Below, one piece after another: positions 1-28,625 of a stretch of DNA of 28,625 bases (positions are counted from its first letter, which is position 1; each line of letters starts with the position of its first letter). Source of the DNA: an uncultured Dehalococcoidales bacterium. Lineage in GTDB: Bacteria; Chloroflexota; Dehalococcoidia; GIF9; AB-539-J10. Location of the stretch: positions 1 to 28,625 of the forward strand of contig CAYPSP010000001.1 of assembly GCA_964413335.1 (NCBI GenBank), given 5' to 3'. Under the pieces are notes generated by a model. The model saw only the letters and a list, made by a program, of their open reading frames with translations. It was not told the origin of the DNA and did not search any database. Both the position numbers and the translations under genes were made by a program.

Positions 1-1
1 C

Positions 2-445
2 GAACTAAAATACAAGCACCTGAAAGTGCTATCTCTTTGCTTTGCTGAATTACTTGCCGAATATTTAGAGGAACATAATTTGCCTGGTGATATACTGGTT
101 CCAGTTCCTTTACACCGCCGGCGTTTGAGAAAACGCGGTTATAATCAGTCTTTATTAATATCACGTGATTTAGGCAAATTGATAATGATGCCTGTACTTG
201 CTGATTGTCTTGTTCGAGTTAAGGATGTACAACCTCAGGTAAAAATGGTGACTGCGGAAGATAGATGGAGTAATGTTGTTGATGCATTTATATGCAGGGA
301 TGGTAGAGTAAATAATAAGCGAATAGTCTTGATAGATGATGTTTGTACTTCTGGTGCTACTCTGGAATCATGTGCTGTAGCTCTTAAAAAACAGGGTGCG
401 ATATCAGTATGGGGGCTAACGATAGCGAGGGAAACCTACAACTAA
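2..445 (+). CDS. comF: ComF/ComFC-family phosphoribosyltransferase-like protein, 5'-truncated by window edge
   Basis: VPVPLHRRRLRKRGYNQS and PRPP-binding VLIDDVCTSGATL motifs; frame is open from position 2 (ELKYKHLKVL...), so the true start lies upstream; typical comF-hpf linkage. Confidence 0.9.
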   Translation, partial: ELKYKHLKVLSLCFAELLAEYLEEHNLPGDILVPVPLHRRRLRKRGYNQSLLISRDLGKLIMMPVLADCLVRVKDVQPQVKMVTAEDRWSNVVDAFICRDGRVNNKRIVLIDDVCTSGATLESCAVALKKQGAISVWGLTIARETYN

Positions 446-454
446 GGAGGAGAT

Positions 455-1000
455 ATGCAACTGCAAATAATAACGAAAAATATAGAAGTTTCTGAGGCAA
501 TAGAGAAGCAAATTAATAAAAAAATTGGCAAGCTGGACCATCATTTACCTTCTCTCATAGAAGGGAAGGTGGAGATTTCTAAGAGAAAGTCAAGACAGCC
601 AGAGCAAAGATTTGCTGTACAGGTTACCCTTGATAGTAAAGGGACTTTAATCAGGGCTCATGAATATGCTGCAGATATTCTTACAGCTATAGATAAAGTA
701 CTGGACGTACTGGATAAGCGGATTGAACGATATAAAGGCAAGTTATATGACAAAAGGAAAGGAGTTTCTCTTGAACAGCAGGGGGCTGATCAGGATGAAG
801 AGAAACCAAATGGTTACCCAGAGGTAGTAAAAAGTAAGCATTTCTTTCTTAAGCCTATGTCCATAGATGAGGCAACTGAGCAACTGGAGCTCCTGGGGCA
901 TGATTTCTTTCTTTTTATTGATGCGAAAACCAGCAAAGTTAGTATGCTATACAGTCGCAAAGATGGTAACTATGGCGTCATCATAGTAGAAACTGAATAA
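455..1000 (+). CDS. hpf: Ribosome hibernation promoting factor, long form (HPF/YvyD)
   Basis: N-terminal HPF domain plus C-terminal KPMSIDEATEQLELLGHDFFLF...RKDGNYG domain; SD AAGGAGG directly upstream. Confidence 0.95.
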   Translation: MQLQIITKNIEVSEAIEKQINKKIGKLDHHLPSLIEGKVEISKRKSRQPEQRFAVQVTLDSKGTLIRAHEYAADILTAIDKVLDVLDKRIERYKGKLYDKRKGVSLEQQGADQDEEKPNGYPEVVKSKHFFLKPMSIDEATEQLELLGHDFFLFIDAKTSKVSMLYSRKDGNYGVIIVETE

Positions 1001-1100
1001 TTGTAGTAGAAGTATAAGCATTGTCTAATTTCACCTCTAAAGTGCGGGAAAATTTACCGACCTGTGCTAGCAGCAGTAGAGATGAAAGGAGGAGAAGGGT

Positions 1101-4100
1101 TTACTCCTCTTTCAGACTATCTGCGCCTAACAAATCTTCTATTTCCTTTTCCAGTTCTGGACAATAATTGATAGTTATCTTTGGCATATTAAGGCAGGTT
1201 GTTTCGTCATCACCAATTATTGTAAGAGATATGCTGCTACCACCCGGATAATTCTGAAGGATTGCGATGGTTTTATGCAGAAGCTCGATATCTTTGTTAG
1301 AGTTCCCTGTTTCAGAGAGTGCTATTGTAAGGAATTTTCGTTTTAGTTCTGTTTCTGGTTGGGATAGCCCCCCATTATTATTATCCTGGTAGTTGTATAC
1401 TTCTTGGCAATTTAGCTGAACTCCTCCGTTTCTGTTTTTTAGCATACCCTTTATAATAAGGATATTATCTTCATGCCATAGTGATTTGCTGCTCTCGTAT
1501 ATCCTTGGCCAGACGTTTACTTCCAGGCTTCCTTCTGCATCTTCTATCGTTGCTACGATAAAAGGACGGGTGTCACGGGTGTAAGCCTGTCGAAGTGATA
1601 CTATCATTCCTATGATGGTAATAGTATTATTGGCCATATTAGCGTTGATGTCGCCACAGGATACTGTATGTAAAGTGGAATGCTTAAAATTGAGCATTCC
1701 AAGGACTGATGAAGAGAGATAGACACCTAACAACTCCCGTTCCCATTTAAGCCTCTGGTTGGAGGAGGGTTTTTCTGGATTATCGAGGAGGAGCGCAGGA
1801 TTGGAATTGAGCAGCCCGCCGAACATGCTCGATTGTCCTGTTGATCTCATTTTATGTTCCATTTGGCCAAAGGAAATTATTCTGTCCAGAGAATACAGGA
1901 GCGATCCCTGATCGCTAAGAGAATCGAAAGCTCCAACCTTGATTAAGCTCTCAAGTGTTTTTCTATTTATGCTATGCATATTTACTCGTTGGCAGAGATC
2001 TTCTATAGATTTGAAGCTACCTCCATGCCGTCGAGTGGATAGGATGTTCTCTATAGCTGAACTGCCAGTGTTTTTTATTGCGGCTAGCCCAAAGCGAATG
2101 CCGTTTTTATTGTTTTCTATTTCCTCGATGGTAAACCCTGATTGGCTTTTGTTAATATCAGGGGGCAATAGCTGAATGCCTAGATGGCGGCATTCAGCTA
2201 TTGCCAAGCGGACTTTGTCAGTATTATCGTTATAAGTATTCAAGAATGATGTCATGTATTCAGAGGGATAGTTAGCTTTTAAATAGGCGCCACGGTAAGC
2301 TAGGAGGGCATAGCTTACGCTATGTGCTTTGTTAAAGGCATAGCCAGCAAAAGGTTCAATCAAAGCGAAAACCTCTTCAGCAAGTTTTTTTTCTATTCCT
2401 TTTTTTTCTGCACCTTCAACAAAATTTTTCCTTTGTGTCTTCATTACCTTGGCTATTTTCTTACCCATGGCTTTACGAAAGATATCGGCTTGGCCCAGGC
2501 TATAACCCGCTAGAGCCTGCACAATAAATAACACTTGTTCTTGATAAACAATAACTCCATATGTCTCTTTAAGGAATTTCTCTAAGACAGGATGAGAATA
2601 ATGAACAGGTATGATTCCTTGCTTGGCTTTTATAAAAGTAGGAATCTGTTCCATTGGGCCTGGGCGGTAAAGTGCCACTATGGCAGCAATATCACTGAAT
2701 TTACTGGGTTGCAGTTCTTCTATATAACGACGCATGCCACTGCTTTCCAACTGGAATATACCCTTTGTTTCTCCGGAAGCAAGCAAAGTGAAGGTTTTTT
2801 TATTATCCAATGGTATTTGCTGCAAATTTATGGATTCACCATGTGTTTGTTGAATGGTCTCTATTGTTTTGGACAGAATGGTCAAGTTTGATAATCCGAG
2901 AAAATCCATTTTTAAAAGGCCAAGGAGAGCGATGTTTTTCATGTGATACTGGGTCATGGCAGCATTATTTGTTCCTTTGCTTGTTGGCTGGAGTGGTAGG
3001 TATTCAGTCAGTGGATCATGTGCTATAACAACACCAGCTGCGTGTGTGCTAGCATGCCTGACAAGGCCTTCTAATTTCCTGGCTGAATCAACGAGATTAT
3101 GTACAGTCTCATCTTGGGAATAGATATCATTAAACTCTTTACTATCTTCCAGTGCTTTTTCCAGGGTTATTGTTAGCTCTAAAGGAATCAGTTTGGCAAC
3201 CTGGTCAACTTGGCTGTAAGGTAATCCAAGAGCTCTTCCCGTATCTCTCAATGCTGCTCTTGCGCCTAGAGTACCAAATGTAATAATCTGGGCTACGTGG
3301 TCTCTCCCGTATTTTTCATTGACATAGGCAAGTACTTCATCGCGACGATTGTCCTGGAAATCAAGATCAATATCTGGCATCTCACGCCGCTCAACATTGA
3401 GAAAGCGCTCGAAAACTAAATTGTAAGTCAGGGGGTTGATGTCCGTAATGCCAAGGCAATATAGGGCTAAGCTGGCAGCAGCACTTCCTCGTACGCCAAA
3501 GTAGATATCCTTCTTTCGTACAAAGGAAGCAATGTCCCAAACAACCAGGAAATAATCGGCGAAATGGGTTTTCTGAATTACATCAAGTTCATATTTGAGA
3601 CGCTCTTTGGCTTCATGGTTAGGAGTAGGATATCGCTTTTCCAAGCCTTGCCAGCATAGCTCGGATAGAAAGGATTCAGCTGTCTTACCTTCAGGAGGAA
3701 TTACTTCTGGCAAATGATGTTTACTGAAGTCTAATTCTAGCTGGCACATCTCGGCGATAAGTTGAGTATTATCTATAGATTGGGGCAGGTCACTGAAGAG
3801 TTGCTCCATTTCCTCAGGGCTCTTAAGATAGAAATAATCCCCTGCCATCTTCATTCTGTTTTCATTCTGTACAGTGGAATTAGTTCCTATGCACAGCAAT
3901 AGGTCATGAGTGTATGAATCCTCCTTCTTTATATAGTGAGTGTCGACTGTTGCTACCAGTGGAATATCAAGTTTATTAGAGAGGAGGAGAAGTCCTTTAT
4001 TGATTGTTTCAAGTTCAGGAATAGGATGCCGCTGGATTTCAATGTAATAATCACTGAATATTTCCTTGTACCAGGAAGCTGTTTTAGCAGCCTCATCAAC

Positions 4101-4553
4101 TCGTTCTTCCAGGATAAGACGAGGAAGTTCTCCATTCATACAGCCAGAAAGAGCAATAATCCCTTTGTGATGCAGTTCCAGTAGTTCTCTATCTACTCTA
4201 GGTTTGTAATACTGCCCCTCAAAGTTGCTCTTGGTAACCAGATTTATTAAATTATGGTATCCTTCTTTATTCTTAGCTAGTAATGTAAGATGATATGGTT
4301 TTCTGTATTTGGGGTCTCGATTATGGCGATTAGTCTGAGCAACATATACTTCGCATCCAAGGATAGGTTTAATGCCAGCTTCTTTGGCTGCAGTGTAAAA
4401 ATCGATAATGCCATACATCACTCCATGATCGGTAATGGCCAGACTATCCATACCAAGTTCTTTAGCTCGGGCGATGAGAAGAGGGATATGACACATACCG
4501 TCAAGAAGGCTATATTCAGTATGAACGTGAAGATGGGTAAATTTCTTAGGCAC
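1101..4553 (-). CDS. dnaE: DNA polymerase III alpha subunit
   Basis: PHP domain HLHVHTEYSLLDG, catalytic MPDIDLDF and LLKMDFLGL, GYAFNKAHS, OB fold; 1150 aa; GTG start. Confidence 0.98.
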   Translation of the reverse strand: MPKKFTHLHVHTEYSLLDGMCHIPLLIARAKELGMDSLAITDHGVMYGIIDFYTAAKEAGIKPILGCEVYVAQTNRHNRDPKYRKPYHLTLLAKNKEGYHNLINLVTKSNFEGQYYKPRVDRELLELHHKGIIALSGCMNGELPRLILEERVDEAAKTASWYKEIFSDYYIEIQRHPIPELETINKGLLLLSNKLDIPLVATVDTHYIKKEDSYTHDLLLCIGTNSTVQNENRMKMAGDYFYLKSPEEMEQLFSDLPQSIDNTQLIAEMCQLELDFSKHHLPEVIPPEGKTAESFLSELCWQGLEKRYPTPNHEAKERLKYELDVIQKTHFADYFLVVWDIASFVRKKDIYFGVRGSAAASLALYCLGITDINPLTYNLVFERFLNVERREMPDIDLDFQDNRRDEVLAYVNEKYGRDHVAQIITFGTLGARAALRDTGRALGLPYSQVDQVAKLIPLELTITLEKALEDSKEFNDIYSQDETVHNLVDSARKLEGLVRHASTHAAGVVIAHDPLTEYLPLQPTSKGTNNAAMTQYHMKNIALLGLLKMDFLGLSNLTILSKTIETIQQTHGESINLQQIPLDNKKTFTLLASGETKGIFQLESSGMRRYIEELQPSKFSDIAAIVALYRPGPMEQIPTFIKAKQGIIPVHYSHPVLEKFLKETYGVIVYQEQVLFIVQALAGYSLGQADIFRKAMGKKIAKVMKTQRKNFVEGAEKKGIEKKLAEEVFALIEPFAGYAFNKAHSVSYALLAYRGAYLKANYPSEYMTSFLNTYNDNTDKVRLAIAECRHLGIQLLPPDINKSQSGFTIEEIENNKNGIRFGLAAIKNTGSSAIENILSTRRHGGSFKSIEDLCQRVNMHSINRKTLESLIKVGAFDSLSDQGSLLYSLDRIISFGQMEHKMRSTGQSSMFGGLLNSNPALLLDNPEKPSSNQRLKWERELLGVYLSSSVLGMLNFKHSTLHTVSCGDINANMANNTITIIGMIVSLRQAYTRDTRPFIVATIEDAEGSLEVNVWPRIYESSKSLWHEDNILIIKGMLKNRNGGVQLNCQEVYNYQDNNNGGLSQPETELKRKFLTIALSETGNSNKDIELLHKTIAILQNYPGGSSISLTIIGDDETTCLNMPKITINYCPELEKEIEDLLGADSLKEE

Positions 4554-4560
4554 ATTGTGA

Positions 4561-4569
4561 ATTATAACA
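4561..4569 (-). promoter_or_regulatory. Extended -10 promoter (TG-T-TATAAT) for dnaE
   Basis: Minus strand reads ATGTTATAATTCACAAT-GTG; perfect TATAAT at 4566-4561, 7 nt before the start codon. Confidence 0.7.
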
Positions 4570-4611
4570 TGCTTGTTTTATGCTGTACGTTGTTCATATT
4601 GCGAGAGTGAG

Positions 4612-5310
4612 ATGAGGATTTTTAGAGGTATTGCTGCTAAGTTATTTATTTTTTGTGTTTCTCTGACTCTTGTCACTGGTACTATTCAATTGGAGATTAA
4701 TAGTGTTCGTCTTTATGAATATGGGTTCGATAAGTATGCTGTAAGTGAGGATACAGGGATTGATAGACAGCAGTTGACCGAGGTTGCTGAGGCGTTGGTA
4801 GGTTATTTCAATTATAAGATAGAAACACCACAGTTAACCGTACACGTGAGGTCTAGTAAAGAAATCTTACTGTACCAGGAAAATGAGCAGAATCGTGAAC
4901 TCACCCATCTTGCCGATGTTCGACGCCTGTTTTTGCTAAATTCCTTGATTTTAGTGGTAAGCCTGGTTTATCTGGCTACTTATATTTTAGCCTTCTTGCT
5001 GTGGATAAAAGGCAACTGGAGTGATTTAGTAAAAAGAGTTAGCTATGGTTGTGCTTTGACTCTGGCTGTTATGGTTATTGTGGGACTGGCTACCCTTTTT
5101 GTTGATTTTGAACAACTATTTCTCCAATTCCACCATCTTGCCTTTAGTAATCCATGGTGGGCAAGTACTGGCTATCTACCTAGATTGTTTCCCGGATATT
5201 TCTGGGAGGATGTTGCTCTTTTAGGTGCTGGTTCTATAGTTGTAGGGGCTTTAATTTTAGGCAGTATTGCTTGGGTAATACCAAGATGGTATTTAAAGAG
5301 GAAGGGCTAG
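4612..5310 (+). CDS. DUF1461/TIGR01906-family integral membrane protein
   Basis: N-terminal TM, RELTHLADVRRLF and FLQFHHLAFSN..W motifs, several TM helices; ATG at 4612 preferred over the track start 4573. Confidence 0.8.
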   Translation: MRIFRGIAAKLFIFCVSLTLVTGTIQLEINSVRLYEYGFDKYAVSEDTGIDRQQLTEVAEALVGYFNYKIETPQLTVHVRSSKEILLYQENEQNRELTHLADVRRLFLLNSLILVVSLVYLATYILAFLLWIKGNWSDLVKRVSYGCALTLAVMVIVGLATLFVDFEQLFLQFHHLAFSNPWWASTGYLPRLFPGYFWEDVALLGAGSIVVGALILGSIAWVIPRWYLKRKG

Positions 5311-5315
5311 CCTTC

Positions 5316-7172
5316 CTAACTTTTAGGGATACCTTCTTGATTCCAGCCTCTGGCTTGGTAACATTCTTCAATCATACTTATGGGGTCTTTTAGTTGGCAT
5401 GCTGATACAAGGGAGTATTTTCCGAACTCTGGCATCTGGAGACATCTCTCTGGAAGCATATCATCTGCTTTATTTATCCCCTCCCTCACATTAAATTTTC
5501 TTTGAAGGTTGTATACACGCTCTCCCGTAGCCAGAATTTCTTGTCCGTTAATGTCCCAACCTGTCAATGTGGTAATTAACTTGCCTAACTCATCTGGCCC
5601 GATACCTCGAAATATGTAGAACTTACAAATGCCCAATATGTCTGGCATAATCCCAAAATCCTGGAGAAGCTTGGCTTCCTTTCCTTTGCCCTTCTCCTCC
5701 CAGCGATCTAATGTTTGAGGATCGGTCAGTCCGTATGGAAGTAGGCCAAAATTATTTTTTCGGTTGTCATATGCCGCAGCATTAAGTGGGTGGATATGGC
5801 ACATGCCTCTGTTACCCAATGCGTATGTTACAGCCAGAGCTTTTCCTGACCTCGGATCGTGTGCAGGCCCTTCTAAACCTTTTATATGGATTGCCAGCTT
5901 GTCCGCTCCATTACCAAGTTCCTGTGCTGCCTGTCTAACTCCTTTGCCAAGAAGTTCACCGAGGCCGTCATTGCTGGCTATTTTTCCTACTAGTGTCACT
6001 ATGGTCTCAGCATTTCCCCATGATAAATTCAGACCATCGGCTTTCATGTCAGTGATAATGCCGTTCTCATAGCAATCCATGGCAAAGGCGATGACTGCAC
6101 CGGTGGAGATAGTGTCTAATCCATACTCGTTACATAGATAATCTGCGTGTACTGCAGCATCAACATCTTCATTGTATACAAAAAAAGTGAAGGCGGACAT
6201 GGTTTCATATTCACCCCCTTCATGTTGTGGGGTTTTCCATTGCCCTGAGTCGACTTTACAAATTCTTTTACATCTTAATATGCATCCCTTATAGCATGGT
6301 TTGGCTTTTACAAGGTTTTTTTCTTTAAAGTGAGCGTATAACTCAGCACCTTTTCCCCATGAATTAGACCTCCAGTTTTTTGTTGGAATATCTCCTGTAT
6401 CGTCACATCCAACCAGCATACCTGTAGTGCCATCTGCTGCCATCCCTTTTCCTGCAGTTATCTCAGCAACCTTTTTGTAATACTCTTTGCAGATTGCAAC
6501 AAACTCATCTGGATGAGCTATTGGAATTTCTCCGCTTCCTTTTACTGCGACTGCAAGTAGATTCTTTGATCCCATTACTGCGCCTGCTCCTCCTCTTCCA
6601 AATGCGCGTGATTTACTCATAATACAGGCAAGATTTACCATGTTCTCGCCTGCAGGACCTATTTCAACAAACTCAAAGGAGGCGTCTTTTAGTTCATCCT
6701 TTATGAGAAACTCCTCTTTTTGCGATGAGCTTTTCCCTTTGAGTGCTTTTGCAGGTCGTATCTCTACCTTGCTATCATGAATTACGATGTATTTCGCTTC
6801 TTTAGCCTTGCCCTCTATTACCAAGAAATCATAACCTGCTCTCTTCAAAGCGCTACCCCATTCTCCTCCAGCACGTGCTTCCCCCCAGATACCAGTAAGT
6901 GGAGATTTGAAACATACTTCGATAGATCCTGATCCAGGGGCACCAGTACCAGTTAAAGGGCCGGTGGCAAATATCAATTTATTTTCAGGGCTTAATGGAT
7001 CAGAAAATGCCAAGGTTTCGTTATATAGTAACTGTGTAGCATATCCTACTCCGCCCAGAAATGTTCTTAATACTTCAGCGTTTAGTTCCTCTACTGAAAC
7101 CTTCTCCAGACTTAGATTAATTCTCAATAATTTGCCAGCATATCCATAATATTGGTTCTCTACATTACTCAT
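5316..7172 (-). CDS. aor: Tungsten/molybdopterin aldehyde:ferredoxin oxidoreductase (AOR family)
   Basis: GYAGKLLRINLS, KSPLTG, GRGGAGAVMGSKNL, EYET, CNEYGLDTIS, HDPR and GICKF motifs; 618 aa; SD AAGGAG at 7189-7184. Confidence 0.92.
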   Translation of the reverse strand: MSNVENQYYGYAGKLLRINLSLEKVSVEELNAEVLRTFLGGVGYATQLLYNETLAFSDPLSPENKLIFATGPLTGTGAPGSGSIEVCFKSPLTGIWGEARAGGEWGSALKRAGYDFLVIEGKAKEAKYIVIHDSKVEIRPAKALKGKSSSQKEEFLIKDELKDASFEFVEIGPAGENMVNLACIMSKSRAFGRGGAGAVMGSKNLLAVAVKGSGEIPIAHPDEFVAICKEYYKKVAEITAGKGMAADGTTGMLVGCDDTGDIPTKNWRSNSWGKGAELYAHFKEKNLVKAKPCYKGCILRCKRICKVDSGQWKTPQHEGGEYETMSAFTFFVYNEDVDAAVHADYLCNEYGLDTISTGAVIAFAMDCYENGIITDMKADGLNLSWGNAETIVTLVGKIASNDGLGELLGKGVRQAAQELGNGADKLAIHIKGLEGPAHDPRSGKALAVTYALGNRGMCHIHPLNAAAYDNRKNNFGLLPYGLTDPQTLDRWEEKGKGKEAKLLQDFGIMPDILGICKFYIFRGIGPDELGKLITTLTGWDINGQEILATGERVYNLQRKFNVREGINKADDMLPERCLQMPEFGKYSLVSACQLKDPISMIEECYQARGWNQEGIPKS

Positions 7173-7205
7173 ATTTCAGTTTTCTCCTTGTCTAGATCAG
7201 TATTA

Positions 7206-7234
7206 ACTATAGTGTAGATGGTGGATAGCGTCAA
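7206..7234 (-). promoter_or_regulatory. sigma70-type promoter for aor
   Basis: TTGACG (7234-7229), 17 nt spacer, TATAGT (7211-7206). Confidence 0.75.
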
Positions 7235-7362
7235 TATTGAGTCTCATTTTTTTGTTGTACTAGAATTAATATGAGAGTTATTATCTTAAACAATAATATC
7301 TGTTTTTCTTGCCATGATTGAAAAAGATGTTTTTGTGTGAATTCATGAATGATAAGGTTCTG

Positions 7363-7392
7363 TTGCTTTGTGGTAGACAATTGTGCTAGCAT
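7363..7392 (+). promoter_or_regulatory. Candidate recA promoter
   Basis: TTGCTT (7363-7368), 18 nt spacer including TG-C extension, TAGCAT (7387-7392). Confidence 0.5.
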
Positions 7393-7399
7393 GACTTTC

Positions 7400-8437
7400 G
7401 TGGCTACAGATAAAGAGAAAGCAGCCGAATTGGCGATTGAACAGATAGAAAAGCAATTTGGCAAAGGTTCTATTATGAAACTTGGCCAGGATGCTGTTGA
7501 ATTAATTGGAGAAGTCATCTCTACTGGCTCACTAGCACTCGATTTGGCTTTGGGAGTTGGAGGAATTCCTAGAGGACGAGTTACTGAAGTTTTTGGATCT
7601 GAGGCTTCTGGTAAGACTACGATTGCTCAACATATTATTGCTGAGGCTCAAAAAAATGGAGGCATCGCGGCATATATTGATGCAGAACATGCTTTGGACC
7701 CTGCTTACGCGGCTCGTTGTGGTATAAAAGTTGATGATTTGCTCATTTCGCAACCTGATACGGGAGAGCAAGCATTGGAGATTACTGAAACGCTGGTGAG
7801 GAGTGGAGCATTGGATGTGGTTGTTATCGACAGTGTAGCAGCACTGGTGCCTAAGGCAGAAATAGAGGGGGAAATGGGTGGGGCTTATATTGGTTTGCAA
7901 GCCAGGTTGATGTCACAGGCATTAAGAAAGTTAACAGGGGCTATTTCTAAGTCCAAAACAGCCGTGCTTTTCATCAATCAATTGAGAGAGAAAGTAGGCA
8001 TCGTTTTTGGCAATCCTGAGGTAACCCCTGGAGGAAGGGCGCTTAAATTCTATAGCTCAGTAAGAATTGACCTGAGAAGAAGCGATGCAATAAAGCAAGG
8101 GGCCGAAATAATAGGTAGCAGGATAAGAGCCAGGGTAGTTAAAAATAAAGTTGCTCCTCCTTTCAGGACTGCTGAATTTGATATCATGTTTGGGCAGGGT
8201 ATTAGCAGTGAAGGAAATATATTGGACCTTGGTGTCGCAGCTGGCATGGTGAAAAAGGCAGGAGCATTTTTCACTTATGGTGATATTAAGCTAGGACAGG
8301 GCAGGGAAAATGCCAAGACTTATTTGAAGGAATATGGTGATATTGCTTTGCAATTAGAACAGGAGATAAGGAATTCTCCAGATATAGCAAGCATTTCGCT
8401 TAAACAGAAAACCGCAATTAAGACCACCGGGAAGTAA
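7400..8437 (+). CDS. recA: Recombinase A
   Basis: [18 protein letters not shown], Walker [31 protein letters not shown]; start most likely GTG 7400 (MATDKEKA...), ATG 7391 possible. Confidence 0.98.
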
Positions 8438-8458
8438 GGGAAGTAGGCATAGAGTCAA

Positions 8459-8944
8459 GTGGGGTACCGTGATATTTCTGCACAATGTATTGATGTCGCC
8501 TATCGTTATCTAAGTTATCGTCCTAGAAGCGAAGGGGAAATGAAACAGAGACTGCGGAAACGCGGTTTTGAGCCAGAGGTAATTGAAAAGACCATTGAGA
8601 AGCTTAAAGAACAAGATATAATCGACGATTATGCTTTTGCTAGATTTTGGAAAGATGCTCAATTATCTAATAAACCCAAGAGTAAACGATTGATAATTGA
8701 GGAACTTACTGATAAGAATGTGGAGGAAGGGATTATTAAACAGGTGACTGAAGGTATAGATGATGAAACTAATGCCTATACTCTGGGGAGTAATAGGGCG
8801 CAAACACTAACTCACTTGGATTATACTAGCTTTAGGCGGCGATTGGAGAATGTTCTTAGTTACCGTGGATTTAGCTATGGGATTATTAAGCATACGATAG
8901 ATATCTTGTGGAAGGAAAAAGATCAAGGGGGCTCTACACTATAA
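8459..8944 (+). CDS. recX: Regulatory protein RecX
   Basis: AYRYLSYRPRSEGEM, IDDYAFARFW, LSYRGFSY motifs; directly after recA. Confidence 0.93.
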   Translation: MGYRDISAQCIDVAYRYLSYRPRSEGEMKQRLRKRGFEPEVIEKTIEKLKEQDIIDDYAFARFWKDAQLSNKPKSKRLIIEELTDKNVEEGIIKQVTEGIDDETNAYTLGSNRAQTLTHLDYTSFRRRLENVLSYRGFSYGIIKHTIDILWKEKDQGGSTL

Positions 8945-9096
8945 TGATAGATTGGAATTTGGCTGTAAAGATCGCAGCAGGTGGCTTTGGCTTGGTTTTT
9001 ATCATACTAGTGGTCTTGGGTTTTACAGTTCGAATAACTAAGCTAGTTTCTAACAGGCTTGATAAGGGCGAGCCAAAAAAAAGACAACAAACATAG
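8944..9096 (+). CDS. OadG-like gamma subunit (single TM, 50 aa)
   Basis: ATG overlaps recX stop (TAATG); MIDWNLAVKIAAGGFGLVFIILVVLGFTVRI matches the gamma-subunit pattern of a TM followed by a basic stretch; sits directly before the beta subunit. Confidence 0.6.
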   Translation: MIDWNLAVKIAAGGFGLVFIILVVLGFTVRITKLVSNRLDKGEPKKRQQT

Positions 9097-9143
9097 TTGC
9101 TTTATATAAACTATTATAGCGAAAGGCGATTGGAGGAACAAAG

Positions 9144-10487
9144 GTGTTTGGGTTATTAGAGACTGGCTTTCAACATTTCTATTGGGGCAATGCCTTGGTG
9201 ATTGCCATTGGTAGCCTGTTTATTTACTTAGGAGTTGCCCGAAAAATGGAACCATTGTTATTGGTTCCAATTGGATTTGGTATGATTCTGGTTAATTTGC
9301 CTCTTGGTGGGGTGATGGACTATGAACTCACACTACGAGCTCCTATAGAAGGTCATGTGGTGCAGGTCCAGATGGAGGAAGGGGAAAAGTTTAAGGAGGG
9401 GGATATCCTCTTTGAACTTGATTCTGGAGAGGTGAAAGCTCCTGTTTTTGGAAGAGTAGATGAGATTAAGGTCTCGCCAGGACAATATGTGAAGGCGGGA
9501 CAAGTACTGGCTTCAACGTTGACCATGGAGCAAACCGACCAGTCAGTTATTCCAACGACTCCAATAGGTATTCTATCAAGGATATTTAAGTTTGGGATTA
9601 TGTGGCAATTTCTGCCACCGATTATGTTCCTTTGCCTTGGTGCCTTGACCGATTTTGGTCCGATGCTGGCTAATCCGAAAACACTGCTGTTAGGTGCCGC
9701 TGCACAGTTTGGAGTATATCTTGCCTTCTTTTTGGCGTTGGTTGTAGGTTTTAATCTTACTGAAGCGGCTTCAATAGGTATAATAGGTGGAGCTGAAGGA
9801 CCAACAACCATTTATGTTACTTCTATTCTAGCTCCTCATTTGATAGGAGCTACTGCTGTGGCATGCTACTCATATATGGCACTTGTTCCTATTATTCTTC
9901 CTCCAGTAATTAAGTTGCTCACTACAAAGGAGGAAAGAGCCATTTATATGAAACCGCAGCTACGACACGTCTCGAAGTTAGAAAAAGTTCTATTTCCAGT
10001 AATAACCACAATTGTTGTAGTTCTTTTAGTTCCTGATGCTGCTCCTCTCATGGGACTTTTCATGATAGGCAATTTATTTAGAGAGAGTGGTGTTACTGAA
10101 AGGCTTAGTGAGGTTGCCCAGACATCGTTAGTTGACATTGTGACCATTTTCCTGACTCTGGCCATTGGCGCAAGTATGCCTGCTGAGGTATTTTTACGAC
10201 CAAGAACACTACTGATACTGGTTTTGGGGGTTGTAGCTTTCTCCACTGCAGCAGGAGCCGGCGTAATACTGGCGAAAATAATGAATTTATTCTCTAAAGA
10301 AAAGATAAATCCGATGATTGGGGCTGCAGGTGTGTCAGCTGTACCAATGTCTGCGAGAGTGGTACAGGTATTGGGGCAGAAGGAAAATCCAAGGAACTTC
10401 TTGTTGATGCATGCTATGGGACCTAATGTTGCTGGAGCTATTGGCGCAGCTATTGCTGGAGGCGTTTTCCTGGGAATACTGGGATAA
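9144..10487 (+). CDS. oadB: Na+-translocating decarboxylase beta subunit (OadB/GcdB/MmdB family) with inserted biotinyl/lipoyl-like domain
   Basis: EPLLLVPIGFG, GALTDFGPMLANP, GIIGGAEGPT, YSYMALVP, NPMIGAAGVSAVPMSARV, HAMGPNVAG motifs; GGAGG SD and GTG start. Confidence 0.93.
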   Translation: MFGLLETGFQHFYWGNALVIAIGSLFIYLGVARKMEPLLLVPIGFGMILVNLPLGGVMDYELTLRAPIEGHVVQVQMEEGEKFKEGDILFELDSGEVKAPVFGRVDEIKVSPGQYVKAGQVLASTLTMEQTDQSVIPTTPIGILSRIFKFGIMWQFLPPIMFLCLGALTDFGPMLANPKTLLLGAAAQFGVYLAFFLALVVGFNLTEAASIGIIGGAEGPTTIYVTSILAPHLIGATAVACYSYMALVPIILPPVIKLLTTKEERAIYMKPQLRHVSKLEKVLFPVITTIVVVLLVPDAAPLMGLFMIGNLFRESGVTERLSEVAQTSLVDIVTIFLTLAIGASMPAEVFLRPRTLLILVLGVVAFSTAAGAGVILAKIMNLFSKEKINPMIGAAGVSAVPMSARVVQVLGQKENPRNFLLMHAMGPNVAGAIGAAIAGGVFLGILG

Positions 10488-10549
10488 AGGAGATGGATAG
10501 TTCTATTTAAGTGGCTTGTTGTTTCATAGTTTGAACCTTTAGTGATAGT

Positions 10550-10579
10550 TTGACACCAGCTTTAAGCAAAAGCTATAGT
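10550..10579 (+). promoter_or_regulatory. sigma70-type promoter for tRNA-Ile
   Basis: TTGACA (10550-10555), 18 nt spacer, TATAGT (10574-10579). Confidence 0.75.
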
Positions 10580-10590
10580 ATATTAAATGT

Positions 10591-10667
10591 GGGCCATTAG
10601 CTCAGTTGGTTAGAGCACGGTCCTGATAAGACCGGGGTCTGTGGTTCGAGTCCACAATGGCCCACCA
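10591..10667 (+). tRNA. tRNA-Ile (anticodon GAU), CCA encoded
   Basis: Cloverleaf: acceptor GGGCCAT/ATGGCCC, D stem GCTC/GAGC, anticodon stem CGGTC/GACCG with loop CT-GAT-AA, T stem TGTGG/CCACA with TTCGAGT loop, ends ACCA. Confidence 0.97.
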
Positions 10668-10844
10668 CTCTATACAAATATTAAGTAGTCGTTTTTAGGT
10701 TAGCGTACACTACTTGGCAATTGTGGTGTATGTCAATAGAAAGTTGTTCAACGCTCCTTTCTTTTTATCATACAAAGAGGAAAAATTCTCTGATTGAGCA
10801 GCAATAAGCTGTCATATACGGCTCTGATTGGCCATCAATTGGAA

Positions 10845-11477
10845 TCATGAAAGATGGTGAATTGTACGGAGCACAGAATAGAAGTCAGAGAAACTGTGGT
10901 ATGTAATGGATTCTCTCTCAAGTAAATACTGCAGGTTGCCAGTGGCAAACACATGGTTAGCCTGATGCGCAGCATCCAAGTCAGAGAGGCCGTCTCCAAG
11001 ATAAATGACTTCTTCTCCTCTTTTCTGAAGCCATCTAAGGTAGCTATTCTTGAATCCTTGGTCGAGGGGGTTTCCTTCAGGGTCATAATAGGACACTTCA
11101 ATACCGTTACGAGAGAAAACTGTTTGCGCACAGTATAACTCAAGGTTATGTAAGCCAATTTTTTTTAAAACAGGTTCTATATAAAAATCAAGCCCACTAC
11201 TGACAATAACAAAAGGCAGGCGTTTCTCATTGCAATAACAGATAAACTCAATAAAGCCTGCCCTAAGTTTGATATGTCTGCATACAAATTCTTGTAATTT
11301 TTCTTTTGGTTCTTTTATCAAGGCAAACTGAAATTTGTTGCTCTGTTCTACGGAAATTATTCCTTTCAAATAGTCGGATTCAATATCCTGCCAGTTTTCA
11401 GGTGCAAAATTCTCTCTAAGCAGGGTACTCAAATTGTTGTTTATGATTGTACCATCAAAATCACATTGAATAATCAT
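10845..11477 (-). CDS. HAD-IB phosphatase, MtnX-like
   Basis: Motif I CDFDGT, motif II VSSG, motif III K (GFK), motif IV GDGLSD; substrate cannot be determined from sequence. Confidence 0.8.
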   Translation of the reverse strand: MIIQCDFDGTIINNNLSTLLRENFAPENWQDIESDYLKGIISVEQSNKFQFALIKEPKEKLQEFVCRHIKLRAGFIEFICYCNEKRLPFVIVSSGLDFYIEPVLKKIGLHNLELYCAQTVFSRNGIEVSYYDPEGNPLDQGFKNSYLRWLQKRGEEVIYLGDGLSDLDAAHQANHVFATGNLQYLLERESITYHSFSDFYSVLRTIHHLS

Positions 11478-11608
11478 AGTCTATCTTTAAACTGTATGTT
11501 GAACAGCTGATTGATCATAGAACCATAAATGAATGATACTATCAAAGCTGATATGGTGATCGCTAATAATATCCTTAGCTGATTCTTCTGAGATAGATAA
11601 CTTGTAGC

Positions 11609-11637
11609 ATAGTAAAGGACGGCGAAAGGCTTGTCAA
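11609..11637 (-). promoter_or_regulatory. sigma70-type promoter for the HAD gene
   Basis: TTGACA (11637-11632), 17 nt spacer, TACTAT (11614-11609). Confidence 0.65.
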
Positions 11638-11648
11638 TACGGCGTTGT

Positions 11649-11677
11649 TTGACACGAGGAGTTCTTTATGTTAAATT
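11649..11677 (+). promoter_or_regulatory. sigma70-type promoter of the ribosomal superoperon
   Basis: TTGACA (11649-11654), 17 nt spacer ending TG-T, TAAATT (11672-11677); back-to-back with the HAD promoter. Confidence 0.7.
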
Positions 11678-11726
11678 TCTGTGTTTGGCGATTCTATATT
11701 AGATATTAAATCGCTTAAGGCTAAAG

Positions 11727-11797
11727 AAAAGCCAGCTGGTTGTAACTGGGCTGGGTTTTTAGGGGTTGTGGCCCAGTGTATAGCTAGGTGGCTTTTT
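11727..11797 (+). promoter_or_regulatory. Structured 5' leader of rpsL
   Basis: About 24-bp hairpin with several G:U pairs, identified by eye; alternative shorter hairpin followed by U5. Confidence 0.55.
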
Positions 11798-11826
11798 AGG
11801 CTGTATAAAGTAAGTGGGGAAAAGTA

Positions 11827-12243
11827 ATGCCGACGATTAATCAGCTTGTCCGAAAAGGGCGTAAGAAAATTATTAAGAGGACCAAGGCACCTGCATTGCA
11901 TTTTATTCATAATGCTATGAATAATGAAACCAGGTGGGTTAAAGGAAGCCCCCAGAAACGAGGGGTATGTATCCAGGTAAAAACAGTTACGCCAAAGAAA
12001 CCTAATTCTGCTCTTCGTAAAGTGGCTCGAGTGAGGTTGACTAATCAGATGGAAGTGAATGCCTATATTCCTGGTGAAGGACACAATATACAGGAACATT
12101 CAGTGGTAATGATACGCGGTGGCAGGGTTAAGGATGTGCCAGGTATCAGATACCATATTATTCGGGGGACGCTTGATGCTGAGGGCGTGGTCGGCCGTAA
12201 AAGAGGACGTAGTCTTTACGGAACTAAGCGAGATCAGGGCTAA
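11827..12243 (+). CDS. rpsL: 30S ribosomal protein S12
   Basis: [30 protein letters not shown]; long-insert form. Confidence 0.99.
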
Positions 12244-12254
12244 AAAGGAATCGA

Positions 12255-12728
12255 ATGTCAAGAAAAGCAAAAAAAGTTGTAAAGAGAATACCGGCACCTG
12301 ATGCCAGATATAGTAGTCAGTTAGTCGCTAAGTTTATCAACAGGCTAATGATGAGAGGCCAGAAGGCGACGGCTGAAGGGATTGTCTACAAAGCAATGGA
12401 GATGGCCAGCCAGCGAAGTGACAGCGAACCTCAAGAGATTTTAGAGAAGGCGATTGTAAATGCTACTCCTCAGCTTATGGTTAAACCACGTCGTGTCGGA
12501 GGGGCGACATATCAAGTGCCTATAGAAGTTGAAAAAAGCAGGGGTAACGCTCTGGCTATGCGTTGGATAATTGCTTCGGCACGGAAGCGTGCCGGAAAAT
12601 CCATGGCAGAGAAGCTATCCTCTGAGTTAAGCGATATTATTCAGGGTCAGGGGATGACTATTAAGAGGCGTGATGATGTTCATAGGATGGCAGAAGCTAA
12701 TAAAGCCTTTGTTCATTATCGTTGGTAA
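12255..12728 (+). CDS. rpsG: 30S ribosomal protein S7
   Basis: RRVGGATYQVP, MAEANKAFVHYRW. Confidence 0.99.
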   Translation: MSRKAKKVVKRIPAPDARYSSQLVAKFINRLMMRGQKATAEGIVYKAMEMASQRSDSEPQEILEKAIVNATPQLMVKPRRVGGATYQVPIEVEKSRGNALAMRWIIASARKRAGKSMAEKLSSELSDIIQGQGMTIKRRDDVHRMAEANKAFVHYRW

Positions 12729-12770
12729 AAAGATAAGTTGCAAGCAGTACTTGAGGTAAAGAATAAAATT

Positions 12771-14849
12771 ATGTCACGAGTTTTCCCTATGGGAAAAGTG
12801 AGGAATATTGGTATTATTGCCCATATTGATGCTGGCAAGACTACTACTACGGAGAGAATCTTGTACCATGCTGGGCGTACCTATAAAATTGGAGGGGTTG
12901 ATGATGGGACGGCAGTTATGGATTGGATGGACCAGGAACGGGAACGTGGCATCACAATAACATCAGCAGCTACTACGTGTGAATGGAACGAGCATCGTAT
13001 CAATATTATAGATACGCCAGGGCATGTGGATTTTACTGCTGAGGTGGAGCGTAGCCTAAGGGTATTGGATGGGGGGGTCGTTGTTTTAGATGCTGTGGCA
13101 GGAGTTGAAGCTCAATCAGAAGCGGTGTGGCGTCAGGCAAACAAGTATAATGTAGCTAGAATATGTTTTATAAATAAGATGGATAGGCTTGGTGCTGACT
13201 TCTATCGTACGATTGAAATGATTGAGAAGCGTTTGAAAGCTATAGTATTGCCGATACAACTTCCTCTTGGTGGTGAAGCTTCTTATAAGGGGGTTATTGA
13301 CCTCATAGAAAACAAAGCTGTTACTTTTCCTGAGGATCCTAAATTGATGCCATTGGAAGATGACATCCCTGAAAGCTATCGGGCTATTGTGGCTGAACAT
13401 CGGGAAGCCCTCATCGAAAAAGTGGCTGAGTATGACGATGATATCATGGCCAAGTATCTTGATGGGCAGGAAATACAAAGTTCACAAATTAAGGCTGCTA
13501 TAAAGAAAATGGTTGTTAAAGATAAGATAGTTCCTGTACTTTGTGGTAGCGCCCTAAAGGGTAAAGGTATTCGACCTTTACTTGATGCCATTGTAGATTA
13601 CCTTCCTTCCCCATTGGATGTACCGTCGATTAAGGCTATTGATATGCGGAGTAAGAAGGAAATCTTTTGTAAAGCAAGTGATGAACAACCGTTTTCGGCA
13701 TTGGCTTATAAAGTTGTTACAGACTCTTTTATGGGCAAGCTTACTTATCTGCGGGTATATTCCGGCAAGATTAAGGGAGGCATGCAAATTCTTAATGCTA
13801 CCCAAGGGGTAAAGGAGCGGTTGGGCAGATTATATGTTATGCATGCTAATCGGCGCGAAGAGGTTAGCATAGCTGATACTGGCAGCATTGTTGCTTCAGT
13901 GGGACTTAGAAAAACCCAGACTGGTGATACTCTCTGTGATAGTTCGCATGCTGTGCTTTTTGAATCGATACGTTTCCCTGAGCCAGTTCTTTCTGTGGCA
14001 ATAGAGCCTAAAAACAAGGCTGATCAGGATAAAATGGGAGATGCTCTTACTAAACTGGTTATGGAAGATCCTACTTTTAAAGCAATCAATAATCCTGAAA
14101 CTAGTCAGGTATTAATCTCGGGGATGGGAGAATTGCATCTTGAGGTACAGGCAGAACGCATATTACGTGAGTTTGGAGTTCAGGTTTCAGTTGGTAAACC
14201 TCGTGTAGCCTACAAGGAGACGATTACTGCTTCTGTGGAAGCTGAAGGGAAGTTTGTCCGTCAGTCAGGCGGCAAAGGTCAATACGGACATGTTTGGATT
14301 AAGTTAGCGCCGGCTGAGAGAGGTAGTGGGTTTAAATTTATCAACGAAATTCGCAGTGGGGCTATACCTAGAGAATATATTCCTGCAGTAGAGGCAGGTG
14401 TCAAAGAAGCCCTGCAAAGCGGGAAATTGGGAGGATATCCCATAGTAGATATTAGCGTCTCTTTATTTGATGGCAGTTATCATGAAGTTGATTCTTCAGA
14501 AATGGCATTTAGGATAGCAGGGTCAATTGGCTTTAAAGCTGGAATGGTCAAGGCAAAGCCTGTTCTGCTGGAACCAATTATGAAGGCGGAAATAATATCA
14601 CCTGAACGATTTTTAGGTGATATCGTTGGAGAGCTTAGTTCCCGCAGGGCACATATATATAGCATGGAAACTAGTGATGAGTCATCTAGTATTCGTTGCT
14701 ATGTTCCTTTAGCCAGGACCTTCGGATTTGTAAGCGTTCTTAGATCGCTTAGTCAGGGTAGGGCAACATACGTTATGGAATTTAGTAAATATGAAGAATT
14801 GCCGCAAGGGTTAACGGAGCAAGTGCTGAATTCATTAGAGGGGGGATAA
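12771..14849 (+). CDS. fusA: Elongation factor G
   Basis: [40 protein letters not shown]; ATG 12771 preferred over track TTG 12738. Confidence 0.98.
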
Positions 14850-15157
14850 TGGCTGGTCAAAAAGTCCGAGTAAAAATTAAGGGATTTGATTATAAACTTG
14901 TGGATCAGTCCATGAGTCAAATAGTAGAAGTAGTGGAACGTACAGGAGCCATAGTTGTAGGTCCTGTACCATTACCTACGACAATAGAGAAATTTTGTGT
15001 TATTCGTGCATCGAATATAGATAAAGATTCCAGGGAGCAGTTTGAAATCAGGACACATAAGCGGCTTATTGATATATTACAACCAACAAATAAAACTATT
15101 GATGCCTTGACTCAGATTAATGTGGCCTCTGGAGTAGAGATAGATATAAAGTTGTAA
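14849..15157 (+). CDS. rpsJ: 30S ribosomal protein S10
   Basis: [24 protein letters not shown]; start overlaps fusA stop. Confidence 0.99.
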
Positions 15158-15164
15158 TGGGAAA

Positions 15165-15803
15165 ATGATTAATTATATTCTCGGAAAAAAAATAGGTATG
15201 ACCCGCATTTTCCTGGATACAGGAGAAGTGGTGGTAGTTAGTGCGATTGAGGTAGGACCTTGCTATGTTACTCAAGTGAAGAAGCAGGTAAAAGATGGGT
15301 ATGATGCTATACAGTTGGGTTATAACAACTTCGGCAAACTTAATTCTCCACAAAAGGGGCATCTAAAGAGAGCCGGTAGTAATACAGAACTAACGGAGAA
15401 TCTTGACTATTTGCGAGAATTTAGAACTCATGATATAGAATCAGTTAAAGATGGAGAGAAGGTGGATTTAGGTTTCTTGGAAAGTGGGGATCGGGTAACA
15501 GTGAGAGGAATATCGAAAGGTAAAGGATTCGCGGGTGTTGTAAAGCGTTATCATTTTAGAGGTGGACCAAAAACGCATGGGCAATCTGACCGCCATCGTG
15601 CACCTGGGTCAATTGGTTCTGGTAGCTCTCCAGGACGAGTGCTAAAAGGGTTACATATGGCTGGGCACATGGGGGATGAAAAATGCACTGTGCGCAACCT
15701 TAAGGTTGTTAAAGTAGATATGGGTCGTAGTTTGCTTCTGGTTAATGGAGCTACTCCCGGAGCAAAGAACTCCATATTAGCTATTGAAAAGGTGAATAAA
15801 TAG
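15165..15803 (+). CDS. rplC: 50S ribosomal protein L3
   Basis: GKKIGMT, SKGKGFAGVVKR, THGQSDRHRAPGSIG. Confidence 0.99.
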   Translation: MINYILGKKIGMTRIFLDTGEVVVVSAIEVGPCYVTQVKKQVKDGYDAIQLGYNNFGKLNSPQKGHLKRAGSNTELTENLDYLREFRTHDIESVKDGEKVDLGFLESGDRVTVRGISKGKGFAGVVKRYHFRGGPKTHGQSDRHRAPGSIGSGSSPGRVLKGLHMAGHMGDEKCTVRNLKVVKVDMGRSLLLVNGATPGAKNSILAIEKVNK

Positions 15804-15806
15804 AGT

Positions 15807-16439
15807 ATGCAAGGTTCTATATATAATATTGCAGGAGAAGTTGTTGGGCAGGCTGAGCTTGATGAAAGTATCTTTAATTTGCCTGCTAACGAGGCTGTGA
15901 TTCATCAGACAATGGTGATGCAGCTGGCTAATAGGCGCCAGGGGACAGCCTCTGCAAAATCCAGGGGTGAAGTTAAAGGGAGTAGACGTAAATTATATGC
16001 GCAGAAACATACTGGAAGAGCTAGAAGAGGGGATGTGAAGTCTCCGCTACTTCGGGGGGGTGGAGTGGCTTTTGGGCCTAAACCGCGTACGTATAGGCAA
16101 TCGATGCCTAAGAAAATGAGGCGGTTGGCACTGAAGTCTATGCTATCTTCTAAAGTAAGGGAAGGGGAAATGAAGATAGTGGAAGGGCTTTATTTTGAAA
16201 AGCCAAGGACAAAGGAATTAAGTAATATCTTGGCGGCACTTAAAATAGATTCTAGTGTACTGATTGTCGTCGAGGAAGCCAGTGTTAATGTGCTGAAGTC
16301 ATCACTCAATTTGGTTAATATCAAAGTGTTGTCTTACGCACAGATTAATGTTTTGGAACTGCTTTCGTACAAAACATTAGTAGTTACTGTTCCTGCATTG
16401 CAAAATATAGAAAAGTTATGGAGAACCAGAAATCTGTGA
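15807..16439 (+). CDS. rplD: 50S ribosomal protein L4
   Basis: RQGTASAKSRGEV, QKHTGRARRG, GGGVAFGPKPR. Confidence 0.99.
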   Translation: MQGSIYNIAGEVVGQAELDESIFNLPANEAVIHQTMVMQLANRRQGTASAKSRGEVKGSRRKLYAQKHTGRARRGDVKSPLLRGGGVAFGPKPRTYRQSMPKKMRRLALKSMLSSKVREGEMKIVEGLYFEKPRTKELSNILAALKIDSSVLIVVEEASVNVLKSSLNLVNIKVLSYAQINVLELLSYKTLVVTVPALQNIEKLWRTRNL

Positions 16440-16441
16440 AG

Positions 16442-16729
16442 ATGCATCCTTATGAAGTATTAAGACGTCCTTTAGTCACGGAAAAGGCTACTATGCTGAA
16501 GGACGAAAAGAATGAATACTTATTTGAAGTGGCCAAGTTTGCAAACAAGCCGCAGATAAAAGAAGCAGTAGAGAAGGCTTTCAAAGTAACTGTGGTTAAA
16601 ATAAATGTGATTACTATCCCCGGGAAGAGAAAGAAGATGGGTGGAAGAATAGTAAAGGCGCCTTCTTGGAAGAAAGCGATAGTTAGATTAGAGCCCAGTG
16701 ATAAAATTACCTTTTTTGAAGGTGTTTAA
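16442..16729 (+). CDS. rplW: 50S ribosomal protein L23
   Basis: LRRPLVTEKA, ANKPQIKEAVE, WKKAIVRL; ATG 16442 preferred (16418 possible). Confidence 0.97.
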   Translation: MHPYEVLRRPLVTEKATMLKDEKNEYLFEVAKFANKPQIKEAVEKAFKVTVVKINVITIPGKRKKMGGRIVKAPSWKKAIVRLEPSDKITFFEGV

Positions 16730-16830
16730 AAGTACTATTGTGAATGAAATAAAGTATGAAGATAAAAAGCCGATGTGGGATAATGTTTCTTATTAACACT
16801 CTTTATATGGCTAAGGAGGAAAGGTAAACT

Positions 16831-16926
16831 TTGGGTTCAGTTGTAAAATGGAGAAAGAATAAGATGTCGAAGCATCATCATAAGAAATTGTTGAAGAAGA
16901 CACGGTGGCAAAGAAATCATCCATAG
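16831..16926 (+). CDS. bS22 / mS38 (AURKAIP1-COX24 domain)-like small basic ribosomal protein, 31 aa
   Basis: Hand translation from TTG: MGSVVKWRKNKMSKHHHKKLLKKTRWQRNHP; SD AAGGAGG at 16813-16819; matches the MGSV.K.R...MSK..H.KLL..TR.QR pattern of bS22 (recalled, not searched). Confidence 0.85.
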   Translation: MGSVVKWRKNKMSKHHHKKLLKKTRWQRNHP

Positions 16927-16950
16927 GTAAAGTGGGGAGAGAAAAAGATA

Positions 16951-17775
16951 ATGTTAAAAACATATAAGCCCACTTCTCCTGGAATGAGAGGGAAAGTAGG
17001 AGCTTCTTTTGACGATTTAACTGGTGTAAAGCCTGAGAAATCTTTATTAGTAAGTTTAAGAAGAAAGGCAGGACGTAATAATCGTGCTGTTATCACGGTA
17101 CGTCATCGTGGAGGTGGGAGTAAGAGGAAACTGCGGATAATTGATTTCAAAAGAAATAAGATTGGGATTCCTGGTAAAGCTGTCTCGGTAGAGTATGACC
17201 CAAATCGTTCAGCTAGGATCGCCTTGATACATTATATTGATGGAGAGAAGCGATATATACTGGCTCCGGTTAAATTGGTTGTAGGGGATATGATACAAGC
17301 TGGTGAGGATGTTGATATAAAACCAGGTAATGCACTTCCGTTGTCCGTAATACCTGCAGGTACATTAATACATAATCTAGAGATGGAACCTGGGAAGGGT
17401 GGACAGATAGTCCATAGTGCGGGTACCGCTGCTCAGATAATAAGCAAAGAAGGAAAATATGTTATAGTGCGTTTACCTTCTACAGAGACACGCAGATTTC
17501 ATGAAAAATGTTGGGCAACTGTTGGACAGATTGGAAACACCGATCATGAGAATTTGAGGCTAGGTAAAGCTGGGGCAAAGAGATGGCTCGGGATACGGCC
17601 GACAGTTAGAGGGTCTGCTATGACACCTCGCGACCATCCGCATGGAGGTGGTGAAGGAAGGTCTCCGATAGGGTTAAAACATCCTAAAACACCGTGGGGG
17701 AAAATAGCATTAGGGCACAAGACGCGTCGTCGTAAGATATCAAATAAAATGATTGTAAGACGAAGGGAAAAATAG
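16951..17775 (+). CDS. rplB: 50S ribosomal protein L2
   Basis: [30 protein letters not shown]. Confidence 0.99.
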
Positions 17776-17777
17776 AA

Positions 17778-18065
17778 ATGTCACGCTCACTAAAAAAAGG
17801 ACCTTTTTGTGATGCCAAGTTAATGAAGAGGATCGAAGCACTCAATGACTCTAAAGAGAAAGATATTATAAAAACATGGTCTCGTGCTTCCACTATTTTC
17901 CCTCAGATGATTGGACATACTATTGCTGTACATAATGGAAGAAAACATTTACCTGTTTTCATTACAGAGAATATGGTTGGGCATAAGTTAGCTGAGTTCG
18001 CTCCAACGCGGACGTTCAGGGGGCATATCACCAAGGCAAAGGTGACTGTACAGGCAAGGAGATAA
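17778..18065 (+). CDS. rpsS: 30S ribosomal protein S19
   Basis: [27 protein letters not shown]. Confidence 0.99.
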
Positions 18066-18068
18066 GAA

Positions 18069-18404
18069 TTGGCAAAATTACGAGTTGTATCAAAAGATAT
18101 TGGCATATCTCCCAGGAAGGTTCGTTTGGCTGTAGATATGGTGAGAGGTAAGAATGTCACCGAGGCTTTAACGATTCTTGGTTTTACACCTACGCCATCA
18201 GCTAAAGCTGTAGCTAAAACAATCAGATCAGCAATGGCCAATGCAGAGAATAATTTTCAATTGTCATCTGGAGATCTCAGGGTTAGTAGTATTTCTGCTG
18301 ATTCAGGGCATACTCTGAAGAGATTCCGTCCGAAGTCGAGAGGACGAATAAGTCCTATTTTAAAGAGGTCAAGTAATATTACTGTTTTCCTTGAGGAGGG
18401 ATAA
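18069..18404 (+). CDS. rplV: 50S ribosomal protein L22
   Basis: ISPRKVRL, SAMANAENN, KRFRPKSRGR; TTG start. Confidence 0.98.
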   Translation: MAKLRVVSKDIGISPRKVRLAVDMVRGKNVTEALTILGFTPTPSAKAVAKTIRSAMANAENNFQLSSGDLRVSSISADSGHTLKRFRPKSRGRISPILKRSSNITVFLEEG

Positions 18405-18406
18405 AT

Positions 18407-19087
18407 TTGGGGCATAAAGTTCATCCTTATGGTTTTAGACTAGGATACATTCGTGGTTGGTCAGCTAAGTGGTACAGTAAGAAGAATTACGTCAATTACT
18501 TATTGAGTGATTTGAAATTACGTAGAATTATCGATAAAAAGTGTGCTGCAGGGCATGTAGCGCGAGTTGAAATAGAGCGGACAGGGAATGAGTTAAGTGT
18601 AACGATATATTCTGCGCATCCTGGTATATTGATTGGTAGAGGTGGACAGAACGTAGAAACGTTGAAAACAGAATTGGAGAATGTTAGTGGCGAGAAGGTC
18701 AGGTTAACTGTCAGGGAAATTGAGCAACCTGAGCTTGAAGCGTGTCTGGTAGCCAGGAACATCGCTGATAGGCTTGTGGCAAGAGTTCCTGTACGACGTG
18801 CAATGAAGCAGGCGTCATTTAGGACCATGCAACTTGGTGCAAAAGGTATGAAAATAAAATGTGGTGGAAGACTTGGAGGTGCAGAAATAGCCAGGTCTCA
18901 GAGCATTCATCAAGGGCAAATGCCATTACATAAATTGCGAGCTGATATTGATTATGGTTTTGCTGAAGCTCGTACATTGATGGGTTGTATTGGGGTAAAG
19001 GTATGGATATATAAAGGTGATATCATTTCTGAAGTAAGGAGAGAAAGTGTTACAACCGAAGAGAGTGAAGTACCGCAAAACACATAG
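18407..19087 (+). CDS. rpsC: 30S ribosomal protein S3
   Basis: [39 protein letters not shown]. Confidence 0.99.
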
Positions 19088-19463
19088 AGGTAGAATGAAA
19101 GGTGCTGCTCATAGGGGTGTGGATATAGCTTTTGGAGAATTTGCCTTAAGAGCTGATGAGACAGCATGGATAACAGCAAGGCAAATTGAAGCAGCACGTA
19201 GAGTGATGGTCAGGTATCTACGACGTGGCGGACGGATGTGGATACGTATATTCCCTGATAAGGTTGTAACTAAAAAACCAGCAGAGACCAGACAAGGTGG
19301 AGGAAAGGGTGCTCCTGATCATTGGGTTGCAGTGGTTAAACGAGGAAAGATTATGTTTGAGCTGGACGGAATAGAGGAAAATATGGCACGTCAGGCTACT
19401 CATCTAGCAGGCTATAAGCTTCCTATTGCTACTAGCTTTATGAGGAAAGAGGATAGAGAGTGA
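19047..19463 (+). CDS. rplP: 50S ribosomal protein L16
   Basis: [30 protein letters not shown]. Confidence 0.99.
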
Positions 19464-19657
19464 AAGTTGAGGAAATGCGGGCTCTTAGCGTTGAAGAGCT
19501 GTTGAAAAAGAAAGAGGAGGCACATGAAGACCTCTTCAAGTTGCGTTTTCGGTTGGCAACAAGACAACTGGTTAATCATCGTGTGTTGCCAAGAGCGAAA
19601 GGTGAGATTGCAAGACTGGAAACAGTAATAAGGGAAAAGGAACTGGGCATAAGATGA
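19460..19657 (+). CDS. rpmC: 50S ribosomal protein L29
   Basis: [22 protein letters not shown]; canonical position. Confidence 0.96.
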
Positions 19658-19941
19658 TTTATATTGGTAAAAGAAAGGTTCTGATAGGGCAGGTATTAAG
19701 CACCAAAATGGTAAAAACCGTGGTAGTTGGGGTAGAGGTTGTGAAACGTCATCGCCTTTATAGGAAAGCTATCAGGCGAATAAAGAGATACAAGGTGGAT
19801 GATGGTGATAGTATTTGTAATGTTGGTGATAAAATCAGAATATTAGAAACAAAACCGATATCAAAAGAAAAGCGATGGCGAGTTTTAGAAATAATATCTA
19901 AGGGTCAGGCAGTCAGAATGGAGCAATTGAAGGGAAAATGA
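19654..19941 (+). CDS. rpsQ: 30S ribosomal protein S17
   Basis: [25 protein letters not shown]. Confidence 0.97.
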
Positions 19942-20306
19942 TTCAATATTATACTAGGCTTAGAGTGGCTGATAATACTGGCGCCAAGCAAGTAATGTGT
20001 ATCAATGTTCTTGGTGGGACGAGAAGAAGGTATGCGCATGTTGGGGATATCATTGTTGTCACGGTAAAACGAGCTGTGCCGCATGGTATAGTGAAAGAGG
20101 GTGAAGTAACCAGGGCTGTTGTGGTACGTGTAGCTAATACTTATAGGCGACCTGATGGTTCATATATTAAATTTGATGAGAATGCTGCAGTGATTCTTGA
20201 TGATAAAAATAATCCTAAAGGGAGCCGCATCTTTGGGCCAGTTGCCAGAGAGCTCCGAGACAAGAAATTTAATAAGATAATATCGTTAGCTCCAGAGGTA
20301 GTATAA
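19938..20306 (+). CDS. rplN: 50S ribosomal protein L14
   Basis: [32 protein letters not shown]. Confidence 0.99.
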
Positions 20307-20313
20307 GATTAAA

Positions 20314-20625
20314 ATGAAAATTAGGAAAAACGATAGTGTAATAATTATCGCTGGTAAAGATAGAGGGAAAAAAGGGAAAGTGCGTCGTGTTATGCGCAAA
20401 CAACATAGAGTGGTTGTTGATGGACTCAATATGATAAAGCGCCACTCTCGGGCCAGTCGTGGAACCCGACAGGCTGGTATTATCGAGTTGGAAGGGCCGA
20501 TTGATGCATCTAATGTGCAGTTATTTTGTGATAAATGTAGCAGTCGTGCGCGTATAGGGTTTCGTTTTCTAGATGACGGTCGAAAGGTGAGAATTTGCTC
20601 ATCGTGTAAGGAAATAATTGACTGA
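20314..20625 (+). CDS. rplX: 50S ribosomal protein L24
   Basis: [19 protein letters not shown]. Confidence 0.98.
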
Positions 20626-20636
20626 GTAGGTTTAAA

Positions 20637-21182
20637 ATGACTGCTGGATTGCAAGAGAAGTATTTAACAGAGATAGTACCTATGCTAAAAGAGAAGTTGG
20701 GTTATAACAACCCAATGCAGTTACCCAGATTGGTAAAAATTGTAGTTAGTATGGGTTTGGGTGAAGCGATAAGTAACCCAAAAGTTCTTGAGGTGGCAGA
20801 GAGAGACTTAGCTTCGATTTCGGGGCAGCATCCCGTAATTACCCGAGCAAAGAAATCTATTGCTGCGTTTAAACTGAGAGAGGGTATGCCAATTGGACTT
20901 ATGGTGACGATACGTGGCAAACGGATGTATAAATTTTATAGCAAATTGGTAGATGTAGTATTACCACGGTTTCGCGACTTTCGAGGTGTCTCAACGGATT
21001 CTTTTGACAGTCAAGGCAATTATAGTATGGGTTTAAAGGAACAACTTGTTTTTCCTGAGATTGATTATGACAAGGTAGACAAAGTTCGTGGCTTACAGAT
21101 AACCATAGTTACAACGGCTCCGAACAATGAGGAAGCTAGGTGTCTGCTGGAACTTATGGGGATGCCTTTCAAGAGAGGATAA
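20637..21182 (+). CDS. rplE: 50S ribosomal protein L5
   Basis: [28 protein letters not shown]. Confidence 0.99.
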
Positions 21183-21183
21183 A

Positions 21184-21369
21184 ATGGCTAAAAAATCTAA
21201 GATTGCCAGGGCGAATAGAGCTCCTAAATACGCAGTGCAGCAACGCAACCGTTGCCAGTTATGTGGCCGACCGCGCGGTTATATGCGTAGGTTCGGGTTA
21301 TGTCGAATTTGTTTTAGAGAGCTAGCTGTAACGGGACAAATCCCTGGAGTAAGAAAGTCGAGTTGGTGA
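21184..21369 (+). CDS. rpsN: 30S ribosomal protein S14, type Z (zinc-binding)
   Basis: 61 aa from ATG 21184; [10 protein letters not shown] and [10 protein letters not shown]. Confidence 0.98.
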
Positions 21370-21378
21370 GGAGTTTAG

Positions 21379-21774
21379 ATGACAATAACTGATCCAATTG
21401 CTGATATGCTGACCAGAATCCGAAATGCGGTTGTGGCAGGCCATGAAGACGTGCCAGTGCCTGCATCACGCACGAAGATCTCTATTGGACGAATCTTGAA
21501 AGAAGAGGGATTCATCAAGGATTATGAAATCATTAAAGGCAAAACACAGCAGATTATAAAGATATATTTAAAATATATAGACGGAGAACCAGCGTTGATG
21601 GGATTGGAAAGAGTAAGCAAACCTAGTTTACGGGTATATCATGGAAAAGGTGAGATTCCACGTGTTTATGGAGGGCTAGGCATTGCTATAGTTTCTACGT
21701 CTAAAGGTATCATGACAGGACAAAAAGCATGGAGGAATGGACTTGGTGGAGAAGTTTTATGCTATGTATGGTAG
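21379..21774 (+). CDS. rpsH: 30S ribosomal protein S8
   Basis: [38 protein letters not shown]. Confidence 0.99.
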
Positions 21775-21793
21775 TTTAAGTTAGGAGGAATGG

Positions 21794-22342
21794 ATGTCTA
21801 GAGTTGGTTTGTTGCCTATTTCTGTACCTCAAGGGGTTGATGTGGTGTTTGAAGGCAACGAGGTAGTAGTAAAAAAAGATAAAAAGGAGCTACGTCGTTG
21901 TTTTTCTACTGCTACGCCTATTGAGTTAAAAGATGGACAATTATTAGTAACGCGAATTAGTGATAATAAAACGCATCGTGCTTTACATGGACTTACACGC
22001 GCTCTGTTAGCTAATATGATTGAAGGAGTAAACAAAGGTTTTGAGCGTGTTTTGGAAATTAACGGGGTGGGATATAATGCCAGTCAAGAGGGAGATAAGC
22101 TTATGCTACAAGTTGGTTTTAGCCATATTGTCGAAATTCCTCTCCCTAGTGGTATTAAAGCCGTTGTTGAAAGGAATAATCTAATACATATTCAGGGCAT
22201 TGATAAGGAAACAGTGGGTGAAATAGCAGCGAAAATTCGTGCTGTACGGCCTGCTGACCCATATAAAGGGAAGGGCATTAAATATGCTGGAGAACGACTA
22301 CGTCTAAAACCAGGTAAAGCTGGTAAAGCTGCTAAAGGATAA
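21794..22342 (+). CDS. rplF: 50S ribosomal protein L6
   Basis: MSRVG, HGLTRALLANM, DPYKGKGIKY. Confidence 0.99.
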   Translation: MSRVGLLPISVPQGVDVVFEGNEVVVKKDKKELRRCFSTATPIELKDGQLLVTRISDNKTHRALHGLTRALLANMIEGVNKGFERVLEINGVGYNASQEGDKLMLQVGFSHIVEIPLPSGIKAVVERNNLIHIQGIDKETVGEIAAKIRAVRPADPYKGKGIKYAGERLRLKPGKAGKAAKG

Positions 22343-22350
22343 AAAAGGTA

Positions 22351-22716
22351 ATGGCTAAGAAGAATTCAAGATCAGCTAGGATAATACGGCACCAAAGAGC
22401 TAGGAAAAAAATACATGGTACATCTCTTAGACCTCGATTGTGTGTGTTCCGCAGCTTAAATCATATTTATGCTCAAATCATAGATGATTCTATAGGCCAA
22501 ACCTTGGCTTCTACGGGAACTTTAGATCCTCAGATAAAAGGAGATGTTGAGAAATTGAATAAGACCAAAACCTCTGAGGTTGTTGGTGCCTCAATTGCTA
22601 GAAAGGCTTTGGATAAAGGAATAAAAACAGTGGTCTTCGATAGAGGAGGTTACATGTATCATGGGAGGGTAAAGACTCTTGCGGAAAGCGCACGCAAGGA
22701 AGGACTTTTGTTTTAG
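22351..22716 (+). CDS. rplR: 50S ribosomal protein L18
   Basis: RPRLCVFRSLNHIYAQ, FDRGGYMYHGRV. Confidence 0.99.
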   Translation: MAKKNSRSARIIRHQRARKKIHGTSLRPRLCVFRSLNHIYAQIIDDSIGQTLASTGTLDPQIKGDVEKLNKTKTSEVVGASIARKALDKGIKTVVFDRGGYMYHGRVKTLAESARKEGLLF

Positions 22717-22751
22717 ATGATGGATAATTTGAGTGAAATGAGGACTACCAT

Positions 22752-23276
22752 ATGAAAGCAGTTACCAGGGTAATCGGGAAACAGTATAAAATCGATGCTT
22801 CGGACATGGAACTCAATGAAAAATTGTTATCTATTGATCGTGTGACCAAGGTAGTTAAAGGGGGAAGGAGATTACACTTTCGTGCTCTAATGATAGTTGG
22901 GGACCAGAAAGGACATGTTGGTGTGGGGTTAGCTAAAGCGTCGGGCGTTCCTGAAGCTATTCATAAAGCAAGTGCTGCAGGACGAAAGGAACTTATTGAA
23001 GTCCCTATTAAAAAGACGTCAATACCACATGAGATTTTAGCTAAATTTGGAGCATCAAAAGTTTTATTGAGACCGGCAATTTCTGGGAAAGGGATGATTG
23101 CTAGTAATACTGTTCGTGCTGTGCTTGAGATGGCAGGGATAAAAGACATTGTTAGCAAATCGTTGGGTAGTTCCAATAGAGTTAATGTAGCCAGAGCGAC
23201 TATTCTTGGGCTTGCCAATTTGAAGAAAGAAGTAAAAGTAGCTGATGAAGATTTGGAAGAAGGTGAAGAGGAGTGA
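22752..23276 (+). CDS. rpsE: 30S ribosomal protein S5
   Basis: RVTKVVKGGRR, VGDQKG, LEMAGIKDI, KSLGSSN. Confidence 0.98.
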   Translation: MKAVTRVIGKQYKIDASDMELNEKLLSIDRVTKVVKGGRRLHFRALMIVGDQKGHVGVGLAKASGVPEAIHKASAAGRKELIEVPIKKTSIPHEILAKFGASKVLLRPAISGKGMIASNTVRAVLEMAGIKDIVSKSLGSSNRVNVARATILGLANLKKEVKVADEDLEEGEEE

Positions 23277-23716
23277 GACAGAATGACTTGAGACCATCTT
23301 TGGGCTCTAAACACAAACGTAAGCAGGTGGGTCGAGGAGATGGCAGTGGACATGGTTCCTATTCAGGGAAAGGTTGCAAGGGACAGAAATCTCGCGCTGG
23401 TGGAGGGGTAAGGATTGGATTTGAGGGTGGGCAATTACCATTGATACAACGGTTACCTAGGAAGAGGGGATTTACGAATATATTCAAAATAAAATATGAT
23501 ATTGTTAACGTGGGCGAATTGGAAGTATTTCCAGAAGCGACGGAAGTTGATGTTCAAAAGCTATATGAGGTGGGATTAATTCGTTCAAATAAACAACAAG
23601 TAAAAATACTTGGTAGGGGGGAGCTTCATCATTCGTTGATTGTTAAAGTAAAAAATGTCTCTAGCACTGCAGAGGGCAAGATACTTGCCGCTGGGGGGAA
23701 AGTAGAGAGGACTTAA
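23273..23716 (+). CDS. rplO: 50S ribosomal protein L15
   Basis: GRGDGSGHG, GCKGQKSR, FEGGQLPL; GTG overlaps rpsE stop. Confidence 0.98.
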   Translation: MRQNDLRPSLGSKHKRKQVGRGDGSGHGSYSGKGCKGQKSRAGGGVRIGFEGGQLPLIQRLPRKRGFTNIFKIKYDIVNVGELEVFPEATEVDVQKLYEVGLIRSNKQQVKILGRGELHHSLIVKVKNVSSTAEGKILAAGGKVERT

Positions 23717-23717
23717 T

Positions 23718-25034
23718 ATGCAGAGTAGAGAAAATCAATCACGCCTGTTTCAGGCGATGAAGGACATGTTTGCCTTACCAGATTTAAGGCACAAGTTGTT
23801 GTTCACTTTTCTAATTCTGGTTATATTCCGTTTTCTAGTTCATATTCCGTTACCTGGTGTAGATGGAGAGGCTTTAAGCAAGCTATTTGAACAGAATCAG
23901 CTTTTGGGTATGCTTAATTTATTCAGCGGTGGAGCAATGAAAAATTTCAGTATTGCTGCACTAGGGGTATATCCTTACATTACTACATCGATAATTATGC
24001 AGTTATTGGTTCCAGTAGTTCCTGCGTTGCAACGTATTGCGCAGGAAGGAGAAGCAGGTAAACGCAGAATAAACAAAATAACACATTTAGTGATGGTGCC
24101 TATGGCTGCTATCGCTGGATATGGACAACTGACTTTATTACGTAGCCAGGGGGTTATTGAATACCTTGACCCTTTGAGTACTCTTGTGGTAGTTGCTTCT
24201 CTAACTACAGGAACAGTTTTACTTATCTGGTTAGGCGAACTGATTACCGAGAGAGGTATCGGAAATGGTATATCAATAATAATATTTGGGGGGATTGTAG
24301 CCAGTTTGCCGGATATGATAGGTCGGGGTTTCGTGGCTAAGGAAGACCCATTTGGATTAGTGGTGTTTATTATTCTTGGCTTGGTTACTTTAGTGGCTGT
24401 GGTTGCTTTTATTGAAGCTCATCGCCGTATTCCTGTGCAGTATGCTCGCAGTAGTTTTCGCGGAGGTAGGATGTACAGGCAATCAGGGTCAACGTATATT
24501 CCCTTGAGAGTGAACACTGCAGGAATGATACCTCTCATTTTTGCTCTTGCCTTAATGCAGTTTCCAAGCTTAATTGCAAGTTATTTTATGAACCCAGGTG
24601 GTCAGAATGAAAACTTATGGAATAGTATTTACAATATATTTAATTCAGGAGCAAGCCTGCCTATGGGACTGGTGTACTGGGGTTTGTACTTCTTGCTAGT
24701 ACTGGGGTTTACCTTCTTTTATACCATGGTTATTTTTGAACAGATGGATTTGCCTAAAACCCTGCAACAACAGGGGGGATTTATCCCTGGTGTGCGACCA
24801 GGAAAGACTACAGCAGAGTATTTAAATCATGTTATCAAACATCTAACGTTTGGTGGTGCGCTGTTCTTAGGTGCAATTGCTGTAATGCCGTTTTTCGCCA
24901 GGGAAATAACAGGTGTTACTGTGTTAACAATTTCTAGTACTGCAATTCTTATCGCAGTTGGAGTCGCACTAGATACAATGAAGCAACTTGAGTCTCAATT
25001 AACTATGCGCCGATATGATGGTTTCTTGAAGTAA
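23718..25034 (+). CDS. secY: Preprotein translocase subunit SecY
   Basis: SIAALGVYPYITTSIIMQLL, WLGELITERGIGNG, PLRVNTAGMIP, FIPGVRPG. Confidence 0.99.
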   Translation: MQSRENQSRLFQAMKDMFALPDLRHKLLFTFLILVIFRFLVHIPLPGVDGEALSKLFEQNQLLGMLNLFSGGAMKNFSIAALGVYPYITTSIIMQLLVPVVPALQRIAQEGEAGKRRINKITHLVMVPMAAIAGYGQLTLLRSQGVIEYLDPLSTLVVVASLTTGTVLLIWLGELITERGIGNGISIIIFGGIVASLPDMIGRGFVAKEDPFGLVVFIILGLVTLVAVVAFIEAHRRIPVQYARSSFRGGRMYRQSGSTYIPLRVNTAGMIPLIFALALMQFPSLIASYFMNPGGQNENLWNSIYNIFNSGASLPMGLVYWGLYFLLVLGFTFFYTMVIFEQMDLPKTLQQQGGFIPGVRPGKTTAEYLNHVIKHLTFGGALFLGAIAVMPFFAREITGVTVLTISSTAILIAVGVALDTMKQLESQLTMRRYDGFLK

Positions 25035-25035
25035 G

Positions 25036-25689
25036 GTGAGAGGCAAATTGCATATTGTTATATTGGGTGCTCCGGGGGCAGGAAAAGGTACTCAGGCAGA
25101 TATAGTCCGCCAAAATAGGGGTTTACCTCATATTGCTTCTGGGAACCTGTTTAGACAAAGCGTTGATAATAATACTGAGTTAGGATTACTGGCAAAGAGT
25201 TATATGGAGAAAGGGGCTCTGGTTCCTGATGGAATAGTAATAAAAATGATTTCACAGAGGATAAGCGAAGTTGATTGTAATACGGGATGGATACTTGAAG
25301 GCTTTCCTCGAACTGTACAACAGGCAGTGGCGCTGGACCAGATGTTAACAGAACAGGGAAAAGCCGTTGATAAAACAATATATGTTGAGGTTCCTGAGGA
25401 GGAACTAGTAAAACGACTTAGTGGACGTTGGATTTGTAAAAAATGTCAGACACCTTACCATCAAGTGACCTTTCCTCCTGTTGTGGCCGGTAAATGCGAT
25501 AAATGTGGAGGGGAATTGTATCAGCGACTGGATGATAATGAGCAGACTGTAAGAAATAGGCTAAAAGTTTTTAAAGAGATGACAATTCCTATCTTAGGAT
25601 ATTACAAAAAACAGAATAAGCTGGTAAAGGTGAATGGTAATCAAGGGATAGAAAAAGTGACTGAAGAGATATTATTTGAGGTGGCTTAG
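25036..25689 (+). CDS. adk: Adenylate kinase with Zn-binding LID
   Basis: GAPGAGKGTQ, GALVPD, LEGFPRT, CKKC...CDKC, QRLDD. Confidence 0.96.
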   Translation: MRGKLHIVILGAPGAGKGTQADIVRQNRGLPHIASGNLFRQSVDNNTELGLLAKSYMEKGALVPDGIVIKMISQRISEVDCNTGWILEGFPRTVQQAVALDQMLTEQGKAVDKTIYVEVPEEELVKRLSGRWICKKCQTPYHQVTFPPVVAGKCDKCGGELYQRLDDNEQTVRNRLKVFKEMTIPILGYYKKQNKLVKVNGNQGIEKVTEEILFEVA

Positions 25690-25697
25690 CAAGAGAC

Positions 25698-26441
25698 ATG
25701 ATAATTATTAAGTCTTCTACGGAGATAGCTATAATGCGGCAATGTGGCAAGATACTGGCGGATATATTAGCCACATTGAGAAAAGAAACTAAAGCAGGTG
25801 TTAAGACCTGCCGGTTAGATACTATCATGGCAGAAGAGGCGAAAAGGCAGGGTGTTATACCTTCGTTTAAAAATTATCATGGGTTCCCTGCAAATATATG
25901 TGTTTCTATTAATGATGAAATAGTACATGGTATTCCCGGAGAGCGAGTGATAGAAGAAGGTGACATTGTTTCTTTGGATGCAGGAGTAATTTATAAAGGG
26001 TTTCATACGGATTCAGCCATAACTGTCGCTGTTGGGAAAGTAACTAAACAGGCTAAAGAACTTATCGAGGTGACAGAGGCTGGATTAGAGGCTGGTATTA
26101 GTAAGGCTCGTCGTGGCGCCCATGTCGGGGATATTTCAACGGCAGTACAGAATTATGTCGAATCAAAAGGGTTTACAGTGGTTAGAGAATATACAGGGCA
26201 TGGGGTAGGAAGAGACTTGCACGAGGATCCACAGGTACCAAATTTTGCATTTAAGGGAGGACCTTTATTGCGAACGGGTATGGTCTTGGCTATTGAGCCC
26301 ATGGTCAATGCAGGTGGCTGGCGTACTAGAGTTAGTGATGATAATTGGAAAGTGCTGACATCAGATGGAAGTCTTTCGGCCCATTTTGAACATACAGTTG
26401 CCATTAACGATGAAGGAGTTGAAGTGCTCACTTGTTATTAG
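25698..26441 (+). CDS. map: Methionine aminopeptidase type I
   Basis: [41 protein letters not shown]. Confidence 0.98.
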
Positions 26442-26446
26442 AGCTT

Positions 26447-26665
26447 ATGGTAAAAAAAGAGAAGATAGAAATCGAAGGAAAAGTCACGGTGTGTTTGCCT
26501 AATACGATGTTCCGCGTTGAACTGGCTAATGGCCATATGGTATTGGCTCATATTTCAGGCAGGATGAGAAAACATTATATTAAAATTATCCCTGGAGACA
26601 GAGTGTTGGTAGAACTTTCTCCTTATGATTTGAGCCGTGGTAGGGTTACTTATCGTCTGAAATAG
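26447..26665 (+). CDS. infA: Translation initiation factor IF-1
   Basis: [34 protein letters not shown]; ATG 26447. Confidence 0.98.
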
Positions 26666-26670
26666 ACATT

Positions 26671-26700
26671 TTGACATCAAAGCAAGATAAGTTATATCAT
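26671..26700 (+). promoter_or_regulatory. Internal promoter for rpmJ-rpsM-rpsK-rpsD-rpoA
   Basis: TTGACA (26671-26676), 18 nt spacer, TATCAT (26695-26700). Confidence 0.7.
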
Positions 26701-26730
26701 TTAGAGATTTTGGATCAGGAGTTGACAATA

Positions 26731-26844
26731 ATGAAAGTAGGAGCTTCAGTAAAGCGTCGCTGTAACAAGTGTATGATTGTGAAAAGAAAAGGTGTCGTTA
26801 GAGTTATTTGTGAAAATCCAAGACACAAACAAAGGCAGGGGTAA
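26731..26844 (+). CDS. rpmJ: 50S ribosomal protein L36
   Basis: Hand translation [37 protein letters not shown]; not in ORF track; SD AGGAG upstream. Confidence 0.98.
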
Positions 26845-26850
26845 TAGAGT

Positions 26851-27240
26851 ATGGTACGTATAGCAGGAGTAGATCTTCCTCAAAATAAACCTATCAGAGT
26901 AGCATTGTTACATATATATGGTATTGGAATTACGGCAAGTAAGCGAATTTTGTCTATTACTGGAGTCGATGCCAGTATCAGAGTAAAGGATCTCACTGAT
27001 GCAGATGTAAGCAAACTTCGTGATATTATCACCAATGAGTATCAGGTGGAAGGGGATCTTCGGCGAGAGGTCCAGTTTAACGTAAAGAGGCTTATCGAAA
27101 TAGGATGTTTACGCGGAACAAGGCATCGTATGAATTTGCCGGTTCATGGACAAAGAACAAAAACTAATGCTCGTACCCGAAAGGGATTACGGAAGACGGT
27201 TGCAGGTCGGGGACAGAGGCGAGGAGCAACTAAGAAATAG
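26851..27240 (+). CDS. rpsM: 30S ribosomal protein S13
   Basis: [34 protein letters not shown]. Confidence 0.99.
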
Positions 27241-27256
27241 AGAGGTTGTAGAGTTA

Positions 27257-27649
27257 ATGCCAAAGAAAAAAAAGACTGTTAAGGGGAGAAGAGTACGTAA
27301 AGGTATTGTTGAGGGTAGAGCCTTTATTCATTCTACCTTCAATAACACTGTAATTACTATCGCTGATAAGGGAGGCAATGTAATTTCTTGGGGTAGTTCA
27401 GGGTCTGCTGGTTTCAAGGGTTCTAGGAAAGGTACTCCCTATGCTGCAGGATTGGCTGCTCAGGGAGCGGCACGCAAAGCTATGAGTGACGGCTTACGAA
27501 GAGTTGAGGTTTATATTAAGGGACCTGGTAGTGGAAGGGAAGCGGCTATTCGTGCTTTAGAAACTGCAGGGATTACTGTTACGGGTATTAGAGATGTAAC
27601 ACCTATTCCCCATAATGGTTGTCGCCCTCGCGGAAGGAGAAGAGTATAG
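27257..27649 (+). CDS. rpsK: 30S ribosomal protein S11
   Basis: [42 protein letters not shown]; ATG 27257. Confidence 0.99.
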
Positions 27650-27650
27650 A

Positions 27651-28280
27651 ATGGGACGTTATACGGGGCCACAATGTCATCTATGTCGTTATTTAAATGA
27701 GAAACTTATGCTTAAGGGAGAGAGATGCACTAGTCCTAAGTGTCCTATAGAAAAAAAGAATGCATCATCCCGTGGGCGGTTTCAGGGTAGAGCACCTAAG
27801 ATATCAGATCGCGGACTTCAACTAAGAGCGAAACAGAAGGTAAGATTTAGCTATGGAATGTTGGAACGGCAATTCCGACGATTTTATTCTGAGGCGGCTA
27901 GAGCAGATGGTAATACAGGGGATAATCTTCGTATATTGTTGGAGAGACGTCTGGATAATGTTGTTTATCGTCTGGGTTTTGGAGACTCTCGAGCTCAGGC
28001 AAGGCAAATAACCAATCATAATCATATAATGGTTAATGGGCGCAGGGTGAATATTCCTTCTTTTCTGGTTAAGTCGGGTGATGTAATAACATGGAGCCCG
28101 AGTAGTAAGAAAACTGAACTCTATAAAACAGTTGTGGAGAAAGTTAAAGCGATAACTATTCCTGGTTGGCTTAGCCTTGACGAAGAAAAAATGGAAGGTG
28201 CTGTTTTAGCCTTACCTGCTGAAGGTGATTTTGTGGCTGAATATGATATGGCATCTATCATTGAATACTATTCAAGGTAA
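27651..28280 (+). CDS. rpsD: 30S ribosomal protein S4
   Basis: MGRYTGP, CHLC...C...C, LLERRLDNVVYRLG; ATG 27651. Confidence 0.99.
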   Translation: MGRYTGPQCHLCRYLNEKLMLKGERCTSPKCPIEKKNASSRGRFQGRAPKISDRGLQLRAKQKVRFSYGMLERQFRRFYSEAARADGNTGDNLRILLERRLDNVVYRLGFGDSRAQARQITNHNHIMVNGRRVNIPSFLVKSGDVITWSPSSKKTELYKTVVEKVKAITIPGWLSLDEEKMEGAVLALPAEGDFVAEYDMASIIEYYSR

Positions 28281-28296
28281 GTAGGAGGAGGATTTT

Positions 28297-28625
28297 TTGT
28301 TAGCTGATTTGTTAGTACCAGATATCAAATGCACGGAAACAACTGGTAATTATGGGCGTTTTATTGTTGAACCTTTGGAGAAAGGAGTTGGTGTGACTTT
28401 AGGCAATGCCCTGCGTCGCGTACTGCTTAGTTCTCTACCTGGTGCTGCAGTTACCTGGATTCTAATTGACGGGATTCAGCATGAGTTTAGTTGTATCCCT
28501 AATTTGAAAGAGGATGTTATAGAGTTTATTCTGAATGTCAAAGAATTAAGGTTAAAGCCGCTTTCCGAGCAGCCAGGAAAGAAAATTGTTCTTGATGTGG
28601 TAGGGGAAGGGGAAATATGTGCCGC
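28297..28625 (+). CDS. rpoA: RNA polymerase alpha subunit, 3'-truncated by window edge
   Basis: Hand translation from TTG: [11 protein letters not shown]...[35 protein letters not shown]...HEFS...EDV; strong SD AGGAGGAGG. Confidence 0.97.

Follow-up and report, generated by a model that had tools for sequence, protein, structure and literature searches.

The open reading frame at 9144-10487 of the window (the whole 28,625-nucleotide stretch of DNA analysed here, from an uncultured Dehalococcoidales bacterium) codes for the membrane subunit of a biotin-dependent decarboxylase pump, the part that decarboxylates carboxybiotin and translocates cations. In the loop from helix T2 to helix T3', this subunit holds an insert that, according to our models, is a barrel-sandwich domain of the biotin-carrier type whose biotin turn has been lost. 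Such an insert is predicted to be incapable of carrying biotin, because the A-M-K-M turn is lost and no lysine is conserved. By a small preference over all other readings combined, we regard it as a co-opted, BCCP-derived structural cap that would sit on the scaffold domain outside the membrane.

Gene and protein family

ORF 9144-10487 on the forward strand starts with a GTG at 9144, seven bases after a GGAGG at 9132-9136, and encodes 447 aa. The whole protein matched PF03977 (OAD_beta; E 1.4e-148, 495.1 bits against a cut-off of 31.6) and TIGR01109 (487.7 bits, above the curated threshold of 190.6), and phmmer aligned the Salmonella OadB chain 6iva_A with the ORF at E 1e-111. A full-length AlphaFold2 model (87-row alignment; pLDDT 92.7, pTM 0.88) superposed on 6iww_A (E 3e-27, TM 0.79/0.84, rmsd 2.5 Å) and thus showed the solved beta-subunit fold, that is, scaffold plus core with two helical hairpins. 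In the N-terminal segment the model had helices at residues 14-31 and 37-50. An artefactual or chimeric gene call was ruled out: the frame is unbroken, the ribosome-binding site is good and the architecture recurs, the 447-448-aa form having been found again in more than 100 protein clusters (74-92% identity) and in 31 species-level genomes. The features of the locus are as follows.

8944..9096, + strand: small OadG-like (gamma/delta-type) membrane subunit of ~50 aa; the likely ATG at 8944 overlaps the recX stop (PF04277, TIGR01195)
9144..10487, + strand: beta subunit of a biotin-dependent cation-translocating decarboxylase (OadB/GcdB/MmdB family), 447 aa (PF03977, TIGR01109, 6iva_A, AF2 model against 6iww_A)
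9144..9314, + strand: N-terminal segment with T1, a short basic loop A-R-K-M-E (Glu36, equivalent to Salmonella Glu40) and T2 (alignment to Salmonella OadB 11-61; charge table)
9315..9557, + strand: insert, residues 58-138, in place of Salmonella 'domain E' (residues 62-118) (phmmer alignment)
9321..9524, + strand: predicted folded BCCP-type barrel-sandwich hybrid domain, residues 60-127 (model strands; Foldseek and VIA matches to BCCPs; PF00364, PF13533)
9417..9431, + strand: hairpin L92-D93-S94-G95-E96 at the position of the E-A-M-K-M biotinylation turn, four residues shorter and without Lys (alignment gap)
9525..9563, + strand: conserved polar linker T-x-E-Q-T-D/N-Q ... P-T-x-P, leading from the domain to T3' (conservation in 54 variants)
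9795..9797, + strand: codon 218, GAA, encoding Glu in place of the Na+-site Asp203 (hairpin H1 tip; alignment)
10446..10448, + strand: codon 435, encoding Ala at the position of Ser419 in T10, beside the H1 tip (alignment)

An insert with a carrier fold and no biotin turn

In the phmmer alignment, query residues 7-57 corresponded to residues 11-61 of Salmonella OadB and residues 139-443 to 119-427, and the insert remained unaligned. The sequence-only reading that preceded this work had described a biotinyl/lipoyl-like insertion in OadB, made up of two quasi-repeats at residues ~62-127 (9327-9524, an interval that falls within the folded domain), and had proposed a Pfam search of the region. 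Biotin_lipoyl profiles indeed matched the insert, which lies outside the OAD_beta alignment. When residues 55-140 were searched alone, PF13533 (Biotin_lipoyl_2) was found at 5.7e-14 as two stretches that are the two quasi-repeats, and PF00364 at 2.3e-9 (37.4 bits, cut-off 22.1), as for a carrier domain; the HlyD_3 and HlyD_D23 profiles matched the same residues.

The same reading had claimed that the link between the two halves is four residues shorter than in carriers and lacks Lys. We aligned the insert with 8hz4_E, with the 71-aa BCCP of a Syntrophales operon and with the OadA-type alpha subunit of the same genome. Both pairwise and phmmer alignments contained a single gap of exactly four residues opposite the carriers' A-M-K-M, where the query reads L-D-S-G-E-V, and an LDSGE-type turn without MKM was present in 86 of 86 distinct insert variants among those listed. 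No Lys was conserved in the 54-row insert alignment, the highest column holding 44% Lys, and the insert has no modifiable Lys in the M-K-M context of a carrier domain. By contrast, the L, D and G of the turn, P100, G103, R104 and several fold glycines were conserved in at least 90% of the 54 aligned variants, as were the M-D-Y where T2 ends and the linker residues T127, Q130, T131, Q133, P137, T138 and P140.

Both modelled alone from the 54-row alignment (pLDDT 94.6, pTM 0.81) and within the full-length model (pLDDT 92-96), the insert was all-beta, with strands at residues 60-65, 70-75, 88-92, 95-98, 103-108 and 121-127; in the full-length model the linker at 9525..9563 was coil (pLDDT about 86-92). 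Failure to model as a barrel-sandwich, which would have spoken against the sequence-only reading, did not occur: at a pLDDT of about 95 the model matched the Pyrococcus horikoshii BCCP 5gua in Foldseek with TM 0.89, rmsd 0.6 Å and 32% identity, and 2d5d_A in VIA with a Z-score of 12.7 over 66 residues. BCCP domains were the best structural matches. Lipoyl domains of periplasmic adaptors reached VIA Z-scores of 10.5-12.4, with discontinuous alignments and a higher rmsd than the BCCPs.

Membrane side and topology

The sequence-only reading had not assigned the insert to either membrane face. Judged from the alignment, the insert shares with 'domain E' its location, solvent-exposed and between T2 and T3'. 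It does not share the four-helix fold (aE1-aE4) of that domain, being all-beta. According to the Salmonella structure paper, domain E is poorly conserved and missing from some OADs, and its helix aE4 contributes 250 Å2 per trimer interface. The same paper lists Glu40, Thr148 and Asp149 as cytoplasmic-face residues, with T1-T10 as transmembrane helices, and describes a negative outer face; its own orientation rests on the positive-inside rule and the gamma tail. Glu40 (Glu36 here) stands immediately before T2, and Thr148/Asp149 (Thr169/Asp170 here) immediately after T3. Since a single transmembrane helix separates each of these cytoplasmic flanking residues from the loop, homology to the Salmonella structure 6IWW makes it likely that the insert is located on the outer face of the cytoplasmic membrane.

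The charge pattern of the protein itself agrees with such a placement. Clusters of K+R lie in the predicted-inside loops (A-R-K-M-E, residues 260-281 and residues 384-420), the insert contains 7 K/R against 15 D/E, and the median net charge of the insert in 54 variants is -8. An older PhoA/LacZ topology model of Klebsiella OadB reportedly has the N-terminus inside; that model would place the insert loop inside and counts against an outer cap. On the outer face, the insert would have access neither to biotin ligase and the alpha subunit nor to the carboxybiotin site, which is on the cytoplasmic face. By homology to 6IWW it would thus be excluded from the cytoplasmic setting, with ligase and catalytic partners, that characterizes a carrier domain.

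Partner subunits and genomic context

ORF 8944-9096 matched PF04277 (OAD_gamma) weakly, at E 3.5e-5 and 24.9 bits, which is under the cut-off of 27, and TIGR01195 at E 6e-4. Small genes were found at the equivalent position in a related Dehalococcoidia contig (49 aa) and in the Syntrophales operon (44 aa). The source genome contains one OAD_beta gene, an OadA-type alpha subunit with a genuine biotinyl domain (contig C220; PF00364, E 1e-18), one Carboxyl_trans protein (contig C254) and a gene of the biotin-protein-ligase family. The partner subunits of a pump, namely small anchor, carboxyltransferase and biotin carrier, are all represented, the anchor by the weak match of the small OadG-like ORF.

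The Syntrophales operon is complete and has the order carboxyltransferase, 71-aa BCCP, 44-aa protein and, last, the insert-bearing beta subunit, with the BCCP two genes upstream of the latter. In Dehalococcoidia the order dnaE-lit-recA-recX-small ORF-beta is identical to that in the window. True biotin carriers are encoded apart from the insert-bearing subunit.

Distribution, phylogeny and selection

The best 120 matches in a 90%-clustered protein collection were almost all 447-448 aa long and 74-92% identical to the query, and mostly combined PF00364 with PF03977; a few of them, from Syntrophales or Deltaproteobacteria MAGs, were named "sodium ion-translocating decarboxylase subunit beta". 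An 80-85-residue insert was present in 31 of the best 80 species-level loci, which belong to Dehalococcoidia/Dehalococcoidales, Syntrophales/Syntrophaceae/Syntrophus sp. and Thermodesulfobacteriota. The architecture occurred in more than 100 metagenomic protein clusters, and anaerobic digesters, sediments and aquifers are rich in members of the insert-bearing clade. When the family was represented at 50% identity (5357 matches; proteins with long N-terminal extensions left out), the T2-T3' loop varied from 0 to 158 residues with unrelated contents; sister Dehalococcoidia proteins have 17 residues there. In a Pfam scan of 56 proteins, namely the query and its 55 nearest representatives with 400 aa or more, PF00364 was found in only one protein besides the query.

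At this site other OadB lineages (L035, L036 and P0122) carry inserts of a different kind, which resemble Biotin_lipoyl domains more weakly. In addition, a 499-aa OadB form (P0127), whose nearest atlas cluster occurs most often in Verrucomicrobiota, has an extra ~60 residues at the turn.

The characterised enzymes have either the helical domain E (Salmonella, Klebsiella) or no domain at this site (GcdB, 35-39 kDa). A wide occurrence of the insert among characterised, ordinary OadB/GcdB proteins would have undermined the sequence-only reading, which had asked for a survey of homologues; the architecture was not found in characterised OadB or GcdB. Databases tag it automatically, while our search of the literature returned no description of it, nor of OadB in Dehalococcoidia.

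For phylogenetic analysis we used FastTree on the core columns, with the insert left out. All proteins with the ~80-residue insert formed one clade (support 100), which spans two phyla and in which every member has the insert. Because the basal branches of this clade are Dehalococcoidia and the Syntrophales group is nested within them (support 97), the tree points to a transfer of the insert-bearing gene from Dehalococcoidia to Syntrophales. The median dN/dS (Nei-Gojobori, 40 pairs with unsaturated dS) was 0.20 for the insert versus 0.06 for the core, which indicates that the insert is under purifying selection and less constrained than the membrane part.

A changed cation site

At the H1 tip, where Asp203 is expected, the protein has Glu218. 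Because of this deviation we class the product of ORF 9144-10487 as a divergent OAD_beta subfamily and not as a canonical OadB. The pair Glu218 and Ala435 was found in 30 of 31 clade loci, and Asp plus Ser or Thr in all 55 other loci and representatives checked. The other ion-site and coupling residues are kept: E36, D170, Y244, S398, R405 and N428, equivalent to Glu40, Asp149, Tyr229, Ser382, Arg389 and Asn412 in Salmonella/Klebsiella.

In the Klebsiella OAD, the D203N/E exchanges left 0% activity with loss of Na+ transport, and S419A left 10% activity (supplement of PMC7274780); our literature search for D203E found nothing apart from this supplement. The clade carries both changes naturally, although in the Klebsiella enzyme either one by itself is enough to eliminate activity (D203E) or to reduce it to 10% (S419A). 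Lineages that have other barrel-sandwich inserts retain Asp and Thr, so the insert and the cation-site change are separable.

Origin and possible role of the insert

The insert and the BCCP of the Syntrophales operon are 36% identical (E 6e-11). This similarity suggests descent from a carrier, and the insert probably arose from a segment of a biotin-carrier gene. An origin from a membrane-fusion protein was considered and rejected: HlyD/RND_mfp profiles reach one half-domain, whereas the BCCP matches span the whole domain at 30-36% identity. The fold alone does not settle the origin, because the VIA Z-scores of BCCPs and membrane-fusion proteins are nearly equal (12.7 vs 12.4).

According to the preferred reading, a segment of a carrier gene would stand in the T2-T3' loop in place of domain E, without its A-M-K-M turn. 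This carrier-type domain of 66 residues, followed by the polar linker, would lie beyond the cytoplasmic membrane, out of reach of biotin ligase, the real carrier and the alpha subunit. There it would cap the scaffold (trimerisation) domain as a rigid, acidic unit and keep still while the core moves as an elevator. This would be part of the role of Salmonella domain E, and the cap would resemble the cofactor-free barrel-sandwich domains of periplasmic adaptors. The sequence-only reading had offered three roles, namely occupation of the carrier docking site, binding of a partner, and a structural role as in membrane-fusion proteins; the last fits our results best. A purely structural role leaves unexplained the strong conservation of the L-D-S-G turn, the F-G-R motif and the T-x-E-Q-T-D-Q linker, which could form a binding surface.

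These conserved elements would be accounted for if the insert were an extracytoplasmic functional module, a reading that we hold to be unlikely but to deserve some weight. The acidic domain, turn and linker would then bind a partner (the small subunit through its N-terminus, or an envelope or S-layer protein) or shape the outer cation vestibule. In the vestibule version Na+/H+ could, for example, be concentrated or gated while the pump is open to the outside, which would perhaps let energy-limited anaerobes run it reversibly. Strong conservation of the surface motifs L-D-x-G, P-x-x-G-R and T-x-E-Q-T-D/N-Q, a median net charge of -8 per domain and a dN/dS of 0.20, indicating selection above the expectation for a spacer, are in line with such a module, as is the co-occurrence of the insert with Glu218/Ala435 in 30 of the 31 clade loci. 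However, no adjoining partner gene is conserved across both phyla (loci in Syntrophales and Dehalococcoidia), the outer face of the Salmonella protein is likewise acidic without such a domain, and the normal Asp and Thr are kept in other lineages that have a barrel-sandwich insert. A more speculative scenario, to which we give a somewhat lower chance, is that a carrier domain was copied from the decarboxylase's own carrier, moved to the outer face of the pump and co-opted there. Together with the Glu/Ala site it would mark a subfamily born in Dehalococcoidia, with altered ion coupling or reversibility, that was passed to Syntrophales. Dehalococcoidia and Syntrophales are organisms that live near the thermodynamic limit.

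It is also conceivable, though we think it quite improbable, that the insert is a neutral passenger, a carrier fragment that happened to enter a permissive loop and is simply tolerated there. The T2-T3' loop is a hot spot (0-158 residues, unrelated contents), and the insert changes at about 3 times the rate of the core. Yet a dN/dS of 0.20 is far from neutral, the length of the insert is held at 80-85 residues in 31 species-level loci and 86 listed variants, the insert was retained after transfer between phyla, and its fold is predicted with confidence. The reading with the smallest chance is a mimic in the cytoplasm, that is, a dead carrier that would dock at the carboxybiotin site of the beta subunit or at the alpha subunit and regulate or block the pump in a BADC-like manner. 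The sequence-only reading had spoken of a non-biotinylatable carrier mimic fused into the pump: the non-biotinylatable, carrier-type domain stands, whereas the role as a mimic conflicts with the outer placement that we infer. Occupation of the docking site finds no support for the same reason, as on the outer face the insert would be kept apart from BirA, from the carrier and from the alpha subunit. In sequence and fold the insert is nearest to real BCCPs, and the fusion-based topology of Klebsiella OadB is said to have its N-terminus inside, both of which suit a mimic. Against it, the loop is flanked by two transmembrane helices whose far ends are cytoplasmic in the solved structure, and domain E, its positional equivalent between the same helices, is dispensable. 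Moreover, the insert is strongly acidic, as outer loops are expected to be, and a tethered inhibitor fixed clade-wide under purifying selection would be odd.

If the cap reading holds, an entire carrier-type domain can be accommodated in the scaffold domain's variable outer loop, and the biotin-carrier fold would have found a second use on a membrane face where biotin chemistry is impossible. Biotin-dependent decarboxylase pumps are among the few primary Na+ pumps, and to our knowledge only one beta-subunit structure of such pumps exists. The insert-bearing clade would be a good target for studying both the role of an outer domain in an elevator-type pump and a cation site made of Glu and Ala. 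The automatic annotation of insert proteins as 'biotin-requiring enzyme' should not be taken to indicate a fused carrier.

Comparison with known systems

The protein shares with Salmonella/Klebsiella OadB (6IWW, 6IVA) its family, fold, T1-T10 and two helical hairpins. In both systems a small single-helix subunit is encoded immediately upstream and the T2-T3' loop holds an extra domain. That domain consists of four helices in ~57 residues in Salmonella, whereas here it is predicted to be all-beta and BCCP-like in ~80 residues. Asp203 and Ser419 are replaced by Glu and Ala, and the small subunit, at ~50 residues, is without the long C-terminal alpha-binding tail of its Salmonella counterpart.

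With BCCP domains (PF00364; 2D5D, 5GUA; the GcdC/MmdC-type 71-aa carrier) the insert has in common a contiguous barrel-sandwich fold (rmsd 0.6 Å over 66-69 residues), 30-36% identity and both A-P-x-x-G-x-V halves. Unlike them, it has neither the A-M-K-M turn nor a conserved Lys and is embedded in the loop of a membrane protein; its predicted extracytoplasmic position would preclude both modification by biotin ligase and service as a swinging arm.

Periplasmic adaptors (AcrA, MacA, EmrA, HlyD, BesA) likewise use a cofactor-free barrel-sandwich as a packing module on the outer side of the cytoplasmic membrane, which is the side we infer for the insert. Their halves are joined by an alpha-helical hairpin, in contrast to the 6-residue turn of the insert. 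The insert also lacks the beta-barrel and the membrane-proximal domain of an adaptor protein, and the adaptor profiles PF13533, HlyD_3 and RND_mfp gave half-domain matches only (29-34 residues).

The BADC proteins of plants are lysine-less BCCP paralogues that inhibit acetyl-CoA carboxylase. Like the insert, they have a BCCP-like domain incapable of biotinylation. BADC proteins, however, share the compartment of their enzyme and compete with its carrier, whereas the insert is predicted to lie across the membrane from the carrier that it resembles.

Ion site and history of the insert-bearing clade

The window beta subunit carries substitutions at two codons of its ion site (Klebsiella/Salmonella OadB numbering for the residues replaced):
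9795-9797, Glu218 at the place of the Na+-site Asp203
10446-10448, Ala435 at the place of Ser419

This Glu/Ala pair was present in 30 of the 31 insert-bearing-clade loci and in none of 55 further OadB sequences that were examined. In the Klebsiella enzyme, the D203E mutant has no activity and the S419A mutant retains 10% (supplement of PMC7274780). The combination may represent a compensated pair or an altered ion site.

In the core-column tree, the insert-bearing loci (L004-L034) and the window protein were monophyletic. Dehalococcoidia formed the basal branches, and the Syntrophales/Thermodesulfobacteriota copies, with a core identity of 75-86%, were nested within. This branching order suggests that a Syntrophales acyl-CoA decarboxylase operon received its beta subunit from Dehalococcoidia.

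Associated subunits

A small OadG-like subunit is encoded upstream:
8944-9096, OadG-like small subunit, ~50 residues

The likely start of this ORF overlaps the stop codon of recX; a related Dehalococcoidia contig (L093) has the genes in the same order, recA-recX-small ORF-beta. The small subunit of relatives has 44-49 residues. In contrast to the Salmonella small subunit, whose long C-terminal tail binds the alpha subunit, the OadG-like protein lacks such a tail.

We also searched the organism's own assembly (84% complete; relevant contigs C220, C254, C72 and C56), which encodes one acyl-CoA carboxyltransferase and an OadA/PycB-type alpha subunit whose gene adjoins a member of the aconitase family. 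No clear biotin carboxylase was found in this 84%-complete assembly, the matches being limited to carbamoyl-phosphate synthase and a weak hit to ATP-grasp; the alpha subunit may therefore be a decarboxylase working with the window pump rather than a pyruvate carboxylase.

Other insertions in the T2-T3' loop

The OadB loop between T2 and T3' is a hot spot: among family representatives (P0122-P0271) its length varies from 0 to 158 residues, with unrelated contents. Many of the long members are instead extended at the N-terminus by 100-250 residues, which have no Pfam match. The nearest insert-free Dehalococcoidia OadB (L037-L066; e.g. L037:379-489) carry a conserved 17-residue loop at the insert site (consensus M-E-T-I-V-x-G-x-V-V-E-x-Y-x-x-G-G), which looks like a single beta-hairpin and may be a remnant or a precursor of the inserted domain. 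Distinct, weakly Biotin_lipoyl-like inserts (E 3e-6 to 4e-4) occupy the same loop in other OadB lineages:
L035 (locus), 4802-5125
L036 (locus), 8536-8859
P0122 (family representative), 45-146
P0127 (family representative), 50-200

The ion site of these lineages has the usual Asp and Thr. The atlas cluster nearest P0127 (499 aa) is commonest in Verrucomicrobiota, and the ~60 residues inserted at the turn of P0127 are reminiscent of membrane-fusion proteins.

What the first reader, a model, noticed from the sequence alone, without database searches (positions are those of the whole stretch)
16831..16926. Hidden bS22/mS38-like ribosomal protein gene inserted into the S10 operon between rplW and rplB
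Seen: rplW and rplB, normally tightly adjacent, are 221 nt apart. The gap holds AAGGAGG followed by a TTG-initiated 31-aa ORF, MGSVVKWRKNKMSKHHHKKLLKKTRWQRNHP, below the ORF-track cutoff. Knowledge: it follows the pattern of mycobacterial bS22 (recalled as [29 protein letters not shown]...), a lineage-restricted small-subunit protein related to mitochondrial mS38, whose mycobacterial gene lies outside the S10 operon. Inference: this lineage has recruited bS22 into the core ribosomal superoperon, implying stoichiometric incorporation. The HHH and two Trp residues are unusual for the family.
Basis: partly seen in the sequence, partly recalled or inferred. Interest (0 to 1): 0.8.

Follow-up and report, generated by a model that had tools for sequence, protein, structure and literature searches.

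The report
bS22 ribosomal mini-gene inside S10 operon
The 31-codon frame between the L23 and L2 genes is a real, conserved gene for the already known tiny ribosomal protein bS22 in an uncultured Dehalococcoidia bacterium; only its home inside the S10 ribosomal operon, shared by one group of Dehalococcoidia, is unusual.

Summary
rplW ends at 16729 and rplB starts at 16951, a 221-nt gap. AAGGAGG (16813-16819) lies 11 nt before a TTG-started 31-codon frame (16831-16926).

The frame is a clear bS22. It scores 58.6 bits on NCBIfam ribo_bS22 (cut-off 34) and 32.9 bits on Pfam COX24_C (cut-off 23). It also matches ribosome-bound bS22 chains of actinobacteria in the PDB. It is the only copy in this 84%-complete MAG, and it evolves under purifying selection (pN/pS 0.14 in frame, 1.6-2.1 out of frame).

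The order rplD-rplW-bS22-rplB-rpsS holds in all 30 relatives' loci I fetched from the window's order, and in four further Dehalococcoidia families. A single clade of all carriers is not rejected (p-AU 0.84). Every other bS22 locus I examined lies elsewhere, including:
- other Chloroflexota;
- Nitrospiraceae, Syntrophia and Acidimicrobiia MAGs;
- 28 of 28 loci sampled from Actinomycetota.

Many Dehalococcoidia, including complete small genomes, gave no match at all.

Public records already call this gene in relatives, at this position, as "AURKAIP1/COX24 domain-containing protein". This scan has also reported the same thing on at least 14 other genomes. I found no paper on the operon placement. 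It is a correct but modest finding. Stoichiometric incorporation into ribosomes is inferred, not shown.

The parts
16418..16729 (+). rplW (uL23), the upstream neighbour
   Evidence: ORF. Homologous gene calls in relatives carry PF00276 Ribosomal_L23. tblastn synteny.
16730..16830 (+). 101-nt rplW-bS22 spacer. A spacer of this length is shared by the same-genus genome G001 and by some other genera of the family (G010, G014, G016); most other relatives have 0-30 nt here.
   Evidence: Alignment. No significant RNA structure (z 0.15). No Rfam match at E<=1. No promoter-like or terminator-like site on the + strand.
16813..16819 (+). Shine-Dalgarno AAGGAGG, 11 nt upstream of the TTG start
   Evidence: Read directly. 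GGAG/GAGG-like motifs sit upstream of the start in most relatives.
16831..16926 (+). bS22 gene: TTG start, 31 codons, TAG stop
   Evidence: family and PDB matches. Single copy in the genome. Conserved in 40 of 41 relatives. pN/pS 0.14. AlphaFold2 predicts helix 3-23, a break at residue 24, and helix 25-29, with mean pLDDT 91.8.
16934..16939 (+). GGGGAG Shine-Dalgarno-like motif, 11 nt before the rplB start
   Evidence: Read directly.
16951..17775 (+). rplB (uL2), the downstream neighbour
   Evidence: ORF. 196 of 201 class genomes match it. Relatives' gene calls carry PF00181/PF03947.
14849..20306 (+). Surrounding S10/spc ribosomal gene string on the same strand: rpsJ, rplC, rplD, rplW, bS22, rplB, rpsS, rplV, rpsC, rplP, rpmC, rpsQ, rplN
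   Evidence: ORF list. Gene names come from Pfam labels on the collinear relatives as far as rplP. The genes after rplP are named from my reading of their translations and their order.

Best explanation
window:16831-16926 (+) encodes an orthologue of small-subunit ribosomal protein bS22, the bacterial counterpart of mitochondrial mS38/Cox24 and of eL41. In solved ribosomes this protein is a very basic bent helix lodged among 16S helices h2, h27, h44 and h45 next to the decoding centre, and it reaches towards the 50S subunit.

In this Dehalococcoidia lineage the gene sits inside the S10 operon between rplW and rplB, on the same strand. It has its own strong Shine-Dalgarno and a TTG start. It is therefore most likely transcribed on the S10 mRNA and made together with the core ribosomal proteins.

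The placement most likely arose once in an ancestor of a multi-family group of Dehalococcoidia and was kept. Other Chloroflexota keep bS22 as a free-standing gene in varied neighbourhoods or have none.

Shown here: gene reality, family membership, conserved synteny and its taxonomic limits.
Inferred: co-transcription, ribosome binding in this organism, stoichiometry, and a single origin.
For: Family:
- NF047430 58.6 bits against cut-off 34, and PF08213 32.9 bits against 23.
- phmmer hits to ribosome-bound bS22 chains 8crx_X, 5o5j/5o61 and 6dzi_j, aligned from residue 1 to 29.
- Predicted helix-break-helix with pLDDT 91.8.

Real gene:
- Single copy in the genome.
- 40 of 41 relatives carry it.
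- pN/pS 0.14 in frame against 1.6 and 2.1 out of frame.
- 7.5 synonymous against 4.5 non-synonymous differences to the same-genus copy.

Synteny:
- rplD-rplW-bS22-rplB-rpsS in 30 of 30 relatives' loci from the window's order.
- The same order in families f9, f78, f80 and f100 and in named MAGs such as Dehalococcoidia bacterium CSMAG_2455 and Dehalococcoides sp. JdFR-54.
- The rplW-rplB gap is 114-231 nt in all 42 carriers and 8-50 nt in most non-carriers.

Operon:
- No promoter-like or terminator-like site on the + strand between rplD and rpsS.
- In some relatives the bS22 start overlaps the rplW stop.

Lineage limits:
- bS22 lies elsewhere in every other locus examined, namely 19 from other Chloroflexota families, 20 further Dehalococcoidia, and Anaerolineae, Nitrospiraceae, Syntrophia and Acidimicrobiia MAGs.
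- The same holds for 28 of 28 Actinomycetota loci.

Single origin: the tree with all 42 carriers as one clade is not rejected and is in fact likelier than the free quick tree (p-AU 0.84).
Against:
- The window has a 101-nt spacer before the gene where most relatives have tight coupling, so its translation level relative to the neighbours is unknown.
- Residue 16 is Lys in M. smegmatis, where it contacts h44 (PMC10081302). It is His here and Gln, Arg or His in most of family f1, so the rRNA contact may differ.
- M. smegmatis bS22 is dispensable (PMC10081302), so operon residence need not mean an essential or stoichiometric role.
- In the free four-protein tree the carriers fall into four groups, and starred branches force at least two changes. 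Single origin is therefore allowed but not demonstrated.
Confidence: 0.9

Rival explanations
1. The frame is a regulatory leader or upstream ORF whose translation tunes rplB expression, and the peptide itself has no function.
For: It is short, lies directly upstream of rplB and is spaced about 24 nt from the rplB start. The rplW-rplB junction tolerates other insertions in related genomes.
Against: The amino-acid sequence, not just the open frame, is conserved. It passes curated family cut-offs, and pN/pS is 0.14. The same protein family occurs as a free-standing gene far from rplB in many lineages and is seen bound in solved ribosomes.
Confidence: 0.02
2. The gene is a true bS22 homologue, but the protein is a conditional or sub-stoichiometric ribosome accessory (as dispensable as in M. 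smegmatis), and its operon position is a neutral accident of insertion with no effect on dosage.
For: bS22 is non-essential in M. smegmatis (PMC10081302). It was not found in many Dehalococcoidia, including complete genomes, so the ribosome of this class can do without it. The spacer and separate Shine-Dalgarno in the window decouple it from rplW.
Against: All 42 S10-operon loci with the enlarged gap hold an intact bS22, across several families with deep divergence (ribosomal proteins 55-75% identical). In some relatives the start overlaps the rplW stop. This argues that the position is selected.
Confidence: 0.15
3. The S10 placement arose several times independently, because the rplW-rplB junction is an insertion hot spot, rather than once.
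For: In the free tree the carriers fall into four groups, and starred branches force at least two changes. Family f112 carries a different conserved ORF of about 132 aa at the same junction.
Against: The tree that constrains all carriers to one clade has a higher likelihood, with p-AU 0.84. The S10-resident proteins share the ...HRKLLKKTRWQR... type. The insertion point and orientation are the same in every case.
Confidence: 0.2

Closest known systems
Actinobacterial bS22 (M. smegmatis MSMEG_0945, M. tuberculosis, Cutibacterium acnes; PDB 5o5j, 5o61, 8crx, 6dzi and others)
   Same: Same length class (31 against 32-33 aa). Same N-terminal MGSV motif, basic helix and HRKLL/TR.QR core, aligned end to end at E 1.6e-5 to 2e-4. 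Same NCBIfam equivalog.
   Different: The gene location differs: none of 28 sampled Actinomycetota loci has rplW or rplB within 1.5 kb. Residue 16 is His, not the h44-contacting Lys described in PMC10081302. Trp replaces Lys7 and Val/Ile26. The start codon is TTG.
bS22 of other Chloroflexota (Anaerolineae and other classes; Dehalococcoidia families f106, f110, f114 and others)
   Same: 55-75% identical. They share H15, H17 and W26, which are typical of the phylum. NCBI names them the same way.
   Different: They are free-standing genes in varied neighbourhoods with no shared neighbour. In the sister families f106, f110 and f114 the gene lies upstream of a glyceraldehyde-3-phosphate dehydrogenase gene. 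Most of these start with ATG.
bS22 of Bacteroidota (F. johnsoniae Fjoh_1533) and Borrelia (bb0822)
   Same: Same ribosomal pocket and bent-helix shape according to PMC7797042 and PMC10618245. The Borrelia gene also uses a non-ATG start and was missed by annotation.
   Different: The sequences are too diverged for NF047430 to pass its cut-off (control genomes). I did not examine their gene contexts.
Mitochondrial mS38 (AURKAIP1 / yeast Cox24) and cytosolic eL41
   Same: The Pfam COX24_C domain match covers residues 1-28. The literature places these proteins in the analogous position on the small subunit (PMC10081302, PMC10618245).
   Different: mS38 is a much longer nuclear-encoded protein with the domain at its C-terminus. 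eL41 is a single unbent helix.

Membership tests
bS22 (NCBIfam NF047430 ribo_bS22, equivalog) | Whole-protein HMM score at or above the curated cut-off (34 bits) | tested here: met
   58.6 bits, E 4.7e-16, model positions 1-30 of 31. 53.6 bits in the six-frame genome search.
Pfam PF08213 COX24_C (former DUF1713) | Score at or above the gathering threshold (23 bits) | tested here: met
   32.9 bits, E 6e-8, profile positions 1-28 of 33.
bS22 | Sequence homology to chains built into solved bacterial ribosomes | tested here: met
   phmmer hits to 8crx_X, the 5o5j/5o61 group, 9e16_x and 6dzi_j at E 1.6e-5 to 2e-4 over residues 1-29.
bS22 | About 30-33 residues and strongly basic (Lys/Arg-rich) | tested here: met
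   31 residues with 8 Lys, 3 Arg and 4 His, and no acidic residue.
bS22 | Bent alpha-helix (helix, kink, short helix) | tested here: inconclusive
   AlphaFold2 on alignment A2 predicts H3-23, a break at residue 24 and H25-29, with pLDDT 91.8, which agrees with the description in PMC10618245. Foldseek against the PDB returned nothing for so short a model.
bS22 | Physically bound in the 30S pocket formed by h2, h27, h44 and h45 | not testable with these tools
   This needs ribosome purification with mass spectrometry or cryo-EM from a clade member.
S10 operon member | Same strand, between S10-operon genes, with no intervening promoter or terminator | tested here: met
   The order is conserved in 42 loci.
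S10 operon member | Co-transcribed with rplW and rplB | not testable with these tools

The most novel reading that the evidence does not exclude
A single ancient insertion put bS22 into the S10 operon in the ancestor of a multi-order group of uncultured, mostly marine-subsurface Dehalococcoidia. This turned an optional accessory protein into a constitutively co-expressed core ribosomal protein, and the gene order rplW-bS22-rplB now marks that group. Within the window's family, the h44-contacting Lys16 was then replaced by Gln, His or Arg, which would change the local geometry of the decoding-site (aminoglycoside) pocket.
Probability: 0.3. Interest if true: 0.45.

Novelty: new member of a known kind. 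Interest (0 to 1): 0.3.

Why it matters
The S10 operon is among the most stable gene strings in bacteria, so a lineage-restricted accessory ribosomal protein fixed inside it is a neat, easily scored marker. It also hints that bS22 is a regular ribosome component in these uncultured Dehalococcoidia.

The searches show that bS22 is much more widespread than the structural literature suggests, which covers Actinobacteria, Bacteroidota and Borrelia. It occurred in about a fifth of sampled Chloroflexota, and in Nitrospiraceae and Syntrophia MAGs.

The protein, its fold and its binding site are already known, and public annotation already calls the gene in relatives. The gain is therefore a corrected annotation for this MAG plus a modest evolutionary observation, not new biology.

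Tried and rejected
1. Decayed bS22 relic in bS22-less relatives. The 92-nt rplW-rplB gap of a family f17 genome (L183) reads MGSQVKRRVKKRSK in one frame. Its score against a bS22 HMM (6.1 bits) is matched by shuffled gaps (maximum 9.7; the top observed score was reached in 4 of 100 shuffles), so this is not evidence.
2. Regulatory RNA in the 101-nt spacer 16730-16830. Folding gives z = 0.15 and there is no Rfam match at E<=1.
3. Fold search of the 31-residue model against the PDB returned no rows, which is uninformative at this length.
I used the listing of cluster members and the look-up of encoding contigs instead.
6. A shared neighbour for the non-S10 bS22 genes of Chloroflexota. None was found across 34 loci. 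Only the sister families f106, f110 and f114 share a context, upstream of a GAPDH gene.
I repeated it with a genome handle.

Full report
**Observation**

rplW occupies 16418-16729 and rplB 16951-17775, both on the + strand, leaving a 221-nt gap. AAGGAGG lies at 16813-16819. Eleven bases later, TTG at 16831 opens a 31-codon frame that ends with TAG at 16924-16926, and its translation is exactly the peptide quoted. A GGGGAG motif at 16934-16939 precedes the rplB ATG. On the + strand no promoter-like or terminator-like site falls between rplD and rpsS.

**Family**

- The peptide scores 58.6 bits (E 4.7e-16) on NCBIfam NF047430 ribo_bS22, an equivalog model with cut-off 34.
- It scores 32.9 bits on Pfam PF08213 COX24_C, whose cut-off is 23.
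- phmmer against PDB sequences aligns residues 1-29 with bS22 chains built into actinobacterial ribosomes (8crx, the 5o5j/5o61 group, 6dzi and others) at E 1.6e-5 to 2e-4.
- AlphaFold2 on an alignment of 29 Chloroflexota homologues predicts helix 3-23, a break at residue 24 and helix 25-29, with mean pLDDT 91.8. This agrees with the bent helix described for bS22 and mS38 in PMC10618245.
- A Foldseek search with so short a model returned nothing.

**A real gene**

- The MAG is 1.56 Mb in 307 contigs and 84% complete. It has one match only, this one.
- 40 of 41 genomes of the same genus, family and order carry an intact copy above the cut-off.
- Over 25 S10-resident copies, pooled pN/pS is 0.14 in the annotated frame against 1.6 and 2.1 in the two shifted frames. 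Against the same-genus copy there are 7.5 synonymous and 4.5 non-synonymous differences.
- TTG is the commonest start (17 of 25), followed by ATG (6) and GTG (2).

**Synteny and its limits**

In all 30 relatives' loci fetched from the window's order, the gene order is rplD-rplW-bS22-rplB-rpsS.

I compared bS22 places with rplB places in 201 sampled genomes of the class. The same adjacency appears in four further families (f9, f78, f80, f100). All other bS22-bearing class members have the gene on another contig or hundreds of kilobases away.

Named records with the S10 arrangement include Dehalococcoidia bacterium CSMAG_2455 and CSMAG_2721, Dehalococcoides sp. JdFR-54 and several 'Dehalococcoidales' MAGs. 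The organism is therefore an uncultured Dehalococcoidia (Chloroflexota).

The rplW-rplB gap is 114-231 nt in all 42 carriers and 8-50 nt in most non-carriers.

In the phylum sample, 63 of 301 genomes have bS22. In the class sample the figure is 61 of 201, and complete small genomes of family f7 gave no match.

Nineteen loci from other families of the phylum have bS22 away from any S10-operon gene. Across 34 non-S10 loci no neighbour is shared. The exception is the sister families f106, f110 and f114, where bS22 sits upstream of a GAPDH gene and next to an HGD-D-like gene.

bS22 homologues also turned up in Nitrospiraceae, Syntrophorhabdaceae, Syntrophus and Acidimicrobiia MAGs, none next to rplB.

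In a sample of 101 Actinomycetota genomes, 55 have bS22. This tally includes three unpublished genomes, G510, G557 and G597, all with matches; without them it is 52 of 98. None of the 28 published loci examined has rplD, rplW, rplB or rpsS within 1.5 kb. The two loci from unpublished genomes were left out of that context check.

**History**

I built a quick maximum-likelihood tree of concatenated uL4, uL23, uL2 and uS19 (107 rows, 667 columns).

- It puts the window's order plus f78 in one clade of 37 carriers (SH-aLRT 99).
- It leaves f9, f100 and f80 outside that clade on a weakly supported backbone.
- Constraining all 42 carriers to one clade gave a tree 36 log-likelihood units better than the free quick search, with p-AU 0.84.

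A single insertion is therefore compatible with the data but not proven. A possible decayed relic of bS22 in the gap of a bS22-less family did not beat shuffled controls.

**Details of this copy**

In the Chloroflexota alignment W26 and H15 are at least 90% conserved, and H17 is present in most rows. W7 is common in the window's family, in its sister families and in several other lineages.

Position 16 is Lys in most homologues, and in M. smegmatis it contacts h44 at the aminoglycoside pocket (PMC10081302). It is Gln in most of family f1, Arg in a few members, and His in this genus.

The 101-nt spacer before the gene is matched in length by the same-genus genome G001 and by some other genera of the family (G010, G014, G016), but not by most relatives; only part of the spacer is held for the third same-genus genome, G003. 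In some relatives the bS22 start even overlaps the rplW stop. The spacer shows no significant fold and no Rfam match.

**Novelty**

NCBI already names relatives' proteins 'AURKAIP1/COX24 domain-containing protein'. Public gene calls place a 31-aa COX24_C gene between L23 and L2. The window's exact sequence is not in the protein collection, so in this MAG it is probably uncalled.

No paper in the searchable library links bS22 with Dehalococcoidia, Chloroflexi ribosomes or the S10 operon. The structural papers describe bS22 in Actinobacteria, Bacteroidota and Borrelia.

Earlier agents of this scan reported the same arrangement on at least 14 other genomes with the same verdict. My tests agree with them.

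**Verdict**

The gene is a new member of a known family. Its operon placement is a genuine lineage-specific curiosity that appears not to have been discussed in print.

Noticed in passing
L181:1280-1678 (+) and the corresponding 457-nt gap in L180: Two genomes of Dehalococcoidia family f112, which have no bS22, carry a different conserved ORF of about 132 aa between rplW and rplB. It has a hydrophobic C-terminus and no Pfam match. The same junction of the S10 operon has therefore accepted another insertion.
   Followed up: partly
L219:1396-3707, also L218, L220, L231-L233: In sister families f106, f110 and f114, bS22 has its own conserved home between an HGD-D-like gene and a glyceraldehyde-3-phosphate dehydrogenase gene.
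   Followed up: partly
L138, L146, L148, L149, L154, L156: Clear bS22 homologues occur in Nitrospiraceae, Syntrophorhabdaceae, Syntrophus, 'delta proteobacterium' and Acidimicrobiia MAGs. This is a wider spread than the structural literature describes.
   Followed up: partly
L228:2501-2839: In one Dehalococcoidia genome (G436) the bS22 frame runs on for 112 codons after ...KKTGW instead of stopping near codon 31. This is either a fusion or a frameshifted copy.
   Followed up: no
window 12738-15157: fusA (EF-G) ends at 14849, exactly where rpsJ starts. No tuf gene lies between the str and S10 gene strings, and relatives show the same arrangement (L268-L270).
   Followed up: no
window 16730-16830: The 101-nt AT-rich spacer between rplW and bS22 is matched in length by the same-genus genome G001 and by some other genera of the family (G010, G014, G016). 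Most relatives have 0-30 nt here. No structure or known RNA family was found.
   Followed up: yes
L173 and L062 (172-nt gap), L209 (178-nt gap), L112 (222-nt gap): A few other genomes have enlarged rplW-rplB gaps without a bS22 match: two Chloroflexota, plus a Desulfotomaculaceae MAG. I did not work out what these gaps contain.
   Followed up: no
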